DNA of 64,000 nt from Octopus vulgaris (lineage: Eukaryota), in the NCBI GenBank assembly GCA_951406725.2, contig OX597817.1, positions 27,652,001 to 27,716,000 on the forward strand, in the 5' to 3' direction. This document shows positions 1 to 64,000 of this stretch, piece after piece (the first letter of the stretch is position 1; the number at the start of each line of letters is the position of its first letter). The notes beneath the pieces are model-generated. The model was not told the DNA's origin. It searched no databases and saw only the letters and a program-made list of their open reading frames with translations. Position numbers and translations under genes: made by a program.

Positions 1-424
1 AAATATTTCGCACTTAAAATTATTTAGCACAGAAAATATACTAAAATAGACAGCAACAATCATTAAAGTATCGAGTCTGGTATACCTATATGCTTCTGTT
101 AACGTATGAGTGACAAAACTGATGTTTCATATTTTCTTATTCAGCCTTAAACAATTTTAGAATTTTTATTATACCCAATCAGACATGTTTCACGTATGAG
201 TTATTTTGTGACTAACATCGTTATCAGAAACATACGTTTTTTTCATTCGGTATCATAATGTATGTTTATACATATTTCGAAATGCACGAGCATCTCCTGT
301 TTTCACGTCACATATTTATCCAATATAAGTGTATAATAAGCATTTCATAAGGTCGTCTTCTTCATTGACTTCTAATTTTTATTTCAAATTAAACATTTTT
401 TTTTTTACTTCTATAAGCTTATTT

Positions 425-530
425 GCGATGGACCGGTGCCCCGTTCAGGTGAAGATCATATACGCCAATGAAACCGGAAAACCGGCCTTTATGAGCCAGG
501 CATGGCTCGAGAAGGAATAGAACAACAAAC
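425..530 (+). mobile_element. SINE family B, 3' tail fragment (tail type 3)
   Basis: gaaaccggaaaaccggcctttatgagccaggcatggctcgagaagg matches the reverse complement of the tail of the copy at 15632-15905. Confidence 0.7.
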
Positions 531-767
531 GAGCTTATTAACTGAAAGAGAGGTTTCCGTTCACTTTATCAATTTCCCTATGATTATGATGTGAAGATCA
601 TTTTTTTATGTTAGCCTTAGACACGGCTCTGATAATGTAATAAGTCAGAATTAAATTGTCACTTGACAGTCACATGCTTGTCAAAAAACGTTCACATATA
701 TTGCTCATTGTGTTTGAACTAATACGGTTAACTAACGCAGTCCAACTAACATCACCCGTCAAATACT

Positions 768-1619
768 GTTTCTTTGATTTGGAAAACATGCCATGACACA
801 GCGGGGACAGCACAAGGACAGACAGAACACCACAGTGGGAACAAAAAAAAACCATAAACCGAACGAAGGAAGGATGAATAAAATTAGTGGTGATGAAATG
901 GCTGCAGTAACATTTAAATGTTTTAAAACAGTTTTTAATCATTTTCCTTTGTCTTTTTTCCTTTTAGCATCTAATAAATTGTAATATCTTACTTTTTAGA
1001 AGTTCATGAATGGTTCTGAATCTGTGTACGCCACAGCAAGCGGTAATTCATCAAACTCCACCTCTACTCCTAATGGGTCTGTGTCGTTTCCTAACAAATC
1101 CCTCAGTTTTCCGTACCGCTCTCGGTCTATCACAATTTCTTTTACATTTTCTGTATACAGCTCTACTGCTAATCTTACCCTTATTACTGCCAAACCTTCT
1201 AAGGCCTCCACCTCGGCCTGTACACTGAGGCCCAGTGTCTAACCCTTCCACATCAACCCCTTCGTCTCTGTGGCCTGGAGAACGGCCACCTCCTCCATAA
1301 TCTTCTGGGATGGTGTGGTCCTCTTAACCATATCATCCATAATCTACTGCGGCGGTGACAACTCCACGCCACCACCCACTCCACATTCCATCCTCTGACA
1401 TTCCTCCATGTTTGATATGTCCATCTCCATCCTTAAAACCTTTGCTGCCTCCGCAACACTCCACCAAACAGGTGATTCTACTTCACGGCAGGAAATGCAG
1501 ATGTACGAAATGTGAATCCTGAATAATATACTCTTGGATGAAGGCGGCAGTATCCAATTTTGGGAGTGAAAATACCATGAAAAACTCTGAATTACTCTGT
1601 ACCTGAAACCTGAATTCAT
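768..1619 (-). pseudogene. Decayed ~207-codon ORF (two in-frame TAG stops) followed by a Tx1-like 3' tail; probably a non-autonomous retroelement
   Basis: ORFs 1344..1619 and 996..1211 share one frame and read through between them apart from two TAG codons. Downstream tail tctgtctgtccttgtgctgtccccgctgtgt...aaagaaac resembles the SINE-C and Tx1 tails. Confidence 0.45.
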
Positions 1620-1748
1620 AGATTTCTTATGTGTTTTAATATTTTAATGACTGATACATTTGTACATTTAGAAACTGATATACATCGATCCAAGACAGAA
1701 TATATGTTTATAGAAATTATTGAACCTATTTGAATTCTCCTTAACATT

Positions 1749-2054
1749 ATATATATATATATATAATATTAATTAGAGACAAAACCACTATTTTGCAAAA
1801 CAAACAAGGAAAGACTTAATCAATACATAAAATTTTAATAAAAAGTAAAAAATAAAAAATAAAAAGTAAAAATAAAAAATAAAAAATAAAAAATAAAAAA
1901 TTTTATGTATTGATTAAGTCTTTCCTTGTTTGTTTTGCAAAATAGTGGTTTTGTCTCTAATTAATATTATATAATATTTTACTATAAAATTGGATTTAAT
2001 CCTAAATCTGATTTTTTCCCTGTAAATTTGGATTTATTCCCTAATATTTATTAT

Positions 2055-2085
<31 letters not shown>
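1749..2085. repeat. Penelope-like terminal fragment with ~75-bp perfect inverted repeat, between (TA)n tracts
   Basis: 1761-1835 is the reverse complement of 1898-1972, with an A-rich spacer and (TA)n on both sides; the Penelope assignment is inferred from architecture. Confidence 0.7.
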
Positions 2086-2100
<15 letters not shown>

Positions 2101-2199
2101 ATTCCTTAAATCTTTAAATTGCTTCAGCTTTAAATCTGCGGCCATGCTGGGGCACCCCAGTTGGTTGTGCTACTCTATTATTTGAAGCCTTCTCTGACA

Positions 2200-2620
2200 T
2201 GTGGAATTTAGTAAACGGGGAAGTTTGATGCTGCTGCCCTCATCTGTGTTCCCTGCCGTGAAGTAGGCTCACCTGGAACCCTTGAGAGGAGGGGATTCAG
2301 TTTTGATTTGAAAACACCTACATCCACGCCATACAAGTCTGCCAGGCATTTTGGAAGGACATTGAAGAGCTGTGGGCCCTTGAAACCCAAGTTGCTGCTG
2401 TATCTAGTCCCATATGTTAATGGTTATGCTGGGAACTTTGGCATTATGTAGTGGCACTCCGTTCTTTATGTAACTTTCAATGCCAAAGTTTGGTACAAGG
2501 CCATCAAGGATTTTCCAGATGTATATCACTGCATATCTTTCCCGCCTTCGCTCAAGGGAGAAGAATTTAAATCTTTCAACCTTTACCAGTAGCTGATATG
2601 TTGTATTGAGACGACATTCT
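2200..2620 (-). mobile_element. CR1-group (CR1/L2/Crack-like) LINE, ORF2 3' fragment
   Basis: SLERRRERYAVIYIWKILDGLVPN and GFKGPQLFNVLPKCL..L.GVDVGVFKSKL are typical post-RT motifs. Confidence 0.8.
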
Positions 2621-3003
2621 TTGTATAGCTTCGTTGGATTGCTTCGAGTTCCACCTTTAATTTTATGCTGTGTTAGGACTATAGTTAGTGGTGGTAGTCC
2701 AAGTAGCTTAGGACGCATGCCTCCCAAAGGACCATCATACCATCATAGTTTTCTTTTCTGTCGTTTTGAAAGTTCAAAGAATCCATCTGTTTGCATTTTA
2801 TTACCATTTTATAATATGCAGAAAATAAGACGACAAATGAATTAACGATTATGTTATGAAATTAATTACCTTACAGCTGTTTCTACAAAATGCATATTCA
2901 GTTCTACGCCAGGTTAGTAGTCGCGGAATGCTTATCTATCTATCTATCTATCTTTTTATTTATCCCTCTCTCTATCTCTCTCTAATAAATGTGCGTATCA
3001 TAT

Positions 3004-3530
3004 TATAGATGTTTTCGATCTAGTTTGGATTCTTTGCCATCAAATTTGAATTTTTCAATTGGTGGTCAAGCCTTGGAAAAAAAAAGAGAGTTAAACTACA
3101 TCAGCCGTAAGAGAATACATGGTCTATCTTATCTAACTCGTCCAGTAGAGTCCACCAACTGATATCTGAAAAGTTCGATGAAATAACTCATGAACACTGC
3201 GATAGCTTCTACCAAAAGATGTTCTGTTACGACATCCGGTCTGAACAAGGGGAGATAATAAACGAATGATTATTTTTCTATTATCTCCCCTTGTTCAGAC
3301 CGGTCGTCGTAACGGAGCATCTTTTGGTAGAAGCTATCGCAGTGTTCATGAGTTATTTCATCGAACTTTTCAGATATCAATTGGTGGGCTCTACTGGACG
3401 AGTTAGATAAGATAGACATGTATTCCCTCACGGCTGATGTAGTTTAACTCTCTTTTTTTCAAGGCTTGAGCACCAATTGAAAAATTCAAATTTGAAGGCA
3501 AAGAATCCAAATTAGATCGAAAACATCTAT
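3004..3530. repeat. Long palindrome (foldback), ~255-bp arms, 18-bp spacer
   Basis: 3004-3260 is the reverse complement of 3279-3530 with scattered mismatches. Confidence 0.9.
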
Positions 3531-3541
3531 ATATAATATTA

Positions 3542-3665
3542 GGCGCGACTTTGTGGTAAGAAGCTTGCTTGCTAGCCACATGGTTCCAGGTTCCGACCCA
3601 ATGCGTGCCAACTAGGGTCGGAACCATAGTGTCTTTTACTATTGCCTGGAAGAAGCCCGTCATAT
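3542..3665 (+). mobile_element. Diverged SINE family A head with internal micro-inversion
   Basis: gtggtaagaagcttgctt...ccacatggttcc...gaagcccgtc; ggttccgaccc/gggtcggaacc hairpin. Confidence 0.6.
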
Positions 3666-3710
3666 GTATATATGTGTGTGTGTTTGTGTGTGTGTATATA
3701 TGTGTTTGTG

Positions 3711-3741
<31 letters not shown>

Positions 3742-4859
3742 GCGTCTGTTGTATGCGGATCTGATCTATGTGTTTCTATGCGTTTTCAATATATTTATAT
3801 ACATACTGCAACACAATCCCGACATAACATGACAAGAACGAAAAAAAATCACCAGAGGAAATTGCGACAGTACTAAAATCAGATGTGTATACAGCATATA
3901 TTTTCTACAGCTCCTGGAAAGCTACTTAATATTCATTGCACATCTGTTACTTTTTTTGAAATGCGTATAGGAGCCATACTTCAATTAATTGACCATTGCA
4001 GAAGCAATGAGAAGTTCTTTTGCAATTTAAGTACAAGAAAAATTTAAAAGACAAAGGAGATAATTATTACAATAATATGTCCATGTTATTTGAATTATAT
4101 TAATGATTTTAAGTATCTAATTATATATAAGTCTGCTTATGTAGAGATACCTGTATTTATTTACCACGGTATTTGTTGGCTGATATGCTGAAAAATTACT
4201 GGTGATAATATATACCTACATTCGTACATACACACACATACAGACATGCATGGAATAGAACACGAATGGGTTAAAGGTTCACTACAACTGTTTCAGACGT
4301 ATTTTATATATTTTTGATCGATGAATATTTCGATTACATCGTGTATATATATATATATATATATTCAAATGGACGCGCATGCTAAACGTACCTGATTTCT
4401 TGTATCTTGGCAAATGAATGAATGAAATTTCTCGCGTTAAAGTAACTCTGATTGCTGTACAAGGAGAAATTTTCATGAATACCTTTGCAAAAAGATCTGT
4501 TAAAGTGAATGTTGTGCACACTAAAATACTCGTACTTGATAATCGACGATCGAATAAACTAACCCTTTATTCTGTAAAATCTAGCCACACCAATCTCGAC
4601 AAAACCCATTTACGTGGCTTGGGACCCACTCGTAATATAGCAATACCTTTTGCCAAACTTGGATGAGGAACTCTGTTGGGTTTAATAGGCTGCTCACCAT
4701 AAGTAGCTTTACTTAAAATTCTTAGCCTTGTGTGTGTGTATGTGAGGGAGAGAGAGAGAGAGATAGAGAAAGGGGGGGTGCCTCAGCATCAAACATTATA
4801 CTGCATATTATATCGAAAATTATAATGTAAACATCTGAACTTTGTGACTAAGAGAGAGA

Positions 4860-5989
4860 GAGAGGGAGGTGAATGAGCATCGAACATTATACTGTGTGTT
4901 ACATCGAACATTATACTGTAAACATCTCAATTTTTTGTACGGAAATAAAGTGAAAGTGGGAATAGCGTATTTATTGACGAACATGGGACATTTAAATTGC
5001 ACATGTGAGCTGAGAAACCCTTCGTTTGTAGTAGCACTAGGCATAATGTACGTTTTGATAACTAGCAAACAACATGCTGTTATTGAGTTTTTCACGAATG
5101 GAAAAGGCGCACTGTTCGACACCTGGAGAAAGCTGCAGGCTCTAGAGGGAGATGACACCACTAGCAAGAGCAACGTGCACTAATGGATGGATAAGTTTGG
5201 AGAAGAGAAAACTTGCATTACCACGAGCTGGGAAGGCATCACCTGCGATCGCCGTTTCGAATCACCAGCGAGTAAACGGATTGATTCGAGCAGACAGAAA
5301 AATCACAATCGTTAGGGCCAACTGCATCATTGCACTGTGGACACAATGCTTTACAGAAGAAAGCAGAAAACTTTTGGTATTTGAAAAGTGTGTGCAAAAT
5401 CGGCATCTCAGATTTTAGAGTCGATTTGAAGGAGAGCAGAGTGGAAGTCTGCTTTGATTTATTGGTAGTCTTTAAGTCATTTTTCCCATCAGATGACAAA
5501 GAAAGAAAATTTGGTGCATATTTATGATCCGAAAACGAAGATTCAGTCCACGTAATGCTGTCACTCTTCATCAAAGATAATATTTTGAAATGCCTGCAAT
5601 CGACACAGGTATGATGATTCTTTATTTTCTAGAAAGTGGACGTATTGCGAATAATGAGTTGTATCTTGAGCATGTCAATGTTTGCAGCGCGGTCTTAGAG
5701 CCCCTCGCTTACACCTGCTTGTTCCAATGAAGATCAGTCTTTGGACACAATTTGATGAATCTGACAATGGGAAAATTACTGTGAAGAAGTACGCTTAAAT
5801 TTTTTAATAAGGATTCGCAAATTCGGTTCAATGATGGCACAAATGCCACACTTGTAATTACGTATGTGTTTAATAGTATTGTCGTATAAAGGAATAGTTA
5901 CTCTATCTACCTATGCAATTCGAACGAACGATGTCAGTTAAGGACATAATTATACTCACTATTGATTCACATTCGGTAGAGCCCTCGTA
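4860..5989 (+). mobile_element. Decayed mariner (Tc1/mariner) transposon
   Basis: KQHAVIEFF N-terminus, LIRADRKITI helix-turn-helix region, KVCAK (degenerate KVCARWVP); right end gccctcgTA like a mariner TIR plus TA; left boundary approximate. Confidence 0.65.
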
Positions 5990-6539
5990 TATGTTTGTAG
6001 GTCATATTTCCATTTTCATAATTCAGAACACATGTAAATAAATATACAGACACACATACAACGCATACATATGCATATAAAGACATTCATACAGATATAT
6101 ATGCATATACAAACACACACACGGCATCTTCATTAGATTAACCTATTTGCCAATTATAAATCATATAAAAACATTTCATCATTTAGAACCTTTTTCTTGC
6201 ATGTATATTTCTTTCTTTTCCCATATTTCAAAATATCTTAAATTTTTATGGAATTTTTCTGCTTCATGTCAATAACTGATAACAATAACAAAACTAAGTA
6301 AAATACAATTTAACTCGGGAATGCCTTTCGGAAATATAGCAATATTATCGAGAAAGAATGCTCAAAGATGAGAAGTTTCATAATATGTAAGAAAACATAT
6401 GGTGGTGGTAACGGCCGTAACGATGGTGGTGGTAGTGAAACACTTCATTTCACGTGGCAAAAGACTCCATGTGACGATGCTCAGCTGTGAATGAGTAACT
6501 TTGCGACGGAATAGTCTTCCGATCAGGAGGAGTGCTAGC

Positions 6540-6650
6540 CTACTCGGTTAGCCGGCGGGGTGGCATTATTCAAAAGATAAGACGATGTCAAGAGCATTAG
6601 TACCAGCGATGTATAACAGCATCTGATAATCTAGTCGGGACCATGATACC
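6540..6650 (+). mobile_element. SINE family B, diverged tail fragment (tail type 1)
   Basis: ttagccggcggggtggc...ccagcgatgtataacagcatctgat resembles the tails at 35918 and 52805. Confidence 0.55.
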
Positions 6651-7013
6651 GCGATACATGCTTCATAACGTCAGAGAATAGTTCAAGTCGAACTACGACA
6701 AATATTCTATATTGCTTAAATATGACCCAAAATAGCATGACTCTTCCAGCTTAGTATCAGTGATTGCAAAATTACGTTTATTAATACACTAATCTTTATA
6801 TAGAAACATTTTTAGTTGACACGTTCTATTTACTTACTACAGGGCATTCGCAGTTCATTGCATGAGAAGTAGTATCCTAAATTCGAAACTGATTACGTTA
6901 AACAACTAGTCATTGTATTTCTTACTAGACATGGTCAAATAAAGCCTAGTAAGAAATGGTAACCCAATGACTTGATAGCACATTTCATGCGATTCTCATT
7001 CTACTGGATGTTT

Positions 7014-7669
7014 AAGGCGGCGAGCTGGCAGAAACGTTAACACACCGGGCGAAATGCTTAGCTGTATTCGGTTTGCTGCTACGTTCTGAGTTCAACTTCC
7101 GCCGAGGTCGACTTTGCCTTTCATCCTTTCTGGGTCGATTAAATAAGTACCAGATACGCAATGGGGTCGATATAATCGACTTAATCTGTTTGTCTGTCCT
7201 TGTTTGTCTCCTCAATGTTTAGCCCTTTGTGGGCAATAAAGAAATAAGAAACGTTAGCACGCTGGGCTAAATGCTTAGCGGTATTCCTTCTGTCGCTGGC
7301 AGAAACGTTAGCACGCCGGACGAAATGCTTAGCGGTGTTTCGTCAGCCGCTACGTTCTGAGTTCAAATTCCATCGAGGTCGACTTTGCCTTTCATCCTTT
7401 CAGGGTCGATAAAATAAGTACCAGTTACGCACTGGGGTCTATATAATCGACTTAATTCGTTTGTCCTCTCTGTGTTTAGCCCCTTGTGGGTAGTAAAGAA
7501 ATAGGTATTCCTTCTGTCTTTATGTTCTGAGTTCAAATTCCACCGAGTTCTACTTTGCCTTTCATCCTTTCGGGGTCGATAAATTAAGTACCTGTTGCGT
7601 ACAGGGGTCGATCTAATCGACAGGCTCCCTCCCCCAAAATCTTCGGGCCTTGTGCTTAGAGTAGAAAGG
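7014..7669 (+). mobile_element. Nested cluster of three SINE family C copies
   Basis: Repeated head gctggcagaaacgttagcacg and core gtcgactttgcctttcatcctttcggggtcgataa (resembles the Nin/Deu SINE domain). Outer TSD attctactgg at 6998 and 7670; inner TSD ggtattccttctgtc at 7280 and 7504. Confidence 0.85.
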
Positions 7670-8263
7670 ATTCTACTGGTTGATTATCTGTTAGGGATTG
7701 TTTTATAGATATTAAACATCCTATCTGGCAATGTTTGGATTCAAGGAAACTAAATTGCTTATCAGTGCTGAGATTGAGCAATTCGTAGAAAGAAAAGCAT
7801 TCATTTCAGATTTAATAAACTTAACGTATATTTAAAATTCGATAGAACAAATATATTAAACTATAAAATTATTTGAATTACACTCGATAGAAGTACGGAG
7901 GTTAATTGAAAAGTAATCGCTATAGTATTGTATTTGAAGAAGATTGTGTTGTTCTCCACCAACCAACCAAATGCGAGTGCAGTAGGAGGAGAGGAAGGAA
8001 TTATCCTAAGATAGTAAATCTCGGAATAATGCTTTGAAATCTGTAAAACTGCAATCCAGAGTCCTAGTGATGGCGACAAACCGAGCAGTGGATTAATCTA
8101 CCAAGTACAGAGAATGTGAGATAAATAATAAAGAATATTAATGACAAAGTTTAAAATAGGTTTCAGCCGTTCTCTCTTAGAGCAAATCTGATTTGACGTC
8201 GAGTACAATGCCCTTTTGAATTAGCGCCGGAAAAAGCCTGTCACGGTGCAGCCTCTATGCTCT

Positions 8264-8473
8264 CCCTTTTGATACCAACCCGGCTCTGGCTCTCAGTACA
8301 AATGTCTTGTTTTCATAAGTTTTGAATTAAAATCTTTCACCAAACCTTAGTCACAATTTATGTTCCTAACACTAACTTAATGATAACCAAGTTATTTTAC
8401 TAAATTCTTTGTAATATTTAAAATAATTGAAAGGAACACAGAGCATCTCAAAATAAATGCAGTAACGAAAGGG
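8264..8473. mobile_element. piggyBac-like MITE
   Basis: Ends cccttttgatac / gtaacgaaaggg followed by TTAA on the right; left TTAA is lost. Confidence 0.6.
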
Positions 8474-8771
8474 TTAAGAGGAACTTATGGCTTGTGATTT
8501 ACAGAAAACATGAACGTTGGCAAAAATATTATTGCAAGTACAGTAGAATTCTTAGACGAAGAACTATGTGTAAAGATATTGACTCAATAATTCAAGTATG
8601 ATGCTTCTTCCCCCATATTCTAATAATTGTGAAATCTCACAAAGTGTATTCTGGTTAATTATTTGTTTTAGTCATGGTAAAGTTGATATTTCCTATTAGC
8701 AGAGACTGTAAAGTATCGGCGTGAGAAAGCAAACTATGTCCGCGCGAGTCTTTCATTTTGTGTGTGTGTGT

Positions 8772-8818
<47 letters not shown>

Positions 8819-9149
8819 CATACATGTTTGTGAGCATGTATAGAGAGGGAGAAGAGGAGACTGATAGATACATAAACAAGTGCATGCTGGCTTCTTTACA
8901 GCTGTGTGTGAACATGTAAGCTCGTGTAAAGTTGTTGTGCATTTATGTGTGTGTATGCGCACGCGTGCGTTTATGTGTTTGGGTGGTAGTAAAATACTTT
9001 GCAAAGTAAGGTGTTACCAAAGAGAAAGATTTCGCTTTTTGCTTGCTCTACATTTCCTTTTATGCATTATTCTAATTATTGCCAGTCGTTCTTATAACTC
9101 GAAATTGGTCCTGTACTATACTAACAGCGTCCGATTCTAACATTATATA

Positions 9150-9557
9150 GGCGCAGGAGTGGCTGTGTGGTAAGTAGCTTGCTTACCAACCACATGGTTC
9201 AGTCCCACTGCGTGGCACCTTGGCAAGTGTTTTCTACTATAGCCTCGGGCCGACCAAAGCCTTGTGAGTGAATTTGGTAGACGGAAACTGAAAGAAGCTC
9301 GTCGTATATATGTATATATACGTATACATGTGTGCGTATATGTTTGTGTGTCTGTGTTTGTCCCCCTAGCATTGCTTGACAACCGATGCTGGTGTGTTTA
9401 TGTCCCCGTCACTTAGCGGTTCGGCAAAAGAGACCGATAGAATAAGTACTGGGCTTACAAAGATTAAGTCCAGGGGTCGAGTTGCTCGATTAAAGGCGGT
9501 GCTCCAGTATGGCCGCAGTCAAATGACTGAAACAAGTAAAAGAGAGATAAAAGAGAG
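9150..9557 (+). mobile_element. SINE family A (tRNA-derived, CORE-like centre, internal TA/TG tract)
   Basis: ggcgcaggagtggctgtgtggtaag head; caccttggcaagtgt; tail aaatgactgaaacaagtaaaagag; about 10 near-identical copies in the window. Confidence 0.9.
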
Positions 9558-9603
9558 ATTCGTATACATATAAATACATACATACACACAAACGCGCACA
9601 CAC

Positions 9604-9661
<58 letters not shown>

Positions 9662-9820
9662 ATGCTTTGCTTGGTATTTATTATTTTATCATTATTGTAT
9701 ATGTTCATATATATGTATATAAAGATATGTATGGAAATAATTTATCTTCAAACGTAGAATAATGCAGAACAGCATGAATAGGATTGTAATCCATATATTG
9801 CAAAAAAAAAATGTGTCACC

Positions 9821-9892
9821 GGCCAGCCATGAAACTTGAACTCACATCTCTGTGATTACAAGTCAAGTGCTTTACCATTAAGCTAAACTGCC
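9821..9892 (-). pseudogene. tRNA-Thr(UGU)-like pseudogene or isolated SINE head
   Basis: GGCAGTT TAGCTTAATGGTAAAGC A CTTGA CT-TGT-AA TCACA...GTGAG TTCAAGT TTCAT GGCTGGC; acceptor and anticodon stems have mismatches. Confidence 0.6.
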
Positions 9893-9936
9893 CACTGACA
9901 AATTTACATCTGCATAAACACGCACTCACACACACA

Positions 9937-10101
9937 CATACATACATACATACATACATACATACATACATCCATACATACATACATACATACATACATA
10001 CATACATACATACATACATACATACATACATACATACATACATACATACATACATACATACATACATACATACATACATACATACATACATACATACATA
10101 C
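9937..10101. repeat. (CATA)n microsatellite
   Basis: about 40 units read directly. Confidence 0.95.
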
Positions 10102-10973
10102 ACGCACGCACGCTCGTATGTATGGACACATGTCGATGTTTACGTGTATAATTGTTTTTTTACGGAAATAGAATTCGTTCATAATTTTTAAGTCTTTTTT
10201 AAAAAAGTTTTTGATATTTATGGCATCGAAAACAAACCTGTCTGGGGTTTTAGATATTTAATATAAATCAGAATGATAAGATACAAATTCATAATCGTGT
10301 TGATAGTTCCAACTTTGCCATTTATAATCAGGGCGTTATTGTTCTGCGTAGTTTCTCATTCATAAATATATGGCTCGATGTCTGTCAGGCAATTGAAATA
10401 AACAGGCATGAGATGTTTGTAAAAATAGAACTTCGTCTCTGTGCACAACTAGGCTAAAGGTTATTATCTGAAAATGAAAATAACTAATTGAATTTATCAG
10501 GTAATATATAAGGTGAATATATTCATTATTGCTGAAATGGGATTCTGCAAGTGCTGATAATTGAGAAATTAGCACTTAGTTCGTCTGCATTCGCTGATGC
10601 TATACACATGTACATTTTCAGAATATAAGAGAAACCCTCGTTGAGAAACCCAAATAAGTTGGAAGCATTCAGTATTCACACACACACACACTGGATGTTT
10701 ATAGCCGTAGTATTTCTACATAAACACATTTTACCATTTTGTGAAGCGTGATCCTTGAAAATATTCATAAAGACACAAACACGAGGCAAAATTAGTAACA
10801 AGTTTCATGTTACGCAAATTATAATGATCGTGATGTTGATGACGTCACATCAATGGCGACGACGATGACGGGGAAAAGGGAGGAAGAAAAAGAAGCTCTG
10901 GGTGAGTGTGTGTGCGTTTGTGTGTGTGTGTGTGTGTGTGTGCGTGTGTATATATGTATGTATGCATGTATAT

Positions 10974-11075
10974 CATCGTTCAGGTTTATTTCAAGATTGC
11001 TTGCCAACAGAGAAGAAAACCGGTTTTAACCTCGATCCAAGGTTCCTTTATCGGAATTTTAACATCAACAACATG
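10974..11075 (-). mobile_element. R4/Dong-like LINE, extreme 3' end (~100 bp) within (CATA)n
   Basis: Reverse complement tgttgttgatgttaaaattcc...ggaaccttggatc...cttgaaataaacctgaac matches the tails at 32285-32383 and 38675-38773. Confidence 0.75.
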
Positions 11076-11144
11076 GTATGTATGTATGTATGTATGTATG
11101 TATTTATGTATGTATGTATGTATGTATGAAGGTATATCAATATA

Positions 11145-11543
11145 GGCGCAGGAGTTGCTGTGTGGTAAGTAGCTTGCTTACGAACCACATGGTTCCGGGT
11201 TCATTCCCACTGGGTGGCACCTTGGGTAAGTGACTTCTACTATAGCCTCGGGCCTACCAAAGCCTTGTGAGTGGATTTGGTAGACAGAAACTGAAAGAAG
11301 CCCGTCGTGTATATGTATATATATGTGTGTGTGTGTCTGTCTTTGTACCCCCAACAACGCTTGACAACCGATGCTGGTGTATTAACGTCCCCGTAACTTA
11401 GCAGTTCGGCAAAAGAGACCGATAGAATAAGTACTAGGTTTCCAAATAATAAGTCCTGGGGTCGATTTGCTCGACTAAAAGCGGTGCTCCAGCATGGCCG
11501 CAGTCAACTAATTGAAACAAGTAAAAATAAAAGAGTAAAAGAG
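11145..11543 (+). mobile_element. SINE family A
   Basis: Full-length match to the family. Confidence 0.9.
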
Positions 11544-11856
11544 ATTATAGATGAAGACAGAAAATTCAATTCTATTATACATTCTTACCGAAGCCACAGG
11601 TGATTTGGTTATAAATTCTCCGCAAAGTAAATGTCTGATACACGTTCGACTCTGCTAAACCACTGGCTTTGAGATTATTGAATAGTGTTAATAAATAATA
11701 TACATAAATAAAAACCACAAACTACTTTTTTGTGTCCTTGTTCAAATAGTTTCATCTTTAGTTAGTAATTACCGAACCGTGATTTTATTTTTGATTTTAG
11801 AGATAAATATATAAAAAGCACATCAAAGTGAAATAAATCTCAGTATTAGTACCAAA

Positions 11857-12075
11857 AGACGGTGAACTCACAGAATAGTTACTCTACCGAACACAGTGCT
11901 TAGCAGCGTTTGATCCCGTTTTACGTTCTGAGTTCAAATTTCACCAAAGACGACTTTGACTTTTCATTCTTTCACGCACGACAAAATAAGTCTCAGTTGA
12001 ACATTGGAGTTCATGCAATCAACTTACGACATCCCCTCAAAATTGCTGGGGTTTTTTTCTGACAAAATTTGAAAT
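11857..12075 (+). mobile_element. SINE family C, old diverged copy
   Basis: tacgttctgagttcaaatt...cgactttg...ttcattcttt...cccctcaaaattgctgg. Confidence 0.6.
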
Positions 12076-12210
12076 GATATAAGATATCAATATATCGCAA
12101 CTGTAAATATTAGTTAATGCTATAATGTATACATATATTTACGTAGGCATGCATGAACGTAAGTATACACACACACACACAAACACAGACATTCACGCGC
12201 GCATACGTAC

Positions 12211-12242
<32 letters not shown>

Positions 12243-12246
12243 TTGT

Positions 12247-12711
12247 GGAGGTGCAACAATGGCCCAGTGGTTAGTACAGCGGACTCACGGTCGTAGGTTA
12301 GCGGTTTCGATTCCCAGACCGGGCATTTGAGTGTTTATTGAGCGAAAATACATAAAGCTCCACGATACTCCGGCAGGGGTGGTAGGGAACCCCGCTATAC
12401 TCTTTCACAACAGCTTTCTCTCACTCTTTCTTCCTGTTTCTGCCTTGTCAAACTCTGTGTCACTCTGAATGTCCCCGAGAACTACGTCTGTGGAGTGTTC
12501 AGCCACTTGCACGTTAATAAATGAGCTGCGATGTCACTGGTGCCAAGCTGTATTAGTCTTTGCCTTTCCCTTGGATAACATTGGTGGCATGGAGAGGGGA
12601 GGCTGGTATGCGTGGGCGACTGCTGGTCTTCCATAAACAATCTTACCCAGACTTGTGCCTCGGATGGTAACTTTCTAGGTGCAATCCTATGGTCATTCAT
12701 GACCGGAGGGG
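12247..12711 (+). mobile_element. SINE family B (tRNA-like head) with tail type 2
   Basis: ggaggtgcaa..tggcccagtggttag...ggtttcgattccc head; tail gtcactggtgccaagctgtat...ggtcattcatgacc shared with the copy at 57903. Confidence 0.85.
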
Positions 12712-12908
12712 GAATTACAGTATATATATATATATATAACATAAGGGACTAAAGCCATCTGAATATGGCTAGGGACAGGGCAGGGTGGTGGGGGTGTTAC
12801 TGTTGCATTTAGCCCCAGGCGAACATCGACGTCGCCAGATAGGCCCGACACCGTCACGGTGTCCTTTAACCTGCAAAGGGAGATAATTCCCCGATGAAGC
12901 GGAAACCA

Positions 12909-12954
12909 CACACGGACCATGGTTTCAAGGTGTATTGCCTATCGTCAACGTGTG
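12909..12954 (-). ncRNA. Type I hammerhead ribozyme motif (C3U core)
   Basis: CACACG-UUGACGA-U-AGG caauaca CCU-U-GAAA-CCAUGG-UC-CGUGUG; GUC cleavage triplet. Confidence 0.75.
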
Positions 12955-13100
12955 GTAGGCCTCCGCTTCCTCGACGAAATCTTTTAGAGAATTATTATTG
13001 CTGTCGAACAGATTTTCGAAATCAGCAAATGTATTTTGCTTGAAAATCTATATATGAATATCCTGCAGAGTGAGATTTCGTCGAGGAAGCGGAGGCCTAC

Positions 13101-13146
13101 CACACGTTCACGATAGGCAATACACCTTGAAACCATGGTCCGTGTG
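13101..13146 (+). ncRNA. Type I hammerhead motif, G5C mutant copy
   Basis: cacacg ttcacga t agg caataca cct t gaaa ccatgg tc cgtgtg. Confidence 0.65.
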
Positions 13147-13488
13147 TGGTTTCCGCTTCATCGGGGAATCATCTCCTTTTGCAGGTTAAAGGACACCGTG
13201 ACGGTGTCGGGCCTATCTGGCGACGTCGATGTTTGCCTGGGGCTAAATGCAACAGTAACACCCCCACCACCCTGCCCTGTCCCTAGCCATATTCAGATGG
13301 CTTTAGTCCCTTATGTTATCGAGCAGTTACTGTCTATATCTCTTTTAGAGAATTATTATTGCTATATATATATAAATATACAAAAAATTCAGTGTGAATA
13401 CTTGATAATTGTAAGCACCTGTATATGCCATTTAGTGGTGTTTGTGATAGAGTATATTTATAAAAAAAAACACGATGCAAAGGATTTA

Positions 13489-13575
13489 GCGGTACATATG
13501 TTTCGGGCCTTTATTAGACGGTTTATATCAATACATAATTGATGTAAAATGTTGTCAATAGCCTTCTTCAGCCGC
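13489..13575 (-). ncRNA. Type I hammerhead ribozyme motif, canonical core, long stem II
   Basis: GCGG-CUGAAGA-A-GGC..~55 nt..GGCCC-GAAA-CAUAUG-UA-CCGC. Confidence 0.8.
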
Positions 13576-13713
13576 GTACAATTACTACTTCAAGGACATG
13601 TATTACATTATAAGTTTTACATTGAGGATGCAAATCCTCATAGTCGCTCTGTCGTACGTGACGATGAGGATTTGCAACTTATAATGTAATACATGTCGAA
13701 GTAGTAATTGTAC

Positions 13714-13801
13714 GCGGCTGAAGAAGGCTATTGACACACATTTTACATCAATTATGTATTGATATAAACCGTCTAATAAAGGTCCGAAACATATGTACCG
13801 C
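13714..13801 (+). ncRNA. Type I hammerhead ribozyme motif, canonical core, long stem II
   Basis: gcgg ctgaaga aggc...ggtcc gaaa catatg ta ccgc. Confidence 0.8.
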
Positions 13802-13850
13802 TAAATCCTTTGCATCATGTTTTTATTTTGATAAATAAATAAATAAATAA

Positions 13851-13898
<48 letters not shown>

Positions 13899-14032
13899 GT
13901 ATATACACACAGATACACAAGCATACATACATACTTATATATGGCTTGTCTGACTTCTATTCAGAAATAACAAAATGAAAATATATAAAATGTAACACAT
14001 TATATTTTGAAACAAAATTGCAAGGTATGTGT

Positions 14033-14423
14033 ACTCTCTTTACTCTTTTAATTCTTTCAGTCATTTGACTGTAGCCATGCTGGATCACCGCCTTTAGTCG
14101 ACCAAATCGACCCCAGAGCTTATTCTTTGTAAGCCTAGTACTTACTCTATCGGAGTCTTTTGCCGAACTGCTAAGTTACGGGGACGTAAACATACCAACA
14201 TCGGTTGTCAAGCGATGATGGAGGGACAAACGCAGACACACTAACACATACACATATATATATATATATATATATATGTGTATATATATATAAGTATATA
14301 TGTATATATATACGACAGGCTTCTTTCAGTTTCAGTCCACCAAATCCACTCACAAGGCTTTGGTCGGCCCGAGGCTATAGTAGAAGACATTTGCCCAAGG
14401 TGCCATGCAGCCACTCCTACGCC
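14033..14423 (-). mobile_element. SINE family A with a deletion in the head
   Basis: gtgccatgcag|ccactcctacgcc junction removes ~50 bp between two cag microhomologies. Confidence 0.88.
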
Positions 14424-14914
14424 ATTATTTCAAAATGTAGCATATATTTTGAAATGAAAAAATAGCAATATTTTATTTATTTTGTTTATTTATCCATATT
14501 TTTCATATTTGTAAGAAAACGAAATTAAACAAGAAAGACAGATAGTATGTAACGGAACAAGAGAAGGAAAAGCAGAGAGAGAATGGAACATATAAAGAGA
14601 GTAAGAGGCACACATGCAGAGAAAGCTTGTAAGATAGATTTCAGGTAAAAGTCTTGACTAAGTAACATAGCTATACAGAGAGAGAGAGAAGAAAGCAGAG
14701 CGATGAAGTGTAGGGTTATTAACATCTTTTCGTCTGTCCCTCCTATCGGCAGTTTCAAGAGGTCAGATGACAATTGTTATATGAAAGCAAGGAGGATTTA
14801 TAATTTAAGTACCGTTACAGATATTTTTAAACTTTATATAACGACAGAAATGTAGAATGTTTCCTTTGCAAATTTATAAAAAACATTACGATTTGTTTTT
14901 ATGCTTTCCACAGC

Positions 14915-14963
<49 letters not shown>

Positions 14964-15631
14964 AGCTCCAAATATGTTGATCTAATTTGGGAACAGTAAA
15001 CACTGTAGTCATCAAAACATTCTAAGTAGCAGATCTAATCTAAATAAATACATTAAACTGGAGTTTGACCAGATATCGCATTAGGCAGGTCACGTGGTGT
15101 CACATTTTCGGTTTAAATCATATTATCTTAATTATAGCTCTTTCTTCTGTTGCACTTTGCCAGGTAAATTATTTACTAAAACAATCTCGTTCCTGTTAAT
15201 ATTAGTATTCATACAATAGTGATATCAGGTAGAGACAGATATTCCAATCTCCATTTCTAGAACCGCGTAGTTAGACAAAATTTAGATGATACATTGCTAA
15301 CTATGAGCTGGAGAGAGAATTGTTAGCGACACAAGTGCTCTGTGTGCGAATGTGCAGCTATATCTGCTGCATAGATACGTGAGTATGCATAACTACTGTA
15401 CGTGCGTGTGTTAGCTGGCGTCATCATCTCATTGGTGGGAAGATAAGTGTGTGCTTGGATATGTGCGTCTGGTGCAAGTGTACGTATGGGTGTGTATAAG
15501 TTGTGTGCGTGTACGTGTATGCACATATAAGTATACCTTAGTATCGGCTGTGTTATGTACATGCGTGTGCATATGTGCGTATACGTGTACGTATCTGTGT
15601 ATGTGTGTAACAGTATGAGAGTATAAGTATA

Positions 15632-15905
15632 CGTTGTTCCTTCTTCTCGAGCCATGCCTGGCTCATAAGGGCCGGTTTCCCGGTTTCTTGGTGTATAGAT
15701 TCCCCACCTGGACGGGATGCCGGTCCGTCGCAGGTGAGCTGCAAGATGCAGGAGGAAGAGTGAGAGAAAGTTGTGGCGGAAGAGTCAGCAGAAGTTCGCC
15801 ATTACCTTCTGCCGGAGCCGCGTGGAACTTAGGTGTTTTCGCTCATAAACACACGCGATTCGAACCCGCGAGTCCGCTGCTCTAACCACTAGGCCATGTG
15901 CTTCC
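15632..15905 (-). mobile_element. SINE family B with tail type 3
   Basis: Head gagtccgctgctctaaccactaggccatgtgcttcc; body gagagaaagttgtggcg; tail ctcgagccatgcctggctcataagggccgg. Confidence 0.85.
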
Positions 15906-16149
15906 ACCACATAAGTATACGTCGGCACCTGTATGTGTGGGACATGTTAGGCACGCATGTATGAGTAGGTGTACGTATGAATACGTCTGGTTCGCGTGTA
16001 TATGCGTATCTCTGTATTGGTGTATAAACGTATGTACATTCACATCTTTAATTCAAACAATATGCTTTGATTATTCTGATTTTCTAAATTTTTCAACACG
16101 CAAAAAAGTTTCCAATGATCTGAATTCTAAGATGGGTTGATAGCAATTA

Positions 16150-16810
16150 CTTTAGAATGCGTCAAAATGAAAGTTGATTACATTTAGGCTCAGACATTGC
16201 AAAATATATTTATCGAACAAAAGAAAATATTTAGAAAGTAAAAGACATTGGCGTGGTTCTTGATACAGACTCGCCATCGCATCAACAAAGTACAGCTATA
16301 ATGGAATTAACATCCTTCTTGAAGTATTAAGAACTTTTACACTCATCAGCTCAAGTACATTTCTGACTTTGATATACTATGCTGAGGTCATACCTCGAAT
16401 ATGGTAACTTCATTTGGTGAATGCACTACTTCAGATATCAGATTTGTGTCTAGAAAATTCTAGAAATGTACAAGGAAAGCCATTAAATTGATAGCAGCTT
16501 GGAGAAGAGATCTATTATATATGGCTAGACTTATAAGTCTCAATTTGCCATCAATAGATCGCAGAAAGAGAGGGTGATATATTATAAGCCTAAAGATAAC
16601 AGAAAACATCGACTTCAACAGCGACAACATCGCGAAATTCCATCAATCATTAAGATGGAATCCATATAAATTATTCAACAAGCTTACAAGAAAGCAAGTA
16701 TTCTTCAGCCTGATGCAAACAAGATGAAATCGATTTCCAAAGATCTTCAAGTAGAAGACAATCAGCCAATTTCAGAATAGAATTCATGAATATTGGAAAA
16801 AATTAAAATT
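16150..16810 (+). mobile_element. Highly decayed CR1-group LINE, 3' fragment
   Basis: Frameshifted RSYLEYG, LE/VQGKPLKLI, RLISLNLPSIDRRKE..DII motifs. Confidence 0.6.
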
Positions 16811-17192
16811 CTAAACGATTTTTAATATGTAGAAAAGGGGTATTAAGAAGAGTATGAATTAATGGTGTTAGCCTTATTTGCTTATAAATCGTTAAAGAAC
16901 TGTAAACTAAATTCAAATACAAACTCATATACATAATTTTTTCCAGATCTGCCATTCTCCTTCAGAATCGATATTCAGTTGCTATGATACATAGATATAT
17001 ATATATTATGTATGCATGTATATTTAAATTATATATATTCATAACACATGGTTCAGTCGTGTAAAGAGCATTTAACACGTACATCATTTAAAGGTGTTCT
17101 CCGAAGAAAAACAGCTGCTATCAAGTATTGACTTTTGAATCGGCCAATACATCTAGTATTATGCGGATTTTCGCTGTATGCCATAAATTATT

Positions 17193-17855
17193 ATAGGTAG
17201 GCTCAAAAGTTCATAGGCTGACCAAAATAATCTCATGGAGTGTGACCAAATCAGCAGCAGATATGACGTAATCGTCAATGCGATACTGGTTCCCAGCCAA
17301 TAGGTCTTTTCCTGTTGGGGAACAAATAATAGTCAGATGAGACTAATCAAGAGGTGAGGGTTGGTGATCAGCCAATTCAAAGCCACAGTCACACGCAAAC
17401 AGACATTGAAACCAAGGACTTTTATCCTGATGAAACAAGAGCCCCTTTATCGGTTTTGCGGATCATTTGGTCTTCATAGGTTTTCGTAACTGCCTCAGCA
17501 AATTGACATAGTACTCTCCATTGATGATGTTGCTTTTCTGAAGATAGTCCACAAACACAATGCTTTTTACAGTCCCAAAACCTGAAGCCATCACTTTCCC
17601 TACAGATGAAAAGATCTTGACCTTATTTGGAGCAATAGATTATCTCTTTATCTCTTGCTCAAAGAGACGAAGCCAACACTCATTTTGGGTGAGAAAATGT
17701 TCAAGGAAACCAGCTGGATCTATCTCGAACAATGTCAGGTTTTTCCATTGATGCGGGGTGAAGCTGGTGAGCTTTTGGTCATGTGTCAGAAGATGCAGTA
17801 CCCACCGAACAGAAACCCTCGTCGTGCCAAGTTCATTGCGTAGAATATTCTCAAA
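17193..17855 (-). mobile_element. mariner transposase relic with one TIR
   Basis: ENILRNELGTTRVSVRWVLHLLT..QK (WVP motif), FLTQNECW (DETW), GKVMAS, DYLQK..INGEYY, LFHQD. Confidence 0.8.
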
Positions 17856-17859
17856 TTTA

Positions 17860-18228
17860 TTACGGGACGAGCAAAACGCCCCCCCCCCCCCGTCCAATGG
17901 ACGGTGCTGAGTTGTCAAACATTTAAACCAAATTTTCTCAAAACAACTTGTCCGACCGTCCCATAGGCCTCCCCTTTGAGAAACACTGATTTAACCTAAA
18001 TTTGATACACCAGCAAAAGAAGAAATAAAGATAGATTTTTTTCTATTCCAAAGAATGCTTTATCGATTGCATTCTCACCTGGAATCGATTTTTGTAATTT
18101 TTCAAAACGTATACACGCCTTGATACCGTCGGTATCTACATACCAAATTTGAGCGCAATTGGATGGAGGATGCCCGAGATCCTAGAAGACACAAACACAG
18201 ACAGACAGAAAGGATTTTATATAATAGA
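17860..18228 (-). mobile_element. Non-autonomous Helitron-like element, 5' part
   Basis: Minus-strand start A|TCTATTATATAAAATCC followed by (CTGT)n and ...ctcaaatttggtatg; 3' end not seen. Confidence 0.55.
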
Positions 18229-19480
18229 TATATACTCATAGCAGTTATCTCAATGTATAGACATTACATTTGTTGTTACCTAAACCGAGAAAATAATTTT
18301 AGTTCCGTTCTATTAAAACCCATTATGTAAGATAGTATTAGTATCATAAACAAACTTATACTATATATACAGATGAACTCCTCTTAATAGGACCACAGAA
18401 GATCCAATCCTTTCTAAAAATTACAATGAAATCAAAAGATTTTCTCTCAAGTTGTACGCAACATTTACTTTTCTTTTATGGGTGCAACACTTCTCAAAAT
18501 TGCACTTAGAGCTCAGGATTATGCATCGATGCTACCCCAAACCCATATCTCCAATATAAATCTAGTAGTGTGTTCAGTTATCCCAGGTTCTTTATAATCA
18601 TAAATTTTATTTGAAAGTTGGTCTACATTTGTATATAAATAATTGAGATAGTGTTTATAGATTATTTATATCGTATTTATAAATTTCGATTTAGTCATCA
18701 AATTATCGTTAAGGAAATTTCGAGTAAAATTTCTTTGTATGGTATTCAACAGGTATATTGGGAAATTAAAAAAAAACACAAACAACTTAGTCAAAATATT
18801 TAAAGAACATCAAAATACTTTACGTTAATACATTCTTCCCTCTCTTCCAAGTTTTAAAACGTATAAATGATGTTACAGGATCAACGAAACAGACTATGTA
18901 TAACATTTTCACAGCAAATATATCTTGTGCTTAATAAATGAAATAAATACTTTGTCTTTATAGTTGGGGCTTGAACACTATTTTTAACACTGAGTCTTAG
19001 CATCGCGAAGAAGAGATTAGTAGTCCTATATTGAATCGGACGTTGGCGCAAGTCCAAATAACAAGGTGAGCTATGCACTCAATTACTGCCTTGCGCACAA
19101 AAATTTGACGTCCACATTTTAAAGTTTCAATAAATTAGTTTCAATTTCTGATGAAGTCATGCATTTTCATTTATATTGTTACTTATCTTCGAGATGTAAT
19201 GAAGATCAGAACTTATATACCTATTCTTATATTAATACACGGATACGTCTTTTGCGACTATAATCACATAAATTATAATTGTTATCAGTTGTTATGAGTT
19301 GTTATAATCATAAATTCACTTTATTTTATTTTCTATCTTTTAAGTGTTTCAGTCATTAAAATGTGGCTACCAAATATTTTGACTAAGTTCCAATAACTTT
19401 AATCGAATATAACTGCAATCTCTGGTTTATAATTATTTGTTGATGCATGTTGAAATTTGTCAAATATAATAATTCTTTGT

Positions 19481-19668
19481 ATCATAGGTACAAGGCCTGA
19501 AATTATGGGGTGGATAGGCGCTAGCAGAGGACATCTTTTATCGTCGCCGAGAAGAATGAAAGGCAAAATCCACCTAAGCGGAATTTGAACTCAGAAAGTA
19601 AAGGCAGGTGAAATGTAGCTAAGAATTTTATTCGGCGTGCTAAGGATTCTGCCAGCTCGCTGCTTTGT
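19481..19668 (-). mobile_element. SINE family C, diverged
   Basis: atgaaaggcaaaatccacc...gaatttgaactcagaa...attctgccagctcgctgc. Confidence 0.7.
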
Positions 19669-19827
19669 CAAGCATAATGATACGTTCTTGAACGCATTCT
19701 CACTTTTCTTCGTGTATCTCATAATTATTATCGGCTGGAACACTTCAGCACACACCACCAATTAATTATTTGCTGATTTCTATATTTAAGGTCCTGTACT
19801 AATGTTAGGTCATCGGTCCGGGTTAGC

Positions 19828-19876
19828 TTTGACTGAAGAGACATACAATAAGTTTGAAACATCCCAGTGTCTCAGA
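19828..19876 (+). ncRNA. Possible type I hammerhead motif
   Basis: tttga ctgaaga gac..gtt t gaaa cat ccca gtg tc tcaga; stem II is weak. Confidence 0.45.
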
Positions 19877-20599
19877 ATCTCACTATAGAGGTAAATTGTG
19901 TGTGTTCGTAACACATTGGATTCTATTAAAATTGTTTAAATGGTTTCTACCTTGTGTTAAATTTTTTTCGTGATCACCAGTCTCCAATCAAAACAAATTG
20001 CTGATTAATTTCTAGGATTTGAAAAATTCGAGCACTATTTAGAATCATGTACATTAATAGTTATTCAGAGTCCCACACTTTTCCTGACATAATGTCATTC
20101 CTGCGACATTAATAATTCCAATTCTGTAAGTCACGCTAGAAGCATCGCACATACCAAGCAAAGATAAACATTTATCATTACATATTGAAAGTCTAATCGA
20201 TGAAAAAAATGCATCCCTTCATAGTGTAATATAAAATATCTAATATCCCTTTTAATATTCATGAGTTATTCATTATGTAATTCAATCAAACATTATAAAC
20301 TGAATGCTCCTTCAGTTGTGTGTAAATTTGTTTGGAAAGTTAGTTAAACATAACTGATCAGCTTTTATTTTATTGGTTTCAGTCATTAGTTAGCAGTCAG
20401 TGCCTATTTAAAATAGCTACTTATTTTTTGTCAAATCGCTCATTTATATTATTCACATGAACCAACGCAACTCAAAGTCCCAGATAACACCATCGCATGG
20501 TATAAGTAGAAACAGAGACATATATGCATATTTGCATGCATGTATATATGACCAAATGCACACACACTCACACACATATATGTGTGTGTGCTTTTTTGA

Positions 20600-21340
20600 C
20601 TTCAATGGTAATATATGAAAACGATTATCTGGAACTGTGATTGTGACAGAAATCGCTCCGGCTTACGCCAATCTAATTGTGGTATACATGGAGGCCCAGA
20701 TATATAAACAATCTAAATTAAAATATGGCTTAGAATTCTACAAACGATACTTAGATGACTGCTTGATTCTGTGGACGCAAACATCTGAACGACTTATGGA
20801 TTTCAAAAACCTAATAAACAGCATAAACAATAGTATCATCTTCGCCATAGTATACATGAAAACTCAACTAACTTTCCCACACATCAGATTTTTAAAAAAA
20901 ACATTGAAACAGACATTCACTACAACCAAACAGATTCTAAAGAATATTTACTGTTCTCCTCATGCCATCCCATGAAAACGAAGGATGATACACCATTTAA
21001 TCTATCAAGAAGCATCTGCGCAACTGTCTCAATCTCTGAGACTCGCAATAAAAACTCCTCCAGGAACTTAAAAAATACTACTTATACTACAATATTCATT
21101 AATATTGATAGACGACTGAAGAAAACGCGCGAAAGCAATAGATATTCGAAACCTACGAAAAACCTTCCAGATACATCCTATACCCGACCCTTAATTACAA
21201 CACACAGGAATTTACAACATTATCCACCAGAACATTCCACTACGAGGACAAGACCCAAGAATGAAAGAAGTGTTCGAAATACACAAAATAATCAAAAGCA
21301 AAAGACAATCAAAACCTTTCAAAACATTCCACAGCAGCGC
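20600..21340 (+). mobile_element. Penelope-like element, reverse transcriptase relic
   Basis: APAYANL..YME, YKRYLDDCLILW, TDIHY...DS, HAIP / PFNLSRSICATVS. Confidence 0.85.
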
Positions 21341-24300
21341 GAAATTGCCTTACATAATTCCTACAGTGCTGTTTCTCCTATTTTGGTTTTCTTGTTTACT
21401 CTTGTAGATATAAGTTCTTAAACAATGATAAAGAAATTTCATTAATCGTTAATTGATTGGTCTTTTACACTGTTAGAAATTGTCGATTATTATTGAGTAT
21501 ATGCATCCTGCAATTTAGGAGTTACACACTGTTTAATATGATTTTACAACACTTTCTAAATCTATAATGCCTCTGTGAAATTGAACTTGAATTGTTTTTA
21601 CCTTGTTTCGAAATCGTAGCTTCACTGCCAGTATCTAATCAGAATAAATTATTCATAGCTGTTGCTGCTGTGCTCACGTTTATAGCTCTGCATCTAGTGC
21701 AACTTATTCGAGTGCTAATAGTAGATAACTTAATGGAAAACTTCGATTAAGAGATGAGAATTAATATTGCCTGTTTTTACACGGTAGAGAAAACATACAG
21801 AACAAAGCACTCCATTATCTATGAAGCCGATTACTGGTGTTTTCTATGTATTTGCTACAATTGAAAATCCTCCGGTGTGCACGAGTTTTTGTGTAGCACA
21901 AATCAGTTGTAGGCAGAATTATTCCAATCCAACTGCATTACACCATTGCATTCTTTTTCATTTCAAACGACTGATTCGTAAGCTTCTAATAGATATTTAC
22001 TAAAATGTATAAAGTATTTTTTAAAACATGTTTGTTCTTCCATCTGTCACTTTTCCGGAAACTGGTTCGTTGAAGTCACTTGAGAGATAGTCCTAACACA
22101 ATCGACTGTTAGTTTATCCAGCTTTCGTCTTGCCATCCTTTGATTTGCACACAAGGTATCAGTAAAGCCATGTCAGTTAATAGAGTAAAATTGCTATTTT
22201 CTTATGCCGAAACATAATAGTAAATATTGGGAAAGAGAAATGTCAGTCATCCGTTTAAAACGCGTGGCACTGGTTTCAATAGAAATCAACTATTTAGTGC
22301 CTTTATTTCATACTAACACAGTTTTATATGCATCACCACATTGCAACACGACAACCCAACAACAAAAATATGTACCTTTCCTCTTCAACATGACTTTGTG
22401 GCTCACTAAACAACACTTTATCAATGTAATCAATAAAGTCACTTTCTACTCTGGATTTTTGTACAAATGAATTTCCATATTACATTAACATGGCCAACAC
22501 GCTAAACATTTAACTGAGAGATCATTGTGTCCAGTTTCTGTATAGTAAGCATGAAGCTAGATTCAGTATTAAATTTGGAGCGGTTTTTAGATGTGTATTG
22601 ATTATACGAAATAGAAGAGGGACCGAGAAATATGAAAACGTTTTAATACTGAGTATAAAAACGTGATCATAAAGTGCTCTTTTAAACATTTCCTTACAGC
22701 TAACTTAAAAGACAATAGAATCTGTAAAAACAAGTAAAATAAAACTTATGATATCATGGATTAAGGTACAATTGTTTTCACTACTTTTATTTTAGGTTCT
22801 CATACACATGAAATAAATATATTTAATAAGCCAGTGTCTTTTACTTTTCACGTTAATTTTACAAAATCGAAAACTATAACTATTGATGTTTCAAAAGGTT
22901 TCATAGTGTGAGGATTTTATTTGTTTGAAAAGCATTGAATATGAAAAGAAACGAATGCTATGTCTTAAATGCCGGAAATATAACAGCATTGTTAATTTCA
23001 CAGCGTTACTTACAAGTGTGTGTTCTAGGTTTGTGTTGCAAAATGGGAAAGCTGAAAGCAGAGTAGGTACATTTATTATATTTCCTGCTGGCGGCGGTGG
23101 AGTGAATACTACATGTAATAGATTATAATTTGCTTAATAGAGAAAGAAGAGTAACATATAGTAGAAAATATTGGAGAATCTCAAATAGAAGGGGAAATAA
23201 CTCCACCAACTATAGACTTAATTTCACTAGTTTTTTTATGTCTAGGAAATAAACTCTCATCTTTGTAAGAAGGCAAGATGGGAGATACTGGAAAATATTG
23301 CTTATGTTAGACATCATCAGTAAAACACGGACCTTTCAAGCTTGCATTCATTAGCGCTCACAATATCACAAACTGAAAACAAGTCTTAAAAAATGTTAAC
23401 CTCAATAATTTGCATAACTGCGAAAAGCAAATTAAGGGAGATATCTGAAATGGATAGACGACATGAGAAATTCATTTAGATCGTGATGTACTGAATAACG
23501 TATCCAAATTAATTTCAATTCATTGAAATTACCTCTTACTTGCAACTAGATAACAAATTTCATCTCTATTTCATCTCTATTTCCAGAAAATATTTCAGCT
23601 TTTCATTAAAATTCCACACTGTCGTTTTGATTTCTTTCGTGTAGAGGCAAGTTGTAATTTAATTTCAAAAAATTTCCATAAGTCGTGCACTTCTTCAGTA
23701 CCTACACAGAATATCTACATTCATGGAATTCAACCATTCTAACTATTTTCCTTGAATAAATGTTTCTTAAAAGTTCTGAGTGTATGTATGGACGTACTGT
23801 TTTATTATTTTTTATCGGTAATACTATACAAAATTGACCCAAGTTCGATAATTGCATACATTGCATATATCAGACGTATTTTCAACAGAAAGAACATTTA
23901 TTATATCAAGTAAATTATAATCCTTTCTGGATTGTTCGATTAAAATCATAGTGATGGAAATCCACATGAAAATAAAAAATTTCAAATAATCTCCGCCATA
24001 AAAAGGGAGTAAATTTACAGAAAAGAAAATGCAAACACGCACACGGAGACATATATAGACACCGATCGACACCAGGGTACATACACACACATACACACAC
24101 ACACACATTCACAGATTTGTGTGTGTGTGCGAGGGCAGCAGCGTGTGTCCGTATTTCACTTTCTCTTCAGTTTATCGTCTGTTTAAATTCTAGATTTTCT
24201 TAAATTTCACATTTAAAGTGACGCTCCAACAATGATTTTAGAAAGAATCGTAGTTCATGCTAAAAAGAAAAAAAAACACGTTCTCTCGGTTGTTTGTCAA

Positions 24301-24449
24301 GTTGATAAGTGACACTTTAAATTATCAACCCTTGGGTCCCGTGTCAAACTAACTATCTGCTATTCTTTATAGTTGTATGTAATGAGCTTCGAGAAGCACT
24401 ATTTCACACCAAATATTACCTTAAAAGCTTTAAAAAGTGCTTATGACAT

Positions 24450-24500
<51 letters not shown>

Positions 24501-26721
24501 GTACATATACACACATAAATACATGCACACACAGACGTGTGTATGTACGTAATTGTCACCTGCAGCGAATGAAAAGGATTTGGAAGTAATTTATTTACAA
24601 AGCTCTTGACACAAATTAATGTCCTACATGTTTTGTAGTTAAAAGGACTTCAGGCACACATTCCCGTATCATTGTTTATTTCCCAATGAAATATTCTCCA
24701 TCTATTGATAGCTTCAAGGGAAAGACTTTTATAACTCTCAAATAAATTTGGTTTTACACCAGATAGAGGATAATACGTAACTAATCGAATGAAAAAGAGT
24801 GTCAATGAAAATCATTCAGAGAAATTATAGCTTTCTCTTTGATGCTACATAGCAATATTTGTTATAAACTACTCAACATATAAGAGAGCAAAAAATTGAT
24901 TCGCTGAAAACAAATATGAATATCATTGAACATTTTGTTGGAGTAAATATGTTGTATTTCCGTTCTATGTATTAATAGCTTTATATCATGGACCAGTTTA
25001 TATTATAGTCGATATTTCACAGTTGTTGTTTCGCTTTTTAGTGCTTTTGTTCATTTATTTGCTGGTCACATTCTAAATACTTATGATTGCTGTTACAGCG
25101 TATTGTAAATGTCTATTGCTTGCTACGACAAGTAGAAAGAAATGAATATCGATTCGAAACATATTTTCGCATATATTTTGCATCGAAAGAATGTCATACG
25201 AATTTGACGAGGCTGATTACAGATAGATTATTTTGGAGTTTTATCTAAGGAAATGATAAATCTGTTAATCTGAATTTATTCGATTCTTGCTTATTGATTA
25301 AAATTCATTCTGAAATCTCGTTTTATTTTGATGGATGATTCTATATATAAAATGATTTCTGAAATGATACTTTATCGAAGGTCAATTAATTCAAATGCTT
25401 CCACTCTTTTAGCTTGACTTTTACTGGTTTAACTCATCCGGATGCGATCATGCTTGAACAAAACTTCAAAATTTTAGTCATTCATATCATCAAACAAATA
25501 ACTTATTTTAGATATAATTTGATTCGACAAACGGTCAAAAACATTGGTTACATTTATCCCAGTGTAAACGTAAACATAGACACACAGGCTTACACCATGT
25601 ATGTTTATGTGAGTGCGTGCACGCGTGTGTATGTGTGTGAAAATATATGCACGTATAGTTCTCATTTGATTATCCGTCCGTGTATTTTCTTATTAGTTAT
25701 TCTCGTACTTGCTATGCCAGTCACTTACATACAGAACATTAAGTAACACTTAATCAATGCCTCTGTTTATTGTCATTGTCATTATTGGACAATGAGGCAA
25801 CGACAATTAGATCTTTTATCTTTATTTTGTTTAGTGTTGGGATTAATATATCTTTCGTAATCGAGAGTGCTTATTGATGAATATGAACAGATTAGCTGTC
25901 ATATACCTAGAAGAACAGTAATCACGTTAAATGAATAAAGACTATTGTATCAACGCTACAATAGGCTATCATAGGTGCCCTATCTCCTCAAACTTTGTAA
26001 AGATAATGGGGATTCAACTTATATCAGCTAAAGCAAAGGCAAAATGCTAAGTTATAGGCTAACCATTATCTTCAGGCATAGGAAACAGATAGACAGTATA
26101 CTTTGGAGAAATGTTTTAGAAGCGAAAACACATATGTCAACTCTGTGATCGATACATATACACAAATTCACCCGAGCCTGAAAGTATCACCAGGAAATTC
26201 CCTCCACATGGGAAGGCAAGGAAACAATACTACATTCTGAAACTGTTACAATATTCCAAATTAAATAATCCAATGCTGAACATAACTTGACGTTTTCTAA
26301 ATGGTTATTATATGATTATCAGTACTGGAAAACACCTTTTCCATATGAAATATTAAAAGTTTCTTGTTTTCGTAAAATTTATAGATGAATCGGTAATAGT
26401 TTCTGGAATGTATTACGTGCGAATGTAATCCTCCCATCTATGACAGGAGGATTACAGTGTAGTTCCCATGTAAAGAGGAACAATGATTTAAGCTGCTTAA
26501 AACTTATGAGATAGCAGTAATAGCTAATGAATAAAGCATCACCACACATAACATTTTCCGAAATAAAATAACTTTACAGAATTTTACCGATAAATACAAG
26601 GAAACTTAAAAATTAACAGCGAAAAATATCATGAAATTTTATTGCAAACGATAACAGCTCTTGGAAAACGCATCACTTTGAAACCTCCTCACATTATCCT
26701 TAAATACAACACACACACGTA

Positions 26722-26838
<117 letters not shown>

Positions 26839-26985
26839 ATACATATATAATTATAACTCTCTATCTCTTTCTCTCTCTTGTTATGTATTGTAATCCATCC
26901 ATTAAAGTTTGTCAAGTAATTCATTATGATTAGTAATCTTGGAATCAAAATAGTCTTTACCTCTAAAATATCACTCTGAATTGTT

Positions 26986-27023
<38 letters not shown>

Positions 27024-27044
27024 GGCGTGTGTGTGTATGTGGAA

Positions 27045-27300
27045 GACAGGCTTAGTGGTAAGGGCAATCGACTTACGCGTTGTGTTCTTGAGCAAAAAAA
27101 TTTTGTTTAGCCTTGCTCCAGTCCACTCAGCTGGCAAACATGAGTTGTATATAATGCAAAGGGCCAGCCTTGTCACATTATATGTCACGTTGAATTTCCC
27201 TGAGAGCTATGTTAAAAGTACGTGTGTCTTTGGAGTGCTGAGCCACTAGGACTGTAATTTCACAAACAGGTTGTTCCGCTGATCAGTTTAATTGGAACCG
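27045..27300 (+). mobile_element. Old tRNA-derived SINE sharing a central domain with SINE-B tail type 2
   Basis: ggcttagtggtaaggg A-box; ttgtgttcttgagcaa; acgtgtgtctttggagtgctgagccact similar to 12484 and 58130. Confidence 0.6.
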
Positions 27301-27319
27301 ACGAATCTGTATGTGTGTA

Positions 27320-27359
<40 letters not shown>

Positions 27360-28107
27360 TGTGCGTGTGTGTGTTTGGGCGTGTGTGTGTTTGTGCGTGT
27401 GAGTGTGTATATATATATATATATATATATATTAGCTATTAGCATCAGAACCAGCCTTTCTAACGAATATTTACAAGGATTGTATATGTGAGCGTGCGTT
27501 TGTGCTTCCTTTGTGTGTACGTTTACCGATGTGTACAAACAGATCATGTGTATAGAAACCAATGCAGGACTATGCATTTTAGCAAAACGTTAAGGTATTT
27601 CTATTCCAATATGATATGCGTCACAATTTAAATGAAAAGAAAATGTAAGGAAACACGTTGAAGCGCATTGTGCTCAAATAAGTTTAGATTATAAAATCAT
27701 TCACTGTCGAATTTAATTTATTTAACCTATTCATTTAAAATAAGGTTCTAACACGAATGTGACAAACTCATCAATATATCTGAATGTAACCTGTTTAAAC
27801 AATTTCAGTTATTTGACTAATATAACCAAAGAGGTAGAGATGCGTGAATTCATCGTATTTTGTAGTTTTATAGATGGACAGACGCACGAAAGTTTAAACT
27901 AATAGATATGTGAGAAATTGTGTCTTTTGTTTAGACACGCAGCACCTGTAGGAAAGGATAAACACCTTGAACAATAGCAACATTCCAGTCTAAATTGTGG
28001 AAATACTCAACAAGAAATTCGTGATTGCAAACTGTTACACCTTTAAATTGGTTTTAATTATTTCATTACTAATCTGTTACATATTTGATATTAAATTATT
28101 GCAGTCA

Positions 28108-28503
28108 TCTTTATATATAAAAGTGAAGTTGTGTGTCTGTCTCCTACGATTTATATTCCTAACTACTCCCACATTTTGCGGTGCAGTGTAACCAAAAGCG
28201 GGTATCTTATAGTCGTGATTCATATCGAGCCCTTCTGGGTATTAGCGCGCGTGTGCGATGAGTCTACGATTAAAAATAAAATTTATCATCATTTTTACTC
28301 ATTTTTAATGCATTTTCTGCTATTATATAAGGGAAATAACTCTCTAAACATGTATTATTAAATCTCAGAACGTAAAAAGCTACAGTAACCCCCCCCCCTT
28401 TGTGGTTAGCCATATTCAGATGGCTATTATACTTTACATCTCTAAAAATGCTTATATAGTTACTTCCCTTACAAACCCGAGTAACGCCGGGCGATACTGC
28501 TAG
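28108..28503 (+). mobile_element. Complete non-autonomous Helitron (396 bp)
   Basis: A|TCTTTATATATAAAAG 5' end; subterminal hairpin cccg-agtaacgc-cggg; CTAG|T 3' end; inserted between A and T with no TSD. Confidence 0.85.
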
Positions 28504-28580
28504 TTGTAAATAATTCACTTTCCAATGGGAGTAACAGGTTAAAGAACTGTAATTAAGATATAATTTAAACCAAAAATATA

Positions 28581-28614
28581 TTTAACGTTTCGAGCATACG
28601 CTCTTCCACAGAAA
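28581..28614 (-). ncRNA. Minimal hammerhead motif (A6U core, extra A) in a Penelope-like terminal fragment
   Basis: UUU-CUGUGGA-A-GAGC guau GCUC-GAAA-CG-UU-AAA. Confidence 0.6.
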
Positions 28615-28958
28615 GAAACACAGAAAGAAACAAGAAGAGACAATAAAGAATGTGTAGTGGCTAGCGATCCATCATGGCGAATGCAGGACAGAGGAGTCAC
28701 ACAGGAAAGCTATGAAGAAGGGGAGATAATAAAGTAGTGGTGATACCAAAATGAAGGTGCGCGTACGTGTGTATTAGAGAGCATGTATGTGTGTGTGGAA
28801 GAGGGCTGGTGTGCGTGTGTGCATATGTAGGTGTGTGAATGATGGTGTGGGCTGGGAAGTGGTAGTTCTTGTGTGTGCGTGGTGGTGTGATATGATGTGG
28901 TGTTGTATGGTATGGTGGTGTATGATGTGGTGTTCTGCAAATTATATTTTGCTATGAC

Positions 28959-29027
28959 GATCACACTGATGAATTGCGGACATTTAAGTATTACGTAAGT
29001 GGTAACAATGAAACTGGGCTTGCGATT
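28959..29027 (+). ncRNA. Degenerate type I hammerhead motif
   Basis: gatcaca ctgatga attg...caat gaaa ctggg ct tgcgatt; U16.1 appears mutated. Confidence 0.55.
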
Positions 29028-29132
29028 AATCTTTATATTGGGTTGTGTCTGTGGAGAGTCATTTTCTTTTTGCGCCTTATAATTTAACACACTCACTGGT
29101 AAAATTTTCACTTATTTCTTAATTTTATTTTC

Positions 29133-29169
29133 CTAAAATTTTTGTTGCGTATTGCAACCTATTCAATAG
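29133..29169 (-). ncRNA. Degenerate minimal hammerhead (U3-type core)
   Basis: CUA-UUGAAUA-G-GUUGC aauac GCAAC-aAAA-AU-UU-UAG; G12 replaced by A at a CpG. Confidence 0.45.
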
Positions 29170-29345
29170 TCTTGACTCTCTTGACTTTATATTTTGTATC
29201 TTTTCATTTGTCTTGCCCGCCAACGTTCTGGAGTTTGCTGAATTTTCTTGAGAACAATCGTTTCTTAGTGGTCAGACCATATGGGGTCTACCTCTAGCAT
29301 AATGATTGTCCACTTAGCAGTCATCCCGCTTATATGTATGTATAC

Positions 29346-29391
<46 letters not shown>

Positions 29392-30265
29392 ATATGCATA
29401 TATGCATGTATGTATATACGTATGTGTGTATGTATGTAGGTACACACACATATATATAGGCAATTATTTAACAAACGATGAAGTCAAAATGAATCTTTCG
29501 CCTTTACGTCAATAAATTTCTCATCATATGCATGGATGTTTTTAGTGTACTGTGAAACAAGGTAATTTCAATGATGAAGAATGGATGCGACATAGGTGTG
29601 AATATCTTTGATATTTTGATAAAAGAAAATACCATTCGAATACGTAAATGGAAATATGAGACGCAAATTTTATCCAGTCCATGAATTGGAATGAGTAATG
29701 AAGCTACAACATAAATTGATTGAAATCACAACGCTACTGTTTAACATTACGATCAACTGAATTCGATTGTTTTCAAGCAGTGCCTGGTATATTAAATGAT
29801 TAGTTAGAAAAAAAAGGCGTATTATCGTTCGCTTACTTTAGACCTATTATTTTAAGACGAAACTGGTGTCAGATCCATTTAAAACTTTAGTAACTCGAAG
29901 AAGGGGTACTTCAATTATCACCGTATTTCAAATGAAGTAGTTTCAAGAGTCAGTTTAAGTAATTAAAATTTAAATCATTACAGATTGTATGAGGAAAAAA
30001 TATATCCGTAAACTTTTAAGCAATTAGCATTTAAATTATTGCAGACTTTTGGAAGAGAAAATGATTTCGAGAATCATTGAAAATAATTCACGACATATTA
30101 CTGTAAACTGTAATTCTGATATTTAGCATATTTTTGCCAAGTAATGCATTTTAGAGATTGAAAATTAGCCGACGTATTAAATCCTTAGGATTTCATAAGT
30201 CACGAATGTTCAATACATACATACATACATACATACATACATACATACATACATACATACATACA

Positions 30266-30297
<32 letters not shown>

Positions 30298-30317
30298 CAC
30301 ATACACATGCGTACATA

Positions 30318-30600
30318 GGCTGAACTATTGAGAAATCTGAAGTTACTCTATTCAGATTACAAGTTCAGCTTTATACCTGTAGTTATTGGAGCACAGGAAT
30401 ATATAACACACTGCTTAAATACCAACCGTGAGAAATTAGGTTTTTCAAAACCGGAAAGGAGAAAGCTGATTCGAAGACTACATATCCAGTCTATCGCTGG
30501 AGCTATATAATTCTGTAAAACTTTCCAGAAGTATTTATGAGCATGTCTAGATAAGCAAGTATATACATGAGAAAACAAACCACACGAATCTGTACGTATA
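30318..30600 (+). mobile_element. R4/Dong-like LINE 3' fragment in (CATA)n
   Basis: LRNLKLLYSDYKFSFIPVVIGA..Y is the C-terminus of a restriction-like endonuclease; same family as 37657. Confidence 0.8.
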
Positions 30601-30669
30601 CATACATACATACATACATACATACATACATACATACATACATACATACATTCATACACACATACATAG

Positions 30670-32383
30670 CTAGGAATTTCCACAGAAACAGTGATGTTGA
30701 CAGGCACTACCTAAGAAGAAACGAAGGTGCTGGAGGTTTAAGATCAGTGCGGATGGCCTTTGAATGTCGTATGGTATCACTAAGGCAGTACCTGCTAAAC
30801 TACAGTAGCAAAAAATAGTAATGCAGTCCTGAAAATTGAAGTAAGTAACATTGTACGAGTTGGCACTGAACTCCTGGAGAAACACTCTCTTCCTGATGAT
30901 CGCCTATACAGCCCCAAAACAGTTGGGCTCCCTTGCCTCAGAGAAAATCTGGATGGAAAGCACTCAGCATACAAAAAAGGACTATGCATAGATATGTTGC
31001 CCGGAAGCTTGAAGAAGACAGTAGAATTGACACGTGCGGATTCTCTTGGATACAAGACCATTATATCACATCACACTTTGAAGGCTATGCGTTTGCAATC
31101 CAGGATCAGGAGAATGCCACAAAATACCTGGTGAACAAGAGAGAGAGAGTGACGCTCTTGTAATGCCAAGGTGCAATCGCAGATGTAGGCTGTGTCATGT
31201 TTCTGCGGAAGACATTACGCATGTGTTTAGCAGCTGTTCCGAAATGTTGTCACAGTACTGCCTCCCTATGCAGCACGATGTTGATGCTAAAACAATTTAC
31301 AATATCATCCGCAAAAAAGACTGTCCAGAAATAAACTTAGAAAATCCTTCTGTTATGGAATACATTCATAAATACCAACTCAAAGAAAACTGCTGGAATA
31401 TTCCCATCAAAACGTCTGTCAAGCATTACAGGTTGGATATTGTTGTTTGAGACAGAAAAGCAAAGGTATGTACCATCATAGAGGTTAGACTCCCTGCAGA
31501 TATAGATGTCTCTTTGAAAATCAAAGAAAATGAGGATATTTATAGACAGCTACTTCGAAACCTCCAGATTCTATATCCATACTGCGCAGGTGTGGCTGTG
31601 TGGTAAGTAGCTTGTTTACCAAACACATGGTTCCGGGTTCAGTTCCACTGCATGGCACCTTGGGCGAGTGTCTTCTACTATAGCCTCGGGCCGACCAAAG
31701 CCTTGTGAGTGGATTTGGTAGACGGAAACTGAAAGAAGTCCGCCGTATATATGTATATATATATATATGTATGTGTGTGTGTTTGTGTGTCTGTGTTTGT
31801 CCCCCTAGCATTGCTTGACAACCGATGCTGGTGTGTTTATGTCCCCGTCACTTAGCGGTTCGGCAAAAAGAGACCGATAGAATAAATACTGGGCTTACAA
31901 AGAATAAGTCCCGGGGTCGAGTTGCTCGATTAAAAGTGGTGCTCCAGTATGGCTGCAGTCAAATAACTGAAACACGTAAAAGAGTAAAAGAGTATACCAA
32001 TAATAATTGGAGCACTATATTCTGTTAGTAAATGCTTAAAGGAGAATCTGGATAAACTGGGATTTTCAGAAAGAGAAATTGACCGGTTGATTCATATATT
32101 ACAATACAATCTGTGAGCGGAACAGTAGAAACATGCAACTCTTCTCAAGTTCTAAATGTGAATTTGTCTGTGTTAACTACATCCCAAAGATGGAGCATTG
32201 TATCTTTGTTGGAAACCGATTCCCTCTTCAGTGGAAGATTTATGATAATCAAAAAATAGAAGAGACATACATACAAAAATATACTGTTGTTGATATTGAA
32301 ATTCCAATGAAGGAGCCTCGGATCTAGGTTAGAAAATGGCACTTTCTCCATTGGTAAGAGATCTTGAAATAAAACTGAATAAC
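30670..32383 (+). mobile_element. 5'-truncated R4/Dong-like non-LTR retrotransposon interrupted by a SINE
   Basis: FHRNSDVDRHYLRRNEGAGGL; EGYAFAIQDQE; CRLC..EDITHVFSSC zinc knuckle; MQHD; RLDIVV; tail gaaataaaactgaataa; (CATA)n at both ends. Confidence 0.88.
31584..31992 (+). mobile_element. SINE family A inserted in the R4/Dong element
   Basis: Full-length match; splits LQILYP from PIIIGAL. Confidence 0.9.
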
Positions 32384-32479
32384 GCCATAAATACATACAT
32401 ATGTATACATGTATACATACACACACATACCCACACACGCACACACACTCACGCACATACACACACACACATATATATA

Positions 32480-33656
32480 GAAAGTATGGGGTGTTAGTTT
32501 ACAGGTGATCTAAACGATTAGGTACGCTAGGTAAGTGCTTAACCTAATAAATCCCCTCTCTAACTCTAGTTCCCACTCATAAATAATTTGACATTCAACT
32601 AGCCCTTCCATTCTCAACTACCTACATACCCAAAACCCCATTACTAAAATATAACTCTACACCCACTGACCTTAACCAGAACGGTCACAAGTAGTCATTC
32701 CTAGATTCCCTCTCCAGCAACTTTAGACTTTAAGACTACTACTCTCTCTAAATTCCTTCATTTTGCTCTATTTCTTTTAACCTATCTTCCTCTACCTCCT
32801 AATCCTCTTTCTTATTTTATCGGCTACTCCGCACACAATTCTTAGACACCGTACACCTATGCACCTTACATTATCCTATAGAAAATCCTTAACCCCTCAC
32901 TCTATCTACCTCTCTTTCTATTTCTTTTCTTTTCTTTCCTTTTTCCACTTAATATCCACCTCTGCTACTATTCTGTCATTGAATGTTGATATGTTCGCGT
33001 CTTTCTTGTCTGGATATCTACTACACCAGGATTTTAACCCACATGGATCTACGCAGGATTGCACCTTAGTATTTATGCTCATGGATCTACACAGAATTGC
33101 ACCTAAGAATTTATGCTCATGGACGTTCGCAGGGTTGCCCATAATGACTCATGCTCCTGTTTCTATAACTTCGGAAAGTTGAACTATGAACATTTATGCT
33201 TCTTTATTCTTCTCTCTTTCCATCTCCTTATTCTTTTATGCCCTTCCTCTATGTTGTGATCTTATTGATATAAATCATTCATTCTCAGTTTCCCAATTTT
33301 CCCTATTTTTTCCTGATGATGGAATATAGCATACTCGGGGATATCCCAGAAACAGCTGTAAGAATTTGAATTTTTCCCAATAACAATATTGTATACGACT
33401 TGAGCTGCTTGCTTTCCCTTAATGTTTGTTGTCGTCTTTAGAGTAAACAAGAGAGACAGAGTCTGGTAGAAACATGGAAAATATCCTTTGTATTTGACTA
33501 CTATGTAAATATGTTTTTAAACAAAATTTTCATTTAATTTTTCCAAAATGTAATTGTTTTCCATACTTAGAGTTGAAAAAGTCTCAATGTCTGAAACCGG
33601 TACTAAAATGTTTTTTATGATAAAATTGTTTTAGTATTTTCTACCTTGACATGATT

Positions 33657-33660
<4 letters not shown>
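32480..33660 (+). mobile_element. Penelope-like 3' region ending in (TA)n
   Basis: Pyrimidine-rich segment between TA-rich tracts with a hammerhead-like motif ~60 bp from its end; boundaries approximate. Confidence 0.5.
33567..33606 (+). ncRNA. Minimal hammerhead motif with U3-A8 covariant core
   Basis: ttag(ag) TTGAAAA agtc tcaat gtct GAAA ccgg TA ctaa. Confidence 0.55.
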
Positions 33661-33711
<51 letters not shown>

Positions 33712-33714
<3 letters not shown>

Positions 33715-34103
33715 TCTTTACTCTTTTACTTGTTTCAGTCAATTGACTGCGGCCATTTTGGAGCACCGCCTTTAGTCGAGCAAATCAACCCGAGGACTTA
33801 TACTTTGTAAGCCTAGTGCTTATTCTATCGGTCTCTTTTGCCAAACCGCTAAGTTACGGGGACGTAAACACACCAGCATCGGTTGTCAAGCGATGTTGGG
33901 GGTTCAAACACAGACACATAAACGTATACGCATGCACATATATATATACATATATACGACGGACTTTTTTCAGTTTTCGTCTACCAAATCACTCTCAAGG
34001 CTGTGGTTGGCCCGAGGCTATAGTTGAAGACACTCGCCCAAGGTGCCACGCAGTGGGACTGAATCCGGATCCATGTGGTTGATAAGTAAGCTACTTAACA
34101 CAC
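33712..34103 (-). mobile_element. SINE family A
   Basis: Reverse-complement match to the family. Confidence 0.88.
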
Positions 34104-34215
34104 GTATGTATATATGTATGTATGTATGTATGTATATATACCCTTCTCTCTTACTCTTTCTCCCTATATGTATGTGTGTGCTTGTATACAAGTATATATT
34201 TGTGTGTTTTTGTGC

Positions 34216-34262
<47 letters not shown>

Positions 34263-34267
<5 letters not shown>

Positions 34268-34405
34268 GTACTGAAAATCGAGATCGAGCGAGCTTTTGCT
34301 CTTTTGCTCGACGTGTGGTTTCCGTCCACGCTGAGCTCGCCTTGGGACACCTGTGTTACCGTTTGACAGACGTATCGCCCCAGTCAAACTCCCCGACCGA
34401 CACTG
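34263..34405 (-). rRNA. 28S rRNA pseudogene fragment (domain V, P-loop region)
   Basis: Reverse complement contains ggggagtttgactggggcg and ggcgagctcagc...gagcaaaagctcgctcgatc...gattttcagtacgaata, conserved LSU rRNA sequence. Confidence 0.92.
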
Positions 34406-35094
34406 GAAACAATCGTTGTAAAACATGAATAATATGTAGGGATTTAATGGATTTATGAACGGTATTGCAATAAGATATTGAACATGTGTGTTTAAGTGGA
34501 AGAAATAACGAATGAGAGGTTTATGAAAAGATTAAACGTTTAATTTACTTCCTTATTTATAGCCAGAACAGTATTAACCTAGTATCAATGAAGTGCGCCA
34601 AATGTAAAAGGAAAACTCCAGAAAAATATTTAAAAATATATTGATCGTCACGAGTAAAATGAAAGAAAACAATTGATCCTTAAAAGAAACAGTGGGCTGT
34701 TTTCGAGCAGTAGAACGCTTGATTACGTAATACATTAGTAGTCAACTAGTAAGCCTTTTTTTTTACTTTTTTTATATTTTTCCATAATATGATTTATGTG
34801 AGTCAGAAAAATCCATATCTGTATACCTCTATTATATTTTATCGTTTTTAGCCAGTTCAATGATAGCATTTCCTTTCGATAATAAACTGATTCCATTAAC
34901 TGGTGTCAAGTCAATCAATATAGAGTGAATTGTTTTCAAAATAGCTTCCAGTCTTGATACTGAGATGAAAGACTCTTGGCTAGCAATTATTAAAGACTTC
35001 CTTCCAACAGAGAATTTCTCCAGATTAACTGAAAGGAAAGAATAAGAGAAACGGGAAAGTGAAGAAAACTAACATAGATAAAAGAACAAACCTT

Positions 35095-35123
35095 ACTACC
35101 AAAACTACTACTACTACTAGTAT

Positions 35124-35182
<59 letters not shown>

Positions 35183-35434
35183 TAGCTACAACAACTATTA
35201 ATATTACTGCTGTTACTCCTATTACGATTACTAAGCATACGATTACTAATACTATTACGATTACTAAGAAGGAGGGGGAAAGGGGAAAAAGAAGAAGGAG
35301 GAGGAGAAGAAGAAAAAGAAGAAGAAGAAGAAGAAGAAAAAGAAGAAGAAAAAGAAGAAGAAGAAAGAGGAGGAGGAGGAGGAGGAGGAGTGAAGAAAAA
35401 AAGAGGTAGCAGGAGGAGTGAAGAAGAAGAAGAA

Positions 35435-35467
<33 letters not shown>

Positions 35468-35520
35468 TGATGATGATGATGAAAGGAGGAGGAGGAGGAG
35501 GAGGAAGGAAGGAAGGAATA
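35095..35520. repeat. Compound trinucleotide microsatellite (ACT)n/(GAA)n/(GAG)n/(GAT)n
   Basis: Read directly. Confidence 0.9.
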
Positions 35521-35879
35521 ATGAAAAGAGAAACAAGTTATTTGTACAATAATGACGATGGTAATGGAGGTAACGATGAAGATAGACATGATAACCAGGA
35601 AGAAATAGAAATGGTAAATGGATGCACAGGGTTAAAAATGAAATAAAGAAACCGAAATGAAGAAAAGAAAATTAGAACTGATTGAAATATAAAAAAACAA
35701 ATAGATAAGCTAAATGAGAACAGCGAGAGAAAGAAGCAAGAAGTGCTACACGAATACAATGATGGACACACGGAAAAAAGAACAAGGGAAAATATATTAC
35801 GTTTGTGCGTGTTGTATGTTTCATATTTAGTACATGAACCATACATGATGCAAATCTATATTGTGTATATATGTATATT

Positions 35880-35917
<38 letters not shown>

Positions 35918-35921
<4 letters not shown>

Positions 35922-36227
35922 CGTGATCACCGTGACCGACCAGTCTATCAGATGTTGCTACACATCGCTGGTCACAATGCACTTCGCATTGTTTTAGCCT
36001 TCAAATGACGCCACCCCGCTGGCTAAGCGAGCAGGCCAACAGAAGAAAGAGAGAGAGAAACTTGTGGCGAAAGAGTACAGCAGGGATCGCCAACCCACTC
36101 CCTGCCGGAGCCTCGTGGAGCTTTAGGTGTTTTCGCTCAATAAACACTCACACACCCGATCTGGGAATCGAAACCGCGATCCTACGACCGCGAGTCCGCT
36201 GCCCTAACCACTGGGCCATTGCGCCTC

Positions 36228-36228
<1 letters not shown>
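35918..36228 (-). mobile_element. SINE family B, full length, tail type 1
   Basis: ccactgggccattgcgcctcc head; tail tcaccgtgaccgacc. Confidence 0.9.
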
Positions 36229-36270
<42 letters not shown>

Positions 36271-36273
<3 letters not shown>

Positions 36274-36443
36274 ACAACGTGGCCACTTGGGCAAGTGTCT
36301 TCTACAATAGCCTCAGGCCGGCCAAAGCCGTGTGGGTGGACTTGGTAGACGGATACTGAAAGAAGCCCGTCGTACATATGTATATGTATAAATATATATA
36401 TATGTGTGTGTGTGTGTGTGGTGTGTGTGTGTGTGTGTGTGTG

Positions 36444-36474
<31 letters not shown>

Positions 36475-36730
36475 TGTGTATAAATGTATGTAGATATGTG
36501 TATGTATATATGTCTATATATATTTATATATGCTTGTGTGTATGTATGTATTTGTTTGTCTGTGTTTGTCCCTCCAGAATCGCCTGACAACCGATTTTGG
36601 CGCGTTTAGGTCCCCGTAACTTAGCGGTTCGGCAATAGAGACCAATAGAATAAGTACTACGCTTACAAAGAATAAGTTCTGGGGTCGATTTGTTCGACAA
36701 AATGACTGAAACAAGTAAAAGAATAAAAGA
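36271..36730 (+). mobile_element. SINE family A, 5'-truncated
   Basis: cttgggcaagtgtcttctac...gactgaaacaagtaaaagaataaaaga. Confidence 0.85.
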
Positions 36731-37108
36731 ACGTGTGTGTGTTTGTGTGTGTTTGTGCGTGTGTGTACATAACTACAAAAATACTGATGTGCGTGAGTTT
36801 GTAAAAAGAATAATTGACACAAAATGATAGAAACAGATTTAGAGAATAATGTATAATAATGTGGTATCTATTGCTATTATAGAAATAGTATGAATTCGTC
36901 TGACTATTAACCTAATCTTTTGTATTTTAATCAACACTATCACCTTCAGATGGTATGTTTCTGCGGAATGAAAAGCCTAACTGACACAGCATGCAAAGGT
37001 GAAATGAAGGCCTACTGGACACTTACGAAATTTTAATAGTCAGACAGTCAGCTGTGAAGGAGAGAATCAGAAATGAAAATGGAAAAGAGATGAGAGAAAA
37101 ACATAAGT

Positions 37109-37287
37109 GGAGTGGCTGTGTGGTGGGTGGCTTGCTTACCAACCACATGGTTCCGTGTTCAGTCCCTCTGCGTGGCACTTTGGGCAAGTGTCTTCTACTT
37201 ACTATAGCCTCGGGCCGACCAAAGCCTTGTGAGTGGATTTGGTAGACGGAAACTGAAAGAAGCCCGTCGTATATATATGTATATGTC

Positions 37288-37331
<44 letters not shown>

Positions 37332-37539
37332 TGTGTATGTTTGTGTGTCTTGTTTATCCCCCCCAACATCGCTTGTCAACCGATGCTGGTGTGTTTACGT
37401 CCCCGTAACTTAGCGGTTCGGCAAAAGAAACCGATATAATACTAGGCTTACAAGTCCTGGGGACGATTTGCCCGACTAATAGCGGTGCTCCAGCATGGCC
37501 ACTGTCAAATGACTGAAACAAGTAAAAGAGTAAAAGAGT
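37109..37539 (+). mobile_element. SINE family A
   Basis: Near-full-length match. Confidence 0.9.
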
Positions 37540-37656
37540 ATACGTTCACACATACATACATACATATATACATACATACATACATACATACATACATACA
37601 TACATACATACATACATACATACATACATACATACATACATACATACATACATACA

Positions 37657-38776
37657 TGCCAGAGGAAGTCACACGAATCTACCGCAACATATCAGATGAA
37701 AGGATGAGAGTAATGAGCAGAGGACCATACATGGATATGTTAATACATAGCTCAGATATGACAGTAACATTGACCATCAAAGCAATCTATCATGGACCAA
37801 CAACTGGATTACTACCCCCTTCTTTGAAGGGCATACGTTTGCAATTCAGGAGCAGGAAATATAAACTATATACCCGATGCACAACAGCGACAGAGATGCA
37901 GGAAAAGCAGTAAAATGTGACAACCGATGCAGATATGTGGAGTTAACACCGAAGATGTCACCCACTTCATAAGCAGTTGTCATCACAGTATTATCTACCG
38001 ATGAGACATGATGTTATAGCTAGGTTATTATATAATGAAATCCGTTGAAAGGATAGCACCGAGGACAAAGTAATATGAACCCACAGTATGGTAGAAGCCA
38101 TAGCCATTCATAATAAAAATGAATATTGGTGGAATATCCCAGTGAAAACCTCAATAAAATGTAAACACAATAGAACTTATATAATGATTCGGGATAGAGA
38201 AGAGAAATTGTGTTCAGTTGTGGAAATGAGCTGCCAAATGGATATTAATATAAAGAGAATACCTACGCTGAACTATTGAAAAATCTGCAGTTATTCTATC
38301 CAGATTACAAGTTCAGGTTTATACCTGTAATTATTGGGCCAGTGGGATATGTAACACACTACAAAAATACCAATCTTGAGAAATTAGGCTTCTCAAAATC
38401 AGAAAGGAGAAAGCTGATTCGAAGACTAGAGTTTCAAGTCATCACCGGTACTGTATATTATGTAAAACGTTCCAGACTTTTATAATTTAAATATATATGA
38501 GCATGTCAAGATAAGCACGTATAGGAATAATGACATACGCACACACACACACATGCATATTTTCATAATAAAATGGAGTGTAGATATACAAGTATATGCA
38601 AAAGAATACATACATAGAGCGAAACATACAAATCTGCACCTATGCATACATATATATATGCAAAGGAAAATACCCTGTTGTTGATGTTAAAACTCCAATG
38701 AAGGAGCCTTGAATCTAGGTTAGAAACCGACACTTTCTCTATTGGCAAGAAATCCTGAAATAAAACTGAACAATGG
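37657..38776 (+). mobile_element. 5'-truncated R4/Dong-like element in (CATA)n
   Basis: FEGHTFAIQEQEI; CDNRCR.C...EDVTHFISSC; MRHDV; EYWWNIPVKT..KCKHNR; LFYPDYKFRFIPVIIG; same 3' tail. Confidence 0.88.
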
Positions 38777-38790
38777 CATACATACATATA

Positions 38791-39009
38791 TACAAGAGAG
38801 TGTGGAGACGTTCCTGCCTTTAAGGGTATCGTGAAAGGTCATATTGGAGGCTCATACTTTTAAGTCTTTTACAGGGCTTAGAAAACTGAAGGACCGTTGC
38901 AGTAAGTGTTTGAATCTGAGAGGTAAACATGTTTAATAAAATTATAATTAACTGATCCTCCTTCATTTTCTTCTACTCAAACCCAAGAACTTTTCAACAC
39001 CCCCTTGTA
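38791..39009. mobile_element. mariner-derived MITE
   Basis: Degenerate TIRs TAcaagagagtgtggagacgttcctg / caagaacttttcaacacccccttgTA; interior like a transposase end (L.DRCSKCLNLRG.HV*). Confidence 0.7.
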
Positions 39010-39019
39010 CATACATACA

Positions 39020-39074
<55 letters not shown>

Positions 39075-39379
39075 GTACGTACGTATGAAAGTATGTATGT
39101 GTTTAGAATGTGGAAACCCGGTGGAAACATCCGCATGAACGTCTCTCTGTCACTGAATGAAATGTGTAGAAGAAATACTAAAGAATTGGTCTGCTTCCTG
39201 AATGGGATCTAACATTAGGTTATGCATGTTAATTTTAAATTATTCTACACGACAACTACACCTATTTAGCAGTACTTTAATCGGAATATCGAAAACTGCA
39301 ATATGTCAGTTTCAGAAAAAGTTAGGGATGAAATTAATATTATGTATAGAATCCCACACTGGCGCGCGCATGCAGGTAG

Positions 39380-39407
39380 GTAGATGATAAATAGATAGAT
39401 AGATAGT

Positions 39408-39490
<83 letters not shown>
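39380..39490. repeat. (GATA)n microsatellite
   Basis: Read directly. Confidence 0.95.
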
Positions 39491-39491
<1 letters not shown>

Positions 39492-39835
39492 AGGAAATAA
39501 AGAAAGAACAAAAGAAAGAAATATGCCTATACTTGAGCATAAACGTATGTGTGTATGTGTGCGTGTGTGTGTAAAGCGTGGATGCATATGTATAAATCCA
39601 CACATCTTTATAGGAACTTTGTTAAGTAAAAGCTATAATGAAAATAGTCGAAATTATAGAAGAGAAAGAAAATATCCTTTTGCGACATAATATTTGTGAA
39701 AGATTTGATACTATTCAACACATATATTCCCAATTCAGTTTCGTCCATCCTTCTCTCTCACATAACAAAAAACAAAATAATTATATACTTCAGAACAACC
39801 CAACAGAAATTTCTTTCGCAAATCAACCAGAGTTG

Positions 39836-40228
39836 TACTTACTCTTTTACTTGTTTCAGTCATTTGACTGCGGCCATGCTGGAGCACCGCCTTTAGTCGA
39901 GCAACTCGACTCCGGGACTTTTTCTTTGTAAACCCAGTACTTATTCTATCGGTCTCTTTTTGCCGAACCGCTAAGTAACGGGGACATAAACACACCAGCA
40001 TCGGTTGTCAAGCAATGCTAGGGGGGACAGACACAGACACACACATATATATATATACATATATAAGACGGGCTTCTTTCAGTTTCCGTCTACCAAATTC
40101 ACTCACAAGGAATTGGTCGGCCCGAGGCTATAGTAGAAGACACTTGCCCAAGGTGCCACGCAGTGGGACTGAACCCAGAACCATGTGGTTGGTAGGCAAG
40201 CTACTTACCACACAGCCACTCCTGCGCC
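39836..40228 (-). mobile_element. SINE family A
   Basis: Full-length reverse match. Confidence 0.9.
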
Positions 40229-40711
40229 TTGCGTACAAAAACCAATAATCTCTCGTAGAACACAAGTCTCAGATTAGGGATTCCGAAACAAACTATGGTC
40301 TGTCTCACCAACGTTGTATATCTATAAATTATGATCTTAATCATTAAAACTGTAGTTTAAGAAGCAGGCGATAGCGTCATATATAAGCTTGCTCTGTTTT
40401 GTTGAGAACTATAGCAGTTTCATTGACGCTTTCGACAAAATATGGTGTAATAGCAAAATATGCGTATGAAAATACCCCAATTTGGATCATGTTCATTTTG
40501 AAGAGAATATCGGGTGCAGTTTTGCGTGCCAATTACGATAGTCACAACGAGAAGACAAAAAGAAGAAAGAAGAAGTAAAGGAGAACGCGAGGTTGTGAGA
40601 AGAATTAATTAAACGAGAGGGTAAAAAAAAAGAGAAGATATTGTACGAGCCATACGTGTATAGCAACAAAATAATCCGTAGAGGTGAAGATGGTGATGAC
40701 GGTGATAATGA

Positions 40712-41270
40712 TTTCATTTATTTTGCCCATGGGCTCAAATGAGGGATACATCACAAGGTCAGTTTAAAATTTGTGTGAGAAGAAAACAGAGAAATGACTG
40801 TGAATTGAGATAAAAACATAGAGAGTTTACGAAGCTTGTGAATACAAGGATGAAGCAAACCTCCTGATACAGGTGAGCTTCCAATCAGAATTAATCAAGA
40901 AATGCCACAGATCAAGGACAACCCTTACCAAAAGCACGATCCTTCAGCCAGTAGTCGTTTCTCCACCAGTTCACAGATGTATATCTGGATCCATTTACCC
41001 TAAGCATTTTTTCCACAGACACCCAGATTTTAGAAATTCGCTTGTAAAGGGCACTTCTCCCCGCACGCACACACACTCTCTCTCTCTCTTTTTTCTCTCC
41101 CTCCCCCCTCTCTCTCTCTCTGTCTTAACTGGCCTTGACCGAAGAGGACGGAGTCTTTCGTCAATCCTTTTACCTGCATCCACTACATACCTTGATACCT
41201 GCCCATTCTTGCAGGCAACATATACCCCAAAAAACAGCACACAGCACTTCCGCCTATACCTATCTTACCT
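40712..41270 (-). mobile_element. Tx1/L1-like LINE, ORF2 C-terminus and 3' tail
   Basis: Degenerate KV.*WMQVKGLTKDSVLFGQ...EFLKSG; tail gaccttgtgatgtatccctcatttgagcccatgggcaaaataaatgaaat. Confidence 0.6.
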
Positions 41271-41396
41271 TTTAAAAGCATCAAACTAATAAATTTGTTG
41301 AAACGTGTCCCTCCCATGTTGTTATCATTTTGTACTCATTACCTTCATTATGTGCGCGCGCGCGTATGTGTGTGTGTGTGTGTGTATGTGTGTGTA

Positions 41397-41447
41397 GAAG
41401 AAGAAGAAGAAGAAGACGAAGACGAAGACGATGACGATGACGATGAC

Positions 41448-41479
<32 letters not shown>
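41397..41479. repeat. (GAA)-(GAC)-(GAT) compound microsatellite
   Basis: Read directly. Confidence 0.9.
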
Positions 41480-41480
<1 letters not shown>

Positions 41481-41826
41481 GGTGAAAAGGAGTTAGCGAT
41501 TTTGTTGAGAGATATCGCCTGTGTAGATGTGTGCGTATCATGGACAGAGAACGCGTATCCCTCAACAACTTTTGTAGTTAATAACCCTCAGCTACGTTAC
41601 TTAGCCTCATCGAGCTCACACCAATTCTCCTCATCCTTCCTTTTACACTTCAAACATAGCCCATCTGTTTATTATAATTTTATAAGTTATATGAAAAAAC
41701 AGAATCTCTCTTTCTCTCACTCTCTCTTCTTCTCTCTCTCTCTCTCTCCGTTTCTGGACATATATATTCGTGCGTATGCATGAATGTATACTCATCATAT
41801 GCATGTCTATATTATATATTCATACT

Positions 41827-42225
41827 GTAGGAGTGGCTGTGTGGTAAGTAGCTTGCTTACCAACCACATGGTTCCGGGTTCAGTCCCACTGCGTGGCACC
41901 TTGGGCAAGTGTCTTCTACTATAGCCTCGGGCCGACTAAAGCCTTGTGAGTGGATTTGGTAGACGGAAACTGGAAGAAGCCCGTCGTATATATGTATATA
42001 TACATGTGTGTGTGTTTGAGTGTCTGTGCTTTTCCCCCCAACATTGCATGACAACCGATGCTGGTGTGTTTACGTCCCCGTCACTTAGCGGTTCGGCAAA
42101 AGAGACCGATAGAGTAAGTACTAGGCTTACAACGAATAAATCGTTGGGTCGATTTGCTCGACTGGAGGCGGTGCTCCAGCATGGCCACAGTCAAATGACT
42201 GAAACAAGTTAAAGAGTAAAGAGTA
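41827..42225 (+). mobile_element. SINE family A
   Basis: Full-length match. Confidence 0.9.
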
Positions 42226-43771
42226 TACCGACGCACACACACGCGCAAACGTGTGTAACTGTTGTATTGGGAAGTGTGCCAAAGGATGTGATTGTCTGGG
42301 AATGTATATATGATTAAGTTTCTGATAAGACTGAAAAGATAGTATTTGCTTGATTCTAGGTAAATCCCTATGAAATGTCGCAGTGGTTTGTGCTATGTTA
42401 TCTTATTCTTATGATACACAATCATTTATATGAGAATCAGAGATTAAAAGACTTAGTTATCGGCTATTCTTACGTGTCCTACCGAAATGTCTGAATATTA
42501 GCTGTATGCATAATTTTTCGTTAGATTGTTTCAGATATTATTTTCCCTCCATATTTAAATAGAAAATCGATTCTCGCATGGTAGGAAAATATTTGTTTTT
42601 ACTTTGTATAGAAAATTGAAAGTTGGAGAAGAGGTGACACCTACGGTGAATAAACTCACGTTTAAAATATTGTAATTATTGAAGGAGAAATATTTACGTT
42701 AAAAAAATTGAAATCACTAATTGCAAATATATACTTCCATGTTGTTTTACAAATATTAACCTTAACGGTGTTGATCATTTTTATTATCTCTAAGAATAAT
42801 TATCATTAAATAACATTAAGCATCTTGGTAATGCTTTTATAAGATTTTTTTGCATATGACATTTCAGAAGATTTGACATTGGATACCTCTCTGTTTGCTA
42901 GGCATGTTAGCAAAAGCAAGCATATTTTATTCAAATTATTGTCGAACATATTAAATAAGGAAAGAGCGTATAAGTTCACTTAAGCACGCTAAAATGCGTG
43001 TTTAATTAATTTCAACTACATCTACTTAATCCCAGTTGTTCTGTAAGTTTAACAATAACATCAATGTGAAATGAGGATAATAGTTTTTGCGCACGAGAAA
43101 AGGTGTTCCTCCACTTTTTAACAGAGTGCGGCTCGTAGGCAGCAAACGCCTTCTAAATCTCATCTTGACGAGACTTAGCGTAGTTCTAGTTCTACTCTAC
43201 ATTTCAATTACTGAGGGCTGAACTAGGTAGTTAAGACAGTAGTGGACGTTTGATATTGCACCTTGATTTAAATGTTTATCATTGTAATTTAAATGTTATG
43301 TAAATCTTAATAATTTATTGAGAAGAAAATAAATGATCAAGTATGAAAGCTAGAAGCAATTTCAGAAAACGTTCTCAGTGGAGACGATTGACAAAATTGT
43401 CATGAGTTCCGACGAAAATATTTATCTGTCTGGTTGCCTAAATAAGCAAAGCTTCCGCCGTTGATAGGCTTTATTAAAACGTGTTCCATTGAAGATTTTC
43501 TCACCCTCAGTCACTCGCTCAAATGATAGTGTTACATATTTATCATCTATTCCCCCTCTCCCATATTGCTTATCGATACCTTCTACTCCCTCCCTCTCTT
43601 CACAAGTATATCATTATAAAATCCGAGTTCAATATAGACTCCCTTGATATTTTGGGTCGAAATACCTGACTGGATTCTTAAATTTAGTAACAGTTTACTA
43701 TTGACATATATTCTATCTTACAAAAGCGAACGCCAATATCCTAATTCTTAACTAGATGCAAAAGTAGCTGT

Positions 43772-44457
43772 GCGCAGTAGTGGTTATGTGGTGAGTAGCT
43801 TGCTTTCTTTCATAAGGGAGGGGCGGTACAGTGCTTTGTGAAGAAGCTGAAGAGCCGGAGGGAGGAGGTCCTATCCTGGATTGGCCTCCGCAGTTGCCTG
43901 CGGAGGTCCTAACGGAGGTTGAAATGTTCAGGGTTATGGACTCCTTTGCCAAGGGCCAATCCAGTTTTGCTTTCTGGGGCCCCGACTTAGAACTGCAGGA
44001 TTGCCTGCGGGAGGCATATAGCATGGTCGGGGAGGAAAGTTAAGAGGCCTTAGTGCCTCAATTTGAATTTGTTTGTATTTTTTGGTAAGAGGTTCAGCGC
44101 CTCAATTTGTAAGAACGATTTCGTCCATTTTGAACTGAGGTAAGAGGTTCAATACCTCATTTTGTTTCGTTGTGAGAATAATGTTTTCGAGAAAGCATCA
44201 ATCGGTGGGCATTGTTTGCTTCTCCTACCAACCATTTCTTTCATTCCATCATCATTGTGTCTTTGTCCAACCCGAAGCTACATTTTTGTGCGGCTGCATA
44301 GCTAATTTTACGAAATAAAGTAGCTTGCTTACCAACCAAGTGGTTCTAGATTCAGTCCCATTGCGTCGCACCTTGGGTAAGTGTCTTCTACTATAGCCTC
44401 GGGCCGAGCAAAGCCTTGTAAGTGGATTTAGTAGACGGAAATGGAAAGAAGTCCGTC

Positions 44458-44522
<65 letters not shown>

Positions 44523-44710
44523 TGCGTGAGTGTATGGTTGCACGTCTGTGCTTGTCCCCTCACCAACGCTTGACAAATAGCAGTTCGGCAAGAGAGACAG
44601 ATAGAATAAGTACTAGGCATACAAAAAATACGCACTGGGGTGATTTGGTCGACTAAAGGCGGTGCTCCAGCATGGCCGCAGTCAAATGACTAAAACAAAT
44701 AGAAGAGTAA
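43772..44710 (+). mobile_element. SINE family A split by a 513-bp insertion
   Basis: Head at 43772-43805; remainder resumes at 44319. Confidence 0.85.
43806..44318 (+). mobile_element. Unclassified retroelement-like insertion with 12-bp TSD
   Basis: TSD agtagcttgctt at 43794-43805 and 44319-44330; GC-rich 70-codon ORF then three GAGG-N7/8-CCTC hairpin repeats. Confidence 0.75.
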
Positions 44711-46540
44711 ATATTTTTACACTGTAATGCAGTATAAGTCTGTTAGATCTTTATAGGAGTGTGAGATTTATTAAATGCATATATTACCACAAATATTTAA
44801 TATCTAAATAATAATATCTACATGACTGAAGTCAGTTGAAATAAATGTATATTCCACATATATTCATTAACAGATCTTCCAGCAGAAATTTTATTGCTGT
44901 TACATATCAGATTTTCTAGTATAAAGTGATAAGTAATTTCATGTTAGAAACCATTATTAATAAGTAATGTATTTTATCAACACAATTACTCTTAACCGCT
45001 GTGGCTTCCAGAATGAGTATGATATGCGGGTATATATTTTGGACAAGAATTACAATAACAAGTCAATAAACTACTATTTAATATTTGATAGCAATTGATA
45101 CACAGTATTAAAACTTTAAAAATTTCATAGTTGGCATGCATAGTCACAAGGGAAGTAGTTTAAGTTTGTTCTTTCAAAGAATGCTTGCGCAACAGATGGT
45201 TTAATATTGAAAGATTCAAATGCAAACAAATAAGAAATGATTTCTCAAATTATATTTTAATGTGTTTGTTTGTCTATTCATACATTATAGAACATTAGTG
45301 AGATGTTTTCGTTAATACACACCTTAACATCTTTGATGACTATAGTGCTGGGTTATTAAGCGGGAACGTATCTAACTCTCTTGGCAGAGATATTAATATT
45401 ATAATTTCGTTGGTGTAAAATTCTAAAGAGATAAAAGAATAGGATAGTCACCATTCTTGGAAAAAAACTATTACTTATACAACAATATAGTGTGAAATTT
45501 TTTTCAAGATCATTTCAGATCTCCCAGAAGAAATGTTCCTATTGATTCCGTTTTTAAAGTGAGGTACATACATTCACGATAATTTTGAATACATAAATTC
45601 AAAACTAAATTATTTCATCAAGGGAATCGCTATGTTTCCACTGATTTAAGCTTCATCTATGCAGTATTTTTCTTAAAATTAGAACGATAATAATATTATC
45701 TGTAACAATTATCAGTGGACGAAATTTGTGCTACTGGGAATGCAAATGATATACAGAGAAATATATATTCAAATCCAGGAAAAATACTTCTTTCTCCGAC
45801 TTAGTGCTTTCTTGTACATACTATTGTAATCATTCTACTATTAATAGGTATTGGTAGGTATAAAGGATGCTATGTGTGGTGAGATATATGTAAACTTTCT
45901 TTCAGCAGATATAGTACTAATGATTCATTAGATATTTTGAAGCTTGTATTTACTATTTCAGACTGAGCAACTAGTTGTGGTGCTAGATAGCTCTATTATA
46001 GACCCGTTGAAGTATACTTGGATTATTATATAGCACTTTAATACAGCTTTCTTTTAAAATGTATTCTCAGAAAAAAAACCCAGAAAAATAATGTATTATA
46101 ACCTTACTAGTGTATTACCTGTCATTGGATGTTAACGTTTGCTATCATGGATGCCATCGGAAAATATGACATACATGCAGTAATAATAATTTAATTTCTA
46201 TAAACCTTCTTGGTACTTATTCAAAAGATGAAATGAACACTAAAGTAAATGTTCAAAGAAAATTAAATAAAAAAGAATACGAATGGAATTTCAGACGATA
46301 TATTTCGATTTGAAACTAAATTTTTCGTGTAATATTATACACGCTGGAAATGTAAAAGTCATAAATATATCCCATTTTGAAGTGTTTAGAGAAGGTCGTG
46401 AATCATGACAGCTATTTACTATCACTTTCCGCGAACAGTTTACAACTTTCTCTTCGTACTGAAAAACTTCTTGAAACGTAACTCTGAGTTTCAGATTTCA
46501 AGTTGTTCAAACAATTCTCTCAAACTTTCTTTCTTCCTTT

Positions 46541-46578
<38 letters not shown>

Positions 46579-46746
46579 CTTTCTGTACATGCATGTAGAT
46601 ATCCATATATGTATACACTTTTGTGTGCATGCATGTTTCTGTGTGTATGTAAATACACACAGAAACACGCACACACACACACACACACACATATACGTAA
46701 AATACACAGAAATTCACGCACATATGTATATTGACATAATAGACAG

Positions 46747-46797
<51 letters not shown>

Positions 46798-46802
46798 TAT
46801 GT

Positions 46803-46845
<43 letters not shown>

Positions 46846-47110
46846 CTTGCAGCTTTATATCTATATTACATAAATGTGTATATATGTTACATATATATGT
46901 ATATTTATGCGTATATGAATGTATATATGCATACAAATATATACTTATATCAATATTTATTTATATAAATGTCTATATATTTATGCATAAACACTGACGC
47001 ATATAGAGAGAAGGAAAGTATATATATACCATCTTCGCCTGGGTTAACGAAAATTCATAAACATATACGTGTATGACAAATTATGGTATACGCTTAATAG
47101 TATCATACAA

Positions 47111-47164
<54 letters not shown>

Positions 47165-47688
47165 ACAAACACGAAAATAAAATAACGTTTGCATAATCTT
47201 TCAGTCTCTTAATATTTGCTTCAAATAAATGTAAGAATAAATAGATAATATATGCGAACAATTGAATTATTCGATTATCAGTTATTCAACTACTATAAAC
47301 TACCCAAAATCAGTGAGGGAGAATATATGTTTCTAGGTGGAATCGTATGTCTGACTGCGAGGAAAAATCAAATTTCGATTGTTTTAATAGAATAAATGTA
47401 ACCACATTGCAGAACGAATTCCTCAATTAATTTTGTTGGAGAGATATATAAGTTTAAAACAGTATTTTTTTTTACTTTTCAAATAAGTTATATTGTTGCT
47501 CGTATTAACGTTTATTTTCATTCGTTTGCGTAAAGAAATGTTATGCTGCAAGACTGATTTCTTCTTCCCCAAAATACAGAATCACAGCAACATATACCAA
47601 TATTCCTGCGTTCTGAGGTTCCATTATTTATGTTTATGTCAACCGAATATGGTCGGTGGCCACTGAGTATGATATATGTAAACATATA

Positions 47689-47749
<61 letters not shown>

Positions 47750-47863
47750 CACATATATATATATGTATGTATGTATGTATGTATTTATATAGACATAGAT
47801 ATATGCATATATATATAGGGTATATATATATAGAGAGAGAGATTATATATATAAATATATATG

Positions 47864-47894
<31 letters not shown>

Positions 47895-48271
47895 ATACAT
47901 AAATACACGGACACAGATACACATATATATGTATAATATATGCATGCACACACTTCACACGCACGCATATATAATCAAACACATACATATATATATATGT
48001 GTGTGAGCGCATATATATATGTAATATAATATATATACATATATAAATGTTTACATAGATATATAAACATATATACATATATGTGTGTGTGTATGTATGT
48101 ATTTGTATATACATATATGTATGTGTCACGTGTGGATTTATGTGTATCCACAGATAAACGTAATTATACAGGCGTACTTAAATATGTGTAGGAATAAGTC
48201 ATAAATATGCAAGTTTTTCGAAAATAGGAAAGCAGCAAAATTGAAAACAGTTTTCACACACACGCACACAG

Positions 48272-48313
<42 letters not shown>

Positions 48314-48713
48314 CACACATACACACAAGAACATGCGTGTGGCTTTGTAATTGTGCTTGCACATGTGTGAACTGTATGCAGCGCACAGGTATTCATATGT
48401 GAGTGTGTGTACGCGTGTGTACGTGTTTGTATGTGTGTGTGTGTGTTTTGTGTGTGTGTTTGATTCTTTGTGAAGCTATTGTGTGCAGCTATACGTCGAC
48501 ATATATTCGAATCATTATATGCATATTTTTCTCAATTTTATGGAGACAGCGTACACATACACAAGCAAACCTAAGCGTATATTTATATGAGCATACGCAT
48601 TCAGCTTTATATGTAAGCATGTATGTATGTTTGTATATATGAATGTATGTATGTAGGTATGTATGTTTGAGTGTATGCATGGATGTATGTAAATGTATAT
48701 ATGTGTGTGTCTG

Positions 48714-48806
<93 letters not shown>

Positions 48807-48835
48807 CGCACACACACACATTTATTTATGCGTGT

Positions 48836-48878
<43 letters not shown>

Positions 48879-51378
48879 ACATGTATGCAACTGTTTATAT
48901 CTTTGTATTTATATTTCTAGATATATTATCATATTGTCGTCTACATTTCTCTTCAGACAAGTTTTCCTTCCGAGTCACAGGACTGTAAAGATTCTATTCA
49001 TTAAATTGTGCAAAAAGCAGCGGAGTTATTAGAAAACCACGTTCCGTCTACACCTTCACCGTTTCCAACTTCCACAGCAGTAGCAACTAGAATGGCATCG
49101 ACAATAACAACTAAAGAAATACGAAGAATACAGTAAATTCTATACTGTTCAGAAGCAATGTACATACCGGAAAGATAAATACATTCTTTATAAAGAATAC
49201 GGTAAAAGAGTTTCTCTAAATGGAATAGCTTTTTGTACATATTTCAAACATCAGGGATTGCTGTCTGTATATGGAGGTACTGTTTACGTGTAATCGTGAT
49301 TATATTCCATAGTCTATATTTTTAAGGTCTACTTACCTAAAGGTTCTTCGTATTTGGTAGCAAAATGGTTATTTTTTTGCAGGTCATCTTAAAACCAAAT
49401 TTATTTTCGACTATGAATCATTGTTTTTAGCTTTTAGTTTGTTGTGTAATATATACATATGTATTAAATATTCTCAGTTTTTTTAAATGTCACCATTACT
49501 TGTTTTTCCTGTTACACTTTTTCTTACGAAAGACTAATAAAGTAATTGGATATTAGGCTGAATCGAGAATTTTCATTGAAGACAAATATTAACAATTAGT
49601 TTCATTCCCTGCCAGTTTCTATTTTCATAAAGAAGATTTTAAAATTAGGAAAACTATGAAATATCTCTTACTTATTAAGGTAATAAGTTTTAAGTTGCAA
49701 TTCTGGGTGTGCAAAGTATATTGAAATACATCAATAAATATAGGATTAATGACAGCTCTCCTATTATGTAAGCAAATGCTTACATAACGGTGGAGTGAGA
49801 GAGGAGAACAGTTCAAGTGAAACAAGTAGGAGAGAAGAATTGGATGAATGAGTAAATATATAATAAGGCAAGAGTATCTTAAAAGAATTCAGGAGACGTA
49901 AAGTGATAATTGGGCAGAATCTAGTAATAAAATATCTGGCATAAAACACCTCGTAGATGTGGTTTCTTGCATGAATAAAAGATATTAAAGAATAAAAGCC
50001 AGTAAGGGGGAAATACATTATTAGCAGATAACACAGTTCAAATATGATATATTGATCTCATTAAACCACTGTCATTATGCCCTAATATTATAATTATGAA
50101 CTTAGGATGCAAATTCTTGAAATATTATTAAAGCCATTCATTCTTGTATGAACTGACGAAGGCTTGCATATTTCAACAGCGATGCTTACGGAAAAATATC
50201 CATTGGTGGAAAAGGAGCGAATGAATGCAAACAGATGTAAACAATAGTAATGGGAAATATAATGTTTAAAACTGGGAAACCACTGGCTCTGTATGTGTTT
50301 TATAGATTCAACAATATTCATGAAGGTAAAGAAGTAAAAGACTACCTAAACGGAATTTTACAATTTGACAACACCTTATACATCAACATCAACCCAGTGG
50401 TCACAAAATCCTTTATTTATAAAATGACAGTTGCATCTGTGGAATGTTATATAATAAATATTAATTGATATTAAGTGAAAGAACTAAAAATGCAATGTTT
50501 TATGGTACGCCCCTTTTGAATACCACGTTAAAGTAGCGAAGCTTTCATTCTATATCCAATGTCATTTCAATAATATAATAATAGTAGATCTAGGAAACTA
50601 ACTTAATAAGCTTACATTTTTAAGTGTATGTTTTGAACAATTTAAAGTAAATATACTTTTTATTATGAATATTTCATATGTATTTACGCAAGATTCCAAA
50701 AGAATAACTTAAGAAATAATGGAGAATATATCCATAACTATAGAAAAAGCAATGAGAAAATACTAGAAAATAAGTGACTTCATGAACACAAACTTCTTTA
50801 GAGGGATATTTTGAGTTTGTATACCAAAAAGATATAAAAGGAAAGAAACAAAAATATTCGTTAGTTATCAAACTTCAAGTACTCAATATAAATTCGTTTA
50901 AAAATGCATCTATCACTTCGGAAACCCCTAGCTAATATTAACTTTGCACACGACATTCAATATAATCCACTTAGATAGTGATGGCGAAATGTAGGCATAA
51001 AACGATTACAATATCCGCCATCACGAAACACGTTCCATATAGCACCAGCAAAATGTTGAGGAAAGTAACGAAGCAATACTAAATGAATGCAACATCCAGA
51101 CAAAATACAGAAGAAGGTGGTGTTGATATAGCAATTTATGAGACACCACAACGCTAATGAATATTTTATAAACGATTTTGCTATACTGGAGAAGATTGCA
51201 TTGTCTAAAAAGTACTGAGATCTTAGTTTGATCTGGCAGGGAAATGTGATGTTAATGATAATATGCAAAACATTCGAATGTGGTTTGAGTAATTGCAAAT
51301 TAAAGCATGTATCTACAACAAACAAGTATGTGCTAATTACTACTGCTGCAACTGCTATTATTGCGACTGTTGCTGTGG

Positions 51379-51468
<90 letters not shown>

Positions 51469-51499
51469 TTACTAGTATTATTACTAGTAATAATAATAA

Positions 51500-51531
<32 letters not shown>

Positions 51532-51539
51532 CAACAACA

Positions 51540-51945
51540 ATAGTTGTCAGAGATCATGAAGAAAAATGCTTTCTAATTGATGTATCAATACCAGCAGATG
51601 ACAACGTGTCTCCAAAACAAATGGAGAAACTCTCAAAATACAAAGATCTGGAAATAGAGGTAACCAGAATGTGGAATCTAAAAACAGAAACAATTCCTAT
51701 CATAGTAGGTGCATTAGGCATGATAAAAAATATTCAGACAAATACATAACAAAAACACTAGGACTTACAAACACATATAACATACAGAAAATTGCATTAC
51801 TAGGCACTGCACACATCCTACGCAGAACACTTTCCATACAATAACCATCAGAGCATCACAACAAATCACAGCACATACCCAAGGCACACAGAGCTGCGCT
51901 CGGTAATGAAGTGAAAGCACGCTATAAAAATAAAACTACTGAATA
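51540..51945 (+). mobile_element. R4/Dong-like LINE 3' fragment, (TAA)n-associated family
   Basis: IVVRDHEEKCFLIDVSIP.D.NVS.KQMEKLSKYKDLEIEV.RMW...TETIPIIVGALG restriction-like endonuclease; ends in (AAT)n. Confidence 0.9.
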
Positions 51946-51960
51946 ATAATAATAATAATG

Positions 51961-52005
<45 letters not shown>

Positions 52006-52026
52006 TTTTTAATAATGATAATAATG

Positions 52027-52060
<34 letters not shown>

Positions 52061-52113
52061 TATTATTATTAATAATAATAATAATAATAATAATTATAAT
52101 AATAATAATAATA

Positions 52114-52740
52114 CTTTAGAACTCTCATCTCCCACTTCCAGAGATAATTGAAGAAGTTTATGAGGACTTCGTCAAAGATGGAAGTATTCGTTCCTAGCTC
52201 TCGCAATTTAACCAACCATTCTTTTCTCATAGCCACTATACATAGGAAGCTGCCAATCTTCACAGTGGAATCAGTTCGTAGTCGCATTCATCAATCGCAC
52301 GGAGGGCGGCGAGCTGGCAGAAATGTTACCACGCTGGACGAAATGCTTAGCGGTATTTCGTCTACCGTTACGTTCTGAGTTCAAATTCCGCCGAGATCGA
52401 CTTTGCCTTTCATCCTTTCGGGGTCGATAAATTATGTAACAGTTACGCACTGGAGTCGATATAATAAAGTTAATCATTCTGTCTGCCCATTTTTTCCCCT
52501 CTGTATTTAGCCCCTTGTGGGTAGTAAAGAAATAGGTATTCATCAATCGCACGGTGACAGGTCTTTGGCATATCTCCACAGGGTCAGTAATGATCAAAAC
52601 CTGAATGAGTGCGTCGGGAACAGTTTCATCGCTTTCACTTTTATTCCAACAGGCCGCGACAGCACTGTTTGAGTTAGAATTGACAGAATGGTACATAGGA
52701 TCGCATTTATTCTATAAAAGGATACGAGCATTTCTAAAAT
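52114..52740 (-). mobile_element. Tx1/L1-like LINE ORF2 C-terminal relic
   Basis: DETVPDALIQ (degenerate zinc knuckle), FLCIVAMRKEW, LINFFNYL. Confidence 0.6.
52303..52537 (+). mobile_element. SINE family C with 17-bp TSD
   Basis: TSD attcatcaatcgcacgg at 52286-52302 and 52538-52554. Confidence 0.9.
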
Positions 52741-52804
52741 GATTATTCTTCCACCAAATATTAAAAAGGGAATTTTTATTCTATTCACTTATACGTTTGC
52801 ATAT

Positions 52805-53091
52805 CACCGTGACCGACCAGGCTATCAGATGTTGCGATACATCGCTGGTCACTGTTTTAGCCTTCAAATGACGCCACCCCGCTGGCTGAGAGAGCTGGCC
52901 AACAGAAGAAAAAGTGAAAGAAAGTTGTGGCGAAAAAGTACAGCAGGGATCGCCACCCACCACCTGCCAGAGCATCGTGGAGCTTTAGGTGTTTTCGCTC
53001 AATAAACACTCACAACGCCCGATCTGGGGATCGAAACCGCGATCCTACGACCGCGAATCCACTGCCCTAACCACTGGGCCATCGCGGATCC
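52805..53091 (-). mobile_element. SINE family B, tail type 1
   Basis: Matches 35918-36228. Confidence 0.88.
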
Positions 53092-53593
53092 ACTTTTGCA
53101 TATAAATATGCATAATTGTGAAACATTTCCATCCATATCGCTCTGAGTATGTAGATAATACGTGGGATTTATTGAATGCACAAATATTTAGGCATATATA
53201 TTTATGCGTACACTTAATAAGTACGCATGGCATATTCGCATATACATTCTCTAATTTCAAAACCAGATATATGCATCAGAATGAATTTTAAGTGATTGTT
53301 TAAAAAAACAACTTGAATATATCTGATTTTGATTTGAATACTAAGATTCGCCCACTGTTCATATGACATCTATCCCAGCAAGACTGAAAAAATTTCATGT
53401 GCGTGAAGCCAGCAGCTTGCAGATTGTGCTTTAGTGGTTATCATGAAATCGAACAAATATGCACTGATAACGGTTTTCAAAGTACGATCCTCATATATAC
53501 ATGTATATACACGAATATGTAATATATGTGTATATGTGTGTGTATTTATATGTGTACATGTACATGTAAATATATGTGCACGTGTGTGTGTGT

Positions 53594-53649
<56 letters not shown>

Positions 53650-54885
53650 GTATAACCATAAAACCATGTGGACAATAATATTATACATATATGTGAGTTT
53701 GTATTTGCATATTCACTGAGAGGAAAAATGTGGGAGTGAGAGAGGGAGGAGACAAAGAGAGTTTAATAACGTTTAAAAATCTGGTTTAACTACTTCAGAA
53801 TTTATATTTGGTTTCTGTTATATACATTTATATATATATACATATATATATTTAAGTGATTGTGTGTGTACTTATGTGTATGTGTCTGTGTTTTTGTGTC
53901 TGTGTGTGCATCTGTGTGTATCTGTGTATATGTGACTGTATGTATCTTTTTGTCTTTGGCTGTGTATATGTGTTTGTGACAAAAGAACAGTATAGGATAC
54001 TGATCGTATGAGCAGACTATTGCGTGAAGGATATCTGTATATCTAAGTTCATTTATGAGCTTCCTTGCTTCCTTTCGTCGCTACACAATAGCTCATGATT
54101 AATATTTCATTTATTATTATTCTCTCGTCTATAATTCGTCTGTGGCATTCTTCCAGATTGCATTCCTTTTGAATCTAATACTCTTGCCGATTGAGAAAAA
54201 AGAAGAATTGGGCGCCAGTGAGATTACCTCTTACCTATATTATCTATTCCGGTCATAATTATAAAACGAAAATAATGTCGTGGTGGATTATTGGGGTCAA
54301 GTTATGAAATCTATCAATGATCCATGCATATTTGCATTGGATATTGTAAAAGCATGGTGATATTGCTTGCTTTTCAATACAGACGTTGTTCGCTGTGCAT
54401 TTAATTTAAGAGTATATAACGAAATAACTTGCAATAATGGAATCGACTGACGTAGAGGTTTTGAGTTATGGTTTCACTTTGTTCGCTGCGGTTGCAGAAA
54501 AAGAATGCAAAATAGAAGAATGACAAAAAAATATAGAATGAGCAGAGTGAGAGCGTAAGCACGAAGAGATTCAGAGGTTAGACTTTCAAAAGTACTCATG
54601 CTTTCAACAGCTATATATATATATAGGGATGGTATTATTAAAATACCATCACAAGTGGTAAGCGAATTATCAGCCGTACAGGCAAATTAATAAAATATAT
54701 ACATACAATATTAGATATGTACATATATACACAAGGGTACTACATGAGTACACATATCGCTAATGATAAAAGTCAAAAAATACTTCTGTACCACCGAATA
54801 GTCTTTAATCTAATAAAGACAAGGTAGAAAAAATATCAGTGAACAATAATAATGTCTTACCTCAAATGGGTCACAACAAGTAAAT

Positions 54886-54962
54886 GCTGGTCAACCTAGT
54901 ACCGGTTTCGAAATTTAGCGTCACCTAGGCGCGTCATTTCTCATCAGCTAAACTGCGCCAGC
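54886..54962 (-). ncRNA. Type I hammerhead ribozyme, fully canonical core with extended stem I
   Basis: GCUGG-cg-CAGUUUAG-CUGAUGA-GAAAU..AUUUC-GAAA-CCGG-UA-CUAGGUUG-a-CCAGC. Confidence 0.85.
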
Positions 54963-55099
54963 TAAATAACTACTAACATTCTCCCCCATCATGCCTGCGA
55001 AAGTTCGTTTGAAGTGACCAAGCACCGTACGAACAACCGTATATATATATACATGCAAATACACACTCACATATATGTATAATATTATTATCTACATGG

Positions 55100-55440
55100 A
55101 GCTACCCCAATGAAAACACAAATAGAGAGCGGTGTTCCACAGGGCACTGTCTTGGGACCACTGCTTTTCATAGTGGCCCTCTCAGATATGACCACTCTTG
55201 CTAGATAAGCAGACAATACAAAAGTCTCGCAGAAAATACAGAACCCCAGTGATGTTGCACATCTGCAGCAAGAGTTGGATTCAATTTACAGATGAGCTGA
55301 GGATATGCAGTTTAATGTTGAAAAGTTCCAAGCCCTGTGCTACCAGCCTCCAAAACTGAATATGAAACTTACAGGGTACACTGGCCCACAGGGAATTATA
55401 ATCCCAGAGCCTAAATCAATAAGGGATCTGGGTATCGACT
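55100..55440 (+). mobile_element. CR1-group LINE reverse transcriptase fragment
   Basis: SGVPQGTVLGPLLFIVALSDM...ADNTKV...LQQELDSIY.*A..MQFNVEKFQ. Confidence 0.85.
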
Positions 55441-55674
55441 GTCAGCCTACTCCCTCGATTTCAACACGTTGTGTAATATAAAAGTAGAAATGTTATCATA
55501 GTTTGATGATTTAGCGTCTATTTTCAGCATACGCATGGTTTCTTTTATGCCCTTATTCCTAATTGTATTCTTTGGGTATTCTTTCATCATTTTCTGACGG
55601 CATAGCCAGAACAGCGCCATTGGGCCTGCGTAAGGGAGTGTATTAGTTTTACACACGAAATGGTGAGAAAGTAT

Positions 55675-55708
55675 TTTATATTTCGAGCCTACGCTCTTCA
55701 ACGAAAAG
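55675..55708 (-). ncRNA. Minimal hammerhead motif (A6U family), degenerate
   Basis: UUU-UCGUUGA-A-GAGC guag GCUC-GAAA-UA-UA-AAA. Confidence 0.5.
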
Positions 55709-57902
55709 GAAATAAAGAGAGAGATTAAAAATAAAGTGGATTTAGTGGTAGACTTCCTTCAATTTCTTTCTAATATAAATGCATGTGTGTATATGTACCT
55801 ATATGCATATACATACATATATGTATATGTATGTGCATGTGTGTGTGTATGTGCTTATAAACATACACACACAATAAAAGATACAGTTTGTTAACTAAAG
55901 TCACTCAATATGTAACAAGACGAATATATATATATTTATTAACGCTGAATATCTGGGCGGGGACTAGAGTTTCATTAAAACGAACTTTCTGACGACCGGA
56001 AAGATTTAACTGCCGGTTTATGTAAAGAAATTTCTTACCATCTCTAGTTATCGCTTCCTTGTTTATATGTATACATAATATTCTTTAACTTCGAGGAAAA
56101 TTGTATCCCATCAGTTCTCATTGGAGTGCTTCACGCAGATATATTAAGCTGTTGCTACCTTACACATTTAGGTGTCACACTTTGCCACCAACCTTTGCTT
56201 ATGGTTGCGTAATTTTTATTATTTTGTAATCTTAATATCTTGCTTATATTATTGTTTAGGTGTGAAAATATATTTATGAATGTAGGTATCAAATTTATAT
56301 CTGTACAAATATATTTATGTATGCAGTTATTAAATTCATATTGACTTTAATATGTTACATGAATTCCCTGCTAAAGTAATTAACAAATCTAAACAATCAG
56401 ATAGTTTATCTTAGATAATAAGATTGATATCAATATACATAACGTAGCAAGACAAGACATTTTAATAAATTCAGATTCTATTGCTGATGTCAAAAATTAA
56501 TCGTCTTATATCTGGTTCTGGTTCTGGTCAAGAAATGGCTGAAGACGCAATGTCAGAATGCAAATTAATAAAAATTAAATCAATGTAGAAAGTAATGAGT
56601 AAGTTTGGTGTTCTGCTGTATAGTCACAAATAAGGAGATGAGGTAATCGTGGACATCGTCAGTAAAATTTATTGTTAGATAGTAAAATGGTCGTAGATCG
56701 TAAAGAATACAGGACTTTGCGACTAAACGCCGGATGTTGTTTTTGTTCTAATCCTGATACCAGTAAACGTATATAAACAGGATGACTAACTCAGAGAAAT
56801 ATTCGCCTTTTATGCTACGGCATTGATACATCGCAGATATTTCCAAATAGCGATCTTTTCGTTGGTTTCCTAAATACGGATACTATGGTTGGTTTATACT
56901 TCCAGTTTTCTATGGTAACATGAATAAAAAGTCTGTTGTATATAAAAAAATCCATCGTAGATTCGTTAGTGTTGAATCAGATTTCTTTTGTGTGGTTGAT
57001 GATGTGAATGTAAACTGATAATATTTTCATCCGCTGTTGGATGTGTGATGAATGATACTAGTTAAAGAAAGGATATGACTGTTCGGTATATACATTTTTT
57101 AGCTTGTTATTGATTCAATTCCATAAATACCTAGAAAAATAGAAGCCTTTATAACGCAGACAGAATTGTGTGCCTATGTATTCCACGTGACTCTATTAAT
57201 GCATTTCCAATGTACTTTCAGCTGACACGTCATTAGAAGGGAACAGAATAATATTTAGTAGGTATTATACACCCCACCCATCCATATATATGTGTGCGTG
57301 TGTAGTTACAGTTGGTGTTTATACTATAAACAAGTTTCGCAAGCCCGTTTTCGTATATTCTTCCTAGATTTAGATTAAGATTGCTAGCTGTTATTTCGTA
57401 ATGTGCTATCTATCTATCGGGATTAATTCAAGCAGAATTCTTTTTCGTATTCATCTCGCCGGAGCCATGAACAACAGCTTTCGTGGGTAATCATAGATAT
57501 GCAACCTGACTATGTCGAACACATAATTTGCCTATTGTGAATTTAACATTGGCGGGAGAAAATCATTTGCAGTACTAAAGTACATCCATATTCAATCTTT
57601 ATTTTTTTTTTCTCCTTCATAAACTAAAATGTTTACAGTTCTTACTTGTTGGTTCCCGTGTATAGCAACATTTCATTCTCATTTGGAAACTTCAGTGCCT
57701 CGTAGCTCGATGCATAAATTATTCAAGCTAAATTAAATATTCTACAAAGTTACTTCAAAAGAGAAAAGTAGGGAATAGTTCAGTCTAAATTTCTTTTTTC
57801 TGTTCATTGTGAATCGTTAAGAGCATATATATGTGCGAGTGTATGTATGTATGTATGTGTGTGCGTGTGAGTGAGTGTGTGTGTGTGTGTGTGTGTGTGT
57901 AT

Positions 57903-58350
57903 GGAGGTGCAATGGCGCAGTGGTTGTTAGGGAAAGAGACACGCGGTCGTAGGATCGCGATTTCAATTCCCACACAGGGCATTGTGATTGTTTATTGAGC
58001 AAAAACACCTAAGGCTCCACGAGACTCCGGATGTACCCTGCTCTCCTCTATCACCTCAGTTTCTCTCACTCCTTCTACCTATTTCTGTTGTACCACGCTG
58101 AATCTCCATTAAAACTATGTTATGGGTACACGTGTCTGTGGAGTACTCAGCCACCCTTGCACGTTAATAGACAAGCTGCGACGTCACTGGTGCCAAGCTG
58201 TATCGGCCTTTGCCTCGCCCTTGGATAACATCGGTGGCGTGTAGAGGGGAGGCTGGTATGCATGGACTACTGCTGGTCTTCCATAAACAACCTTGCCCAG
58301 ATTTGTGCCTCGATGAGTAACTTTCTGGGGGCAATACCATTGTCATTCAT
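57903..58350 (+). mobile_element. SINE family B, tail type 2
   Basis: Head ggaggtgcaatggcgcagtgg; tail as in the copy at 12247. Confidence 0.85.
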
Positions 58351-58353
58351 GCA

Positions 58354-58400
<47 letters not shown>

Positions 58401-58496
58401 GTAATCCAAACAAGAAAGCACAAAAAAAACAACAACGCGAGGACGTAGAACAAATATAGTATTATTGGACGCTCAGGAAAGAAGGAAAAAAGGAGG

Positions 58497-58531
58497 GTTT
58501 AACGTTTCGAGCGGAGCTCTTCGTCGGAAAC
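58497..58531 (-). ncRNA. Minimal hammerhead motif (U4C core, extra A)
   Basis: GUUU-CCGACGA-A-GAGC ucc GCUC-GAAA-CG-UU-AAAC, in a ~210-bp element between (TA)n tracts. Confidence 0.7.
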
Positions 58532-58601
58532 ATAGGAGAAGGAAAGATCCAAAGAACGGAAGACAGAGGGAAAAAATCGCTAACGGTACACACGCGGTCA
58601 C

Positions 58602-58639
<38 letters not shown>

Positions 58640-58706
58640 TACATACATGCATATATATATATACACGTATGTATATATATATTCAAAATGTGACCGCGTG
58701 TGTACC

Positions 58707-58742
<36 letters not shown>

Positions 58743-58768
58743 TTCTGATCACAGCCTGGAATCACAGC

Positions 58769-58821
58769 TAGTAGCCCGCGCTCTTAACATCTACGCCAGT
58801 TGTTAGGGGCGCGGGTTACTA
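58769..58821 (+). repeat. 21-bp stem hairpin derived from a tRNA-like sequence
   Basis: tagtagcccgcgctcttaaca / tgttaggggcgcgggttacta, three G-U pairs, 11-nt loop. Confidence 0.8.
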
Positions 58822-59873
58822 ATCTCAAGTAATATTTATCCCTAAATGTACCTCAATTTGTAGATGTTACAGTTTTATGATCAATTATATTGTAACATAA
58901 AAATCTAAAGGAAATGGATTTTATAATTACTTATAAATAATTTTTATTGAATTAAAAATGGGCACTGTACTTTAAGATGTTGCCATAAATATAGAAAGAC
59001 ATTCAAATATTTCAATTATTAATCATAATGATTTTCCTATACAAGGGTTTAATATACTGAGTAAATAGTTAATTATCACGACGTATACGATCACAGCTTC
59101 TATTAAGCATATTGTAGAACTCTTATCCGTAATTTTATATTCTTTTGTTAACCAGCGAAGTCATCAATAATTGTATGTATTATTAAGTAGAAGAATGTTT
59201 CAATTATTATATAACAAGGTTAATTCATGTAAACGACTTTAATATATAAAGTAAATAGGTAATTAATCATTGCAACGTAAAGTATCTAAGTTTCTGTTAA
59301 GCAGAATGTATATTTTTATACGTAGTTTTTATTTGAATTTTTGTCTGTAATATATATACTTTTTCATCTATCGACATCATTAATAATCATATATAAAAAA
59401 AACACATTTCTAATGTTATATTTTAAGTGTATTTTTGTATGTAAATTTCCAATTGTCATATTGCGTTTTTTATCTTTTATTTGGATTTTATCATTGGTAA
59501 CCCCGGAGTAAGTCTCCAATAATTGAATCACTTTTCTTAAATTCGTTTAAATTTTATTTTTATTCGACTTTGGATTCATCTTTATTTCTATTTTTATTTT
59601 TATTGTTATTTTTATTTTTAATGCTCAAATTATAATTCAATGACGTCGCTAATGGTTGAACGAATGAATGCCATAAGTTGAATTTGATTTAGGTGTTTAT
59701 TTTTGTTAGGGTTTAACTGCTGACATTTTTTCAGATGTTCAGTTGAAATTTCACGAATTTGGATTACCTTGATAATGTTGTATTAACATATATTTTCGAG
59801 GGTGTTCTCATTATTAATATTTTAAAATATTATCTATATGTATAAGTATATATGTATATGTGCATGTATATGT

Positions 59874-59966
<93 letters not shown>

Positions 59967-60086
59967 CGGTTCCCGACTGAAGATTAGAGGCTTCGAATGA
60001 CCCGTCTGTTTTTTTGTGCCGTCTCTTTGTGTGTTTTTGCGTTCTTGTCCCATTTTGTAATTTATATTTAATTTCTCTCTCTATAT

Positions 60087-60164
<78 letters not shown>

Positions 60165-61746
60165 TATATACATACATATATGTACATACCTACATATATA
60201 TGTATATATACACATGCATATATGAGTACAGAACATTAAAAAATACGTTGAACACAATGAGAACCGAAAGCAAAAAACAACATAGAAACCAACTTCTTTT
60301 CGAAGAACGAAGTGGAGTAGATGAAACCGGGACAACTGAAGAAGGGGAATATATACCAGAAGATTCTAGCACCCATACTTACGCTGGGGAATCGAAACTG
60401 CTCCCATATTTACGAAACCTACTTTCTACCTTTCGAAACGAAATCAATGAAACCAAAGAAGTAACGGTATTTCACTGTCGCAAACGCACAAGAAAGACGC
60501 TCTTTCCCGATAAAGAAAATGTCGCCTTTACTTGTCGATGCAGTGATTCTAAGTTTTGATTGCAGTTTATAATAAATGGGTGACTGTAGTTAATTTATAT
60601 AATAAAACACTTTTACTACATTAGTAGCTCTCCAAAGTTTAAAGACGTTAAACTAACTTCAAATAAGTAAAATGGAAGATGATGCAAGAAAAACAGCAAT
60701 GTAGACTAAGAACATTATGCTATGTGCTTTTACATTTACATGCCTATATAAATAGACTTGTATGCCCAGATGCATATATACACTTAGTTGGAAGGCCATT
60801 AACTAACGTGATTTAAGCTACCTATGTGATAGGGCTTGTTCTTGATCTCCAGTTCTATCAAAAAGAAAATCATCTTCCTTAAGTAGCAAGTTCCGCAGAG
60901 GTTCCGGTTTCCTTACCAACGATAAAAGAAATGGTCTAACCTTTATTCTATCCATTTTCCGTTCTTCCTTTTAAACACACACACACACACACACGCACAC
61001 ACGCATGCACATAAACACACACACACGCACACACGCATGCACATAAACACACACACACACACTATACACATATACACGTTAGATTTGACTGGGTAGAAGG
61101 AATTTCGTTGGTTCGCAAATATGTAGACAGAAACAAAGTGAAGGAAATAAGTAATATTGCTATTCGCTATTCCTTTAAATTTAAAAGGTTTTTTTCATAA
61201 TTTAACTTCAGTAAAATTAGAATGAGTACAAGTTTAACCTCAGTAAGGTTTATTAATATTGTAAAAAATAATTAAGGTTCTATAAAGTGACTGATTAGAT
61301 GACTGCCCCCTGGGAAATAGGTTTGAAATAACAAAGTGTTTCATAACTGTATACACGAAAAGTTGTAAGAGCGTATATGTGTGTATACTCATGTCTACAT
61401 TATTTTATTGTCATTATATATATATGAATGTGTGTGTGCGCGTGTATGAGTGTCGGCGGGTGTGCCTGTGTGCATGCAAGCGTACATATATAGATATACA
61501 TTTATATAAACATATATCTATATTAACAAATACATTTACATTTATTATGTACATGTGTATATAGGTACTTTTGCATATATATATCATAGGCAAAACATAA
61601 ATATATTCAAATGCATACAAATCCATATATAGGTGTCCGAAGTCAGGACGCCATGGCAAATCGTTAGCTACTACACGCATTTTTTCTCTCCTTTTTCCTC
61701 TCCTTTTTTCTCTCCTTGTTTCTCTCCTTGTTTTTTTCTGTGTATC

Positions 61747-61780
61747 TTTCTGTCGAAGAGCGTAGGCTCCAAACATAAAA
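61747..61780 (+). ncRNA. Minimal hammerhead motif (A6U family), G12C mutant
   Basis: ttt ctgtcga a gagc gtag gctc caaa ca ta aaa. Confidence 0.5.
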
Positions 61781-62358
61781 TATTTTTTCTATTCCTGAGC
61801 GCTATACTAATACATTTGTTTGTTTGTACTCCACCTGCCTTCGTCTTTTATTCACGTAGATATATATATATACGCGCGTAATACTTCTCCGTGTGTATTT
61901 CAAAAATGCAACAGAGTTGTTACAAGCTAGAGAAAGAAAACGAAAAGAAAATCAGAGTATAATAAGTAAAGGTAGAAAGAAAAAGAAGTGGTGAAAGAAA
62001 GAAAGCAGAAAGAGAAAATTATTATTATGTTATGGAAAGAAATGATTTCAAAGAACTAAAAGCATGTTAATTCAAAGAATACATTTAGAAACTCACCCTC
62101 ACTCTCATAAGCATATATAACTACACATATACTAATACATATTCCTACTTCAAACACACAGATACACACATTTGCTCTAATAGACGTTTACGATCTCCCA
62201 CTTATAAACATAAACAAACGTTCACATACATACTATGCCGGAATTAAATCCTGGGACACTTACGCAACATTTAGCTACCTTGTAATTATTCCCTTGGATT
62301 TTTCCTATTTGCACATATATTTGTACGTATGCTAACGTAGTTACTCGTCGCCAGTTAC

Positions 62359-62710
62359 TGTAGTGTCACCACTAATTATGACGATACTTGTTTACACTAT
62401 ACCGGGTAGTATGATAAAACATAATGTGGCAGGGTAACAACAACGTAACAATCCAACAAAATCTCCACCAAGTCTCCACGAACTCTCCATGAACCAACAA
62501 ACGATATTCTGGCAAACCACTACAAGGGCACCTTGCGGCTTCCTGTGATTAACGCCTACTCTCCCGTCTCTTACTCAGACCTTGCTAATTATAGTCATTT
62601 GGTCAAGACTATTCTCGGAGGGAGTGTCGTGAATCTCGCCACAGCATCATCCCTCTTGAGATTTCGACTTCCGTAGGAAACGAAATTTATTTTACTTTTT
62701 TTCCCCCACA
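62359..62710 (-). mobile_element. Ty3/Gypsy LTR
   Basis: Minus strand TGT...ACA, preceded by purine tract aaaatggtagagg and followed by PBS-like tggcgacgag. Confidence 0.7.
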
Positions 62711-62721
62711 CCTCTACCATT

Positions 62722-63860
62722 TTAATGAGTGCAGTACCTTTTCCGCTTAGGAATTATTTCTAAATATTCCGTCTGTTTACGTTTACTGCTACAGCTCCTT
62801 CTAGGTTCAATCTTTCTCGGTGCTGGAACATCGAACATGTCGTAAAACACTTCCATTGGGATTTCCTTTCTTTTTTCTGTATGATTGATTTTTAAATGAT
62901 TTAGATATCGTTTATGCTGCCATCGTTGGCACATTATTAAATACATCATGTTTCCAATTCTTTTAGTCACTGCACCATCCTGTCAACTCTCTTTACCTTT
63001 CGCGTATACATTGAAATGTACATTGTCTCTGAGATTAAAATGTTTAGTTGATTTTTTTGTATTTTCTCTATACGTTTTTTTTTACTTTGCCAACAATTTG
63101 TCGAAGATCGATTTAATGTTTCGAACGAATATTAGCACTGCAGACGACTTTCCTGGAATGGTATTCGGAATTAGTGTTTCGTCAATTCCTAACTCGTTCC
63201 TTGCATTTTGTAGCGCTCACTTTAACGTATCTACGAATCGTTGTGCTTGCCCTTTTGACCTCGGGTGGAAGGGTGGGGTAAACATGTGTTTCGTCACAAA
63301 CATTTTGCAGAATTTCTTGAACAGGTATCCTGTAAATTGTGTTCTATTGTCCAAAACTATGCTGTCGGGAATACCGTATCTAGCAAAAAGTTCGTGCAGA
63401 AACTTTACTGTTGCCCACTTGGTAAAGCTATTAACAATGATAAAGTATTAGGCGCCATTCACTGGTCCAGGTAGACTATATGTACCCGGGACCACGGACT
63501 ATCCCTCTCAGGCCACGATTGGTATTTCACCGGTGGTGCCTTGGCTTCTAGCGCACAACGTCTACATGATTTTACCAAATTTTCTATGTCCCGGTGTATT
63601 GTCGGCCAATACAGGTATCCCCGGGTTTCGACTATGAACTTCATGTAATATCCGTTTCTGTAGTGTAGTTGGTACGACCAATTTTTACGCGTACATTAAA
63701 ACATTGTCGTAGAGTGAAAACTGGTTTGCATTCGTGTTTCTCTTTTGTTTAATTTTCAAAGTTTCCTCTAATTCTATAACATACGTCTTCTGCTGATTTA
63801 CATTTTATAACTTGTACAGTGACTGTATGTCTCGTCATGCTTGCCATTAGACAGTCTCTA
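62722..63860 (-). mobile_element. Ty3/Gypsy pol fragment (integrase), frameshifted
   Basis: RGYLYWPTIHRDIENLVKSCRRC zinc-binding region; PWSRVHI; GIPDSIVLDN; FHPRSKGQAQRFVDTLK. Confidence 0.9.
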
Positions 63861-63875
63861 CACGGCGCGCGAATT

Positions 63876-64000
63876 TTTTTCTACTCTAGGCACAAGGCCC
63901 GAAATTTTAGGGGAGTGGAACAGTCGATTAGATCGATGCCAGTACGCAACTGATACTTAATTTATCGACCCTGAAAGGATGCAAGGCAAAGTCGACCTCG
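63876..64000 (-). mobile_element. SINE family C, 3' half, cut by the window edge
   Basis: ctaggcacaaggcccgaaatttt...tttatcgaccctgaaaggatgcaaggcaaagtcgacctcg. Confidence 0.88.

Follow-up and report, generated by a model that had tools for sequence, protein, structure and literature searches.

Animal non-LTR retrozymes are short non-coding units of 170-400 nt, dispersed in head-to-tail tandems. They were defined by Cervera and de la Pena (2020, PMC7229834), whose study covers elements of coral, mussel (350-390 bp) and axolotl and documents circular RNAs, and in which Penelope-like elements (PLEs) were proposed as helpers. Mobilisation of animal retrozymes by PLEs through circular RNA has been proposed, not demonstrated, there and by Li, Clavereau and Pollet (2026, 10.64898/2026.07.22.740005), who linked retrozymes to PLE ends and favoured local tandem expansion. 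Hammerheads are also documented in PLEs themselves (PMC4209133). An inverted copy and a short tail in (TA)n are the published hallmark of PLE insertions (PMC8557442), and in vitro two start sites of reverse transcription are marked by the tail (PMC11167929). In regard to cephalopods, no retrozyme was found in the literature: the main text of PMC7229834 has no match for cephalopod or octopus, its supplements could list one, and the accessible text of the octopus repeat annotation (PMC13282606) has no match for ribozyme or retrozyme.

The locus presented here lies within a 64,000-nucleotide stretch of the Octopus vulgaris genome, referred to as the window, and its features are collected in Table 1. 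We read it as a two-armed insertion of a young, non-coding tandem retroelement of 360 nt whose type I hammerhead has a variant core. Mobilisation is likely due to the RT-endonuclease of a PLE, acting in trans through repeated copying of one monomer-length, probably circular RNA, and we assign a probability of about 0.7 to this reading. An earlier note on this DNA had proposed a retrozyme family, which is supported by the copy number, the tandems, the inverted ends and the absence of an attached ORF. The family is real, young and of the retrozyme type; its insertions bear a clear Penelope footprint, and its core is non-canonical throughout. It can be classed as a variant of the animal non-LTR retrozymes already known. 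Like these, it has a non-coding tandem unit of ~360 nt (GC 47%) with one type I hammerhead per unit and a short palindromic stem III, it occurs alongside PLEs, and the base of its stem II is a U-U, like that of the axolotl HHR_Amex2. Unlike these, its core is fixed as CCGANGA or UUGANGA, its arrays are inverted and two-armed, ending at two fixed points and bearing a tail of 44 nt (the words 'inverted' and 'tail' have no match in the accessible text of PMC7229834), and no homologous PLE end was found among the PLEs compared. The second close relative is the insertion of endonuclease PLEs and of non-autonomous Chlamys elements such as MRC1, with which the octopus unit shares partial tandems, an inverted 5'-truncated copy, a tail at one end and (TA)n (Craig et al. 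2021, PMC8557442; Frangieh et al. 2024, PMC11167929), as well as the multicopy head-to-tail form of MRC1; it differs from them in having no ORF and in the length of its tail, 44 nt against the published 30-40.

Table 1 Features of the retrozyme insertion, in window coordinates
Feature	Position	Strand	Remarks
Left (TA)n target	12721..12735	none	
Inverted arm	12736..12982	-	Monomer positions 71-317, 5'-truncated; tailless, with the 'short' fixed end as outer end
Type I hammerhead motif of inverted arm	12909..12954	-	Core UUGACGA (C3U, minor subfamily)
Inversion junction	12980..12982		3-nt overlap common to both arms
Last 23 nt of preceding monomer	12980..13002	+	The 'terminal repeat' of the earlier note
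Single complete monomer, 361 nt	13003..13363	+	Outer end is the 'long' fixed end
Rod prolonging hammerhead stem I	13062..13185	+	
Forward type I hammerhead motif	13101..13146	+	
Forward hammerhead, stem I	13101-06/13141-46		
Forward hammerhead, core UUCACGA	13107-13		C3U and private G5C
Forward hammerhead, stem II	13115-17/13125-27		U-U at its base
Forward hammerhead, GAAA	13129-32		
Forward hammerhead, palindrome	13132-39		Predicted cut after 13140
3' helical domain, conserved	13237..13348	+	Helix 13252-59/13326-33 covaries across sister families
Penelope-type tail, 44 nt	13320..13363	+	Between two fixed 3' ends
Right (TA)n target	13364..13375	none	

Much of the architecture described in the earlier note was confirmed. 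The 247-bp inverted copy is present, 12736-12982 matching 13073-13319 at 98% identity; all nine named stem pairs (9/9) are complementary and lie where the note had placed them; and (TA)n occurs at both ends of the insertion. Six ATG ORFs of at least 40 aa overlap 12600-13500, of which the longest (135 aa) extends into the flank. In a natural circular monomer the longest frame has at most 59 codons. The two arms of the window copy differ at four sites, G5C among them, and its complete monomer folds better than shuffled sequences (z of -4.7 for the plus strand and -4.1 for the minus strand). The 23-bp direct repeat also exists, 12980-13002 being 100% identical to 13341-13363 at a spacing of 361, but its status as a feature of the element was lost: the variable inversion point happens to cut the preceding monomer there, and since this point differs between loci, the repeat is incidental and not family-wide.

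Both the many copies and the tandem arrays that the earlier note had expected were found, with a dispersed unit of 360/361 nt. A 32-nt hammerhead motif had 1311 exact matches in the genome, against none for a control, and a search with the unit, in which 40 of 1212 candidates were scored, returned at least 154 matches at 91-100% identity; in metagenome contigs, the unit had no match. Arrays on many contigs contain from 1 to about 18 units joined head to tail, and the motif occurs in 118 of 118 long monomers. From motif-per-locus ratios, the size of the family is estimated at about 400 loci. For an unselected sample, the first 100 motifs listed for one contig (C1) were traced to their 33 loci, and one long array was added. 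Twenty-three of the 33 were two-armed, with outer ends at monomer positions 317 and 361; the remainder comprised seven one-armed loci, one with a short second arm, one fragmentary and one running off the retrieved segment. TA runs adjoined 52 of the 56 fixed ends in this sample, and nearly the same figures were obtained for the top-match loci (ends at 317 and 361 in 23 of 30, TA runs at 50 of 54 fixed ends). The insertions are usually tail-out, their two fixed outer ends are 44 nt apart, and they consist of unit sequence only, in two arms, with no LTR-type repeat flanking a unique body. The circularly permuted ends suggested in the earlier note call for refinement: variation is limited to the 5' inversion point, and the 3' ends fall at two constant sites, with no random permutation.

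The hammerhead of the earlier note has the three-helix layout of type I, but its core, UUCACGA as opposed to the consensus CUGANGA, is not canonical, and the Rfam hammerhead models matched nowhere in the window at the gathering score, nor in 12500-13600 at E values up to 10. The canonical core, C3-U4-G5-A6-N7-G8-A9, is absent from the young family at large, which is a core variant: among the 1311 exact motifs, 1220 have CCGANGA and 87, spread over 56 loci, have UUGANGA; the sole CTGANGA match is the product of an inversion junction, and at least 1307 of the 1311 are non-canonical. The copy in the window is a member of the smaller subfamily, UUGA. Its G5C change was seen in one of 67 motifs among the 30 best loci, G5 is required for hammerhead catalysis, and the forward hammerhead of this copy is likely inactive through G5C. 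A UUGA locus contained 1.6 exact motifs on average (n = 56) and a CCGA locus 3.5 (31 loci on C1; p 7e-5), a difference to which the slightly greater divergence of UUGA copies contributes by depressing their count. In a tree, the UUGA copies were basal to CCGA, with weak support and a distant root (57% identity). Folding predictions for the circular monomer gave helix probabilities of 0.24-0.28 for stem I, 0.05 for stem II and 0 for stem III, and in the predicted linear dimer the palindromes were unpaired. The change found in the CCGA majority has a known counterpart in the U4C hammerhead of a viroid, which was slow in vitro and sufficient in vivo (as cited in Perreault et al. 2011, PMC3088659); in contrast to the viroid case, the octopus U4C has become fixed in an animal retroelement, across 1220 motifs of the genome, and stands in a type I hammerhead whose stem III is weak. 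The U-U at the stem II base is likewise tolerated (PMC3088659; axolotl HHR_Amex2, PMC7229834). Hammerhead searches that require CUGANGA overlook an entire active-looking family.

Sister families having the canonical core and the common stem III were retrieved as 43 pattern matches, of which 30 were examined; they align along the unit, and those with the same tail retain CUGAUGA. In the closest sister, stems I and II are identical to those of the young family and the core is CUGAUGA, so that the core of the young family is the derived one. In a covariation analysis of 21 sequences, 92% of cells were paired, with 43 double changes, and both-sided changes were found at five of six stem I pairs and two of three stem II pairs; stems I and II alone are informative here, as the search pattern itself had fixed the core and stem III in the sister loci. 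None of 500 shuffles reached this score, a comparison in which sequence kinship can by itself beat shuffles, and controls with slid positions gave 17-41%. The predicted type I fold is backed by this covariation across the older sister families. The U seven bases past the cut is invariant and the last A of loop II nearly so, in agreement with the type I tertiary contact. Two conserved helices draw their 3' strands from the tail; one of them has compensatory changes at one pair in 6 of 17 cases, and these helices are a candidate binding site for the reverse transcriptase. The older hammerhead units with the same tail form a superfamily (L031-L060, L145-L194) in which the foot of stem II is often unpaired or mismatched; some of them (L037, L054, L058) have a longer stem II, and these three were left out of the covariation set.

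These results bear on the view that the locus is a foldback DNA transposon, or satellite DNA, with a hammerhead-like motif by chance. Inverted arms, TA targets and the lack of an Rfam match would all be natural for such an element; nonetheless, the fixed ends of the arms are unequal and the centre is variable, the conserved core is surrounded by covarying stems I and II, and that core is canonical in the sister families. This alternative is largely refuted by the insertion geometry and the covariation, and we regard it as exceedingly improbable.

The arrays also carry information on the template. Monomers were 99.1% identical within loci (383 pairs) and 97.2% between loci (6520 pairs). Rare variants were fixed in both arms at five CCGA loci, e.g., in eight of eight monomers of L078, and variants confined to part of an array were found in only 2 of 33 loci (L070 and L094; L088 excluded and L094 included in this set). 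L094 (G000:C14) is a 12-unit array in which, unlike in other arrays, five variant sites are common to runs of adjoining monomers, possibly by later local duplication. True 5' breakpoints numbered one (of four pattern matches) at the predicted cut site and six (of seven) at a control site 12 nt away. There is, therefore, no pile-up of 5' ends at the cut site, by which the cleaved linear monomer was ruled out as template, and circles or uncleaved multimers both fit; the private variants common to both arms, together with the absent pile-up, fit a circular or uncleaved template. Contigs of the unit with the CCGA core were recovered from four sequencing runs (two organism labels, the RNA status of the runs being a guess), and three of the four loop back after 361 nt, as tandem DNA also would; among the runs listed as containing the unit, none is recorded as RNA.

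An uncleaved template could be linear. The unit might be a PLE-dependent, non-autonomous element copied from uncleaved linear read-through of homogeneous arrays, its hammerhead a decaying relic and no circle involved. The canonical core is gone from the young family, the predicted active fold is weak and the cut site lacks a 5' pile-up, all of which this account would explain; moreover, PLE reverse transcriptase starts internally on unprocessed RNA, a Poseidon PLE was inserted from uncleaved RNA in vitro (PMC11167929), and eight of nine Xenopus dimers were without cleavage (10.64898/2026.07.22.740005). The remaining motif, however, is exact over 32 nt in all 1311 copies, a weak point given the youth of the family, and the two departures from the standard hammerhead, U4C and the U-U, are a weak but viable natural variant and a tolerated one, respectively. 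In addition, near-identical arrays of 12-18 monomers with private variants in both arms would demand equally long, uniform sources. Overall, we consider the linear relic unlikely, though it deserves to be kept in mind.

As regards the helper, intact PLEs reside in the same genome. In one family (A), a 781-aa ORF with RT and GIY-YIG domains was found in 16 of 20 loci fetched; its ends lie in (TA)n, at two sites separated by 40 nt, and two copies are two-armed. A second family (B) is also present, and both have the CX4CXXC motif described for the Neptune and Nematis clades (PMC8557442). The Penelope-type inverted ends referred to in the earlier note were indeed observed, the family having two-armed insertions with a tail at one end, in the same geometry as these resident PLEs. 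A young two-ORF Penelope-like family at L128:744-5960 (G000:C6) has a 479-aa upstream ORF with no Pfam match, a 781-aa RT-endonuclease and identical pLTRs of 504 bp, in which the relaxed pattern detected no hammerhead.

Such geometry, or footprint, is also expected if the units are 5'-truncated ends (pLTRs) of an autonomous Penelope element that were later expanded locally by unequal crossing-over, a model proposed for vertebrate retrozymes (10.64898/2026.07.22.740005) and one that suits the older sister families, mostly found as short copies. The earlier note had named permanent attachment to a longer ORF-bearing Penelope element as one outcome that would overturn its reading. When scanned with two Neptune-type proteins as the only probes, PLE protein matches were found in 3 of 64 family loci (L018, L067, L083), none running into the unit, and in 0 of 11 one-armed loci; nor was an RT and GIY-YIG ORF found in or joined to the unit. 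The unit has no sequence in common with families A and B. When 50 PLE (endonuclease) loci (150 of 6136 candidates scored in the GIY-YIG scan) were searched by blastn and with an nhmmer profile of the retrozyme superfamily, only separate, neighbouring insertions were seen, and a relaxed-pattern hammerhead search of PLE loci found none. Among 80 sister-family loci, PLE protein matches occurred in only two (L055, L147), at a distance from the motif of about 0.8-1 kb. Near family B, a 45-nt match to the tail was rejected as a PLE part, being a sister retrozyme 800 nt past the PLE end. Furthermore, multi-monomer arrays always run unit to unit, and local crossing-over would fail to preserve both fixed ends together with private variants common to the two inverted arms. 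The truncated-end model is accordingly held to be quite improbable.

Under the preferred reading, i.e., copying of a probably circular monomer by a PLE in trans, the arrays would be transcribed and cleavage by the weakened hammerhead would be slow; it may proceed with protein assistance or in a dimer formed via the palindromic stem III. A host ligase would then close the monomers into circles, as in mussel and axolotl retrozymes. The PLE protein would bind the 3' helical domain, nick both strands of (TA)n and prime cDNA at two sites flanking the tail; both cDNAs would circle the same template and join 5' to 5', generating tail-out inverted arrays. With hundreds of young PLE-signature insertions, both arms from one monomer, beside intact young PLEs, this model of helper and circle is directly testable. 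More tentatively, and with rather less than even confidence, we suggest that the lineage may have expanded only once its ribozyme had been weakened: another core would have replaced the ancestral CUGAUGA, the U4C form with the longest arrays would have taken over, and slow or protein-gated cleavage would have kept circles closed for long enough to let a Penelope reverse transcriptase roll from two starts on one template. If this is true, rolling-circle reverse transcription of circular RNA is recorded directly in the genome by these arrays.

Several other repeats were noted in the window. A MITE-like fold-back element of ~383 nt, 86% self-complementary, adjoins the retrozyme at 13455-13837. 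On the other side, at ~12246-12715, a SINE-like repeat with a tRNA-like head was recognised by eye, and it is very deep in the sequencing runs examined. A tRNA-like Rfam match of 39.8 bits at 9821-9892 (-), which was not called by ARAGORN, is either a pseudogene or a SINE head. Farther downstream are a decayed Penelope-like RT fragment with five stops (20592-21347, +) and a short sister-retrozyme remnant (28375-28439).
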